DNA from: Octopus vulgaris
Lineage: Eukaryota
Length of the DNA: 64,000 nt
Direction: 5' to 3'
Assembly: GCA_951406725.2 (NCBI GenBank)
Contig: OX597818.1
Coordinates: 140,120,001-140,184,000 of the forward strand
Shown here: positions 1 through 64,000 of the stretch, one piece after another
Layout of the letters: every line of letters starts with the position of its first letter
Position numbering within the stretch: position 1 is the stretch's first letter
Notes under the pieces: model-generated
The model's input: only the letters and a program-made list of their open reading frames with translations
Database searches by the model: none
Told to the model about the DNA's origin: nothing
Translations under genes and position numbers: made by a program

Positions 1-1103
1 CTGATATAAAGCTGGAATTTTTCATGGACAAATATCCACAGCATTTATGGGAATTAACTCCATATTTGAATGCCAATCATTTTGGTTGTTGTAGTTAAAG
101 CATTAATGTTGGTAAAATCGGTAGAGTATCGAGAAAAATACGTTGCGCTATTTAGGCATTTCTGTTTTGCTTTTGCTTCTTTCCTCCGTGCTATTTTTGC
201 CGTTTTCTATAATCTCATCCACCCATCATTCCACCTATTCATCCATCCATCCATCAATCCATCAATCTTTCCTCCTACTTGCATTTATATACATACATTA
301 TTCGTGTTCGTGGATGTACATTAAGATTTTCCATTCTTACTTCAAAAGTAATTAGATATTACAATTCAATGCAATAGTTCCATACCATAGCGTTGCCATA
401 TTCAAGAAAATGTCTAGCTAAACTGCCAAAGATAACTTGTTGATGGTACTTTCTTCCTTATTTTTCGTTTCATTTCTCATATAAATCCAAACTTCTAATT
501 AGATGCTTAGACAGTGTCTTTCACTACTCTAATGTCATTAACCAACAGTTACGCCAGTGTTTTAAACTCCTATACTTTTCTGTTCGCTTCGATAGAGCAT
601 TATAGTAATTTACTATTGTTGTTACAATTATTATTACACTTCTATCATTCTTGTTGCTGAAATTGACGTAAAGATTACGAGTACCCTAGTGCGCTGACCG
701 TAAACTATAACGGTTTCATGTTTAGACACAAGTCTAGCAAATTATGATGGAAACGTTTGGTCGATGATATTAACCCCCAGTATTTGATTCCTTTATTCTA
801 TTGATGCGAAAAGGGGAAAAGCAAAGTCGAGCTCAACAAGATTTAACCTTCGAATGTAAAGATCTGGAAGGAACAGAACAAATCTCTTCTTCAACGCTCT
901 AATGATTCTGCTAGCTCGACGCCACATTAAAATAACAATAATATTTTATGGGATATTTATTTTGGAGATACATGTGATACACGTGACATATCGTTTCATA
1001 AAATATAAATGCTAGGCATTTGTATTATAGGTATTGTAGACGCTCCTCAATGATATGCCTCATAGTGATGACATACGCCAATACAGTGGTACTCCTTTCA
1101 ACA

Positions 1104-1184
<81 letters not shown>

Positions 1185-2096
1185 CATACGCATATATGTA
1201 TATACACATACGTTCACATACACAAATGCATGTGGTCTTTCTCTTCTCTCTCTTCTCTCTCTCTCTCCCTCTCTCTTCTCTCTCTTCTCTCTCTCTCTCT
1301 CTTCTCTTTCTTCTCTCTCTCTCTCTTTCTCTCTCTCTATCGCGCACACACGCACAATGCTCACGCACATTTCATGATGATATATTTCTGTAAGATGATA
1401 TTCATTTCATTATGCCTATGCCAATTCTAGCAGGAATTTTTCATCCAGGCCAGAGCTAATGTTTCACTTATATCTGGTGCATTAAGTACGACACGGATAT
1501 AACGTGAATACGTAATGGCATGCATATATGATGTTCGTCCAGGTTTTTAAACTTACTATTAAGTTTCCTTGATTACAGCGCATGACGAGAGCTCCTAGAA
1601 ACCAGCAAAACTTTGTGATGAAGCGGAATATTTTAACTAAGTGCAATATATGGGTACGATGGGAGCAATCAATTAATTACATTGTCTCTGACTGTCAATA
1701 CAGTGAATTAGATGTATAGTCAATAGAGAATACATATGTTGGCATGTTTGAAACTTTCATATATTGGAAAATATGCGATTATTATGAAATACCAAAGGAA
1801 AAGAAGTATTATATACATATAAAAGAAATCATCTCAGAGGGAAGACAAAACTAGCATACTCTTGGATATTACAATCTACAAAGACAAGGAAATCAATAAC
1901 AATAAACTGGAATAATAATAATAAACTGGACATTATTATCCAGGGCAACCAAAAATAGAGATTCTCATTTTGATGAAATACCAGTCACATTGCGATTTGA
2001 ACGCAAAATGTTTTCGAAATAATATTTGATGCCTTAAAAAGATGTTAAAACACTATAACAAACTAGAATATCTACAAATCCAAGAATTTCACATAC

Positions 2097-2180
<84 letters not shown>

Positions 2181-2238
2181 TTGTAAAAAAGAAGTTTGAA
2201 AACGCCACTATATTAGATAAATTTTAATTTTCTTATGA

Positions 2239-2283
2239 ATTTGACATGTTTCGGTTCTTGAAAAAACGAACCTTATCAAAAAT
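2239..2283 (-). ncRNA. Minimal type I hammerhead ribozyme motif, U3-A8 variant core
   Basis: Minus strand reads attt-TTGATAA-ggttc(gttttttcaa)gaacc-GAAA-catgt-C-aaat: stem I 4 bp, stem II 5 bp, palindromic stem III ACATGT, GUC cleavage triplet. Lies in a ~250-bp cassette between two (TA)n tracts. Confidence 0.6.
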
Positions 2284-2425
2284 ATTATAAAAAGTGCGAT
2301 AGAAAAGTTCATAGTTGTTTCTTACTGGTCTCAATACAATCCATGTGGTGGTGTTTTGTCGGTAGTTGGTATAATCGCTATATTATAGTTGCGTGTAGTA
2401 AAGAAGTTCGTTATTGTTTCTTGCT

Positions 2426-2459
<34 letters not shown>

Positions 2460-4232
2460 ACTATTGCAAGTAGCTTAAGGAACGCAGCCTTGCACTTTGT
2501 AGAGCAGTAAAAATCACAGTATTTATTAGCTACTACTGAAACATAGCATTAGAATGAAGGACAAAATCAATTAGCGTAATTTGTTCTGCCTGTCTGTACT
2601 GTGAGTTCAGTTCTCCTTAAGACCAACTTTAATGTTCATATTTTCGACGTAAATTAAATAATTATCTGTAAAGTCGGTGGATTATAGAAAACGTTAGCGC
2701 GTCAAATGTGATGCCTTGCGGATTTGTTCCGGCTCCTTGCGTTTTGAGATCTTTGGTGGTAAGTTTAATTTACCGCCTGGCTTAATACGTGGTCCTTGGG
2801 AGTCTTCAGTTGATTTCACTTTGTTGCAGGCAAACATCTCCAGCTTCAAAATATAAACTCCTTCCTTCTATCCAACCAGTCCCAGATGACACGAAAAGAT
2901 ACTTTTTTTTCCTTCTCTGAATAAAAGTATAAAACATTTTTTTAAATATTTTTTCCCATTAAAATGTGTATTTATGTGCATCATAATATAAGTTTTGTCT
3001 GTCTATGATCAATGAAATAAATACCAGTAATATACATACATTGATTCAATTTTATTGCACTCCCACCCTTTCAGATATGTGACCCTGCGTTAATGTCAGA
3101 TAACTTTATTAAAGATGACCTTTAAATAACTCAACAATTTCCTGTAAGATGTGATTAATGTCTGTTTTTTATTATTTTATTTAATTTTTTATTGGTCCCA
3201 GATAAATAGGATTGTATAGTTTATTTGTAAATGATCGATTGGGTTGACCTCCTTCTATGGGATAATAATTAATAGATTGAATTCGGTTTAGAGATATGTT
3301 GAGAGGAGACAGACTGGCAGAGAGAAAGGGAAGAAGAGAAAGAGAGACGAAAAGAGGACAAGCAAGAGAGAGAAAGAGGGGGTGTGAGAGAAGGTAGGGT
3401 GAGAGAGAGAGAGAGAGATAGAGAAATGGAGACCTGTTGAAATATTCTCAGCTAATGGTTTAATTTAGATCTAATAAATTTTGTTCAACAGAAACAACAA
3501 ACAGATGAAAAGATGTATTAGATATTTTCGCAGACATGAAACTTTCAGTCAAATGTGAAATTTATGTATGTGGCATTTTATTCAAACACGTGTGTTTATT
3601 CTAAACGCGTGTGTGTGTGTGTGTGTGTTTGTATGAATGAGTATATATGTGTAAATCTCTGTGTGTTTAGGTGCGAATGAATACGGAATACGTGCATGTG
3701 TTTATTTGTGTGTATGGGGAGGGTTAGACTGTGTATCTCGATTTCTTGCTCTCTCATATTATATTAAATTTATTATTTATTTTTTAATTTCTTCATCAAT
3801 TTATCAAACCCAAACTTTGGGAACATTATTTGTATATAGCGAATGTGTTAGCAATTACACACTGATAGCTATATAAATATATATGAATACCCACATAAAT
3901 CGTCGCACTGTATACACATGCACAAATTAATTATACATACATATATACATGCATATATACATATCTATTACTTGGTTTAGTCATTAGACTGCGGCCACAT
4001 TGAGGTACCATATATACATATATATATATGTATGTGTGTGTGCGCGTATGCGTGTATGTGTGTGTGTGTGTGTATGTACGCATATGTATGTGTGTGTGTA
4101 CAGACATATATAGACATATATATACAGACACACACATCCGTGTATATGCACGAATATATGTATATACATATGTTTATATATATGTATGTATATATGTGTG
4201 TGTCTGTCTGTGTGTTTGATGGAGTGTGTTTG

Positions 4233-4273
<41 letters not shown>

Positions 4274-4820
4274 TTTTAGGAACAGTATGCCGGAGTGATT
4301 AAGAAATTCGCTTCGTAAACATAAGGACAACATTTCGTTTCAAGTGTGTGTCACCTAAGGCAAATACAATTATCTATAAACGTGGGTTAGCCAATAATTT
4401 GAGAGTAGAATTAGGTGGAACTGAACTGCGTGGAAAGTCCATCAAGTATATTGTCCTTGGAATTCAAACATGTAACGCTGTCACACTCATTTAACATAAA
4501 TTCTGGGTTGTATGTAAAACGTACCTGTGTCTATGGAACACATATCCAACCAATAAAACGCAAGTTCACAAGGCCTGATAGGTTAATTGATCGTATATCT
4601 GAATTATTATAGTCGGCAATTCCGAAAATATTCCTTTTGCACTCCACGTCCAATACACAGAGAGAAACACACACGCACAGACATGGAGGCATGCACACAT
4701 GCAATTCTGTACCCAAATACACTCATGTATGTATACAAGAGTAAGGAAAATAAAATCGTACGTCCTCTTGTTCCTGTAATTTACTCAAACAAAAGCAGGG
4801 GTTGAACAATTATATCAATT

Positions 4821-6277
4821 TTAGACGTAACTTCCATGTTTTTCTTTGCAGTCCTTCAAGCGAGCCACGAGGCAGCTTATTCCTTCGGAGAAGGTTTTCA
4901 GTTGGCTGCACAACCATTTGTGCACCACCTCTTGTGCCACAATGTTCCATTTAATGCCCCCTATCGTTTTAACTTCCTCAGCATAAATTTTTCCGTCGAA
5001 GGTTGAATCTTGAAATTTTCTGCTGGCGTTTCCAATCCGTGCTCTCCCTTTTGAATTCATATGTGCCGTTCACCTGTTCAGCGTACTCCATATAAACCTT
5101 GGACTACGAACTATCCGTCTTAGGCCACGACTGGTATTTCACCGGTCGTGCTTTGGACACTAGCGCACAACCTCTAGATGATTCTACACAATTTTCAATG
5201 TCCCGGTTCATTGTCAGCCAATATAAATATTTCCTCATTAAGGCATTCATTCTCGATATTCCCGGGTGTCTACTGTGGAATTCTTGCAGTACACATTTCT
5301 CTAGTGCAGTTGGTACTACCACTCTTTCCGCGTACATTTAAACATCGTCGTATAGTGAACAATTATTCGAATTTGTATTTTAATTTTGCTTATTTTTCAA
5401 CATTTCTTTCATTCTTGTAATGTAATTATCCTCTGCGGATTTCATTTTTATCTCATGCGCTAAAACTGGCAGTTCGTGAATAACATTACTCCTAACGTTT
5501 TAAATTAATTTTTTCTTCAATTCAGCTACTGAGTTCTTTTCACTGTACAGTACCTGTTTATTGGGAGATCCCATAATTCAAAATAACTCCAACCAGTCGG
5601 TACCAAACAGATAGGTTGCGTTCTTTACGACGAAAACTTTCGCCCTGCAAGTTTTCATCGAAATGTGACACCATTCCACATTTCACAAATGTGTACTTTG
5701 TCACCCGTCATGCCACGTGCAGTTTTCGCGGTTTTTCTTAACATATATTTCCTTATTTTCCTCAACGTGTCTGTGTTAATGATTGAAATGTCACTAACAG
5801 TATCCAGTTATAATTTAATATTTACTCCATTTACTTTTACGTATACAACTTTCCTTATTTGGGAGTTGATTTTACTTTCTGCCGAGAGCACTTTAAAATT
5901 TGTTACATTTGACCTTCGTGCTTTTGTTCTGTAGGGTGAGCTCTTGTGTGTGGGGCTAAATTTTTGACAACTGTAACAATTTTGACTTTTAAAAGAACAA
6001 TCTTTTCTGAAATGTAGTCCTCCACATCCGTGACAGGGATTAGGATCTAGCAATCTGTTTGGTTATACTTTCTCGGGCGACATGTCTGTATTTTTGCGAA
6101 ATCATTTCCTTGAATTTTTCTTACGTCAGATTCATCATATGCCCAACTATAACTTATATCTGACAATCATTTCTTGGATTTGAAATTTCTTATCAGACCA
6201 CAGTGTATTCTGATAGACGTTTCCAATCCATACTCTATTAATTCTGATGTTCTAGAGGTTTGGTGATGTATCCTACA
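4821..6277 (-). mobile_element. Degenerate, internally deleted Gypsy/Ty3 LTR retrotransposon (gag zinc knuckles, protease, integrase)
   Basis: ORF 5808-6053 has CHGCGGLHFRKDC/CYSCQK knuckles followed by protease-like VKVNGVNIKL*LDT. ORF 5104-5337 has the integrase zinc-binding region LQEFHSRHPGISRMNALMRKYLYW..M..DIE..V...RGC. ORF 4821-5060 continues the integrase. No RT core is seen between PR and IN. A possible LTR start TGTAGGATAC lies at 6277 (minus). Confidence 0.85.
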
Positions 6278-6585
6278 CATTCCTTTTTGTACATTAATTA
6301 CTTACTCACCAAATCCTGACAGCATACACATATTGAAGTGATGCTGCCCTTTATGCATAAACATCATCCATTTATATGCTAAACACTATGATAGATTTGC
6401 TTTCATGAACAACGTCCTTGAGAAGATTCTAAAATAGGAACATAACAACCTAGTCTTTTTTGACAGTTCAAGGCAATCACTACACATACCAAAGAAACCC
6501 TACCCCCTTTAGTCATGAATAACATGCAATTAAAACTTTCAAAGCCACTTCAAATATTTGATCCCATAATATATAATCACTTATG

Positions 6586-6818
6586 TATTTCTTTACTACC
6601 CACTAGGGGCTAAACATGGAGAGGATAAACAAGGACAGACAAACCGATTAAGTCGATTACATCGAACCCAGTGCGTAACTGGTACTTAATTTAGCGACCC
6701 CGAAAGGATGAAAGGCAAAGTCGACCTTGGCGGAATTTGAACTCAGAACGTAACGACAGACGAAATACCGCTAAGCATTTCGCCCGACACGCTAACGTTT
6801 CTGCCAGCTCGCCGCCTT
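6586..6818 (-). mobile_element. tRNA-derived SINE family A, full length with 17-bp TSD
   Basis: Head AAGGCGGCGAGCTGGCAGAAACGTTAG...GAGTTCAAATTCC (A/B boxes) and central GCCTTTCATCCTTTCGGGGTCG domain. TSD atatataatcacttatg at 6569-6585 and 6819-6835. Confidence 0.92.
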
Positions 6819-7025
6819 ATATATAATCACTTATGGCAACATACATAATATTGCCAAAACTGCATCACAAAAAGTAAGATTTCTCTCTTTGAGCATAAAA
6901 TAATTCAATCCTGATCAGTTTCTTATCTATTAGAAAGCTTGGGTGTAATCTACATTGAAACTATTCTGATGGGTTACATCCTAGTTCACTTGTTCAAGTT
7001 TTGAAGGAATTCCTTCCCCTGTATC

Positions 7026-7259
7026 TATTTCTTTATTACCCACAAGGCGCTAAACACAGAGGGGACAAACAAGGACAGACTTAGGTATTTAGTCGATTAC
7101 ATCGACCCCAGTGCGTAACTGGTACTTACTTTATCGACCCCGAAAGGATGAAAAGCAAAGTCGACCTCGGCGGAATTTGAACTCACAACGTAACGGCAGA
7201 CGAAATACCGCGAAGCATTTCGCCCGGCGTGCTAACGTTTCTGCCAGCTCGCCGCCTTA
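7026..7259 (-). mobile_element. SINE family A, full length
   Basis: Near-identical to 6586-6818. Confidence 0.9.
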
Positions 7260-7759
7260 TCTGGTTTTAAATCACATAAGGCTCCCCTATATCTGCATCT
7301 TCATTTGCTTCCTCACTGCGAAGCAAATAACAAAAAGGAACGCGTTACACGTCATTCTTTTCAGAGCATTTGCTCAAACTCCAAATCTCATATAACTAAC
7401 TGTCACCATTGACAATCAATTAGCAGTATAATTCAAACCTCACAATTTAATATAAGCTAGGATCAACCCTTCGTACAATGATCTCAGAAAGTTTTCGCGG
7501 TTTTTCTTAACATATGTTTCCTTATTTTCTTCAACGTGTCTGTGTTAATGATTGAAATGTCATTAACAGTATCCAGTTATAATTTAATATGTAGGATACA
7601 TCACCAAACAATGGGTCCTCTTAAAGGACACATTTCACGTAATATTCTTCACAAAATTTTCAAATATTTCTTGTCCAAATGAATCAGAATTTCGTTGAGC
7701 CAGCATGGAGATGGTAAAGTCTATTTTCTCTCCGGTAGATTTTGTTCAGAGCAGGACTA

Positions 7760-7902
7760 TAATTGGTACGCATTTTATCGACCTTGAAAGAATAAAAGGC
7801 AACGCCTACGGTGGAGGAATTTGAACTCAGACCGGAAAGATGGACGAGATGCCGCTAAACAATTTGTTCGGCGTGCAAATGATTCTGCCATCTCGCTGCT
7901 TT
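7760..7902 (-). mobile_element. Degenerate SINE family A-related copy
   Basis: Contains tttatcgacc..gaaag..aaaggc..ggaatttgaactcag..gattctgcca. Similar old copies lie at ~770-925, ~9385-9745 and ~14050-14285. Confidence 0.65.
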
Positions 7903-9045
7903 GAGCAAGCCTAAATTTAAAGTTGTTCAAGTACTGTACATCCAACTATGGCGTATTCAGAACAAGATTATCCACGAAACACGAAACTGCGAATACTAAC
8001 AGATTTCACTGGTTTTTCTTCGTCTATCTATAGTTTGGCTCGTGCTCTTCCAATATTGCGTATTCCATACACAGACCTGATTGATCGCAATAGTGATCAG
8101 AAGTGTCACATTCGTAAACACCATGTCTTTCTATATCGGTGATGATACAGCTGAATGCAAACTTCTTTATTCACAATGTCAATGAAATATGAAGCAAATT
8201 TGGTTGCTATCTCTAACAGGCTGATTGACTTAGTATATAAAATCTCCGGCTTTGCATGTAAACTAGAGTCATATACTGAAATATACATTATAAAATGTAT
8301 TTCTTAGTGTTATAATAATATTCATATATTCAGAAGTTTTTTGATGGCTCAAAATAATTAATATTTCAATAAGTAATCCTCACAGATTTTTTTTTGTATG
8401 ACAATTATATTTCAAAACCTAGAAAAAGACAAACAGACGGTCAACATGCCATGTCTACAAATCATGAAAAATATTGTTATTATGTTTGGATTTAACGTTG
8501 CTCGCAGAATATGTTCTTATAAATCACGAGGATTTGATATTTAGGTCGAAAATACTAGAATAAAACATGCCATTAATTTATCTTCAGAAATGATTTTAAA
8601 TATCTTTCAACAGAATTTTATATTAGATTTGTTTTAATTTCATATCAAAATGTTTAATGAAACTGTTTTATATAGAAAAAAGTACTAAGAAAAGAAAGAA
8701 ATCCAATTAAAAAAAAAGGGGGCAACCAATATAAACAGATGAAATATTATAAGGAAATGACTATAAAAAGCAAATACATGCAAAAAAAGATACAAAAAAT
8801 AAATGTATACATATATGTACGAATAAACAAATATAGGCGAAAGTAAAAATGTGTGTGTGTGTTTGTGTGTGTTTATGTGTGTATATGTGTAAATAAATGC
8901 ATATATGAACAGTTGTGTACGTATATATATATGTATATATACATATATATAGATAAATATATATAGATATATACATACATTCATACATGCATACACTTCC
9001 ATTATGTACATACATTATCATTAATACACACACACAGACAGACAT

Positions 9046-9085
<40 letters not shown>

Positions 9086-9932
9086 CAACACATCTAGTTT
9101 TACTATATATAATTTGTTTATACGCGCACACACACTTACGCACATTTATCTGTATTGAAAAGTTTAATCTGCTCTTTCATTTTGTAGTTCAGTCCTTAGT
9201 CTTCTCATAGACTTAGCAAATTTTATTCTTAAGTAATCGAAATTAAAAGATAGCAGAGATAATGGACTTAATTTCACTAAATTTTCTCTAAGAATTAACG
9301 CCGTTCAAAAGATATTCGCACCAAGAGCACTTGAGTGCGAATATTAGCACTAGAATTAGAATTAGAAAAGACCTAGAATTAGGGTGCCAGTACTTGACTA
9401 CTCCTTACTTCATTGTTACCGAAAGGATGACATGGAAGGACGATCTCAGCGGAATTTTACTCATATCCTAAAGACAGACGAAATGCCTTTAAGCATTTTG
9501 TCCGCCGTGCTGGCGATTCTACCAGCTTGAAAATTGTCTTAAATATTGGCACATGGTCTGAAAATTGTGGAGAGGGCGATAGCCGATTACAATGTCCCCA
9601 GTGTTAAACTGGTTCTTAAGTTATCGACCCCGAAAGGATGAAGGGCAAAGTCGACCAGAAATTGAATTCAGAACATATAGATGGACGAAATTCTACATAA
9701 CATTTCTCCCAGCGTGCGAACGATACTGTGAGCTTGCCGTCTTAAGGTCAATAAAAATAATGAACTTTAAATTTTGGCCCAAAGCAAGAAGTTTTGGGTT
9801 GGAGTTTGAAGATTACATCGATCAACAGACCCCGAAAAGCACAAATAGCGAAAAGAAATGTATATATATACAAAATTAAAAATGATGACTACTTAGCAAT
9901 TACAACCTAAAGACAAAATTGATAGAGGTCAC

Positions 9933-9995
<63 letters not shown>

Positions 9996-10574
9996 GTGAT
10001 TAGCACCGCTTTTGCTACAGAAAACCCTTAAAATAACCCAAAAGCCATTGCTGTTGTGGCTCTTGAGTTACTTTAGCTCTTCTCTTTTGCAAATGCGGTG
10101 CTACTCGGTACCGCCTAAATACTTTGCTTATATACATATATATATATATATAACTTGTTAATACAAATTTGGTGTGTTGCATTCCATTTGGAAAATAAAC
10201 AAACGATATAACGTATACTAAGTGTACAATCGGACGGGAGACAAACACAGAACGTCCCAAATGCTTCAGCAGTTACCAACCATTACCATTTGGTTGATAA
10301 CTACTTATGAAGAATTAGGAACCTTCTGTGTTTGTCTCCCGTCCGATTGTACACTCAGTATACGTTATGTTGTTTGTTTATTTACGATGCATTTGTTTTT
10401 ATTTATTAATGGAATGCAACAACACCTCCAACTGAAGAGGCAATTGGCTGCGGATGATCCGTTTTGTCTTGTTTGTCGTTGTGTTATAGTTCTATTTTCC
10501 ACATGTTGGGTTTTGACAGTTTCTGTTTGTTTTTTTCTGTTCTACCTTCGATTTATATATATGTATATATATAT

Positions 10575-10609
<35 letters not shown>

Positions 10610-10834
10610 GAGAGAATGACAGATACCGGGAGCAATGGTGACAGAGGGAGAAGATGTGATGTGCCAGCGTATACCCTCCAGGTACGGGGATGAGAATATA
10701 AGTTTGATAGTAGAGAATTGATAAGGGTGGATTAGTAAAAGAGAAGTTTTGGTATATTCTCAAGCGCAGCATGAAATAGTAAAATGTTTACAGAATCGCT
10801 TACGGCATCGAACCATGCGTATGTTGAATACTGT

Positions 10835-11221
10835 GGAGGCGCAATGGCCCAGTGGTTAGGGCAGCGGACTCGCGGTCATAGGATCGCGATTTCGATTCCC
10901 AGACCGGGCGTTGTGAGTGTTTATTGAGCGAAAATACCTAAAAGTTCCACGAGGCTCCGGCAGGGGATGGTGGTGATCCCTGCTGTACTCTTTCACCACA
11001 ACTTTCTCTCACTCTTACTTCCTGTTTCTGTTGTACCTGTATTTCAAAGGGCCGGCCTTGTCACTCACTGTGTCACGCTGAATATCCCCGAGAACTACGT
11101 TAAGGGTACACGTGTCTGTGGAGTTTGCTCAGCCACTTACACGTTAATTTCACGAGCAGGCTGTTCCGTTGATTCGGATCAACCGGGACCCTCGTCGTCG
11201 TAACCGACGGAGTGCAAGAAG
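10835..11221 (+). mobile_element. tRNA-derived SINE family B (resembles octopus OR-type SINE), full length with TSD
   Basis: Head GGAGGCGCAATGGCCCAGTGGTTAGGGCAGCGGACTCGCGG..TTCGATTCCC and tail CCCTCGTCGTCGTAACCGACGGAGTGC. TSD atgttgaatactgt at 10821-10834 and 11222-11235. Confidence 0.9.
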
Positions 11222-11432
11222 ATGTTGAATACTGTTGGACTGTTACCTGTTGCGACAGGATTTACCTAAAGTTAGTACGCCACTGGATCAGCTAGTGGTC
11301 TTTACCTCAATTCGTTGGCCCAAATTTTGTGTTGTGTTTATGTTTATTTATTTAGTTGATCTCTTTTTTATTTTTGTAACCTCTTTAAAACTCATATATA
11401 TATATAATACACACGCACACACATGCACACAT

Positions 11433-11468
<36 letters not shown>

Positions 11469-11714
11469 GTGCACACACACATATATTATATATTAAGAGT
11501 ATTTCGAGGGCTCTTAATATGTTGTCTTCAATGGAGCTAAAATATGCTCAACTTTCTCTCTAATTTTCTCTTCATCTCTCTCTTCTCTCTATCTCTTTTT
11601 CTTTTTCCTTCCCTGTATGTACACGTGTATATATATATATATATATACACTGACACACACACACACGCACATAATTATATATGTATATAGATTTATATAT
11701 ATATATACATTCAT

Positions 11715-11745
<31 letters not shown>

Positions 11746-12272
11746 CACACATTGGTATGCATACATGGGTGTAAATGTATACACACACATATACATAGCC
11801 ACATATTTATATACACATATATACACACACACATACGTCTATATTAAGGAGACAGACAAAACGATGACTACCATCATTAAAGCTATTGTTAAAACTTATA
11901 ATTATATACAAACGAATTTTAAATCACATAGGAAGAAAGTCAGTGGGGAGGGGGGAAATAAGTCGAAGGCACAAGCTGGAATGTAATTCCACTTATCTCC
12001 CACATGGTGTCCATCGTTCAGATGTCTTTCAATAGTGAGCCTGATTATAGTAATAATACAAAAGTTGATACCTTTTGATTTTCTAACATATTCATATTTA
12101 TACAATAATGCTCGATGATTCGCCTTTGCAGTTGTCGTTGCTATTGCTGTTGTTGTTTTTGTTGCTTTTCCTGTTTAACCCTTGGTGAAAGCTGGACGAG
12201 TAGGCCTTTGACTATAAGCTCTCCAGCCGTAACGATTCTTGTTTTCTGTATATTTTTTTCGTCATAAATACC

Positions 12273-12504
12273 TATTTCTTTACTACCCACAAGGGGCTAA
12301 ACACAGAAAGGACAAACAAGGACAGACAAACGGATTAAGTCGATTATATCGACCCCAGTGCGTAACTGGTACTTAATTTATCGACCCCGAAAGGATGAAA
12401 GGCAAAGTCGACCTCGGCGGAATTTGAACTCGGAACGTAACATCAGACGAAATACTGTAAAGCATTTCGCCCGGCGTGCTAACGTTTCTGTCAGCTCACC
12501 GCCT
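12273..12504 (-). mobile_element. SINE family A, full length
   Basis: Matches family A; imperfect TSD ttttc(g/a)tcataaata on both sides. Confidence 0.9.
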
Positions 12505-12676
12505 TTTCATCATAAATATCGGGTCCGTGACCACATTAATCTGTCTGTCTTCTTTCAATCGATACAAAGGCGTAATTAGAAAATGTGACGAATTTCTAGT
12601 ATTGCATTTCGTGAGACGGGATCAGTGCTTCCCTTACTGACTCACGGGTCATGATTGTTATTAGTATCCTCACTGT

Positions 12677-13057
12677 GGAGGCGCAATGGCCCAGTAGTTA
12701 GGGCAGCGGACTCGCGGTCGTAGGATCGCAGTTTCGATTCCCAGACCGAGCGTTGTGAGTGTTTATTGAGCGAAAACACCTAAAAGCTCCACGAGGCTCC
12801 GGCAGGGATGGTGGTGAACCTTGCTGTACTCTTTCACCACAACTTTCTCTCACCCTTACTTCCTGTTTCTGTTGTACTTGTATTTCAAAGGGCCGGCCTT
12901 GTCACTCTCTGTGCCACGCTGAATATCCCCTAGAACTATGTTAAAGGTACACGTGTCTGTGGAGTGCTCAGCCACTTGCACGTTAATATCACGAGCAAGC
13001 TGTTCCGTTGATCGTATCAGCTGGAACCCTCGTCGTCGTAACCGACGGAGTGCTCCC
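12677..13057 (+). mobile_element. SINE family B, full length with TSD
   Basis: Matches 10835-11221; TSD tagta(t/a)cctcactgt on both sides. Confidence 0.9.
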
Positions 13058-13384
13058 TAGTAACCTCACTGTCGTTGTCGTCGTCGTTGGTGTCGATCTT
13101 GATACTCTTGTTGCTGTTTTCCTTAAATCCTAGATCAGCAGTGTGGAAGAAAACATCATGAAATATTTACATTTAAATCGTATTTACCAACTTTCCCTCA
13201 AATACGGTCAGCCACTATGTAACTATACTCTTTTAATGTCGCACTTTTGCTTAGCGTTTTTCTCCTATCAACGGCAGTTCGTTCAAATTACACGAAGCCA
13301 ATTTTACCTATCTTTCGTGGTTGATAAAATAAGTACCAATTGAGCAGTGGGGTCTATGTAATTCACTTTGCACAGCTTCTAACA

Positions 13385-14025
13385 GCCTTTGCACAGCTTC
13401 TAACGCTGGAGATGTACTGCGGTGTTAGCTGTTCACTACCAGTGAGATAAGATAACACCCCTGAGTATTCGAGCGTTTCCAAGCAGTGCTGTTTTCTGCA
13501 AGTGATCCATTCTTATTGCAACCCCTATTTGTTTCATGTACTTCTTAAGATTGTTAATCAGTTTCCAGGCTCCGACAATTAGTAGTTATCATCCATAACT
13601 ACTTCACTTCTAACTTGTCATATCTATCGACATTTCTTTCTTCTTATAGCATACCTTGTTATAAGCTGGACATGCTATATCTATGATTAGCATAGTTTAC
13701 TTTCTTTTCAATTGACACTATGTCTGGCTTCCTATTCTCTATCTCGTGGTCACACTGAATCATAAAATCCCATAAGATTATTATCTGCCTTCGGGTTTGG
13801 AGCCGTACCAATTTTTTGCATTGTCAAGTTACAAAGTGTCCAATGTGGACAAGCCTTGATATATTGTCGTGGCGTCTCTTATATTCTTTCTGGGCTACTG
13901 GCATACATTGGCTGGTACATTGCCACACGGTTTCACCATTTTGTCCACATTCTGTATTTTATGTAATTTGTTCTTGAGCAGCACAGGTTACGGCCTCCGT
14001 TCCCTGTTTTAAATCACTTTTAGTC
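13385..14025 (-). pseudogene. Degenerate R2/R4-type non-LTR retrotransposon 3' fragment (zinc knuckle, restriction-like endonuclease)
   Basis: Minus-strand translation gives KRRHDNISRL, DHEIENRKPDIVSIEK and IIDIACP motifs, interrupted by stops and frameshifts. Confidence 0.7.
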
Positions 14026-14652
14026 ATCCACAACGAATTTTAAATCACATTTCGTCCATCCTTACGTTCGGAGTTCAAATTCTGCTGAGGTCGACTTTGC
14101 CTTTCATCCTTTCGGGGTCAATGAATTAAGTATCATCAAGTTCTGGGGTCGATGTGATCGAATTGCCCCCTCCCCACATATGTCAGGCCTATAGCAGAAA
14201 GGGTTGTTGTTATTATTATTAAGGAAGCGATCTAGCAGAATCGCTAGCGCGCAGCGCTAAAATGCATAGTGGCATTTCATCCGCCAGAGTTACTAACCAG
14301 ATTAATTTTAAATATTTTCGCACATTTCCGTTTACAACATTTCATATATAGAGGCTTCCAAGGACCGAGGCTGTCTTAGCAGACACCAGCTCAAGATACT
14401 GGGAACTGGCACTGAACCCGAAGCCATACAATTGCGTAAATAAGCTTACATTTATGATGGAAGAGCTTATGAAGTAGTCAACTGGTGCATGCTAAACAAT
14501 AGAAACGTTCACATGATCAGCTAGATATAGGAACCAAATAATCAAAGAATAGTGAATTGTTTTGTAGAAAGTCCATATAAGACAGTACCGTTGTAGTTTT
14601 ACTATGTCTCGACCGGGAAGAGGGTTGGCATGAAAGTAACGGTTCTAATAAG

Positions 14653-14977
14653 GAGCACTCCGTCGGTTACGACGACGAGGGTCCCAGCTGATACGATCAA
14701 TGGAACAGCTTGCTCGTGGAATTAACGTGCAAGTGACTGAGCAATCCACAGACACGAGTACCCTTAACGTAGTTCTCAGGGAGATTCAGCGTGACACAGA
14801 GTGTGACAAAGCTGGCTCTTTGAAATACAGGTACAACTCATTTTTGCCAGCTGAGTGGACTGGAGCAACGTGAAATAAAGTGTCTTGCTCAAGGACACAA
14901 CGCATCGCCGGGAATCGAACTCACGACCTTACAATAGTCAGCCGAATGCCCTAACCACTAAGCCATGCGCTTTCACT
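14653..14977 (-). mobile_element. tRNA-derived SINE family C (different head and body, same 3' tail as family B)
   Basis: Head GCGCATGGCTTAGTGGTTAGGGCATTCGG..GAGTTCGATTCCC, body GTGTCCTTGAGCAAGACACTTTATTTCAC, shared tail. TSD acggttctaataa on both sides. Confidence 0.88.
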
Positions 14978-15150
14978 TGACGGTTCTAATAACAAATATA
15001 GTATGAGTGGAACGCTTATAAGTACAAAACAGGGCTGGCCTGGATTTGGAAATATCAGCATGAACTTATATATGGGTATTGGTCTCAGAGGCTTACACAC
15101 CACTGCAGAAACAACAGCAACCTGAAAACAGCAATCCCAACCGTGACATT

Positions 15151-15597
<447 letters not shown>

Positions 15598-16102
15598 GAA
15601 GCATTATCGAGCAGACTACATTACATTCTTTCAGTTACAATCTTTTAATCACCACCGTATCCATCAACATAGTAAACTACAAATTCACCCTAGCTCCACC
15701 ATACGTGGCCACCATCGACGATACTAACACCACCTTAATAACAACAATTTTCTATAACATTATTACCATCATCGTATCCATTAGTCGAAAACACCATCAC
15801 CGAGTCTGCATACACTATCGTATGTCGCCAATCGCAGCGGAAATATTAATACACATCAATAAGCAAAGTACATATACTGAAATATCAAAATAAATCTATA
15901 AACGAAAAAGATATCGATCAGAATGTACGATAACGAGGCATACATTCAATATTATCTATTTGTAATATGGCTTAGATTTTTCAATTATCAACTTTTCATA
16001 TCTTCAATCTATTTATCATTAAAACGAATCAATTTTTACTTAGTATCAATAATAATTCTTTCTCATACACAAATACATACATACGTACGTAAATACTTAT
16101 AC

Positions 16103-16165
<63 letters not shown>

Positions 16166-16237
16166 CGTATATAGTATATACTATATATATATATATATAT
16201 ACATATATATATGTATGTATGTATGTATGTATTTGTG

Positions 16238-16279
<42 letters not shown>

Positions 16280-17133
16280 CATACTCATATGCATATATAT
16301 ATATGCGTGTGTTTATGTTTCTTCCACCAACCCTTTCCTTACATCATTAATACTTAAACTCACCGTTCTTTGAATCATAAAATCTTATAGTTCTAATAAT
16401 AATCATTAGTTGTAGTTTTTTTTCTTAATGTTGAGAATGCTTGTTTAATTTCTCAAACGTAACGTTACATCAGCGATATATATATTTTTTCGAATATATA
16501 CAATATATTTTGTACAACTCGTTAAGACATCGATCGAAGATAATGTAAATTTAAATGGAGCCATTTAAATATATATGTTTATAGATGTCTACGTATATGT
16601 ATATAAGTATATGTTCCTCTTTCTCTCTTTCTTTCACACACACACATACACTCAATTTATATATATATATATATATGTTTGTATGTATATTTACAACAAG
16701 CATATGTTGGTATATGTGTATTCACATAATTACCTACTACTTTGGAAGTGAATTCGCGCAAACTACCCGAGTATATATTTCATTCGGCTTGCATAATGTT
16801 CATAAATATGTCTGGCAGCATGTTTACTTACCCAAACACGAGACCATTGGAAACGGGTATAATTGCTAGGGGAGAAAAGATTTAATCGGTTCATGCTGGT
16901 TTTAAATATTCTTTATGACAATCAATCACGCAACTACTTTCTCCAGACATCTCGTTAAAAATTTAATTTCGTTTTCATACAAAAGAATGCAACACCAAAA
17001 CTATTTCCACAACTTTGATTAATTCATATTTACATTTAAAAGTACAAATATAATACAATAAAATATAGTATAATATATAATCATGTGTCTTTCTCTGTCT
17101 CTGTCTCTCTCTCTCTCTGTCTCTGTCTCTGTC

Positions 17134-17164
<31 letters not shown>

Positions 17165-17559
17165 GTATATCTATATGGGTACACGCATACTTATTTATCT
17201 GGAAATACTTACGCTTAAATACATTAGATTTCATGTTGTAATTTGAAAATAAAATCATATAGACATAAAGATAAATGAAAATGTTGACAACAAAATCCTT
17301 ATCTTTTTAATCATTGAGATGCAATCCAATTTTAAACAAGTTAGAATTAAAATGATGTTTGGTGAGTCAGAGAAATGTAAACAGTAAGAAAGTTTTATAT
17401 ACGTATAAGCATGTATATATATGTATGTATGTGTGTATGTATGTATGTATGTATGTATGTATGTATGTATGTATTGATGGATATTTGGATGGATGAGTAT
17501 ACAAAATATTTTTACTTTGTTCATACAAATACAAATCAAGCTTGCTGATTTTCTTTAAA

Positions 17560-17599
17560 TAGTAATAATAATAACAACAACAACAACAATAATAATAGC

Positions 17600-17691
<92 letters not shown>

Positions 17692-17708
17692 TAATAAAAA
17701 TAATAATC
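17560..17708. repeat. (AAT)n/(AAC)n microsatellite
   Basis: Directly visible. Confidence 0.95.
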
Positions 17709-17711
17709 ATG

Positions 17712-18200
17712 TACATTCTTTTGTCTTGGTATAAAAGATGAGCAACAGCTAATATTCTGTTTAATACCACAGATTTGCTTGTCAGTTGTTTGACCTTAAC
17801 CAGTTGAGCATGTCCCTTAGTGGTTGACGATATGTGCATCTCTGATCACAAGCAGAAGTAGTGGGGGAGCATCATAGCCATGTGTTGAGAGGAATTCTTT
17901 GGGGTTTGGATAATTCCCCTCTGGGCACATGAGTGTTTCGTTCGACATCCTTAAACAACCCTTATTCAGGGATCTTTTGAGCGGGATGGGCTCCTCGACT
18001 TGAAGAAAATTCTAACTGGGCCCCACCTGTAAGGTCATGTGCTGTTTACCTTGATATGAGATCACCATATCGCGCACATATGGTTGTGATGCATGTGCCT
18101 GGTGTACCCTTATCAGACAGGTAGTCATGATGTGTATACTGGGCTTCGTCTATTTTACCCCAGTGTCACTTTGATGGTATACACTGCCCACTCACTCAAT
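17712..18200 (-). mobile_element. Non-coding interspersed repeat family E (~490 bp), flanked by AAT repeats
   Basis: A second partial copy lies at 20125-20345 (shared caacccttattcaggga..ttttgagc, gatgcatgtgcctgg.gtacccttat). Orientation is inferred. Confidence 0.7.
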
Positions 18201-18219
18201 AATGATGATGAAATTTTCT

Positions 18220-18920
18220 AATTTTGGCACGAGGCCAGTAACTGTGTAGTGAGTATGAAGTCGGTTGCATCAGCTCCACCGCAGCACTGGCGCTTATTTT
18301 ATTGATGCCGAAATGATGGATAGAAAAGTTGACCTTGGAGGCAGTCGAACTGAATATATAAAGAGCTGAAAGAAATACTGCTAGACACTTTGTTCGACGC
18401 ACTAACGATTCTATTAGCTTGTCATCAAACATTGATAATACTATAGTACAAAGGCGGCGAGTTGGCAGAGTCGTAAGCACTCCGGGTAAAATGCTTATCA
18501 GTATTTCGTCCAGCTTTACGTTCTGAGTTCAAATTCCGGCGAGGTTGACTTTGCCTTTCACGTGTTTGGGGTCAATAGAATAAAGTACTATTGATCACGG
18601 TCATCGATGTGATTGACTTAGCCCTTCCTCTAAATTGCCGGCCTTGTGCCAAGATTTGAAACTAGTGTTTATGATAATACTAATAATTACTCTAATAATA
18701 GTAATCCTTTCTGCTGGAAGCACAAGACCTCATATTTATGGGTAGCGGAGTAGTCGATTACAACGACCCCAATGAAACACTGATACTTCATTTATCAACT
18801 CCGAAAGGAGGAAAGGCAAAGTTAACCTCGGTGGAATTTGAACTGAGAACGTAGCAGTAGACGAAATACCGCTAAGTATTTCGTCCAGTGCTCTAACGAT
18901 TCTGCCAGCTCACAGCCTTA
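18220..18920. mobile_element. Cluster of three degenerate SINE A-related copies (minus, plus, minus)
   Basis: aaggcggcgagttggcag head at 18451 (+); reverse heads end near 18425 and 18919. Confidence 0.7.
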
Positions 18921-19853
18921 ATATTAATAGTAATAAAATAGTCACAATACAAAGTATAGTAACATAAATATTCTTTACTTATAATGCCGTATGCAATAAT
19001 GATGAAGAATGCATTACATACACTGAGTGTTTATGCGGGATAAATATGAAAATAAATTTAATCGTAAGCATGGAAAACACAGGTATGTAAATGGTATGAA
19101 ATGAAAATTCCCTATTAGAGAAATCAGTTTCAGCCAATTAAATAACGTTACCTATACAGAATTTTTCCTGTCACAAGCAATCTCTATGAACAGGTTTCTT
19201 CAGGTTGTACGTGCATTCTTAGAATACTTTCATAGTAGAAACAGAACAGATATGAAATGATAAAACTTGAGCGAGAGCGCAAAAATCGGGTATAGAGAAA
19301 GGGTGGAAAAACTATGAAGGGAGAGATAGAGGGTGGATGATTGAGAAAGAGAAGGAGAGAAAGAGTAAGAGAGAGATGGGAAGAGATTACAAGTGTTTGC
19401 TGGCATAGAACAAAGACGTCTGGATTAGAAAAAACAAATTAGAATGACAATGGTTGTTGAAATTGGAGATGGAAGAGATCTTAAAAATTGTAGTACCTGA
19501 TGAACATGATTAAACATGATGCATTAGAAGCAAAATAGTGGGGTTGAAAAAATTACTTTATGGAGGGAAAGGTTTTAAAAATTATAGAATCTTATAGCAA
19601 TGTTTAAATCTGATGTTCTACAGACATCAGAAAATAGCATGGGATTGCTGCGAAGGAATGCAGGATACAAATACCTGTTTCAGGTACGGTAATGGAAAGA
19701 AAAATGAGTGAATCTCGAAAGGGCACAAAAGAAAGGGCACAAGGGAAGGTTTTTGAAACAAAACTAACCTCCCTCACATGCAGCCAGGCATTTGTACCTT
19801 ATTTCTGACACACTTATGGCGCTTCAGAAGAATTCTTCTTCGTCAGCTTTGGA

Positions 19854-20118
19854 AGCACTCCGTCGGTTACGACGATGAGGGTTCCGGTTGATCCGAATCA
19901 ACGGAACAGCCTGCTCGTGAAATTAACGTATAAGTGGCTGAGCACTCCACAGACACGTGTACTCTTAACGTAGTTCTCGGGGATATTCAGCGTGACACAG
20001 AGAGTGACAAGGCCGGCCCCTTGAAATACAGGCACAACAGAAACAGGAAGTAAGAGTGAGAGAAAGTTGTGGTGAAAGAGTACAGCAGGGATCACCACCA
20101 TACCCTGCTGGAGCCTCG
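19854..20118 (-). mobile_element. 5'-truncated SINE family B
   Basis: Reverse complement of the family B body and tail. Confidence 0.88.
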
Positions 20119-20124
20119 GATAAG

Positions 20125-20383
20125 TGGGTGTCTTGTACAACATCCTCAAACAACCCTTATTCAGGGACCTTTTGAGCAGGATGAACTATTCGAGAAGAAG
20201 AAAATTCTAACTGGGTCCCACCTGCAAGGTCATGCGCTGTTTATCTTGATATGAGATCACCGTATCGCATACATATGGTTGTGATGCATGTGCCTGGAGT
20301 ACCCTTATTAGATGTACATAGTCGTGATGGCTATACTAGGTTTCGGACTACCCGTTTGATAAGGGTACACCAGGCACATGCAT
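20125..20383 (-). mobile_element. Partial family E copy with a short inverted segment
   Basis: 20351-20383 is an imperfect reverse complement of ~20284-20315. Confidence 0.7.
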
Positions 20384-20420
20384 TATTATTATTATCAGTA
20401 TTATTATTATTATTATTATT

Positions 20421-21300
20421 CTATGTTTGACTTTTGCTTTATATTTGTACAAGTTGGCTCCAAGTCTCACCCAGAGACCTCAAGAGACAACAGGGTTGGA
20501 AGTTCATGTTGTTGTTATGCCTAGTGTGCCATATATTTGGGGGTGGGGATGTTGTACTAATGAATGTCTAAAAAAAAAAGTTTTTTTTTTTTTTAAACCG
20601 AAAATTATGTTTGTTTTAAACCTTGAGATTACATAGAGATTATTTTGCGTAGGATATGAGCAGTTCCCATGAGCACTATCTTTTGAACTTCTGCCATTTT
20701 TGGGTTTCCTGGTATCTGAGTTAGGTAGCTATCAGCCCCTTTTGCTATCATTCCCAGGGCACCTATGACAACAGGTATTGTTTTAGTCTTCAGCTTCCAC
20801 ATTTTGCTGATTTCTATTTCAAGATCTTTATATTTGCTCAGTTTTTGGTAGGTCTTGACAGATACGTTTATATCGATTGGGACAGTCATATCAATGAGGA
20901 GGCATGTTCTTTGTTTGAAGTCTTTCAATATGATGTCTGGCCTATTTGCATCTATCTTCCTGTCAGTTTGAATGGTGAAGTTCCAGAGGAGTGAGATGTG
21001 GTCATTTTCAAGCACTGGGGGTGGTTTGTGTTCCCACCAGTTTTTTTCATGGGGCAAATCCAGGTTTTTACAGATTACCCAGTGAATATATTGTGCAGCT
21101 CTATCGTGCCTGTTGAGATACTCTGTAGGCGCTAGAAGACTGCACTTGGAGACCACATGGTCAATGGTTTCATTTTGTTGCTTGCATACACGACACGTTG
21201 GACTGCTTCTGATCTTTAATATGTTGGCCTGGTAGTTTCTTGTTGGTAGGCATTGATCTTGAGCTGCTATGATAAACCCCTCTGTTTCAGATTTTAAGCC
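20421..21300 (-). mobile_element. 5'-truncated R4/Dong-clade non-LTR retrotransposon inserted in (TAA)n
   Basis: Open frame 21300-20629: GLKSETEGFIIAAQDQ..CRVC..ETIDHVVSKC (CCHC), RHD, NRPDIILKD..LLIDMTVP..KLSKYKDL (restriction-like endonuclease). 3' UTR 20421-20628. (TAT)n on both flanks. Confidence 0.93.
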
Positions 21301-21373
<73 letters not shown>

Positions 21374-22178
21374 GTTATTATTAACTGGAATATTTTATGT
21401 ATAACGATTTATAAAAATAAGATATTTTAATAGAAATATCATCAGCAGTAATGCATTGGACTACGGCAGTGATATCGAACGTTTCACTGACTATAATGAT
21501 GACGTCGATGATGGTTCTTTTCATGATCATGTGGAGGAGGAAGCGGATGATGCTTTTGCTGGTGATGATGACAAAACAGGAAAAAGTGGGAAATAAGAAG
21601 CGGTGTCGTGGTTGATATAATGACAGTCACTTATATCACTTAATTTCTCAAAACGCTTAATATTTTAATTGAAGAGAGAAGTATGAATTATGAGGGGACA
21701 TTACATACATGTAAACGATGGTGTGGTGTATGCATAATTATATTCAAAATGCTGGTGTCCAATGTAAAGATATATACACATGCTGGTCTGTGTATAAACA
21801 CATACACAAAGATTGTCTTTTTGTCTCTTTATGTATGCTTACGTGTGTGTGTATATTTGTGTAAGAGCATATGTGATGATGTTTATTATATATACACGTG
21901 TAATATCATGAATAAGCGTTTGGGGTAAATTCCAGATGATTATTACCGAGTTTCTGCGGATTTATATGTTGAATTATAAAATTATAATAGGGAAAAGTGG
22001 TAACCATAGATATAACTTTCCAATTAACGATTCCTATATTTTGAATATTTTTCGATTTCTCTCTCCCTCTCTGTCTGTTTGTCTGTTTCTGTCTCTCATT
22101 ATACAAATGCAAAAATGGATGCATACATACATATATACATACATGCATACGTACGTACATACACAAACATACATATAC

Positions 22179-22243
<65 letters not shown>

Positions 22244-22244
<1 letters not shown>

Positions 22245-22468
22245 ACTAATCCCTCGCATAATCGCGGTTCACCTATCGCGGTATATTATTTAAACTTACA
22301 TCGAATCCTCTGTGCTGTTGCTTTGCATTTACAATAAGATAAATATATAAAAAATTATAGAAATGATAACAAAGATATACAGAACAGTACTGTTTCTACT
22401 TCGCGGATTTTCACCTATCGCGGGTAGTTTGAGAACGTAATACTCCTGACAGGCGAGGGATTACTGTA
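22244..22468. mobile_element. Tigger/pogo-like MITE
   Basis: TIRs CA(C/G)TAATCCCTCGC ... GCGAGGGATTACTG-TA with internal ttcacctatcgcgg subterminal repeats; abuts (TA)n. Confidence 0.75.
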
Positions 22469-22774
22469 TAGACATACTCGTAGATACGCACACATACCCA
22501 GTCATATGTCTATGACCCTACCTATCATTTCTTCCATTATCCACTTTCGTGAACTATTCCTTGTCCATCCTTTTTCCTTTCTCTCCCCACACTTCACCTT
22601 TTCCCACTGTATTGTCTTCCCCAACCTTCTTTCGCTTCGTCTTTCCCTACACTTTCTCCTCTTTGTACAACCCTTCCTTTTCCCCCATTCTTGGCCATCA
22701 TTTTACTGCGTGACTACTAATCTAGTGAGATGGGCCTTTCTCAGTTCCTCGTCATAGCATTTAATTCTTTTGGA

Positions 22775-23055
22775 CACACTGCCGTATGTCTGACACACGA
22801 CTCACAAAGTGTATGTTCCACAGCAAACCGGCAGAAAGCAAACGCGTGCAAAGTGGGCAGAAAAGCGCTTGAAGGATACTTATAAAACCTCGCTGAAGGG
22901 CTTTCAGATCAATCCCCATACAAAGAAAATGCAAGCACAAGACCACAATGCCTGGCGAAGCTTTGCCAACAGAGGTGTCACCTCCTATGAACACAACAGG
23001 ATTGCTGGGCACAAAGAAAACGCGAGACATGCAGGTCCAGAGCAATTTACTTGCG
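22775..23055 (+). pseudogene. RTE-clade LINE 3' coding fragment
   Basis: KRLKDTYKTSLKGFQIN...AQDHNAWRS resembles the RTE/BovB C-terminus (KR.KD.LK..L...I....W...A.DR..WR). Confidence 0.7.
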
Positions 23056-23059
23056 TTTA

Positions 23060-23965
23060 ATCCCAGAAGACTGCCAATGCCCATGTATTCATTGTCCTGT
23101 CCTGATCTTGTTTTTCCATTGATTTTACTCTCCACAATCAATTTGATTTTCCTTAGGTATTCTCGCCTACTGGTCTCCATCATTTCGCTCACCTTCAACA
23201 TTATTAATTCTCTCACCGTTGGGTAGTTCTATACTGTCAGATAACAATATTGTATCTCTTTTATGGTAAACATCCCACCCTTATTTATTATGATTTCCTT
23301 TTCTATCTCGATATCCTTACTTAGTAGTTGCACTGCTGAAACCAGACCATTTATTTCACGCACACAAACTCCCGAAGATATTTACGACATCCATATACAA
23401 CAACTGATTCAACTATTCTTCACTTTTCAAGGTGTACTCTGATGTCACTTTCCGTATCATCTGTGTGAGGAGCATAATGCAAATCACAAATAGCTATGGT
23501 AACACAATATCTCCCGGAAATATGCCCTTCTTAACGTTAACATTCACCAAAAATTCTCCTCATGATGTTAACTCAGTATTCCAAATGATATTAACTCAGA
23601 GTTTAAACTCTTCAATGTTCTGATAAAATTTAAAATGTTATCAGACCTCTGAACCGACTAAAGAATTTCCTAAGTTTAGGAATAGGGGATCATGTTATAA
23701 GCTTTCCTATAATCGATCCAGGCCAAACCCAGATAAGTATGTTTTGTCTTAAAATTGTTCAGTACTTTATCGTCTATCAGAAGTTGATCTTTTGTCCCTC
23801 ATCATTTCTTCCTACATCCATTCTGTTCCATTGACAGCTGGTCCCTCATTCATTTCAAGGAGATCATATACACAATTAGATATTATTCCTGTCATCAGGT
23901 TCCACAACAAAAGTTGGCAGGAGATTGAACGTTAATTATCTATTGCATTACTTTTACCAGGCTAT
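23060..23965 (-). pseudogene. Degenerate R4/Dong-like LINE reverse transcriptase fragment
   Basis: Minus strand encodes EQNGCRK..GTKDQLLID..LGLAWIDYRKAYNMIP, with many disablements. Confidence 0.7.
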
Positions 23966-23969
23966 TTTG

Positions 23970-25190
23970 TGGGTGTCACCGAACTGAAGCGTTTACTTTC
24001 CCATTTCTTGTAGAGATACGCATTCCACTGCTCGTTTCTTGTGGAAATACGCATTCCACTTCTCAGGCGGTTCATCTGCTACCAGTGTTGTCTGGATATC
24101 GGGCTTGTTAATGCACAGACAGGCGCTGCGGCTGCGCCACTTACAGATTTTCCTGGATGGTGAGCCGGTGTAGTCTTCGTTTGTAAGACACGCTTTTCCG
24201 CCGTTCTCTTTGGCGGAGCTGAATTCCTTAGTCAAGAAAAACCAGTATTATGCGCCTGGCATCTGGAATGTCATCAGGCTCTCACTGGTCTCTTCCAGTT
24301 GAGTAATCCAGTCGTCGAAAGTTCTCGGTAACAATATACAGAAATCTAGTGGTGAGTAAATCCGATGAATTTCTAGAAGAATCTCTAGGCGTTGACGAAG
24401 ATGAACAAGCTGGTCTATTTCGGAGGACGTTCGGACAACTTCCAGAAATCCATAGCCTTGCAGTGCTACTGGGGATCACTCTCAGGTCGAGATAAACTAT
24501 ACAGGTATGGAAGTACTGTCAAGCAGGATAGTCCAAGAATCCCGCAGATCGACGAAACTGTTCTGCATGCACTCTTGCAGTGTCCGAGTACTGCTGACTT
24601 ACGAAGATATGTCGAACAACAGTTATCAAGTGCGGGACGAATCCGATTATCTGCCGAATCCATCGGAAGGATTGCCCCACCAGCCACCTTTAACAAGGCG
24701 GAGAAAGGGGAGTTGCTCTGGCTAGTGGTTTTGGCGAAAGAGGTTGTGTGGTGGACAAAGATGAAATGATTGAGAAAAGGTACCTTCGTCTTTGATCAAA
24801 CTCTCATTGACCTTTTTAAGTGTCACTTGGAAAAGAAAGTGAACGTGGAAATGGGAGTGCTACCCACCAATGAATTTGTGAAAAAATGGGTACTTGTGAC
24901 AAAAATGTGTAAAGTGAATGGCCCTACTCTAAGTGTGCCACTGTAGATTGGGGAACATGAAACAAGGATTACAACATTGATGGTCAGGGTAATGTTGGAT
25001 CTGAGTGTTCTTTGATCGGCCCTAGTTAGAGTTTCTTCTGTATCAGGAGGACTACAATATTCATATTATCACATGATAACTATGTATACTTCCATCGTAT
25101 TTCATTATCTTTTCCATTTCCTTCTCTCCATCTTTATGTAAATCCTCACACTAATTGTTTACTGTCCTTGTGATGAACCCCTCATCTATA
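23970..25190 (+). pseudogene. Degenerate L1/Tx1-like LINE ORF2 3' fragment and UTR
   Basis: ORF 24392-24769 has RDKLYRYG....P....ETVLHALLQCP (degenerate C-terminal knuckle), AKEVVWW and F..KW further on; runs into (ATT)n. Confidence 0.65.
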
Positions 25191-25207
25191 CCATCGTGGC
25201 TAATAGA

Positions 25208-25338
<131 letters not shown>

Positions 25339-26292
25339 TGTGCACAAACAGACAAAACGATCAAGGTTTCATTTTGTTGTTTACTTACGCGACATGTTGA
25401 TGCCCTGTCGTTCATGAATATGTTGGCCTGGTACAGGCATTGATCTTGGGCTGCTATAATAAACCCTTCTGTTTCGGATTTTAAACTAGAAGATACTAAC
25501 CATTGAAGGGTAAGGTCTTTGCCAACATCGGCATTATTAGCTCTCTTTGGGGATTTGCCATTGAGAGGTTTTTCTTGCCATTTATACGTAAGAATACCTC
25601 AGACAGCAGTTTTAGCACGTGTTTTTATACGCCTAGCTTTTTCTGTAGTTGTTTCCAGTACGTCTAATTCTGAGATTTGTCGTATTTGGAATTCACTTAG
25701 ATAATTCTTTGCCTGTTTTATTACTGAGTATGATGTTTTCCTGTTTTCATGCTTTAAGACTAGTTTTAACATCCACTCATCAGAGTTTTTCAGGTAGGTG
25801 TTTAGGCCAATTGTGGCAATCTTCATTGTTAATTCCAACTGCAAAAGTCCATGGCCACCCTCTTTTCTTGACAAGTATAGTCGTTCTATATCTGCCTTAG
25901 TGTGGTGCATTCTAAGCATTGTCAACAATTTTCGTATTTTTCTGTCAAGATTACATATTTCGGTAATTGACCTGTTAATGATATTGAAACTATAAGTCGC
26001 TACCGTTATCGCTAAAGTATTGATCACTTCGATCCTGTTTCTTGCATTCAACTCTGTCTTGAGTATTGCCCTTACTCCTCGATAGCATTCTCTCCTGATC
26101 CTTTCCCTCATCACTGAATGTTTGCTTCCATCACCTTCAAATTCCTCTAGATATTTGTAGCTCTGCTTATAACTCTTTTATGACGTTCTGCTGTTCAAGA
26201 ATATTGTTAGATGTTTCTGTCATTTTTCCTTTGATAAATGTAGCTTTTTCACATTTATCGATGCCAAATTGCATCCTGGTGTCATCAATGAA
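25339..26292 (-). pseudogene. Second R4/Dong-clade LINE fragment (RT end, thumb, start of zinc knuckle)
   Basis: DDTRMQFGIDKCEK, YKYL, ORF 25599-26114 (ELNARNRIEVINTLAI..YSF..LDRKIRKLL..H..ADIERLY..RKEGG.GL) and KSETEGFIIAAQDQ, matching the copy at 20421-21300. Confidence 0.88.
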
Positions 26293-26914
26293 TATTTCGA
26301 GTGTATGCGTAATTAATCAATTTACGTATTTACTGTCTTCTTCCACTTATATCATATAATCTTTAAACTTTCCGATGTTGATTTCACATCTATCTTTCAC
26401 CCATGTTGCACTGAGACATGGTGCATTGGGGAAACTGTGAACTGTGCTTTGTATCGCATTGAAATTTCGTTTTTGTGATTATTTCCTTCAAGTTTTCCAG
26501 AGATTCCTTTATCCCATTCCACCGATGTTATTAGATCAGATTTGGTTTTTGTATTGAGAGCCCGGTGTAGCACGTCCATGTTTTTGTTATTACTATTATT
26601 ATTATTATTATTATCATTATTGACGTTGTTGCTGTTATTAAAACAATTTGAGTTGAAGAAAGAAAACAATAAAACAATTATATCTTGCAATCAAAAGATA
26701 CATTTGCTCAATCCCGGGGAAAGTTAATATCATCAGTGTCTCCATTGAGACTTCATAGAAAGAATTTATACATGAACTCTAACTACATTCACACATCCAT
26801 CGCATATGGATACAGCTTCATTTGTTTTTAAAGTTTTTTTTGTTTTACGCTCTTTTATTTTTTAATCTTCTCCTTCAAACACTCAAACGTCGAAATCGAC
26901 AGGAGTGGCCATTA

Positions 26915-26984
<70 letters not shown>

Positions 26985-27736
26985 TATTATTAACTTGAGA
27001 GTAGGAGAACGGGCAGGGTCGTACTAAGAGCAGAAAGCGTGGAGAAATATTGCATAAAGAAAAGCATGAAGTTTACGTAGAATTATAAAGGTGATGCAGG
27101 TGTGACAGGAACGAAGTGATTGTGTTAGAGAACGAAGCAATGCCTATCATATGTGCCAGGAACTTTATTGCAGCATCCAGTGCTCAAATCTCAGAGCTAC
27201 AAATTTTAATAAACTGGAGTAGCTTGCTTAAGCCACTTTTGTTTTTCATTATTTTAGCTCTAGGTTTAAAGTTCAGTAATTTTATAAAATAATATTCCAA
27301 AGTAAACAAGGAAAACAACACAAGACATGTGTGTGATGCATGAAACACTCAGCACTAAAGTCTCACACATTGCAAAAGTAGTTCGGAGCAATATTCAGCG
27401 GTAACTTAACATTTGAATAATATTCCAAGCTTCTTAATTCTTTTTTTTGTTTTTTTCTTTTTTAATGTACGATAAGTGTAATCAAATAACTCTATATTCT
27501 GTACTGGATAACTGATTACTCTTCTTGTTCATAACATTTGTTTTCACAAGAGTGATTGTAAAACATTTGTTTTTTTATGAAAATTCAAACTAACCCTGGA
27601 AACGCGATTTAGCAAGAAGAAATTCCAAACGGTATATCAACAGTAGAGAAGCCTATTTTGAGCCTGACAAATCTGATTAAAATGGAAATAATGCAATAAT
27701 TTTGAAAACAAATTTGTTTCCTTTTGGCTATATCTC

Positions 27737-27787
<51 letters not shown>

Positions 27788-28263
27788 CGTTTGATGTTAG
27801 AGTGTGTGTATTATATAATATCAAATTACATACGTAAATGTGTTCTCAGAACAAGAATGCACATATGACAAATAGTTTTCTTCACATTATGCATGCAGAC
27901 GTTTGAGACTATATACATTTATGAATGTAGATATGTGCTTAAGGAAACCCCTATTTATATATGCGTGTGTATGTGCTTGCATATATTCATAGGCACAACA
28001 AATGCTTACGCCCATGTAAGAAAATAATTTTTATGACATTTTTTTTTCTTTACGTTTGAATATATCTACGCATCAGATAATTGTATTAATGGGATCCACT
28101 TATCTGAATCAGACTGAATTTATGTAAATATATGTTAAAGAGATCTTATATATCAATTATTCATTAAACCACAAATATGTACATACGCACAAACACAGAC
28201 ATACACACGTATATTCAATACACACACAGACACATATATATACATATAATCTACGCAAATATA

Positions 28264-28336
<73 letters not shown>

Positions 28337-29413
28337 ATACGTATATATATATATATATATATATTTATGTGCGCGTGTACGCATGTGCTGTTTATAATAT
28401 CACTATTGCTTAAATAAAATTGGCAGCACTTTCATTCTATAGTATTCTTGTCAGGAAAAGAGAGAACTCGAGTTTCCCAACGGAGTGCTTCGTGGTCTGA
28501 AGACTGGTCCTGAGTGGATAAATGGTATATATCAGTAGCTTATGGAGGGACGCCAGGAGCTTCTAGTCTGAGGAGCGGCTAATAAACTTTGAAACGGCTC
28601 ATCACAGGAAATTCTCTTCTATGCCTCTCATATCAGTAGAATAGAAGTGTTTAAATGATTTCCCCACCTATAGTGATATTCTATGATGTTTACATAGATT
28701 TCAGTTCATAGGATTTAAGTGTTGTGCATAAATAGCTATTGCTTAATTACTGTCGAGCAATCAAATCCATAAATATTTCAATACAGCTAGATCCCTTCTT
28801 TTCAATACATGCCCCGTGTTCTCTCAGACCTTTTTCCTAGTTCTGTGGCCTCCATCCTTCCGGATTCCTAACATCTCTTGACAACACATAACAACAGCGT
28901 CACCTTTCAAAATAATTCCTCTCTCAGCCCTCCTCACTCATCTCTCGACTCACCATGTTTAGTTATACTCTCAATCCCCAGTTCATTCACCCTCTCCATG
29001 CTCTGCCTTTCTTATCTCTTCTTGCCATTCCTCTGCTTCAACACTTGCCCTTCAATCACCTATATTTTTCTTTCATTTACTTCTGTTTGCATTCTTCTTT
29101 ACCAATTCGACCGTCAAATTCCCTCGAGTTATAATATGAACTGTTCGTTGCCAATCTCTTCACCCTGCATCTGCTACTGGTTGCATATCCTTAATATTTT
29201 GCATACTCTATCGGCTAACATCACAACTATTAAGTAACACTGAGCCCCTCAAAACAGCTATCGGGCCTGAAATACCACGCAGTCTCCCCTTATTTTTCTA
29301 TATTTTCTTTACACTATGAATTTGTTCTGTAAATATATCAATAGTTATATCCTTATACAAGAATGCTCTTCTAAATATTCTCAGTTATTTCTTTCACTAT
29401 TTCTATGCCTGTT

Positions 29414-29467
<54 letters not shown>

Positions 29468-29483
29468 CATATATATGTATGTA

Positions 29484-29571
<88 letters not shown>

Positions 29572-29707
29572 TATACATACATGTATATACATACATGCAT
29601 GCATGTATGTATGTATGTATGTATGTATGTGTAATTTATATAGCACTCCCAAATGTGTTTATTTGCATCATTCTCTCCATATACGTACATACTGACATAC
29701 ATACATG

Positions 29708-29770
<63 letters not shown>

Positions 29771-30359
29771 ACATATGTATATATGTATGTATGCATATAT
29801 TATGTATGTATGCACATAAGTATTCAAATGAAGATATAGTAAGAGTATCACTTGGTGAGTCAGATTTCTCCTAGCTATGAAGTTTACAATATGCGTTTAA
29901 GATTGTATCACGAGCTTCTATCATTCGATGACCTTTTCCAAAGTTCACATCAACGCTGGAACTTGATAACATTAGGTTATATACTAAATATTTTATTATT
30001 GTTAAAATACCTTTGATGTTCCCTATTTCAACAAAAACTATATGCATATAAATATAAATATAATCAAATACACTGCTTTATGTATAAACACATTTGTATA
30101 TATACGTGTGTGGGTATGAGAGGTGCATCTAATGAAAGCGAAGTATCGCAGAAACGAAAAGACATATGCCAAATTGTAGTCTTTATTGTGGCAGCGGATG
30201 TCTAACGTAATGATGAAGGCTGTGGTATAGAGGAAAATATCCCGACAGCACCACTTCCTAACTGTCTTCCATTTTGTTTTTGTTTTATTGATTTGCAAAT
30301 GTTTATGTTTCCTTGTTTATTATATGTTCGTCAATTTCTTCCTCAAACCACTTCCTTAT

Positions 30360-30545
<186 letters not shown>

Positions 30546-30862
30546 CTATCTGTGTCTATGTATCTGTCTGCCTGCCTGCCTGTCTGTGCGACTGTGTGTT
30601 TATGTGTCTGTCTATCTGCCTGCTTGCCTATCTGTCTGTCTATCAATCTATCAGTGTGTCTGTCTGTCTGTTTGAACATGTGATTTTAACTCGTAAAAAG
30701 GTTGGTATGAATTTTCTTAACCAAATGCTCCCCCATTAATTCTTCATTGACTTTACCTTGCAAATTGTAATCTATATGTGTTTGAGTGTTTATATGCGTA
30801 TGTGCACACGTGTATATTGATTTATACAGGTGCGAATAGAAGCATATACATATGCATGCTAA

Positions 30863-30918
<56 letters not shown>

Positions 30919-30991
30919 TGCACACACAGACGCATATATATATATATATATACCTTATTTACTGTGGTTAACCCCGACTCAACCCGGGACC

Positions 30992-31050
<59 letters not shown>

Positions 31051-31079
31051 GAGTCAGTGTGTGTACAAATATTATATAT

Positions 31080-31215
31080 AGTGAAGGCGCGTGCCCTACT
31101 GATTAGGCTATCGCACTTGCAATCACTAGATCATGGTTTCGACTCCATGACCAGACGGCTCGTTGTGTCCTTGAAAAAAACAAGACATTATTTCACATTA
31201 CTCCAGTCCTCTTTC
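31080..31215 (+). mobile_element. Degenerate SINE family C head
   Basis: gtgaaggcgcgtg..gttgtgtccttg..caagacattatttcacattactccagtcc. Confidence 0.6.
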
Positions 31216-31354
31216 CATCAGAAATATGTTGTCGAGGGCTAGTACGAAATAAAATTCACTCTGACTAGCGATGTATAACACCATCTTATAACCACGTGGA
31301 CCTAATAATCAAGTGTGATACACACAACCGCGAACAGACAAACATATACATATG

Positions 31355-31428
<74 letters not shown>

Positions 31429-32052
31429 TGTATATAAGTATGTATATATATATATATATATATATGTATATGTATATACATACATACACACATTTATATA
31501 TATGTACATACGTATATATATGAACGCTAAAAATTTGCGTAGTACGCACATTTTATAAACAATACGGTCAAAAGAGATGTCTCAAGATTTCAATCACTAC
31601 TTCTTCTTCTTCTTCTTCTTCTTTTTCTTCTTCTTCTTCTTCTTCTTCTTCTTCTTCTTCTTCTTCTTCTTCTTCTTCTTCTTCTTCTCGTTCTTCTCCT
31701 TCCCTACCAAGAATTCACAACGACCTCGAACCCACAAGAGGATACATGAGAGACAGGGACAGGCAGAAACAAGGAAAATGCCTCTTGTGTTTTAATACTA
31801 AGCAAATATTCTTTAAACACTTTTCTTTTAATTTTTTCCAAATTTAAATTTCCAAAATTTAACTCGTGTGTTCCTTTTCAACCTTGTACATATAAATATA
31901 TATATACATATATGTACATATATATATATATATATGTGTGTGTGTATGTATATATATATATATATATGTAGTTCCCGGGTTGATACGGGGTTAACCACAG
32001 TAAGTAAGGTACTCAATACATAGCAGAGTAAAATTAATTTATTATATAGAAG

Positions 32053-32104
32053 GAGCTTCTACAGGACTAGTACTGTTTCATTCAAGAGAAATCTTCAGAA
32101 AGCT
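32053..32104 (-). ncRNA. Type I hammerhead ribozyme (minus-strand copy)
   Basis: agcttt-CTGAAGA-tttctcttgaat-GAAA-cag-tactagtc-ctgtA-gaagct. Confidence 0.75.
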
Positions 32105-32223
32105 TCAGGAAGCTCCTTGGTAGGGAAGGAGAAGAACGAGAAGAAGAAGAAGAAGAAGAAGAAGAAGAAGAAGAAGAAGAAGAAGAAGAAGAAGAAGAAA
32201 AAGAAGAAGAAGAAGAAGAAGAA

Positions 32224-32276
32224 GAGCTTCCTGAAGATTTCTCTTGAATGAAACAGTACTAGTCCTGTAGAAGCTC
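32224..32276 (+). ncRNA. Type I hammerhead ribozyme (plus-strand copy)
   Basis: gagcttc-CTGAAGA-t.ttc(tctt)gaa.t-GAAA-cag(tactagtc)ctg-TA-gaagctc: 7-bp stem I, canonical core, GUA cleavage after 32269. Confidence 0.8.
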
Positions 32277-32286
32277 CTTCTATATA

Positions 32287-32336
<50 letters not shown>

Positions 32337-32907
32337 GTGTACAAGTCAGTAAATGGTGGGGTTGTGTTAACCACACGTGGAGAAATGATAGGAAAGGAAA
32401 AATAGTAATAATAAGGTAGAACGCTAAACTGAAAGAAAACTTTAATATAAATGGTTATAAGAAAGATTAAAAAAGGAAATCAAAGTAGTTTTCATTGCAA
32501 GGCAAATTTTCAAGATGAGGAAGGGAACACTTATTTTTATGATAATGAAAGGGAAAATATATATATATATATAATTTTTTTTTTTAAATAATAAATATAT
32601 ACAAAAATTAATAAATAAGTATACCAATACACTATAGAGTCTTTAAGCTTTTAAAATTCAGTATTATTCCATGGAAAAACTTCTTTGGAGGATTAGGATG
32701 CATGTGTTTTAGTGTAGTGTTTTGTATGAGAAGGATTGGTGTTTGTGTGTCAAATCAGGAAATGGAGCAGGAGTTATTCAGCTCCTGTGAATTAGGGGAG
32801 ACAATTCTGTGGATTTTATACTGTTTAATTGGAATGCTGGGTTTCTTGTCAATCAGGATCTTTATATTTATATTTTGTCAAACAGGATGCTAGAAAAAGG
32901 AATACAA

Positions 32908-33790
32908 TTATCGTGCAGTTTGCATATTAAGAAGCTTTTGGAATTTTTCAATAAAAAGATTCTCCTTGTTGATTCTTTCTTGTGTAGAGTTTATGTCTTT
33001 ACATTGATAGAAAGAGAATATACGAAATTTGAGATTTTTATTTCCAGCACAAGAGTCTATGTGGCTACTGAGTTGAATTTGACGGTATTGTGGGAGATTT
33101 ATATGTTCTTTATGGACTTCTAGTCTTCTCCGTAAAGGAAGACTCGTCTGTCCGAAATATTTGTGTCGGTAACATGCGCATATAAGGACATAAATTAGGT
33201 TCTCGGAGGAACAAGAAAAGTTGGTCTTGATTTTAAACTTTGTTCCTTGTTTGAATGAAAATTCAGAACCTTCAAGTTTGAAGATGCAGGTACCACAGTT
33301 AGGGTGTGCACAGTTTTTAACTGATGGGAGTGGATGTGGTGTGTGTAGTTTGGCATTTGTTAAGAATTGTTTTCAATGATTTATGTTGACTTTTGCATTT
33401 AAGAATTTTATGTGTATCGATAATATTTTTCATTTTCGGGTCCATGGACAGTAAGGGGTGGTTTTGTATGATTGTGGTGTATGCTTCGATGTTTTGGGGG
33501 TTGTGGATAGGTATGAATGGAAGTATTTTGAGGTTGGGTGTGTTACTGTGTTGGGTGGTTTTCGGTGTGTTATTGTCGAGTTCCTTGGCACGTTTTATTC
33601 CATAGTCTATGAGTGTGGAGGGATATTGGTGTTGTAATAGTTTTTTTTTAGGTCTTGAAAGCGTATTTCTTGGGTGGTTGAGTCCGAGACAATGGTGCAA
33701 ATCCTTTTAGCTAAGTTGAAGGGGATATTTATCTTGGTGTGTTTTGGGTGGCATGAACTGAAGATGAGGTATTGTTGTGAGTCTGTCTCA
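32908..33790 (-). pseudogene. Penelope-like RT C-terminus and GIY-YIG endonuclease (frameshifted)
   Basis: TDSQQYLIFSSCHPKHTKINIPFNLAKRICTIVS (PLE thumb); KNCAHPNCGTC; FSCSSENLIYVLICACYRHKYFGQTSLPLRRRLEVH...SHI...ERINKENLFIEKF..LLN; stop at 32908. Confidence 0.9.
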
Positions 33791-33902
33791 CAACAAGTAA
33801 GTACTGGAGTTGATTCACTCGCCTAAATATTAAGCGCGGTGCCCCAGCATGACCGCAATCTCGTAACTGACAAAAATAAAAGACGAAAGATATATATCCA
33901 TA

Positions 33903-35038
33903 CATGCAGGAAGTAAATAGACACCTTTAATTTTCAAAATCGTTTATTTGATATACAAAGCGAACATTTGAAATGCAATCGATATGTAGGACTACATACT
34001 TTAGTATTTAGTTGACATTCCCTCGCAGTTTTTAATTCAGAAACTCTTTTTGACATTGAACTGATGAACTTGTGATTGTCTCTTGTGGAATTTCTACCCA
34101 CTTTTCACGCAACAATCGAAACAATTCATCTTTAGATTTAGGTTTCTGTCGAGCTTTCCGTATAGCGCTATCTGGTATGCTCCAAAGATTTTCAATTGGG
34201 TTCATGTCAGGAGAATGGCTCGGCCAAGGAAGCCTTTTGATTCCATGTTCAGTCAGCCATTGTTGGTTCCAACACATTCAATCAGCGCAGAACGACCATT
34301 GCTGTTGACAGCTCCCCATACCATTACAGAGATACCGCCATGTTTCACAGTTGGTTAGATTCGTTTCAAATCAAATTCTTGAATGGGAAGCTTCCAGACC
34401 CAATCACGTCCACTGTCTGAAAATAATGCAAATCTGGATCCATCTGCGAAAATCGCTCTATCCAAAAATGAACTGGATTTTTCTGACATCTCCTTGACTC
34501 ATTTCTTTCTTTTCATGATATGAATTGGTTGAAGGAGAGGTTTTCTTCTAGCTGCTCGCCCATAATACCCAAGCTTATGCAGGTATGTAACACATGTTCT
34601 TGGACTAACTTCTATATGTTTTGCAGTGTCAGAAGCCATAGAACGATGTTCGTTTTCCACAATTCTCTTCAAACAGTGAAGATTCCTTTCCGATGGACCA
34701 GGTCGGCCGGGACGAGAATCTGTTGATTCTTTTCCTTGGCTTTTGAATTGCACTATAATTCTATTAACAGTAGCAAGAGGAATTAGAAGACTTTCGGCAA
34801 TTTTTCACTGTCTAAGCCCAGCCTCATATTGCCCAACAATACGACCTCTTTGAAAATCTGACATTTCTGCTGATTTTTTTGTGTGCATGGCATGGTTATT
34901 CTTCGCAAATGTTTAACATACAGGAACCTGGAATGAAAAAGAATAATTACATTGTAAATTCTACACCGCTGTAAACATATTAAGAAGCTTAGATCAGACA
35001 TTTTGAAAATTAAATGTGTCTATTTACTTCCTACATGT
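33903..35038 (-). mobile_element. Tc1-family DNA transposon with both TIRs; transposase pseudogene
   Basis: ~38-bp TIRs catg(c/t)aggaagtaaatagacac(c/a)tttaattttcaaaat. Minus-strand transposase from ATG 34893 to ~34001 has [41 protein letters not shown] and WPSHSPDMNPIENLW, with stops and an internal deletion. Confidence 0.93.
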
Positions 35039-35818
35039 TTGTGTAGATACACACACATGCGTTCAATCATACATACGTACATACATACATACATACATAC
35101 ATACATACATACATACATACATACATACATACATACATACATGTAGATATAGCCAGTGAAAGCGAGGCTTAGGAGAAGCATATATATATATATATATATA
35201 TGTTTGTTGTACGTTGGTGTATGACTCTGTGTGTCTCTACGAGACTCAGTAATGACGTAGACACAATTTGGCATACAACCATACATACTTCATGAAATGA
35301 TATTATATTCCTATACAAACAGTAAAATATTCTGAAAAACACTCATAATGATCCGTCTCATGAATATATACGGGCACATACATAACTACGCATTCCTTTA
35401 GTGACAAACAATCAGATGCAAAACATAGAGACACGTAAGTTCATTGCTATCTGGGAAAGACAAACAAAGAAAAATACTAATATCTAGAACTAAACATATT
35501 TTAATGATAGAGAGAAACTAAAGTTTGAAAGAAATTTATGCAGAATTTGACAAAACGCAATGAAGTCTTTGTTTAGAAGATTTAAATGTAAAAAGCAGAA
35601 AAAAAACATAAGAAGAATGATTAACAGAAAAGGGAAGAAAAAAGATTGAAAAATAGGGGACTACGTTGTGCACAGCTATGTATATACGTTCTGTTGAAGT
35701 GAAGATTTACTTTCTGTCGACTACGAACGTTCGTAATGGCTGAATTTTTTCATTTTTAATGTGTAATTCACACACTCACATGTATGTATGTATGCTGATA
35801 CGTACATAAAAACACGTT

Positions 35819-35864
<46 letters not shown>

Positions 35865-37124
35865 TGTGTGTGTGTGTGTGTGTGTATGTGTGTGTATAAT
35901 ATATATATATGTATATATCATATATATATATACATAGATAAGTATGCATATATATATAAATAGATGTAGAGGTAACTACGTATATGTACACATACATCTA
36001 CATATTTACATCTATATAATGATGCATATGCACATATATATGTATTTAATAATATACATGTATTTATGTATTTCTATGTATACATAAATATCTATATATA
36101 TCTATATAATAGTTTTTAATTTTTAATTTTTTGTTTTTGTTTATGTTTTCGTTCAAACTTGTTGAAAACAACAATTAAATATAAAATAAACGTCAGAAAA
36201 ATTATTGAACGTAATAGGATGAGCTTCAGAAAAACGTTGTAACGTAATATAATAGAATGCCTATAAGGAAGGAACCGTAGATATTGAAAAACCGAATGAG
36301 AGGAACACGAATAAAAACGATTTGCATGTGAGAATGAATATATCTACGAAAGTAATGTAAATGGATCCTCGTCGTTTTCTACGATAATTAATCAAAGTAT
36401 TCGATGAACTAAATTTCTTCGTCATTGCATTATTAAGTGGCTGTAGATTGCAAAATTTGAAGTATGAGATGGTTGAAGTTTCAGGTATAGCTACAATGTA
36501 TCCTATGGGCTTCCATGCAGTTTCATTTAGTTTTATTCAAACGACTAGAGTTGATCAGAAAAAATGCGAAGAATAATTTCCATAAGGGTTTTTTGCAATA
36601 AAATCGAAACCGTGACATTATGATTCTTACGCGTTCGATCTTGTTACTAGTATATATGCACACACGAGTGCACAAGAAGACACAGGCACATATACACACG
36701 CACACGCACACACGTGTCCACATGTACACACACACGCTCAAATTCACATACACTAGCCGAAGCATAACTAGCAGGGTTAAGATCGCTTCGCAACTATGTG
36801 GCGTGGGGAACTCACTGAATTGTAGATTGTGAGTGATGCGAGTGAATTTGATAGCGTGTATGAGGAAACCGGTCATGTATACAGATATATAGTCATGCAT
36901 AAATAAATTTATGTATGTGTGTAGGTGTATGCGCGCGTGTGGCGGTGTGTGTACGGGTATCCGTATGTGTGACATTGTACCCTGTGTCGGTTTGTTTACG
37001 TCCACGTAACTTACCAGTTCAGAAAGAGAAACCGATATTGTAAGTGTCAGACTATAAAAAATATACTAGCATCTATCTCATGAATTTTCTCTACATTTCC
37101 GAAAGTGGCGCTTGTGGCAAGTCT

Positions 37125-37462
37125 CTCTTGCAGAGACGTTCTTCAGCTTTTGAAGCGGCTGTACCTTTCAAAGCATTTCGTAAGTACCATTGCTTCATCA
37201 CTGTAAGCTTGCCGATTTCTCAGTAGTTGATTTCCGAAGTTTAACGTAAAATTTCACGTTGGCCTTTTCTTACAACGTTCTGTTAATGACAAAATTGCAG
37301 ACTACAACATACACGTGATCACAAGAACATAAGTTTCAAAACTCACGGGGTAAAAACAGCGATGTCGCTCCACATGAAGGTCACTTATAGCTCTCACTGC
37401 AGACACAACTGGGTGCTGCCATCTACAGATCCAGTCCGAGAACGTTTTGATGCCACCTCGTA
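37125..37462 (-). mobile_element. Mariner-family 5' fragment (TIR plus transposase N-terminal HTH)
   Basis: Minus strand starts TACGAGGTGGCATCAAAACGTTCTCGGACT (mariner-type TIR) and encodes ANVKFYVKLRKSTTE...DEAMVLTKCFERYSRFKS*RTSL. Confidence 0.75.
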
Positions 37463-37467
37463 CATAA

Positions 37468-37504
<37 letters not shown>

Positions 37505-37650
37505 TATATACAATAAAAATGGTAAATAATTTTCCTGTGGTTTTTCATGTAACCAACAATTATTTACCGGTAAATTTCGATGTAAATACGACAAAATAAT
37601 TGTCAAGACCTTTGTAAGGTTCAGTATATAGTAAAGAAACCAACTTATAT

Positions 37651-37686
<36 letters not shown>

Positions 37687-37724
37687 TTATGTGCGAGGTG
37701 GCATTAAAATGTTCTCGGACTGGA

Positions 37725-37761
<37 letters not shown>

Positions 37762-39010
37762 GCAATAGATATAACGAGTTTCAACGTAGTTTCCAGCTGC
37801 CAAGTTCACTCACAAGGCATTGACCCACCCGGATCTATTGTAGAAGACACTTACCGAGGATACCGCAGCACTATGAGAATGAACCCAGAACCACGTGGTT
37901 GCAGAGTGTGCTACTTAGCCATAGAGTTTATTCATGAATTTGATTTAAAACTTAGGTATGTATAACAGAGATGTTTGTGATGATATTGTTGTTGCTGTTG
38001 TTGTTGTTTTATATTTTTATTACATTAAGAATTCATCTCAGAGGAATATTGTATCGATGTTTTTTGAGAAAAAGAGAAAAGAAAATGTAGTTTCAAGGAT
38101 CTTGAAATAAAAATGGCGTTGCCAACGATCTAAGTGGCAGCAACTATGAAGGAATGCGGAACGAAAACAATATGAACCTACTACATGCATACATATCTCA
38201 AGCAAAAAATTGTTCTGTGTTACACACATGCTTATCTCGCGCTCTCTCTCCCCATCCTGTCTGTCCCCCTTTTCCTCTCTCTCTTTAACACAGATGCATA
38301 CATACACGATGTTACCTGTACATACACGTTGGAGTACCATTTTCTTTTAGTTTATAGAACAATCTAGGAGTCAGAGTGTCATGTCATTCCGATACTGTCA
38401 TTCTAGAGGAGTTTGCTTGTTATTGGATTAGAGAAATTCGTTAAGATTTATGCTCCGAGCTTCTCCATAATAGGTTTCACTCAGAATACTTTTGTAAAGA
38501 TATTTGTTTGTTTTTATATGTTATTTTATGTTGTTTTATTTTTTGGCAAAGATTTTCCAATTTTCCTTTAATAATTCATGTTACTGCTCATGTTTAATAT
38601 AAGGTTGAGTGTGTGCATTTTATGTTTAGTGTGTGTACCCCTGTATTTATGCGTATATTTACGTATGTGCGTGTGTGTATGAACGTGTAAAATGTATACG
38701 CAAATATGTGTGCGCATATGTACATATATACGCACATACAAACCACACACATATGTGTATATGTGTGTGTGTATGTATCCAAGACGTATGTTTTTGTGCG
38801 AGCGTTTGCGAGTGTGTTTGTGCATGTAGGCATGTATATATCTATATATGCATTGGTATATCTGTGTGCATACATGTGTACGCTTATATAGAAAGACACA
38901 GAGGAGGCTGAGATTGTTAAACAATTACATAGATATGTATATGAGGATATGACTATAATTATATGTGTGGAAAAGAGAGAGAGAGAGAAAGGAAGAGAGA
39001 TAATCAGACA

Positions 39011-39041
<31 letters not shown>

Positions 39042-39184
39042 TCCTCATCATAATCGAATAACGTCTAAATGTGTGTGTGAACAGCTAGAAAGACATATAG
39101 ATACATAGACAGATTGATAGATAGATCAATAGACAGACAGACAGACATATAGATGAGTAGATAGATAGATAGACAGATAGATAT

Positions 39185-39260
<76 letters not shown>

Positions 39261-39561
39261 CGAAATGCAGACATGCATACGTGATACTCTAAGGCTAAAC
39301 TAATGGAAAGAAAAGCTGTTTTTGAAATTGCATTTCATCAAAGTAATTATAAGGTTTCCGAATTATTCTAAACTTTCATCTAAATGAATTCATATATTTT
39401 TAGATAGATATTTGAAAGATAAACATATATTTACCTATTTACACTTACGTGCGTAGATTGATGTGCTTAAAGGTACATATTAATAAATATTACACGTATA
39501 CTATGGTCGACTATAAATGCATGAAATACACATATGTCTCGGATTTTATATGAGTTGTGTC

Positions 39562-39675
<114 letters not shown>

Positions 39676-40614
39676 AAATGTATATGCATATATAAGAACA
39701 AACACACGCAAATACTCATACACACTCGCGCGCGCGCGCACATACACACATACCCACATGTATACACATTTTTACGTTTGCATGCACATAATGTATATGT
39801 ATATATCTATATATGTATATGTCATCATATATAAGCATACATACACATACACAAATGTTCACACGGAAGAAATTCAGATTGGATCATCGATTTCACCGTT
39901 GTAAAGGTGTTGTCAGTGGACCCGACAACACCTTTACAAAGCGTTTCGGTTTAATAGAAACACTCAGGATCAATCAAGTTTCTCCTTCATGTCTTCAATA
40001 TATTTCCAGTGATATAGAGTTGCTTTACCGTTCTTAGGACAGTTAACTGGATGATAAAGTGCAGAAACCTAATCTTCCACTCAGAAATTGCCGTGTCTAT
40101 CATGGATCTTCAGTTGATCTATAGGGGCTCCCGTTGACGATCCCACCGCTTAAGGTAGTTTCTTGTTTCAATATTTCTTCCATGCTTGAAAGAATAAATT
40201 GCTTGATATAATCTTAATACATCCCTAATGTGTTTATCATGACTGCGTCTGTACAATGGGACAGAAAAGCAGCGATAGATGATTTGGTAACGAAGGTAGA
40301 ACTCCATCTTACCTGGGATGGGGGGAGGGATACACACCTGGGATTTAACACAGAGATATCTGTGTTCCCACGCTAGGTAACATTGGCATTATTGTTGTTA
40401 TTGTTATTATGGTGGAAATATTACAAAATCATCAAGGTCTCAAAAGAAAATTGCATATTGCTATAGATATATACTTAAATAGGTTACTAAATATATAAGA
40501 CTGATGCATAAATTCATACATTGCTACTTAGCTGACTAGACAGACAGACAGACCGACAAATAAGCAGGCAGGCAAATAGGTAGATAGATTCATAAAGAGA
40601 TGTCTCTGTGAGTA

Positions 40615-41960
40615 TGCGAGAAGAAATACCCGGCGTTGCCCAGTTTAAAGACAGCAATGAAATTTCAAAACGCCCTCTAGCTTACATAGGTCTCAACTGC
40701 TTGTAGCCTGGAAAACAACTTTCTACATTAATAACTCTCAAACCCATGCCAAGATGGAATACATACGTTAAGCGAAATGTAAAAAAGAAAATTTTCAACT
40801 CATATATGTATATAAAGTAAATACACGTAATTCAAAAACACGCTTTGTGTAGCTTATTTTGTAACATAAAAACAGTTACAGATTATAAACAATGGTTTGG
40901 TGATTCATTTGATAGCCAATCTGATGATAAATTCTGACTGTGTAGAAGATAGTAAACAATATAAATAACTGGGTAACAGAAATTATATTTCTTCAAACGA
41001 CGAGCAGAAAGTAAATAATTTTTTACGGAAAATAAAGAATTGTATAGGGTGAAGCGAAATTTGCCACTTAGTGAACCAATGAGCCAGTATCGAAGGAACC
41101 AGAAAAAATCGTTAACAAAAGAAAAACACAAAGCCCTTGCAAAAGTAAATCAGAAATTTTTAAGGAAATTAACTAAGTGTACTGATTGAAGTGAAATTTT
41201 TGAAGTTACTTCTCTCAGTAAATTATGAACTTACTTTAATCAGTAATTCCGTCAACAACAATAAAACACAAAACGTTGCAAATGTAAATAAAAAAAATTT
41301 TTAGGCAAATTTAACAAAATGTACGGATTGAAGTGAAGTTTATGAAGATACTTCTGTTAGTAAATTATGTATGAAATTACTTTCATCAGTAATTGTGAAC
41401 TTCTTTCTCTCAGTAATTTATCGTTGTTGTTTTGTAAATAGCGATCGAAAACTTAAAGTGAAACTAGCGTCTGAAAAATGAAAGTGAAAGCAAGAGAGAG
41501 TGAGTAAGATATAGAGATATACACAGCGAGATATAGAGAGATAGAGATAGAGAGAGATGGATAGAGAGACAAAGATAGAAAGATATAGATGTCACCGACG
41601 ATAACAAATTGGAAGTATATATTTTTAAGAACTTTCAAAGATGTGAATCTCATATAAAAAGGACAAATTTAAGTCTTTTTTATGACCAATGGATGTGAGG
41701 GAGACAATCAATTGCTGGAAGATACTTCGCAAACGGTTATCTCCTTTGTCCACGTAACTCAGGAACGGGGGTTTCTGCCCCCAGGGGACTCGTTATTCAT
41801 TATGTTAACGTTTTTAAGAGTTTAAAACTATTCCATGAACATAAGTAATATACGTTCCCTGTTTGCAGAAAATCAGTTGAACAATACGACCGTTACAATC
41901 TTTTACACACACACGCAGACACAAACTGAATGGGATTTATATTATATTATATATATATAA
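40615..41960 (-). mobile_element. Non-autonomous Helitron/DINE-like element
   Basis: Minus-strand start tatatataat...tgtgtctgcgtgtgtgtgt..caactgattttctgcaaac and 3' hairpin ctgggcaacgccgggtat. The same 3' motif occurs at 60531-60548. Confidence 0.55.
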
Positions 41961-42189
41961 AGAAAACAGAAAATGGAGATATACTGATTACATCAATTAT
42001 TATTTACTAATTCAATGCAAATTGACGGCATCCCCTCTTATGAACATAATGTTTGCATATGTATGTCCCTGGTTAAATATAGGTAATATAACGGGAGTGT
42101 AATGGACACTTCTATCCCTTACTCTGTTGTTTGAACCTCTAACTCAACTAACCTATAGATATATATATGTGTGTGTGTAGATAGGTAGA

Positions 42190-42512
42190 GTGAGGGCGCG
42201 TGGCTTAGTGGTTAGGGCATTCGGCTCATGATCGTAAGGTTGTGAGTTCGATTCCCGGCGACGCGTTGTGTCCTTGAGCAAGACACTTTATTTCACGTTG
42301 CTCCAGTCCACTCAGCTGGCAAAAATGAGTTGTACTTGTATTTCAAAGGGTCAGCCTTGTCACTCTCTGTGTCACGCTGATTATCCCCGAGAACTACGTT
42401 AAGGTTACACGTGTCTGTGGAATGCTCAGCCATTTGCACGTTAATTTCACGAGCAAGCTGTTCCGTTGATCGTATCAGCTGGGACCCTCGTCGTCGTAAC
42501 CGGCGGAGTCTT
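42190..42512 (+). mobile_element. SINE family C, full length with TSD
   Basis: Matches 14653-14977; TSD agataggtaga on both sides. Confidence 0.9.
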
Positions 42513-42598
42513 TTAAGATAGGTAGATAGAGAGGAAGAGAGACATAGAGACAGAGAGATAGATAGACAGACAGATAGATAGATAGATAGATAGATAGG

Positions 42599-42694
<96 letters not shown>

Positions 42695-42696
42695 AT

Positions 42697-42750
<54 letters not shown>

Positions 42751-43371
42751 GACCTTGCAATTTGTAGTTATTAGCACTTAAATATGTGTATAAATCAGGA
42801 TCTAAACATAAGCTGATATAAATCTTAAGAAGACTCTCAAATACATTAATTTTCATAACAAGGTGCGTTCATTCACTGTCCTCATATTAATATATTTTTG
42901 GCTTTTGATTTCTTTTTCTCCAGAAAAATAACGAAAATCCGTTGTATTTATAATTCTTTCTATTTATTTACCTGGCAAGAATTGTTTATTATCAGATGTA
43001 CGAGAAACCAAATAACAGTTTATTGAGAGTCAAAACAGCATTATTAGCTAAAATCATGCCTCAAGACCTAGGAGACGCTGTAATTTATTTATTTATAAAT
43101 AAGTTATCACAGTATTTGAATTTTATTTTTACCTTGTAAATTTGCGTTAATATCGGTTACGTATGCACAGGTATATGTATCGGTATATATATTGATATAA
43201 ATATATACATACATACATACATGTGTGTGTGTATGCGTGTGTGTATGCGTGTGTGTAGACATTTATTTATTTATTCGTGTTATTAGTGTAGTAAACACAT
43301 ACACACATATATACATAGCTATCTATCTATCTATCTATCTATCTATCTCTCAATCTATCTATCTATATATC

Positions 43372-43404
<33 letters not shown>

Positions 43405-43660
43405 GTATATATATCAAATGCACTCAAAAACAAGAAGGAAGGAAAAGCTGTTTTACGTTTAGAGCAAAGCTCTTCTTCAGGAATAGGAGACAGAGGAAAG
43501 TCATTCATGTGATTTGTAAAAATATTTTTTCCAGAGAGCAGTTATTGTTTAGAGAAACTTATGTCTTGTTCACGATAGATATGAAAACAAGAGTATTCTC
43601 TAAATTTGTTCCATTACACATACATACATACATACATACATACATACATACATACATACA

Positions 43661-43730
<70 letters not shown>

Positions 43731-43742
43731 TATATATATATA

Positions 43743-43980
43743 CTTTATTTCAAAGCAGCAGAAAATTCAACAAAACCTGTTACTCTGACTTTCACGTTCC
43801 CGTTCGTCGGACAGTTTTTGCTAAAATAGAACCGATGTCCTGTCCGACGAACGGGAACGTGAAACTCAGAGTAACAGGTTTTGTTGAATTTTCTGCTGCT
43901 TTGAAATAAAGCATATTACTCTACCCCTGGTATTTGAGTACTCTTTCTTCCACCTTGTTTCACATTTATGTGTTTACTCC

Positions 43981-43982
<2 letters not shown>
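43743..43982 (+). mobile_element. Non-coding Penelope pLTR-like cassette with 72-bp inverted duplication, embedded in (TA)n
   Basis: Arms 43743-43814 and 43840-43911 (1 mismatch, 25-nt spacer); each arm carries a hammerhead-like motif. Confidence 0.75.
43839..43878 (+). ncRNA. Minimal hammerhead ribozyme variant (CCGACGA core)
   Basis: cctgt-CCGACGA-acg(ggaa)cgt-GAAA-ctc(a)gag-TA-acagg. Confidence 0.65.
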
Positions 43983-44020
<38 letters not shown>

Positions 44021-44257
44021 AAATAATATATATATATGCATATAAACACACATTCATGTACATATCTACATATATATGTATATATATGTGCGTATATGGG
44101 CACAGGATGTCAAAGGAAATGTGAACAAAATGAGAAACGAGAACACAAGAAACAAAACCATGGAAAAGGAACTTCTTTTTCGAACAAAAGGAAACAGATT
44201 GAGAAACGAGACAAGGTAGAGTAATATGCATTATTAATAAAGCTGCAAAGACATCAT

Positions 44258-44302
44258 AAAAACTGTTACTCAGTTTCACGTTCCCGTTCGTCGGATAGTT
44301 TT
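44258..44302 (-). ncRNA. Minimal hammerhead variant in a related pLTR-like cassette (~44098-44317)
   Basis: aaaactat-CCGACGA-acgggaacgt-GAAA-ctgagtA-acagtttt, followed by gcatattactctacc as in the 43.9-kb cassette. Confidence 0.6.
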
Positions 44303-44313
44303 GCTTGAGAATC

Positions 44314-44398
<85 letters not shown>

Positions 44399-44634
44399 GT
44401 AGTTGAATGAATTATCTTAGTATGGATAATTCGGTTAACCGATACCCGTGTAGCAAATTCACGTCAGAAAAACATGGTTGAAGCTACATGCCAAGGGCAG
44501 AGATCACGTGCTTTCGTGTGGAAATTTGTGTGTTTTTTTAATACAAATAAATGAAAGAATGGAGTTGAACGACGATTTAACAAAATTCGAGAATAAAGGA
44601 ATTTTGTTAAATCGTCGTTCAACTCCATTCTTTC

Positions 44635-44682
<48 letters not shown>

Positions 44683-45767
44683 CATGTGTGCGTGTGTATG
44701 TGTGTGTGTGTGCGCCTGTGTGTTGTGTGTATATGTGTGTGTGCCTGTGTCTGTATGTATATGTATATTACTGTGGTGGAATGCAGTTTACTACTACAAA
44801 ATAGTGTAGATACTGTACAGCAAGGAATTGGAGTGTCTTGCGTTATATCTACTGGCTCCATTCGTTCTCAGTCCAAATTGCGCTGTGGCCTTCGTGAGCG
44901 CAGATTTAATACATCTTCCATTTTAACAGCTCCATCTGACACCTTACGTGACTTTAGTGAAGTCCATTCAGTTCAGGTTTCCGGTTTAAGTATCCCTTTC
45001 TCACTTCCTTCTTCCCAACACAGTCCGAAGTTCTGTAAAGGGGTCTTCAACACCTAACTTTCTAATCACATATATCCATCCAACTATTAACAGGTGGTTT
45101 CAAACTGTGACCTTGTACCAATAAAAGAAATCATTACTTTACAGTCGAAAAATGTTTCCACAATACGTATGAAATAATTAGTAAATATTCCATATTAACT
45201 TGAATATCTGGACATAGAATACAATACATTGTGGAACTAAATTCAGTTCAATAATAGATTCTTTATTGTAAGTCTAGTAAACCGTTCTCTAATAGTTTCC
45301 TATGTTTAAAGTTAGTTGTATTCAATGATAAATATTCAATTAGTTGCTGCTGACCCTTGACAGCTGAGTATACGAAGCTGATTTCATTCAGGTTCAAATA
45401 GCAGCGTTAATAGAATATTTAAGCAGTATACATGCATGCATACTCCCGCACGCCTGCTTATATAGACACACAAATCCAGTACGAGGTTCATGCTGACAAG
45501 ACGCATGAACTAATACACGCCATTTAAACATTTTCTATTCAACACGCACAGGCATACACATACACGTTTTGCTCAATTCCTTTCTCCCTCTCCCTTTCTC
45601 CCTATACATGAGTGTGTTTGTGTGTATGCGTGTGTTTACACACTCATATTTATGTATATATATGTATATATGCATTTGAGCACATACGTCACATACATAT
45701 CTATATACATATATGAACATATCAATTCATCAATCTGTCTGTATATCTATCGATCTTTCTCTCTCTT

Positions 45768-45832
<65 letters not shown>

Positions 45833-45838
<6 letters not shown>

Positions 45839-46405
45839 TTTAGGGTAGCAAAAATTTCCAGAAAAATTCTCCGCTACCATCGGTCAAGTGAGAAAGAAAA
45901 AATAGTCAATAGACTATATAATACACATTCAAGCATATAAGGGATGGCCATGATAGGACATCCGACTCACTAGAAAGAGCAGTTAAACTCCAAACCACTA
46001 ATAGTTGTAATTCTGAAATGGAAAGAGAAATAAAAACGTTTACCCTCTCCTTTCTGGACTATGCATTGTTTCGGCAATATTTAGTAAATAAAATGAATTT
46101 ATTTACAACTGGCGTGTCTCTTCATCAGAAAGCCAAGGACTACCATATAGTCACGAAGCGATAATAACCATGCTTCGAGTTTATATGCTATAACTTTTCA
46201 AAATCCACCACACACGCGCGGTTTTCTCAGCAGCAAATATAAGTTGCTGATTTAATTTCAAAATTAGCTAAAAACTCATTAATTGATAAATTTTAAGGTA
46301 GCAAAAAGTTCTAGAAAATTTCTCCGCTACCAGCGGTCAAGTGATATATAAAATATAGTCAATAGACTATATAATATACATTCAAACATATAAGGGATGG
46401 CCATA
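45833..46405 (-). mobile_element. ~455-bp unit with ~120-bp direct terminal repeats and an internal hammerhead-like core (partial tandem)
   Basis: 45833-45952 matches 46287-46405 (ataaatttta.ggtagcaaaaa...ataagggatggccat). CTGATGA...GAAACAATGCATAGTC on the minus strand at 46049-46134. Microsatellites on both flanks. Confidence 0.55.
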
Positions 46406-46449
46406 ATGTGTTTGTATATAAATATATACATACACACACACGCACACAC

Positions 46450-46512
<63 letters not shown>

Positions 46513-46513
46513 T

Positions 46514-46590
<77 letters not shown>

Positions 46591-46670
46591 TACACACACA
46601 CACACACATATATATATATATGTATATTTATTCATCTATTAATCTATCCACCCATCCATCTATTATTCTT

Positions 46671-46734
<64 letters not shown>

Positions 46735-46777
46735 CCTATCTATTTATCTATTTATCTATCTATATGTATATATATAC

Positions 46778-46816
<39 letters not shown>

Positions 46817-47072
46817 CATACATACATATATAGGATTTTGTGGTTATTTTCACTGTCTATTATTTTGTTCCAATTATTTTAAAATTTGGTAAATAGATTA
46901 AATTTTGTGTTTTTGTTATGAAAATGAAAATGAAAATCATTTTTCCAATACATTCATAATTTTAATGCTATTAGCCTTTAATATTTGCAAAATTTGGGTA
47001 TTTTAACCACTCAGAAGCGAGTATTTTACACAACGCCGTGAAGATCTGTTAGCATAGTAAGCAAAGAAGCAC

Positions 47073-47139
47073 CACGTGTTCCATAGCTGATTGCGAAGAA
47101 CTCTGTTTCTATAGTAACCAAAGATGCTGCGCATGCGCA
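47073..47139. promoter_or_regulatory. Promoter-like motif cluster: E-box, RFX X-box, NRF1 palindrome
   Basis: CACGTG 47073-47078, GTTTCTATAGTAAC 47105-47118 and TGCGCATGCGCA 47128-47139 in non-repetitive, CpG-containing sequence. Confidence 0.5.
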
Positions 47140-47559
47140 TAAGGTGTCTATACAAGGTCTGCATACGACACTCAGTTCTTCTACGAACCACTATCTTCAG
47201 TGACCTGTGGCGAGAAATTGTGGGCTATGATTTCAAACATAAACTGTGAACCATAGCATTGAACCTATTAACTCAAAAGATCTGAATCCCACTCAACAAA
47301 TTAAGAGTACCTGCGCATTTTTGAAGCGTGGAAACAAACGCCGGTGTGGGACACACCGTTCCATGGTTGACTATTAACCTTTGTGAATATATACTAAGAA
47401 GGAGAAATGAGAACGATAATTTAGTTTATAAAATCGTAGAGTGTATTTAAAACTTTAGCTCTTGAATTTTTTAAACTAATAAATGTATGTTTTGACTGTT
47501 ATTTCTAGCAACCCTTGTTGGTATACTCATAGCTTTTAAATATTTAATTATTTGCTCTG

Positions 47560-47601
<42 letters not shown>

Positions 47602-47675
47602 TGTGTGTGTGTGTGTGTTTGTGTGTGTGTGAGTGTGTGTGTGAGTGTGTGTGTGTTTGTGTGTGTGTTGTGTGA

Positions 47676-47713
<38 letters not shown>

Positions 47714-47804
47714 TTGTGTGTGTTTGTGTGTGTGTGTGTGTGTTTGTGTGTGCGTGTGTATGTATGTTTGTGTGTGAGTGTGTGTGTGTGTGTGTGTGAG
47801 TGTG

Positions 47805-47990
47805 TGTTTGTGTCACACCACTGCTTGACAAGCGATGTTGATGTGTTTACGTCCCTGTAATCTAGCTCTTCGACAAAAGAGCCTGATAGGGTAAGTACCA
47901 GGATTTTAATAAAAATAAGTACTTGGGTCGATTTATTCGACTAAAAGCATTCCGCATTCTCATGATCGAAAGAAGTAAAATATAAAAGAA
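47805..47990 (+). mobile_element. SINE family D 3' half (degenerate), after its expanded (GT)n
   Basis: gcttgacaa.cgatgttgatgtgtttacgtccc..gataggg.aagtaccagg. Confidence 0.6.
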
Positions 47991-48019
47991 ACAATCTAAA
48001 TACAATATTTTTTCAAAAC

Positions 48020-48135
<116 letters not shown>

Positions 48136-48217
48136 TAAAAATAAGATAACTGAAATCACAACATGAAACGAATCTTAGTGATCTACTAAATAATATATAT
48201 ATATATATATATCATAT

Positions 48218-48290
<73 letters not shown>

Positions 48291-48293
<3 letters not shown>

Positions 48294-48517
48294 ACGGGAA
48301 GGTTTACGAAAATAAACAAAAGACGAAGGCAGGTGGAGTACAAACAAATAAATGTATTAGTATGGCGGTCAGGAATAGAAATAGAAAAAGTCTTTTACCT
48401 TTCGAGCCTACGCTCTTCGAGAGAAAGATACACAAAAAAAAAACAAAGAGAGAAACAAGGAGAAAATAAAATGCGTGTAGGAGCTAACGATTTATCATGG
48501 CGTCTTGACTTCAGACA
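48291..48517 (-). mobile_element. pLTR-like cassette inside (TA)n with a degenerate minimal hammerhead
   Basis: Minus strand 48391-48428 reads tcttt-CTCTCGAA-gagc(gtag)gctc-GAAA-ggtA-aaaga; (TA)n on both sides. Confidence 0.5.
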
Positions 48518-48520
48518 ATA

Positions 48521-48576
<56 letters not shown>

Positions 48577-48863
48577 CTCCAAGAATGTTCTTTGTCTATC
48601 GCCTTAACGTCTTGGAGATTTTAGGCAAAATTATGCTAATGTGTCCATCTGTTTTAATTTAATTAAATTCTATGTCTTTGTGCAGCTGAGAATTGCTCTG
48701 CAGTTTTACCAATGCTGTCCTTAGACGAATTCCAGTCATACGCACACTAAGGTAATTGACACATATTTTCTAGTGTTCATCTGTTAGTGTAGCTATTTCT
48801 TTCTCTGTACACACACATGCACAAACCCACATACACGCGCGCACACACATACACGCACATACA

Positions 48864-48916
<53 letters not shown>

Positions 48917-48923
48917 GCACATA

Positions 48924-49143
48924 TACTCTTTTACTCTTTTACTTGTCTCAGTCATTTGACTGCGGCCATGCTGGAGCACCGCCTTTAATCGAGTAACTAG
49001 ACCCCGGGACTTAATCTTTGTAAGCCCAGTACTTATTCTATCGGTCTCTTTTGCCGAACCGCTAAGTAACGGGGACATAAACACACCAGCATCGGTTGTC
49101 AAGCAATGCTAGGGGGACAAACACAGACACACAAACATACATG

Positions 49144-49193
<50 letters not shown>

Positions 49194-49353
49194 TACGACG
49201 GGCTTCTTTCAGTTTCCGTCTACCAAATCCACTCACAAGGCATTGGTCGGCCCGAGGCTATAGTAGAAGACACTTGCCCAAGGCTCCACGCAGTGGGACT
49301 GAACCCGGAACCATGTGGTTGGTAAACAAGCTACTTACCACACAGCCACTCCT
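48924..49353 (-). mobile_element. tRNA-derived SINE family D with internal (TA)n/(TG)n microsatellite
   Basis: Head AGGAGTGGCTGTGTGGTAAGTAGCTTG..GGTTCAGTCCC, body CTTGGGCAAGTGTCTTCTACTATAGCCTCGGGCCGACC, tail (AGTAAAAG)n. Confidence 0.88.
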
Positions 49354-50235
49354 ACGCACAGGCAGATATGTATGTATGCCTGCCTGCATGCATGTATGTA
49401 TGTATGTATGTATGTATGTATGTATGTATGTATGTATGTATGCATGTATGTATGTATGTATGTATGTATGTATGTATGTATGTATGTATAAGCATATATC
49501 TATTTCTATTTCTATACGTACTTGTGAATCGGCTTCTATGTGTGAGTGCACGCGTGTGCTGCGTGCGTCTATTACGCGCCTAGGTATGTGTATGCCTGTG
49601 TGTGTGTGACTGGGTTTGTACACGTGTGTATGCACGTGTGTCTTCCTTCTTATGGCGCATCTAAGCCTTTGTATTTACGCAAAGTGCAAACGTTATTAAT
49701 CTCACAGTTTACTAACTGAATTCTCTCTGTGCGATAGTATTCAAAAGAACAATGTAATTCTGCATATTATAGGAAACATTTTCACCAAATACCATTATTT
49801 AGTCAGGAACCATTGATTAAATATAAAAGGGTTTGGCGATGGCTTGAGGAGCAAACCTTAATGAACCAGATAATATTTTCGCTCGCTATTGTAATAAACT
49901 ACAAGTTATCAAAAGCTTTATTGACTTGTCTCATTCTAGTTGATGCTTAAATGAACGTTATCTTCTATCTTGCAGAGATCTCTACTTACTTGTTCTTCTG
50001 GCAACTCTATTATATATGCTTTAGTTGCCGGCATCAATAGAATTGCTCTCTGAAGAGATATTGTTATCGTCATTATAAACATATCTACATTATCGGGATT
50101 TTCCATTATGACTCCCAAGTATCACTTTGGCCTTAAAAGATTTGCTTCTATGGTTGTATATGAAGTAGAGAAGCTATTAAAATAAACTAAGGTCTAAGTT
50201 CAATTTGCAGACAGTTTTTACTGTATATGCTGAGA

Positions 50236-50307
<72 letters not shown>

Positions 50308-50384
50308 CATTATTATTATCATTATTATTATTATTATTATCATTATTATTATTATTATCATTATTATTATCATTATTATTATTA

Positions 50385-50419
<35 letters not shown>

Positions 50420-50426
50420 ATCATTA

Positions 50427-50463
<37 letters not shown>

Positions 50464-50625
50464 CATTATTATTATTATTATTATCATTATTATTATTATT
50501 ATCGTCATTATTATTATTATTATTATTATCATTAGTTATTATTATCATTATTATTATTATCATTATTATTATTATTATTATCATTATTATTATTATTATC
50601 ATCATTATTATTATTATTATTATTA

Positions 50626-50665
<40 letters not shown>

Positions 50666-50673
50666 CATTATTA

Positions 50674-50707
<34 letters not shown>

Positions 50708-50783
50708 CATTATTATTATTATCATTATTATCATTATTATTATTATTTTAATTATTATTATTTTAATTATTATTATTATTATA

Positions 50784-50860
<77 letters not shown>

Positions 50861-50867
50861 CATCATC
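50236..50867. repeat. ~630-bp (ATT)n/(ATC) microsatellite
   Basis: Directly visible. Confidence 0.95.
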
Positions 50868-51102
50868 AAGGCGGCGAGCTGGCAGTCACGATAGGACGCC
50901 GGGCGAAATGCTTGGCGGTATTTTGTCTGCCGCTACGTTTTGAGTTCAAATTCCGCCGAGGTCGACTTTGCCTTTAATCCTTTGGGAGTCGATTAAATAA
51001 GTACCAGTTACGCACTGGGGTCGATATAATCGACTTAATCTGTTTGTCTGTCCTTGTTTTCCCCCCTCTGTGTTTCGCCCCTTGTGAGTAGTAAAGAAAT
51101 AG
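50868..51102 (+). mobile_element. SINE family A, full length
   Basis: Matches family A; followed by a truncated related copy at 51122-51270. Confidence 0.9.
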
Positions 51103-51294
51103 GCATTTACCCCGTGGCTATCTTCTGAGTTCAAATTCCGCCGAGGTCGACTTTGCCTTTCATCCGATCGAGGCGATAAAAGTAGTACCGGTTGAGCACT
51201 GGTCTCGATGCAATCGACTCATCCCCTCCCCAAAACGGCTGTCCTTGTGACAAAATGTGAATCCATTATTATCATCCTCATCATCAACATCACC

Positions 51295-51527
51295 TATTTC
51301 TTTACTACCCACAAGAGGCTAAACACAGAGAGGACAAACAAGGACAGACAATCGGATTAAGTCGATTATATAGACCCCAGTGCGTAACCGGTACTTATTT
51401 AATCAACCCCGAAAGGATGAAAGGCAAAGTCGACCTCGGCGGAATTTGAACTCAGAACGTAACGGCAGGCGAAATACCGCTAATCATTTCGCCCGGCGTG
51501 CTAACGTTTCTGCCAGATCGCCGCCTG
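51295..51527 (-). mobile_element. SINE family A, full length
   Basis: Matches family A. Confidence 0.9.
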
Positions 51528-52859
51528 TATAAACATCATAAACATCACCGCTCAGTTTTTGCCTTCGTAAAAGATGCAATGAGCAAATCCATTCCAAATC
51601 AATCTCAGGAGTTCTCGCCCTTACAGAAGGATCGTGTTTCTAAAATATCATCACACACATCGAGAAACTCAAGGATTGATCAGTGCCATGGTTATCTTTC
51701 TGATTACAGCACTACGACCCGACCACTTAGACATAACTTTAGATGTCTATGAAATATTCTTTGGCATTGTGTGGCGTCAGACGTGAGGTTGGAAGAATCA
51801 TTGAAATGTCGGCCTATTTGCCTTACACGGTTTCTTCCCGATTCATACAATCTGTTTTCAAACTCAGCGAGGTCAGTTTTGCTTATCACACATCTGAGAC
51901 TGATAAATTAAAATGCAAGTCAAGTACGTATTCGGGACAATCACTCTCTCGTTAAAAATAGTAATTATTATACACCAGTTTTGTAACCCACGACAAATCC
52001 TGCGACGGTGATTATAAAGCATCATAAAATTTTTTTTTTTCTCAACTGAGTTTATTATCTTTTTCATGCGAATCGTGAATTTCTGGTCTCTATTAGTTTT
52101 CGTAATTCATCAATTTCAGGTTGAGCGCTCCTGGTAATATTATACACTTAATGGTCTTCGTCACACATTAGTGCACGGAAATTTCCCATGTATGACACTT
52201 ATAACATTTCCTAATGTTCAGTACGAGAGTAGAAGCTAACAAAGTCTACCTTGCGCTGAGCAACAGTAGTAGATATGAATGTATCCATAAATCCCTTCTT
52301 GGCTCTTGTGTTCCCGCCAAGGACTATTTTGAACGAATTGTGATGTATTTTCTCAATACTCTGTTCATTCACTCCCTCCATCTTATTGATCTGACTCTCT
52401 TATATCTGCTTTCCTTGTTCCAACACTTGCAGCACTCCCATTTGGCCTCCTACTTCCTCCAGCCACTACTACTTGCACACCTTCCACTGCACTCATTTCA
52501 TCATTAAGTTTCCCACTATTATAAGCTGACGCATTAGATCCATATCTCTCCACCATGAAGAAGGAGGTCGGGTCTTTTTCAATATATGTTTGATCCCATA
52601 AGTGGCTTCAAGTTTTTGGGGAACTACATCTGCCAACATTATGAAGTAACTCTGAGACCCCAGAAACCACTGTCGGATTTGTAACACCATACTGTTACCC
52701 TATAATTCTTTGAGTTTATGTAATGTGAGTAAGTTTGATTTTAGTCTCTGTCTTTTCTTTATTGACTTTTATACATGTATAGTATACTTTCTATAAATCA
52801 ATCCCAAGAAGTTTTATCTGTTTATTTGCATCATTTCCCACTCTCATGCGGTCTTTCTC

Positions 52860-52927
<68 letters not shown>

Positions 52928-52936
52928 ATATCTATC

Positions 52937-52994
<58 letters not shown>

Positions 52995-52997
<3 letters not shown>

Positions 52998-53212
52998 AGG
53001 CGCAATGACCCAGTGGTTAGGGCAGCGGACTCGCGGTCATAGGATCGCGGTTTCGATTCCCAGACCGGGCGTTGTGACTGTTTATTGAGCGAAAAACACC
53101 TAAAAGCTCCACGATGCTCCGGCAAAGGGTGGTGATCCCTGCTGTACTCTTTCACCACTCTTTCTCTCTTTCTTCTGTTGGCCTGCTCGCTTAGCCAGCG
53201 GGGTGGCGTCCT
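52995..53212 (+). mobile_element. SINE family B head and body with a divergent 3' part
   Basis: Matches family B up to gctgtactctttcaccac, then switches to ttctgttggcctgctcgcttagccagcggggtggcgtc. Confidence 0.8.
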
Positions 53213-54318
53213 ATACAGTGCTACTGTTGTTTATAGCCCAAAGAAGACATCTCCAGCTGGCCAACGACACACAGTCTGTGTCCGATTAGCATTTGCGAAG
53301 CTAGGTCATCGATCACATTGGACTCAAATGGACTCGAGTTTCAGGGTGGTTACTCTCCTCAGCATGTGTTAATCACTAATTAGTGGTGAAAGGTCAAACC
53401 ACTCACAAATTATATATTTATACTTTTATATACTATATATTCTATATACTTTTCTAACGACTCATGTAAGGCTAGCGATGGGAGCGATTACCTCTCTTCG
53501 CAAATACAAATCGGACACAGACCATGTGTCGTTAGCCAGCTGGAGATGTCTTCCTAGGACCGTAAACAACAATAGAACTGTCATCTATAGGATGCCACAT
53601 GTATTTGGCAAATATGTATCTATAATAATAAATGCCAAAACTAATTTCTGTGTGCTGGTGTCACACTTTGACCCTGCCATCTCTCTGACTATTCAATGAC
53701 ACTTTCACTATTCCTCGTGATGGGGTGAGAGTAATAGTAGGCATAGAGACAGTAGTAGATTGACGGGTGTAATGGTAATGGGGTGATAGTAAAAGTACGA
53801 GCTGTAGCTGTGATAGAGGCGGAGGCGGCGGTGATGATGGTACTGGTGGTCAGTCAGGGATGATGGTGATAGTAAATGATGTAAAAACAGTGATTACGGT
53901 GGCGGAGTAAGCGATGTGAAAGACAGTGGTAATGGTGGTGGAGAGGAAGGCTGGGAATTCAAAGCTATTGATGGTGGTGGTATCAGAAGTCTGAATAGTG
54001 TGGTGGCGATGGTGGTGATACTGGTGATGGTTATGGTTACAAACAATCTATAGAAAATGAGAGAGAGAGAATGCAAGAGGTTAGACAACAAAGAAATTGT
54101 ACTGACCCCTGAATCGGAAGAGAAAAATAAGTTCCAAGTCGACAAATTATACCACTTTTTTGTTGAAAATTCTTCATTGCTTGAAAAATATTGGTAATGT
54201 TTAATAAAATTTAGTATGTACTCAATGCATTAAGTGTCATTGTTGGGCCCAAGGCTCAATGAAGCGCACTCCGCAGCAGCTAGCTTAAAGGCCACCCTGT
54301 CGGGCGGCTTTTAAGAGG

Positions 54319-54365
<47 letters not shown>

Positions 54366-54561
54366 TACTGTAAATTTAGGGTGAATACTTGATAAGTGTA
54401 AGAACCTGTATATGCCAGATAGTGGCATAACTATGTTTGCGGCTAAAGAGAGCTTTAAACCATCTTTCATATCAATTATATACTGATGTAAGAACGGATT
54501 ATTTATAAGGCTTGAAACACGTGTACCGCGATAACCTTTGTGTTCTGTTTTTAATTCTATT

Positions 54562-54641
<80 letters not shown>

Positions 54642-55559
54642 CTATCTAAAAATTCGATGTGGAAATCTAAGTAATATTTACGGTTTTAGACATTAGACTG
54701 GCACATCATCAGACTTACATTAAAGGCAAGTTTTCCATATATGAAAAATGTCCGTATTGGTCTGGAACCCCACAGTGTTGAAATCCCAGAACTCGGGTTC
54801 AGAGCTTCTCTGGAAATACTCTTCCTTTTCCTGACTAGCACACAAGATATGTATGTATATATATATATATATATGAAATTAATACTTATATATATATATA
54901 TATGCATGTATGTTTTTTTTTAGGAAACATCAATAATATTTAGTCTCTCTGATGTACAACAAGAGAGGTTAATTTTCTAGTTATGGAGAAAATCTCTTCT
55001 ATTTTCGTATGGCGAAGTAATTCTACATTCAGATTTCAAAGTATGTTTAAACGTGAAATGCAAAGGATGCCATTGATTAGTATTAGCATTGAAAAGCATA
55101 AGCAAGGAATCTGCTCAAGTAAGTCAAGGGAGACAACTTTAAAATTGAACTTAATACTCATCAATAAATAGAGAATTAGGTGTAAACATGTGCTCTGGTA
55201 GTAAGAGAAACAAATGCGTTCATATTTCGATCTCGTTAGCTTTCCTCATTGAAGCATAGTCTTACCATTCTTTGAAGTTGTTACAGAAATCAGATTTCAT
55301 TTACTAAACTTTTATATGTTATCTAGCCATTACCCAGAGGCGTAGATATATTCGATATGAGACAAATATTGGAAGACATTTACTATTCTTCCTCCCAGCT
55401 CACTGTTTTATTTTTACTATTATTGAAGCGGTAAGCTGGCAGAATAGTTTGCATGTCGAAAGAAGGCACAGTGTCATTACTTCTCTCCTTACGTTCTGAG
55501 TTCAAATTTCGTCGTGATCGACTTTGCCTTTCACGCCAAAATTTGAAATCACTGTTATA

Positions 55560-55788
55560 ATCATTCTTTGTAAGCCTAGTATCTATGCTATCGTAAACAC
55601 ACCAACATCGGTTGTCAAGCGATGGGGGGCGTGACAAACACAGACACACAAACATATATATATATATATACATTACATATATATATATATATATACGATG
55701 GGCTTTCAGTTTCCGTTTACCACATCCACTGAGAAGGTTTTGGTTGACCCGAGGCTATAGCAGAAGACACTTGCCCAAGGTGCCACAC
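55560..55788 (-). mobile_element. Partial SINE family D
   Basis: acacaccaacatcggttgtcaagcgatg...(TA)n...gaagacacttgcccaaggtgccac. Confidence 0.75.
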
Positions 55789-55996
55789 ATATCAAGATAA
55801 GCAACAGGATATCAAGTAGTGATGCAGTACTGCGTTACGACATGATATCCTGTTGCTTATTTTGATTTTATTCACTTTACGTCGAGCTGTGCGGATAATA
55901 TCGGACTGACTTTGTGCTTCAATTTAAGTACCTAATTCAACTGAATCTCAATATATGTATATATACATATATACATATATATATATACATACATAT

Positions 55997-56061
<65 letters not shown>

Positions 56062-57054
56062 ACATAATATATACATAAATATATATATATATATATATAT
56101 ACCATTATATAGGGAGGTATCAAATTATATTGGAATCAACTTCGTCCTTCAACTATTTTGGGATTTAGAAGCAAATAGTACCAGTTATAAGTTGAGTCAT
56201 TTCAGATGTTAGTCATCCACCTCAACAAATGCCATGCTAAGTACTAATTTAAGAAATCGTTATTTGTTGAGAAATGATGGATATAATAACAATTTATTTC
56301 TAGTATTCCAGATATCTCAAAATTGCTGCATCCGTAAAGAAACAATTATTTTCCGTCTTGCTTGTGATGTTGTTTTTATGTTCGTTGTTGTTAATGTTGA
56401 TAAATGCTTTTATTTCTAGATGTTATGGAATTTAGTGTTGCCTTTTTACTTTCGCTGCTCTCAAAGTACCATTATCCAATTTCTAACATGTAAGGAAAGC
56501 CATAATAGAATTAATGGAAAATATTTTGTGAAATATCCTTCCAATCCCATTTGTTTTTTTTGTTTTTTATATGTATTTGTTTGTTAGTTATATTGCAAGG
56601 GTGAAGGTTCTTGGTATAAATTGAATCCTCGCTTACAAATAGGCTGTTTATTTTGCAGTGCTGCCTCTGTAACATCTCTAATACAAAACTGTAATAGATC
56701 TCAATTATCGAGATAAATTGGATTTGATATCTATGTTATTGATGTTGTGAGGGAGGGGCTTCAGTGTTAGTATTTTTGGGGTTTGATGATCACGTCGTTG
56801 TTGTTGTTGTTGTTGTTACTGAAGGTGGTGGAGGTGGAGGTAATACCGTTGCAGTCTGTACTGCTGCTGGTGGTGGTGGTGGTGGTGGTGGTGGTGATAT
56901 CGGTGCTGTTGTTGTTGTTGTTGTTGGTAGTGAAGATGATGGTTGTATGGTGCGTTGTTATTGCGAATTGATTTTGTTGGGAAGGTAGACATTGTTGAGG
57001 TTAATGACGTTGCTTTAAATGTTCGTCTTGTTTTTGTTGCTGTTGTGGCTGTTC

Positions 57055-57210
57055 ACATCATCATCATCATCATTATTTTTGCTATTATTGTTGTTACTAT
57101 TGCTACTGCTGTTGTTGTTGCTATTATTATTATTATTATTATTATTATTATCATTATTATTATTATTATCATCATTATTATCATTATTATTATTATCATT
57201 ATTATTATTA

Positions 57211-57271
<61 letters not shown>

Positions 57272-57357
57272 CATTATTATTATTATTATTATTATTAGTA
57301 GTAGTAGTAGTAGTAGTAGTAGTATTGTTGTGGTTATTATTATTATCATTATTATTA

Positions 57358-57416
<59 letters not shown>

Positions 57417-57417
57417 G

Positions 57418-57457
<40 letters not shown>

Positions 57458-57495
57458 CATTATTATTATTATTATTATTATCATTATTATTATTA

Positions 57496-57541
<46 letters not shown>

Positions 57542-57579
57542 CATTATTATTATTATTAGTAGTAGTAGTAGTATTGTTG

Positions 57580-57619
<40 letters not shown>

Positions 57620-57640
57620 CATTATTATTATTATTACTTT
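57055..57640. repeat. (ATT)n/(ATC)/(AGT)n compound microsatellite with an internal higher-order duplication
   Basis: Directly visible; the (AGT)n-attgttg block occurs twice. Confidence 0.93.
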
Positions 57641-59179
57641 GTAGTTCATATTGTTCTTGTTAGTAACGATAGTAATGAACGATGGAGGCGGCAGTGTGTT
57701 TGTTGTTTACATAGGATTTATTCGGGTCGGAGTTAAATGTGTTATTGTGTATCGATGATGGTGATGGTGGTGGTGATGCTGGGTGGTGTTGGTGATGATG
57801 ATAATGGCGAAGAGGAGGAGGATCATGTTGTTTTTACGGAGGTGGATGATGTTAATGTTAATAATATTAGCTTTGATCTTATTGTTAGTTGGAGGGAAGA
57901 ATTGGGCGATGTGTTGTTAGAGTTAATGGAAAGACTTACTGCTGAGATGTTGACGTTGAATTATCATTGTGCTTGTTGTTGATGTGTTTAATTCGAAAGT
58001 TGAACCACGGTGAAGGTCCTATGCAGTTCATCATTATTATTATCATTATCATAAGGTCGTGGTATCGATTCTTGGACATGCTCGACGTTCCATGAAATCA
58101 AGAGCGCAAGCGCCGACAGACTTTCTATATCTGTTTGCAAGTAAATAGGTACCTAATACAGTTAAGGTAAGTATAACTGCTACCTTGCCATATTCGCTTG
58201 CGAGTGACGGTAATAGTTGTGAATCGTAATATATTTAATGAAGATTTATGTTTTCTTTGTGTTTGTTGATGTTGTTTGCTGTATGATCATTAAATTGTTT
58301 ACGTACTGACAATACTGTTGAGAGCGTCAAGATGTCATTTTTTAAACTCAGAATCAAGCTTTGATCATTTCAATCACGACTATCAGGTATTTATTTTCTT
58401 TCAAATTGTATCCATAGTCTAGTGGTTCATTCCATTTTAAACATGCTAGGGCATGGTTTGAGGAAGGTTTGGCTACGGTTACTAGCACGAAAAGAAAACA
58501 CGAGACACTTCCCTTTCTCGTTCATAAGTAGACTGTAAGATTCTAGCTTGAGTAACGATTTAAATATCTTGCGGTGCTTCGTTTTGACTCTAAGATCCAA
58601 GTTCAAAGTCCTCCAGCGACAACTTGAACTATTGCTATTACACTCGTACGGGTCGTTTCTCATCTGTCTCACTAGATCTTAACACATACGGCTTGGAATA
58701 CTACCTTTCTTCTGAGTGCTGCATGTAGTTGCCAAGACAAAATGAGGAATTGCAGTATATTATTATATCAATGACACACACACACAAATACACACATACA
58801 AATACAAACAAACGCACATACACACACACACACACATACAACCCCCACACACATACGCATACACAAACACAAACACATGTACGTAAAGACGCAATCACAC
58901 GGACACACATACACACACAGAAAACACGCACAAATACACACATACACAAACACACACAGTAACATACACCCTAGAACACATACACGCACAAACACACACA
59001 CATACACAAACACACACAAACACACACACACAAACACACAAACACACACAGAGACAGACACACATACACAAGCATACTCTTACAAACACACTCACAAAGA
59101 CATACAAACACACAGAAATACACACACATTCTCTTTCTAGCTCTCTCAGTTCCGCCGCTTTATGCTTATGTTTGTAATT

Positions 59180-59406
59180 TATATATATATAAAACTGAGA
59201 ATGTGTGTCGCTCTGTCTGTGTGAATCCCTAAAACTTGAGAACTACACAACCAATTTCATTCAAATTTTACACATGCCTTACTTAGGGTCCATGTAATGT
59301 CAAGGGTAAAAAAATGTTTAACTTCTTTCCTAGGGCGAGCCCACAGCAACATCACATCTCCACTATTTCAGTATTATGTGTTAAATATCATGTATATATA
59401 TGGATG

Positions 59407-59451
<45 letters not shown>

Positions 59452-60560
59452 ATATGTATACATGTATATATATATATATGTAGCTGTATATGTATACATG
59501 TATATGTATAGATGTATTTCTATATATATACATGTATATGTAATCATGTATGTCTAGATGTATATATAGATGTACATGTAATATGTACACATATATATAC
59601 ATGCATACCTATATACACCCATACACACACACACACCGATCCACCCACCCACGGGTGCAGGTGTGGCTGTGTGGTAACATACTTGTTCAAAAACACATGG
59701 TCCTCAGTTCAGTCCCACTGTGTGGTAACTTGGCATGTGTCTTCTGCTATAGCCTCAGACCAACCAAAGCCTTGTCAGAGGACTTTGTAGACAGAAACTG
59801 AAAGAAATCAATTGTATGTATATGTATGTATATATGTAAGTCTATGTGTGTGTCTTCGTGTTTCTCCCTCATCACTGCTTCACAACTGGTGTTCGATTAT
59901 TTACATCCCCATAACTTACTGGTTTCACAAGAAGAAACTGATAGAATAAGTACCAGGCTTATCAAAATATAAAACAGCACTACGAAGTGTCTCATATTTT
60001 TGTTTGCCTACTCAGTTGTATCTATCAAGTTATCTTTGTGTGTGTGTGTTTGTGTTACTTCAAGTAACGACTAGGGTAGGGTAACTGACTGCTTATTGTG
60101 ATCATTCGTCTTTTGGTTTCCTGTAGCTTTGCTCTCTTTTACAAAACCAATGAACATATATCTCCTATTTGAAAGAAATCCACACAATAGATATAAGACC
60201 CAAGTTAAAATGATTTTCAACAATTCAACTTCTCTGGTTGACATTAAGATGCCCAACACCAACAGGGGCCTTAACTCTCACATTTTAGAGCTCCATGACC
60301 TTCATTTTTTAGGAGCAAAATCTTTTTAACAGGTTCAATAACACTGGAATTTTGGAATATGCGCATAAAAATCAGTAGTATGGGATACATGTGGCACGAT
60401 TACAAATTTTTTAGGGTGTGTAAAGAGGGAAATAACCCTCATCTGCAATTTTGATGAAATTCGAAACATAGATATTCCAGTTCATTACAGAACATATAAC
60501 AGAAAAGTCTAATTCTTCAATTGAATGTAACCAGGCAACGCCGGGTATCTCTGCCGGTCA
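59180..60560 (+). mobile_element. Non-autonomous Helitron/DINE-like element with a nested SINE D (59652-59965, +)
   Basis: Start tatatatataaaactgagaatgtgtgt..tctgtctgtg..caaccaatttcattcaaattttacac; end ccaggcaacgccgggtatctctgc. Confidence 0.55.
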
Positions 60561-60825
60561 ATCGATATAATTAATGAAATTGTGTCATGATTGTGGTTGG
60601 AGACATTTTCACCGGTTATGCAGTAGAATTCTCTTGTTTTAGTTGAGTCGCTGTTGTTGTGATGTTGACGAACAATCCTGACATGTGAATAACAAATGCA
60701 TTCCTTTTATTATGACAGAGTATGTCCAAATTTAAGTACAAAAAGAGAAATTCTGATTAGATATGTTTTGAAAAATTATACATGCGTATATACATACAAA
60801 CATACATACATACATATTGAATACA

Positions 60826-60888
<63 letters not shown>

Positions 60889-60938
60889 GTGTCTGTCTGT
60901 CTATCTATTTCTCTCTCTCTTCTCTCTCTGTCTATCTA

Positions 60939-60998
<60 letters not shown>

Positions 60999-61164
60999 TT
61001 AAAATTACTAAGTCTCTATAAAAGAGATTATGGCAGCGTTTACTGGAAATTAATTGTTATCGCCATATTAATATATATATATATATACATATATACATAT
61101 ATATAATATATATACATACATGCATACATACTAATCTGTCTATTTATCTATTATATATATATAT

Positions 61165-61401
61165 TCTTTTATTCTTTTATTCTTTTATTTTTTCAGTCAT
61201 TTGATTGCAGCCATGCTGGAGTACCACCCTTAGTCGAGCAAATCAATCTAGGGACTTCTTTGTGAGCCTAGTACTTATTCTATCGGTCTTTTTTTCCGAA
61301 CCGCTAGGTTACGGGGGACGTAAACACACCAACATCGGTTGTAAAGCGATGGTGGGGGACAACCAGAGTCGCACAAGCATTTACACACACATATGTATGT
61401 T

Positions 61402-61464
<63 letters not shown>

Positions 61465-61597
61465 GACAGTCTTTTTTCAGTTTCCGTCTACCAAATCCAC
61501 TCACAATGTATTTGGCCAAGGTGCCTCGCAGTGGGACTGAACCTGGAACCATGGGGTTGTTAAGCAACCTACTTACCACTCAGCCACTCCTGCGCCT
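61165..61597 (-). mobile_element. SINE family D, near full length
   Basis: Matches 48924-49353, including the internal (TA)n. Confidence 0.88.
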
Positions 61598-63142
61598 AGA
61601 TAGAGATGTGTTTTGCATCGGGAAAACAAGACTACTGAGTTTTATATTGTACTAAAAATACGTGATAGACGCACGTGTCCCAAGGTGATGAGGATGTAAC
61701 CAGAAACGCCATCGGATTTACTGAAGCTTGTCATGGATTGGGCCCAGCGTTGAGAGAGATTTACCCAATGCTCACATCACAACATTTGTTACGATATGGG
61801 ATAGAACTTAGGAGATAAGAGGCATGAGGAGGAGAAGAAGGACAATAACAATAATAACAGCAGCAGCAACAACCGTAACATCCACAACAACAATAACAAA
61901 ACAACACCACAACAAAAATAATTGCCTTTAGATTGAATTTTTTACTGTTATGATAATCTCATTGTTTTGTTTTTATTGGGTTCCGTTCTTCTTAACTGAG
62001 TAAAAGAAAATGTACAGAACGCTAAAGACTTCCATGACACTCCAAGACTGATGGATGGAAAGAAGAAACTAATTTAACACCAGCTATCTTGGTAAGTTTA
62101 GTGGCTATTTTTGTTGTTGTCCCAAATGTTTATGATGCTGACGCTGAGAAATTGGCATAAAATTTAACATAAAAAACAACTTTAACTCATCAGCTTTAAA
62201 TAGTTCATCATTTTGAACAGTAAAATTGCAGATTGTAGATACAAGTAAAGGGTCCCCCGTCAGTGAGATAAGCTTAATGTTACTGAAGTTGTTATTATTT
62301 AACCCTTGACCTGCACTGATCTTAAAAATATTTGAATGAAGGCATTCCAGTTATGATCATTCAACCCTTTACTCGCGTAAATGAAAACCATGTCGGCCCT
62401 ATAAAACATGCTTAGTTTTAAAGGCTGTTGTTTCTTCTCCTTTCCAGCAGATAAAACAAGCAAAAAGAGCCACGATGCTAGTGAGGTTACAAATGTTAGT
62501 ATTGGGAACTTTTTGGATTGGAACCGTTATTATTACTGGTATTAACTTACATAGTTATTGCTGGTGTTGTTATTAAGTTTAAATGTGCAGTAACAGCGGG
62601 TGTTATTTTCAACGAAAGATTCTGTTGATTTAAACTGCAGGCCAATCCTGATCGAGCGGATATGTGTTCAAAATAAAGCATTTCTACGATGATCGAACTG
62701 TGATCTCCAGTCATAGTACATGTACAATGACATGACTAATTGCTCCCAGCCCTACATCGTTGATATTTTCAACTACCTTTCTTTAGAATGCAATGAGCAG
62801 TTGGTAAGCTGCAGGGATTACTTAGCAATACAACTTGAGAAATGGTCTGCGATAGGCCTAAGATGGCAAACACATGTAATACGCCTATTTGTGCAAACGG
62901 CAACCACACTGGCTTCCCGCTATTATTGTCTAAGTATCACTGCATAGCGTTATATCGTGCTAGCGTATCAGCAACTGTTTTACTTTGAAGCCCAGTTACT
63001 AGCTGCATTAGTTGGAAGCAGATGAACCTCACAAAGTCTTGATTTGTATCTCCCACAAGAAACTTGAGAGCAAACACTACGATGTAGTTCGATATTTGTT
63101 TTGACAAGCTGCAACAATAAAAAGGTGGTATACTACAACAAA

Positions 63143-63375
63143 AAGGCAGCGAGCTGGCAGAAACGTTAGCACGCCGGGCGAAATTCTTACCGGTATTTCG
63201 TCTGCCGTTATGTTCTGAGTTCAAATTCCGCCGAGGTCGACTTTGCTTTTCATCCTTTCGGGGTCGATCAAATAAGTACCAGTTACGCCCTGGGGTCGAT
63301 GTAATCGACTTAATCCATTTGTCTGTCCCTGTTTGTTCCCTCTGTGTTTAGCCCCTTGTGGGTAGTAAAGAAATA
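63143..63375 (+). mobile_element. SINE family A, full length
   Basis: Matches family A. Confidence 0.9.
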
Positions 63376-64000
63376 GATACACTACAAAAACAATTTAAAC
63401 GCTAGCCACTTTCGCCCGACATTTTATGGAAACTTTCTTTGTTGACCATTTCCAAAAACAGTAACCATTCTTATCTTCAAATCGTACTAGCTTTATTTAA
63501 TGAAGTTGATATTGCAGGTAATCCTGTCGACTGATTTGCTTCTTAGCGAATACTCGAAATATCCACTGCATCCTCAAGTGTAACTAGATTTTCTCGCAAT
63601 CATAGTTTTGGCTGAGTGGTGGAGAAAGTCATTGAGATAGTCAGCCAAGTCTACAGTTACTCGTATGTCGATACTTGCATAATGATCAAGGAAATATAAT
63701 AAGGAATTGAACCTCTGAAAATATATTACAGATGAATTTATTCCTTAACCTTTTGTTGTTGAAATTTGTTGTCGAAGCCTGTCTTTCCTGACATCAAACT
63801 AAAAATATTCACTGTACCAAATTTAATGCCAGTCAAGGTCCATAATATGCAAGGATACGGAATAATTAACCAGTATCTAGTTTGCCATTGTGAAACACTT
63901 TCTGTGGGATTTTGAAACCATTTTGATTTTAACAAAATATAACGAACAGTATAATTTTAGTTGCTAAATCTCTAAACCTGTGCGATGCTTGTTTAACTCG

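What the first reader, a model, noticed from the sequence alone, without database searches (positions are those of the whole stretch)
32037..32291. Divergent pair of canonical hammerheads on opposite strands separated by a (GAA)n spacer
Both copies keep CUGAAGA, GAAA, a 4-bp stem III with a palindromic ACUAGU loop (a dimerisation candidate) and GUA. The plus copy has a perfect 7-bp stem I. A transcript in either direction would carry one ribozyme plus its own antisense, so a long hairpin competes with self-cleavage. This is a potential self-silencing or switch arrangement.
Basis: partly seen in the sequence, partly recalled or inferred. Interest (0 to 1): 0.75.

Follow-up and report, generated by a model that had tools for sequence, protein, structure and literature searches.

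The report
Back-to-back Penelope stubs bridged by flank
The two mirror-image hammerhead motifs are the front ends of two short copies of an abundant Penelope-like jumping gene, a layout found at more than 800 places in this genome, and the (GAA)n "spacer" is a reversed copy of DNA 400 bases away that was likely patched in when the two copies were joined, so this is probably insertion debris and not an RNA switch.

Summary
In detail: arms 32037-32104 and 32225-32292 are 99% complementary. The switch reading is not supported.

Both arms are stubs of a 5.2-5.4-kb retroelement with the protein motifs of the Hydra clade of Penelope-like elements. It has 4,600 exact end-matches and 819 tight head-to-head pairs in this genome. 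The left arm really starts at 31968 and carries the element's tail.

The spacer is a 109-nt inverted copy of 31600-31711; its unique 23-mer occurs only at these two places in 2.8 Gb.

Across the family, 43 of 89 sampled arms start within 10 nt of one base lying 29 nt after TATAAA. A non-parental G precedes that base 293 times against 71 for A or C. In 94 of 97 close pairs exactly one arm has the tail.

Likely mechanism: two cDNAs primed on both ends of a cut (TA)n tract run off the capped start of uncut RNA and are end-joined. Here the join used copied flank. The long hairpin is predicted to block both ribozymes; cleavage is untested.

The scan already noted such stubs, the cap idea and the tail rule on other DNA. 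The flank-copied bridge is the only special feature.

The parts
31600..31711 (+). Local template of the bridge: interrupted (CTT)n array plus 25 unique bases
   Evidence: the unique 23-mer occurs exactly twice in the genome, here and in the bridge
31890..31967 (.). Left part of the (TA)n target tract
   Evidence: family arms end in (TA)n
31968..32036 (-). Tail of the long arm (element positions about +69 to +140), ending at the second family end point
   Evidence: (40 of 40 scored matches 100% identical over 79 nt)
32037..32115 (-). Hammerhead part of the long arm: core 32098-32060, predicted cut after A32060, 10-nt duplication at its 5' end, non-parental G at 32115
32116..32224 (+).
32225..32292 (+). 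Short, tailless arm (element +1 to about +68): type I hammerhead, core 32231-32269, predicted cut after A32269; the G at 32224 is shared with the bridge
32292..32336 (.). Right part of the (TA)n target tract

Best explanation
The feature is one insertion of two short back-to-back copies of the front end of a Penelope-like retroelement with Hydra-clade protein motifs, sitting in a (TA)n tract and joined by a reversed copy of nearby DNA, likely made when two cDNAs primed on the two ends of the cut tract ran off the capped start of uncut element RNA and were then end-joined.

Shown: the parent element and its layout (promoter-like region, hammerhead, tail, RT-endonuclease ORF, 3-kb 3' region, hammerhead); the copy numbers; two fixed 3' end points; the pile-up of 5' ends at +1 to +10; the non-parental G; the one-tail-per-pair rule; the local origin of the bridge.

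Inferred: +1 is the transcription start and the G is the copied cap; the two 3' end points are internal RT start sites, as for the anole Poseidon element; the RNA was not self-cleaved when copied; the bridge was synthesised at the insertion site by a template jump of the RT or by synthesis-dependent end joining.

Predicted: any read-through transcript forms a dead-end hairpin in which neither ribozyme folds. The stub has no promoter region and no ORF, so it is likely inert.
For: Parent: tandem units of 5,191 and 5,387 nt with hammerhead, tail and ORF in one orientation. Open frames of 718 and 722 codons at L220 and L221. Motifs RWR, DKT, CxCX5C, CxxC and CxH are present and CX2-5CxxC is absent, as listed for Hydra in PMC8557442 section 11.

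Abundance: 4,600 exact matches to a 23-nt end anchor, control 0; 819 tight head-to-head pairs.

5' ends: of 89 arms scored from the first 91 listed places, 43 start at +1..+10 (18 at +1), 12 at +11..+43 and 0 at +44..+46; 34 reach upstream of +1. TATAAA begins at -29 in 103 of 106 long arms held (one family, not independent). The base before +1, counted only where no G precedes it, is G 293 times against A or C 71 times. G also follows pure (AT)n flank at L160, L172 and L173. An untemplated 5' G is attributed to cap copying for L1 and SVA (PMC3287187 passages).

3' ends: 42 of 89 at +65..+74 and 45 at +140..+144.

Pairs: exactly one tailed arm in 29 of 31 pairs of the unbiased sample (p 1e-7) and in 94 of 97 close pairs held. 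In 24 of 94 the tailless arm starts further 5' (by 5 nt or more in 6), so it cannot be a copy of the tailed arm.

Bridge: its unique 23-mer occurs only at the source and in the bridge. PMC11167929 (parts 1-2) reports cleavage and extension of both strands, two internal RT starts that define the tail, and uncut RNA as the main template.
Against: No transcription start was mapped; the runs laid were contigs and list no start sites. The extra G could also come from a 1-nt snap-back through stem I, or from the partner or flank at a GA microhomology; at this locus both G's can be read that way. D. virilis Penelope has a TATA-less internal promoter (PMC2377424 passages), so a TATA start is not a general rule. 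Both arms agree at the subfamily site +34 in 94 of 97 pairs, which fits one RNA copied twice or one source locus but also fits self-copying. The bridge is a single case (1 of 92 junctions held, a biased set), and no read spanning this locus was examined. The unit is longer than the <3 kb given for Hydra elements, and no tree was built. The parent protein itself has no RT or GIY-YIG Pfam match; the assignment rests on motifs and on 41% identity to a relative that has a GIY-YIG match.
Confidence: 0.78

Rival explanations
1. Same element, but the inversion comes from self-priming or fold-back of one nucleic acid (one cDNA snapping back on itself, or the antisense self-priming proposed for rotifer Penelopes), not from two target-primed cDNAs.
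For: Arms agree at site +34 in 94 of 97 pairs. Many junctions are centred on the AGCT palindrome at +1. PMC3846280 argues for self-priming from junction palindromes (passages).
Against: In 24 of 94 pairs the tailless arm holds 5' bases that the tailed arm lacks (5 nt or more in 6), and 3 of 97 pairs differ at the diagnostic site. A junction made before integration could not contain 109 nt of the target's own flank.
Confidence: 0.1
2. The pile-up at +1 is not a capped start but an RT stop at stem I with 1-nt snap-back, or a splice acceptor (TAG before +3) joined to a short exon.
For: The start coincides with the 5' strand of stem I. TAG and an upstream CTAAT look like an acceptor and branch point. 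In D. virilis an intron ends at helix I (PMC4209133). An earlier scan note proposed spliced stubs for another family.
Against: The only donor-like site in the unit would give C before GAG, and C stands there in 1 of 100 listed matches. Bases upstream of the G are not fixed (15 T, 15 A of 30). No joints in four laid runs. The RT passes the whole hammerhead in every long arm, and true starts drop to 3 of 89 just upstream of +1.
Confidence: 0.08
3. One reading: a selected self-silencing or switch element in which hairpin and ribozyme compete.
For: The hairpin is real in prediction. A>G differences in two RNA-like runs hint that family RNA is double-stranded and edited (family level only, not the same individual).
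Against: The arms match young family copies exactly. The layout is the routine insertion product. The spacer is accidental local DNA. The predicted hairpin leaves no population with the ribozyme fold. There is no promoter region in the stub.
Confidence: 0.02
4. The bridge is a long-read assembly artefact at a hairpin.
For: Hairpin arms in this assembly carry 1-nt deletions (410 arms) that short-read contigs do not show at 1%.
Against: Both arms here are free of such deletions. The bridge has sharp joins, keeps the interruption, and differs from its source by one repeat unit. A fold-back chimera would mirror at one point, not insert a segment from 400 nt away (inference).
Confidence: 0.02

Closest known systems
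Hydra clade of C-terminal endonuclease Penelope-like elements (Craig et al. 2021, PMC8557442; passages, section 11, supplement searches and part 2 read), e.g. Hydra-1_Obim, Hydra-1_Ajap, Penelope-13_HM
   Same: RT followed by a GIY-YIG-type endonuclease; RWR, DKT, CxCX5C, CxxC and CxH motifs; (TA)n targets; hammerhead in the pLTR. U and U at 10.1-11.1 also stand in 14 of the 25 Hydra families tabulated (my count). An inverted 5'-truncated copy and a one-sided tail are described.
   Different: The unit is 5.2-5.4 kb because of a 3-kb microsatellite-rich 3' region. Loop III is 8 nt (1-3 in the table) and stem II has 3 weak pairs. The tail is about 70 nt, not 30-40. The family's hammerhead and N-terminal strings were not found in that supplement.
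Poseidon element of the green anole, PAc (Frangieh et al. 2024, PMC11167929; parts 1-2 of 4 read)
   Same: Two RT start points that define a tail, both target strands cut and extended, AT-rich targets, uncut RNA as template.
   Different: Different clade. Here both end points lie in AT-rich patches that resemble the (TA)n target, and they lie upstream of the ORF. That paper does not discuss run-off stubs in the parts read.
Minimal type I hammerheads of Penelope-like elements (Cervera and de la Pena 2014, PMC4209133; parts 1-2 of 4 read)
   Same: Type I, palindromic loop III, predicted dimer, pairs on opposite strands 100-700 bp apart.
   Different: G10.1-C11.1 is not kept, and stem III is 4 bp, so a monomer fold is possible (probability 0.03 in prediction).
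[quoted passage not shown]
   Same: An inverted copy of nearby DNA at a junction with 1-3 nt microhomology.
   Different: That abstract places the structures within 30 nt of the break; here 109 nt were copied from about 260-370 nt left of the insertion's end.

Membership tests
Hydra-clade Penelope-like element (parent) | Single ORF with RT and C-terminal GIY-YIG endonuclease | tested here: met
   Open frames of 718 and 722 codons at L220, L221; YRDD and VY...YIG; 41% identity over 719 aa to P0097, which has a GIY-YIG Pfam match. The parent itself has no RT or GIY-YIG Pfam match.
Hydra-clade Penelope-like element (parent) | RWK-type motif and DKT in place of DKG | tested here: met
   RWR at 47 and DKT at 125 of P0122 (features)
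Hydra-clade Penelope-like element (parent) | CxCX5C linker; no CX2-5CxxC; no CCHH; CxxC and CxH around the conserved E and N | tested here: met
   CxCX5C at 576, CxxC at 676, CxH at 704, no CX2-5CxxC; one Cys only inside the VY...YIG core
Hydra-clade Penelope-like element (parent) | Insertion into (TA)n | tested here: met
   79 of 89 arms are followed by (TA)n by a strict test; both ends of this locus are
Hydra-clade Penelope-like element (parent) | Generally short (<3 kb); a tendency, not a strict criterion | tested here: not met
   Units of 5,191 and 5,387 nt
Hydra-clade Penelope-like element (parent) | Placement in the Hydra clade on an RT tree | not tested
   No tree built; resemblance to Hydra-1_Obim read by eye
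Type I hammerhead ribozyme | Core CUGANGA, GAAA, A15.1-U16.1, NUH triplet, three stems with open stem I | tested here: met
   the three common family variants fall at N7, loop II and loop III (126 arms)
Type I hammerhead ribozyme | G10.1-C11.1 closing pair | tested here: not met
   U and U here; common in Hydra hammerheads (14 of 25 families)
Type I hammerhead ribozyme | Rfam hammerhead match | tested here: not met
Type I hammerhead ribozyme | Self-cleavage after H17 | not testable with these tools
   Indirect only: 9 of 30 inspected arms with a non-A at +45 begin cleanly at +46, including two pairs with both arms there; no neighbouring-position control was run
Non-LTR retrozyme | Non-coding head-to-tail tandem units, each with a hammerhead | tested here: not met
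   Arms are head-to-head fragments of a coding element (definition)
MITE or other terminal-inverted-repeat DNA transposon | Equal terminal inverted repeats around a fixed interior | tested here: not met
   Arms are unequal in 94 of 97 pairs, junctions vary, and arm lengths run from tens of bases to kilobases

The most novel reading that the evidence does not exclude
This locus is a frozen integration intermediate that decides how Penelope-like inverted repeats arise. Target-flank DNA between the two arms means the inversion joint was made at the insertion site from two free cDNA ends, each a 'strong-stop'-like run-off to the RNA cap from one of two start sites of a dimeric enzyme, and not by self-priming of an antisense transcript as proposed in print. 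The hundreds of mini-palindromes in this genome would then be a direct map of the element's transcription start and RT start sites, and a large source of double-stranded, A-to-I edited RNA in the host.
Probability: 0.5. Interest if true: 0.5.

Novelty: new member of a known kind. Interest (0 to 1): 0.28.

Why it matters
As a ribozyme switch it does not matter: it is very likely transposon debris. Its value is mechanistic. PMC8557442 names the origin of inverted pLTRs and tails as an open question, and PMC3846280 proposes antisense self-priming. The family statistics (one tail per pair, starts at one base with an extra G) and the flank-copied bridge point to a two-ended, cap run-off model. That model can be tested with the existing in vitro system and with cap mapping. 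Practical points: such stubs will keep turning up as false 'paired ribozyme' hits, and hairpin arms in this assembly carry spurious 1-nt deletions.

Tried and rejected
Rfam: no match at gathering score and no hammerhead among weak matches.

Religation scars at the cut site: 410 arms have short deletions in +31..+52, mostly at G46 or G49 among the 100 listed. Short-read contigs show no such deletion at 1%, and 23 of 30 inspected lie in tight hairpins, often with further deletions. Rejected as a likely long-read hairpin artefact. Insertions are rare (24 arms) and scattered.

Programmed frameshift between RT and endonuclease: 7 of 8 copies matched lack one C in a run, but contigs of four other runs carry it and L220 and L221 are open. 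Rejected.

Splice-acceptor origin of +1: see rivals.

Expression: no RNA holder listed on record; the RNA labels are guesses and all runs are contigs, so no statement on expression or start sites.

Enrichment of starts at the cut site: 0 of 89 in the unbiased sample; at most 44 of 4,600 genome-wide have a non-A at +45; no neighbour control, so left open.

Conservation of the hammerhead in a second family (L239 and others) was seen by eye only. The dimer paper of Lunse et al. is not held and was seen only as a citation. Literature searches listed no paper on cap run-off stubs or flank-templated bridges in Penelope-like elements; the library lacks most subscription papers, and the supplements of the bioRxiv retrozyme preprint were not seen.

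Full report
Observation. Each arm has the hammerhead core, a 4-bp stem III and the ACUAGU loop. The isolated 53-nt motif is not unusually stable (z -0.78, 44 of 200 shuffles as good). The exact hammerhead fold has a predicted probability of 0.03, and two copies can pair through stem III and the loop. Rfam does not recognise it. The genome is 2.8 Gb and rich in microsatellites; an octopus is likely, by inference and from earlier scan notes.

It is a repeat. A 68-nt query gave 527 candidates; of 40 scored, most had an inverted partial copy right beside them. Flanks show one pattern: (TA)n, a short arm, a junction, a long arm with a 70-nt tail, (TA)n. The window's left arm carries that tail, so the unit spans 31968-32292. 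A 23-nt end anchor has 4,600 exact matches, and 819 places have two cores head to head within 30 nt. Eight of 9 long copies fetched also have an inverted partner within 10 kb.

The parent. Long copies lead to tandem units of 5.2-5.4 kb: promoter-like region, hammerhead, tail, ORF, a 3-kb microsatellite-rich 3' region, then hammerhead and tail again. The protein has 1,408 relatives among 7,995 scored candidates, mostly about 700 aa, and carries the motifs listed for the Hydra clade. The published Hydra hammerhead table has U and U at 10.1-11.1 in 14 of 25 families by my count, so this departure from the textbook fold is normal for the clade. The three common variants in 126 arms fall at N7, loop II and loop III. 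One of them (51 arms) shortens the palindrome to CUAG.

Why the stubs start where they do. I fetched the first 91 of the 100 places listed and scored 89 arms. Of these, 43 start at +1..+10, 12 at +11..+43, none at +44..+46, and 34 reach upstream; by inspection only 3 of the 34 truly start between -16 and -3. Position +1 (window 32225) lies 29 nt after TATAAA in 103 of 106 long arms held. The parent has T before +1, but stubs have G 293 times against 71 for A or C, also after pure (AT)n. An untemplated G is the accepted trace of cap copying in L1 and SVA. I infer that +1 is the transcription start and that the stubs are run-off cDNAs; this is not mapped, and a 1-nt snap-back could also give the G. 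A splice origin fails its one testable prediction. Because the arms run through the cut site, their templates were uncut, as reported for the anole element. A few arms do begin at +46: 9 of 30 inspected, among 44 candidates, including two pairs with both arms there; 8 more are stem I microhomology joins and 13 are point changes. This hints at occasional cleavage but lacks a control.

Why they are paired. Arms end at two fixed points, +65..+74 (42 of 89) and +140..+144 (45 of 89). Pairs almost always combine one of each: 29 of 31 in the unbiased sample and 94 of 97 among all close pairs held. The tailless arm starts further 5' in 24 of 94, so it is not simply a copy of the other. The arms share the subfamily base at +34 in 94 of 97, which suggests one RNA or one source locus per event. 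With the in vitro finding that both target strands are cut and extended from two internal starts, the simplest reading is two cDNAs, one per target end, joined at their 3' ends.

The spacer. It is an inverted copy of 31600-31711: 25 unique bases, the same interruption, one GAA unit fewer. Its unique 23-mer exists only at the source and in the spacer. Of 92 close junctions held, only this one has such a flank copy (biased set, only gaps over 22 nt examined). It was likely made at the insertion site by a template jump or by synthesis-dependent end joining (abstract only). That argues against a joint formed before integration, such as the antisense self-priming proposed for rotifer elements. It is one case and has not been confirmed with independent reads.

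Function. In the full unit the hairpin excludes the ribozyme fold on both strands. The stub lacks promoter region and ORF. Nothing suggests selection on this copy, and orthologous sites could not be examined. The A>G differences in two RNA-like runs are a family-level hint of editing and need matched DNA.

Prior art. The inverted copy and one-sided tail are described, as are opposite-strand hammerhead pairs. Earlier scan notes report Hydra stubs and the short/long rule in this genome and capped-start stubs in another. I reached those readings before seeing these notes and tested them here; the notes are not independent evidence. Also seen: passages of PMC13282606 (no mention of hammerheads or palindromes), PMC6765202 and PMC2377424, and part 1 of the retrozyme preprint.

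Verdict. Real, explained, ordinary in kind: a new family of a known clade, with one informative junction. Interest 0.28.

Noticed in passing
L088:5035, 5038, 5046, 5049 (element +34, +37, +45, +48): A>G differences in two RNA-like runs (up to 21% and 12% of contig depth at +37; 10% and 6% at the cut-site A) against under 0.1% in a large DNA-like run, with no T>C counterpart. Possible sense-strand A-to-I editing, including of the cleavage triplet; not the same individual, and the one-sidedness is unexplained.
   Followed up: partly
window 32337-33790, minus strand: Truncated second Penelope-like element with a GIY-YIG match and, by eye, CX4CxxC and CCHH motifs (Neptune or Nematis type); it may end at the same (TA)n tract.
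   Followed up: partly
window 30951-30995: Tail-only fragment of the same family between two (TA)n runs.
   Followed up: partly
window 28568-28614 (+) and 53321-53362 (-): Two other hammerhead-like motifs of different sequence; not studied.
   Followed up: no
L053 (8.7 kb before the window): A tiny head-to-head pair of the same family whose arms start downstream of the cut site.
   Followed up: no
L192/L193 and L205/L206: Two insertions in which both arms begin exactly at the predicted cut site (+46), candidates for copies of self-cleaved RNA.
   Followed up: partly
L239-L249: A second, 727-codon family in the genome with a hammerhead that has A and A at 10.1-11.1 and many intact copies.
   Followed up: no
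L088:6655 and hairpin arms genome-wide: Likely assembly errors: a missing C in a homopolymer that splits the ORF in many copies, and 1-nt deletions in 410 arms.
   Followed up: yes
L060, L092, L178: Pairs whose two arms differ at the subfamily site +34, possibly two different RNAs in one insertion.
   Followed up: partly
window 34000-34900: Tc1/mariner-like coding remnant, judged by eye (label recalled, not tested).
   Followed up: no

What the first reader, a model, noticed from the sequence alone, without database searches (positions are those of the whole stretch)
43743..44317. Three CCGACGA-core minimal hammerheads within 600 bp, two forming a 72-bp palindrome
All three share CCGACGA-acg(ggaa)cgt-GAAA, although the third cassette is clearly diverged elsewhere and has a different stem I (aaaactat/acagtttt vs cctgt/acagg) and stem III. 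Conservation of a non-canonical U4C core across subfamilies, with pairing retained in stem I, suggests a functional variant ribozyme. The 1-3-nt stem III loop implies dimer-dependent cleavage. Clustering suggests a TA-tract insertion hotspot.
Basis: partly seen in the sequence, partly recalled or inferred. Interest (0 to 1): 0.75.

Follow-up and report, generated by a model that had tools for sequence, protein, structure and literature searches.

The report
Penelope retroelement ends with variant hammerheads
The three motifs are the broken-off ends of two insertions of a common jumping gene, each carrying a small hammerhead-shaped RNA motif with one unusual core letter shared by about two thousand copies in this genome; the copies here are likely dead, and the parent element's motif likely cuts itself only slowly, if at all.

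Summary
The three cores are real, but they are not three independent ribozymes. Cassettes 1+2 are one insertion of a Hydra-clade Penelope-like retrotransposon: a 5'-truncated end plus the inverted, tail-less copy typical of the class (59 of 100 sampled copies). Cassette 3 is an older sister subfamily. Longer copies join the motif to an RT + GIY-YIG ORF with Hydra signatures. The U4C core is the source-element state (2,020 exact copies; U4 copies at CpG-decay level), whereas all 26 published Hydra rows have U4. An unrelated 9,062-copy repeat also carries C4. Against function here: copy 1 has a stem III-breaking change, copy 3 a stem I mismatch, the palindrome would sequester the motif, and only 2 of 100 copies begin at the predicted cut. 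Cleavage is untested. The scan noted this CCGA family before on other DNA (e1-10343035, e1-9868392). Verdict: known element class, minor new core variant.

The parts
43615..43742 (.). (TACA)n/(TA)n tract, left flank of the young insertion
   Evidence: sequence
43743..43839 (-). Copy 1: inverted, 5'-truncated, tail-less copy of subfamily A; ends at end-site 1
   Evidence: 96.8% to the 3' end of the ORF-bearing copy L091; 58 of 59 inverted copies in the sample end at this site
43777..43814 (-). Hammerhead motif 1 (C4 core; C15.2>G at 43789 breaks stem III)
   Evidence: laid contigs mostly read the family base at 43789 (table 3)
43840..43982 (+). Copy 2: 5'-truncated 3' end of subfamily A with full tail
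   Evidence: 98.6% to best other copy; two discrete 3' ends in the family
43840..43877 (+). Hammerhead motif 2 (intact family sequence; predicted cut after A43873)
43912..43982 (+). 71-nt 'tail' between end-site 1 and end-site 2; in a tandem copy it is followed by a short leader and the ORF start
   Evidence: L116
43983..44089 (.). (TA)n and TA-rich tract between the two insertions
   Evidence: sequence
44090..44213 (-). 3' fragment of a third repeat family (C), fused to copy 3; its rearranged hammerhead-like motif is not included in this fragment
44214..44312 (-). Copy 3: older sister subfamily B, 5'-truncated, tail cut short
   Evidence: 92% to best other copies
44259..44302 (-). Hammerhead motif 3 (C4 core; A.C mismatch in stem I at 44296; 2-nt shorter stem III arm; predicted cut after 44267)
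44318..44395 (.). (TA)n tract, right flank
   Evidence: sequence

Best explanation
The cluster is two insertions of truncated ends of a Hydra-clade Penelope-like retrotransposon into TA tracts, whose family carries a minimal hammerhead motif with C instead of U at position 4; that motif likely cuts slowly at best and only as a dimer or with protein help, and the three copies here are likely inactive. Shown: copy number, two fixed 3' ends 71 nt apart, head-to-head inversion as the usual layout, link to an RT + GIY-YIG ORF, C4 in the source elements, damage to copies 1 and 3. Inferred: the element's endonuclease cut a TA tract, reverse transcription started at the two internal sites on mostly uncut RNA, both cDNAs stopped just upstream of the motif and were joined head to head (copies 1+2); this happened in the TA flank of the older copy 3. 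Inferred: the motif was kept by selection in the source lineage, either as a weakened ribozyme or as an RNA structure used by the element's protein.
For: Copy number 2,020 vs control 0. 3' ends pile up at two sites; 59 of 100 tail-anchored copies have an inverted copy within 390 nt, 58 of the 59 tail-less; 72 of 93 scored tail ends run into TA. L091 is continuous from endonuclease ORF through a 1.2-kb 3' UTR to the motif; L117 and L119 show ORF-bearing copies with an inverted motif at the 5' end. RT fold (Foldseek best E 8e-9; VIA Z 15.7, with yeast TERTs at 15.3-15.4); GIY-YIG fold (I-TevI Z 8.9, rmsd 2.3, 89 aligned; next T4 EndoII 6.9, UvrC 5.8). Hydra signatures RWK, DKT, CxCx5C, CxxC/CxH are in the ORF pieces. 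Stems match published Hydra motifs. C4>T is no commoner than the other CpG changes (9/8/8/5 of 100; 13/10/16/7 of 100; tallies by hand, tests). Motif 36/38 identical between subfamilies A and B against 24/34 just downstream (Fisher p 0.01). Only 2 of 100 copies start within 1 nt of the cut, 83 span it, as for the Anolis element, where uncut RNA is the main substrate and the ribozyme needs the protein (PMC11167929).
Against: No cleavage data either way. The motif is not more conserved than the tail (64/71, p 0.49), and the A-B comparison is one pair with only 6 B rows, drawn from a set biased to U4. In the tail-anchored sample T4 is 10 of about 43 usable cores against 6, 3 and 4 for the other CpG changes (not significant), so a small U4 source lineage is not excluded. 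No intact full-length copy was found; the ORF was read from several broken copies. Pfam and PDB sequence searches gave no significant hit for the ORF. No tree was built, so the clade call rests on motifs. Subfamily B was not linked to its own ORF. Three inverted arms do begin exactly at the cut, though stem I microhomology explains them equally well.
Confidence: 0.75

Rival explanations
1. U4C is a fully functional natural variant: the family motif cleaves efficiently as a dimer in tandem transcripts and is selected for that.
For: All other core positions are canonical in the majority copies of both subfamilies; stem III arms are self-complementary, predicted homodimer -7.4 kcal/mol for copy 2; C4 also dominates an unrelated family (72 of 100); a U4C viroid ribozyme kept enough activity for infectivity (passage in PMC3088659).
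Against: The same passage says U4C lowers activity considerably in vitro; no tertiary contacts are evident to offset it; stem II is 3 bp without G10.1-C11.1; 2 of 100 copy ends at the cut against about 4 expected from an even spread; PLE minimal hammerheads are weak even with U4 (PMC4209133).
Confidence: 0.2
2. U4C killed the ribozyme once in a source element; the motif is a vestige that rode along because transposition does not need cleavage.
For: Ribozyme mutants do not affect insertion in vitro in the Anolis element; most copies derive from uncut RNA; the tail is as conserved as the motif.
Against: The core and both stems stayed almost unchanged across subfamilies whose flanks diverged by about 30%, loop-3 changes keep the arm symmetric, and C4 arose again in family D, which has both a U4 and a C4 subfamily.
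Confidence: 0.3
3. The three-copy cluster is itself a functional unit (host-domesticated dimer ribozyme or hairpin RNA) or marks a unique hotspot.
For: An independent neighbour within 500 bp has a chance of about 0.0005-0.0014 per copy, and other close tail-to-tail pairs appear in the lists (C1:115922302/115922724; C1:175479833/175480563), so local re-insertion is above chance.
Against: 0.3-3 such pairs are expected genome-wide by chance alone; the palindrome is the usual layout; copies 1 and 3, the only two on one strand, are both damaged and have unlike stem III arms; copies 1 and 2 would pair with each other.
Confidence: 0.04

Closest known systems
Hydra-clade Penelope-like elements and their hammerheads (Craig et al. 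2021, PMC8557442; section 11, passages, and supplement parts seen)
   Same: C-terminal GIY-YIG, RWK, DKT, CxCx5C linker, (TA)n targets, inverted 5'-truncated copy (noted for Penelope-13_HM), tail at one end only; stem I ctgt/acag as in Hydra-2_aMil; stem III actc-n-gagt as in Hydra-2_aMil, Hydra-1/2_aJap, Penelope-3_HM, Penelope-16_HM; U before GAAA as in many rows.
   Different: C4 instead of U4 (26 of 26 Hydra rows have ctga, but their descriptor demanded it); very short stem II; 1.2-kb 3' UTR and 71-nt tail (30-40 nt described); not the listed Hydra-1_Obim family, whose motif and protein differ.
[quoted passage not shown]
   Same: Short stem I, tiny palindromic stem III, thousands of solo truncated copies, pairs on opposite strands 100-700 bp apart, dimer design.
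   Different: No U4C variant in the text read (variant reported there is U3-A8); consensus G10.1-C11.1 and long stem II absent here.
Poseidon PAc of Anolis (Frangieh et al. 2024, PMC11167929; parts 1-2 of 4 read)
   Same: Two internal RT start sites bounding a tail near the pLTR/ORF junction; AT-rich targets; uncut RNA as main template.
   Different: Different clade; there the sites lie inside the ORF, here upstream of the ATG; its ribozyme was shown to cleave with protein help, this one is untested.
U4C viroid hammerhead (Ambros and Flores 1998; seen only as a passage and reference in PMC3088659)
   Same: Same core substitution, natural.
   Different: Single viroid variant with tertiary contacts, not a fixed state of a high-copy retroelement family.

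Membership tests
Penelope-like element (EN+) | Single ORF with RT followed by C-terminal GIY-YIG endonuclease, linked to this 3' end | tested here: met
   in longer copies of subfamily A, not in the window
Penelope-like element (EN+) | 5'-truncated copies with inverted copy at the 5' end and an optional tail at one end | tested here: met
   59 of 100; 58 of 59 inverted arms tail-less
Penelope-like element (EN+) | Partial tandem (pLTR) layout with the 3' end placed before the next ORF | tested here: met
   one tandem array, L115/L116; there the upstream piece starts downstream of the motif
Hydra clade | RWK motif, DKG changed to DKT, CxCx5C linker, CxxC and CxH in the endonuclease | tested here: met
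   ORF pieces
Hydra clade | Placement in the RT phylogeny | not tested
   no tree built; motifs and visual match to the supplement alignment only
Hydra clade | (TA)n insertion preference | tested here: met
   28 of 28 tail ends in L002-L030, 72 of 93 in the wider sample; TATA starts 2.9% of window positions
Minimal type-I hammerhead | Core C3 G5 A6 G8 A9 G12 A13 A14, A15.1-U16.1, H17 | tested here: met
   all three copies; majority state
Minimal type-I hammerhead | U4 | tested here: not met
   C4 in all three and in the family majority
Minimal type-I hammerhead | Stems I-III can form; stem III palindromic | tested here: met
   met for copy 2 and the family; broken at 15.2-16.2 in copy 1, mismatch in stem I of copy 3; hammerhead fold is not the predicted lowest-energy monomer fold
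Minimal type-I hammerhead | Covariation of stems within the family | tested here: inconclusive
   subfamilies are nearly invariant in the stems; compensatory differences are visible only across the published Hydra table
Minimal type-I hammerhead | Site-specific self-cleavage | not testable with these tools
   indirect test (copy 5' ends at the cut) negative: 2 of 100
Non-LTR retrozyme | Head-to-tail tandem monomers of 150-400 nt with canonical type-I hammerheads | tested here: not met
   copies are head-to-head or solo, variably truncated ends of a coding element

The most novel reading that the evidence does not exclude
U4C is a selected, attenuating hammerhead variant that arose independently in at least two high-copy retroelement families of this genome, tuning cleavage down (dimer- or protein-gated) so that the RT can copy mostly uncut RNA; thousands of such CCGA ribozymes are invisible to CUGANGA-based searches and the two subfamilies of family D (U4 and C4) give a natural matched pair for testing what PLE hammerheads do.
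Probability: 0.3. Interest if true: 0.55.

Novelty: new variant of a known kind. Interest (0 to 1): 0.3.

Why it matters
The palindrome, cluster and dimer design are described features of Penelope-like elements. What is left is a fixed change at a normally invariant ribozyme position in thousands of copies and in two unrelated families. If the C4 motif cleaves, it widens the natural hammerhead consensus and shows that standard searches undercount these motifs; if it does not, it is a natural example of a Penelope family spreading without a working ribozyme. Either result bears on the open question of what PLE hammerheads are for, but it is a specialist point.

Tried and rejected
Rfam at gathering thresholds: 0 matches in the window, expected for minimal variants. 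First assignment to the Neptune clade dropped after reading the Hydra definition. Pfam scans and PDB sequence searches gave nothing significant; fold searches settled the domains. Expression: no RNA holder on record was listed; contigs of three guessed-RNA runs and one other run cover the family sequence but cannot show ends or strand and none is locus-specific: no verdict. First truncation test was biased because loci had been chosen for holding the core; repeated on a tail-anchored sample, where alignment to one subfamily A reference under-extends (peaks at -38 and +16 are partly subfamily differences), so 83 of 100 spanning the cut is a floor. Subfamily B majority showed T4 because those loci came from a U4-selected search; one search corrected this (C4 83 of 100). 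Literature: 8 searches found no report of a U4C core in PLEs; Lunse et al. 2017 (the most likely place) and Ambros and Flores 1998 are not held, and one supplement file of PMC4209133 was not searchable, so 'not in print' is unproven.

Full report
Observation. The three 21-nt cores are at the stated places and strands, and cassettes 1 and 2 form a 72-bp inverted repeat with one mismatch. The predicted cut of cassette 2 follows A43873. Rfam finds nothing. The genome is 2.8 Gb in 227 contigs; that it is an octopus is my inference from size and microsatellite content and from earlier scan notes, not a call result. The exact core occurs 2,020 times, the reversed control 0 times.

What the copies are. 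The best 30 matches to cassette 2 are short pieces between TA tracts that share a fixed 3' end and have variable 5' ends. Across the loci then held, 3' ends pile up at two sites 71 nt apart. In the first 100 of 1,396 copies found by a pattern downstream of the motif, 59 have an inverted copy within 390 nt upstream, and 58 of those 59 stop at the first site without the tail. The window's palindrome is this layout: 43743-43839 is the inverted tail-less arm, 43840-43982 the tailed arm, and 72 bp is simply the distance from the first end site to where the tailed arm was truncated. Craig et al. describe an inverted 5'-truncated copy and a one-sided tail as standard for Penelope-like elements (passages), and Frangieh et al. 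show that the tail is the stretch between two internal RT start sites.

The parent element. Walking upstream gave copies with a 1.2-kb 3' UTR preceded by an ORF end, and further copies with the RT. In a tandem array the tail is followed by about 65 nt and the ORF's ATG. The 549-residue piece has 643 relatives (best 57% identical), folds as an RT, and its C-terminal domain folds as a GIY-YIG nuclease. Sequence-profile searches were blank. The published Hydra hammerheads share this motif's stem I and stem III sequences. No intact full-length copy was seen and no tree was built.

Cassette 3. It belongs to an older sister subfamily (best other copies 92%, against 98.6% for cassette 2), and its tail is cut off and fused to the 3' end of a third repeat family. 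So the stem comparison in the finding is not covariation.

The U4C core. With the seven core positions left free, 68 of the first 100 of 1,774 copies read CCGACGA; changes at the four CpG positions number 9, 8, 8 and 5. For the B-type stem III, 83 of the first 100 of 561 have C4, with 13, 10, 16 and 7. These hand tallies do not differ from equal rates, so canonical-looking U4 copies (193) are CpG decay and the source elements carried C4. The tail-anchored sample has a slight excess of T4 (10 against 6, 3, 4; not significant). All 26 Hydra rows in the published table have U4, but their search demanded it. An unrelated 220-nt TA-flanked repeat (family D, 9,062 pattern matches) has C4 in 72 of the first 100 and a true U4 subfamily (26), so C4 has been amplified at least twice. 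Between subfamilies A and B the motif is 36/38 identical against 24/34 just downstream (p 0.01) but 64/71 in the tail (p 0.49) (39 A and 6 B rows), which suggests constraint without proving catalysis.

Does it cut? In the literature seen, PLE minimal hammerheads are inactive as monomers and weak as dimers, the Anolis one needs its protein and is dispensable for insertion in vitro, and U4C lowers activity considerably but left a viroid infectious (passage; section 8 read). Here the stem III arm of the family can form a homodimer (-7.4 kcal/mol) while the hammerhead is not the lowest-energy monomer fold. If cut RNA were the usual template, copies would start at the cut: 2 of 100 do, about 4 are expected from an even spread, and at least 83 span it. 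At this locus, copy 1 has lost the 15.2-16.2 pair, copy 3 has the stem I mismatch, and any transcript over copies 1 and 2 would fold into a 72-bp hairpin (-131 kcal/mol) that buries the sense motif. Sequencing runs gave no verdict on expression.

Hotspot. TA targeting is the clade's habit (26 of 27 families; 28 of 28 and 72 of 93 tail ends here). A second independent copy within 500 bp is expected 0.3-3 times per genome by chance; two more tail-to-tail pairs in the lists suggest some excess, which fits re-insertion into the TA flanks of older copies.

Verdict. A known class of element and ribozyme motif, in its usual broken layout. The one new point is the C4 core as the source state, not found in 8 paper searches, with the most relevant paper unavailable. 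The scan had already noted it on other DNA. More unusual is the rearranged hammerhead-like motif of the neighbouring family C, which lies outside the fragment present here and which the scan has also recorded.

Noticed in passing
window 44090-44213 (3' fragment only); full motif in L064:1622-1727, L182:1565-1670, L135:1167-1273, L202:1459-1564: Family C carries hammerhead blocks in the non-circular order cleavage-site block, GAAA block, CUGANGA block; 3,183 pattern matches, control 0. On 22 copies of several subfamilies stems III and I each have 3 of 5 pairs changed on both sides; whole structure 88% paired against 43-56% when slid (related sequences, so not a probability). The stem II that I drew is weak (G.U pairs, competing pairings), so the exact wiring is open. 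Resembles type-SGC ribozymes (PMC10085705, sections 13-14 read). Earlier scan notes describe it and tie it to Naiad elements; that link was not tested here.
   Followed up: partly
L150-L179 (e.g. L151:1501-1532): Family D: about 220-nt (TA)n-flanked repeat with a fixed 5' start and a loop-less minimal hammerhead; 9,062 matches; has both a C4 (majority) and a U4 subfamily with co-segregating flank differences. No ORF link seen.
   Followed up: partly
L230-L329: 5' truncation points crowd just upstream of the motif (51 of 100 between -31 and -60 from the cut; only 4 extend beyond -100). Could be an RT stop or a transcript start inside the pLTR; partly an alignment effect.
   Followed up: partly
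window 32047-32310 and 32911-33372: A second head-to-head pair of canonical CUGA hammerhead-like motifs (cores at 32076-32098 minus, 32231-32253 plus) around a GAA tract, with a minus-strand GIY-YIG-like ORF fragment nearby.
   Followed up: no
window 2250-2285 (minus): Hammerhead-like motif with the U3-A8 core pair; similar U3-A8 motifs in L046, L066, L160.
   Followed up: no
window 44213/44214 and L077 upstream of 1500: Junctions that join the tail of an A/B-type element directly to a C-type element, suggesting template switching or insertion into tails.
   Followed up: no
L091:1090-3900: Degenerate telomere-like hexamer arrays inside a chromosome-size contig, next to a family C copy.
   Followed up: no
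window 22764-23228 and 25602-26177 (minus): Fragments of a LINE-type RT ORF; no clear host exon seen among long ORFs of the window.
   Followed up: no
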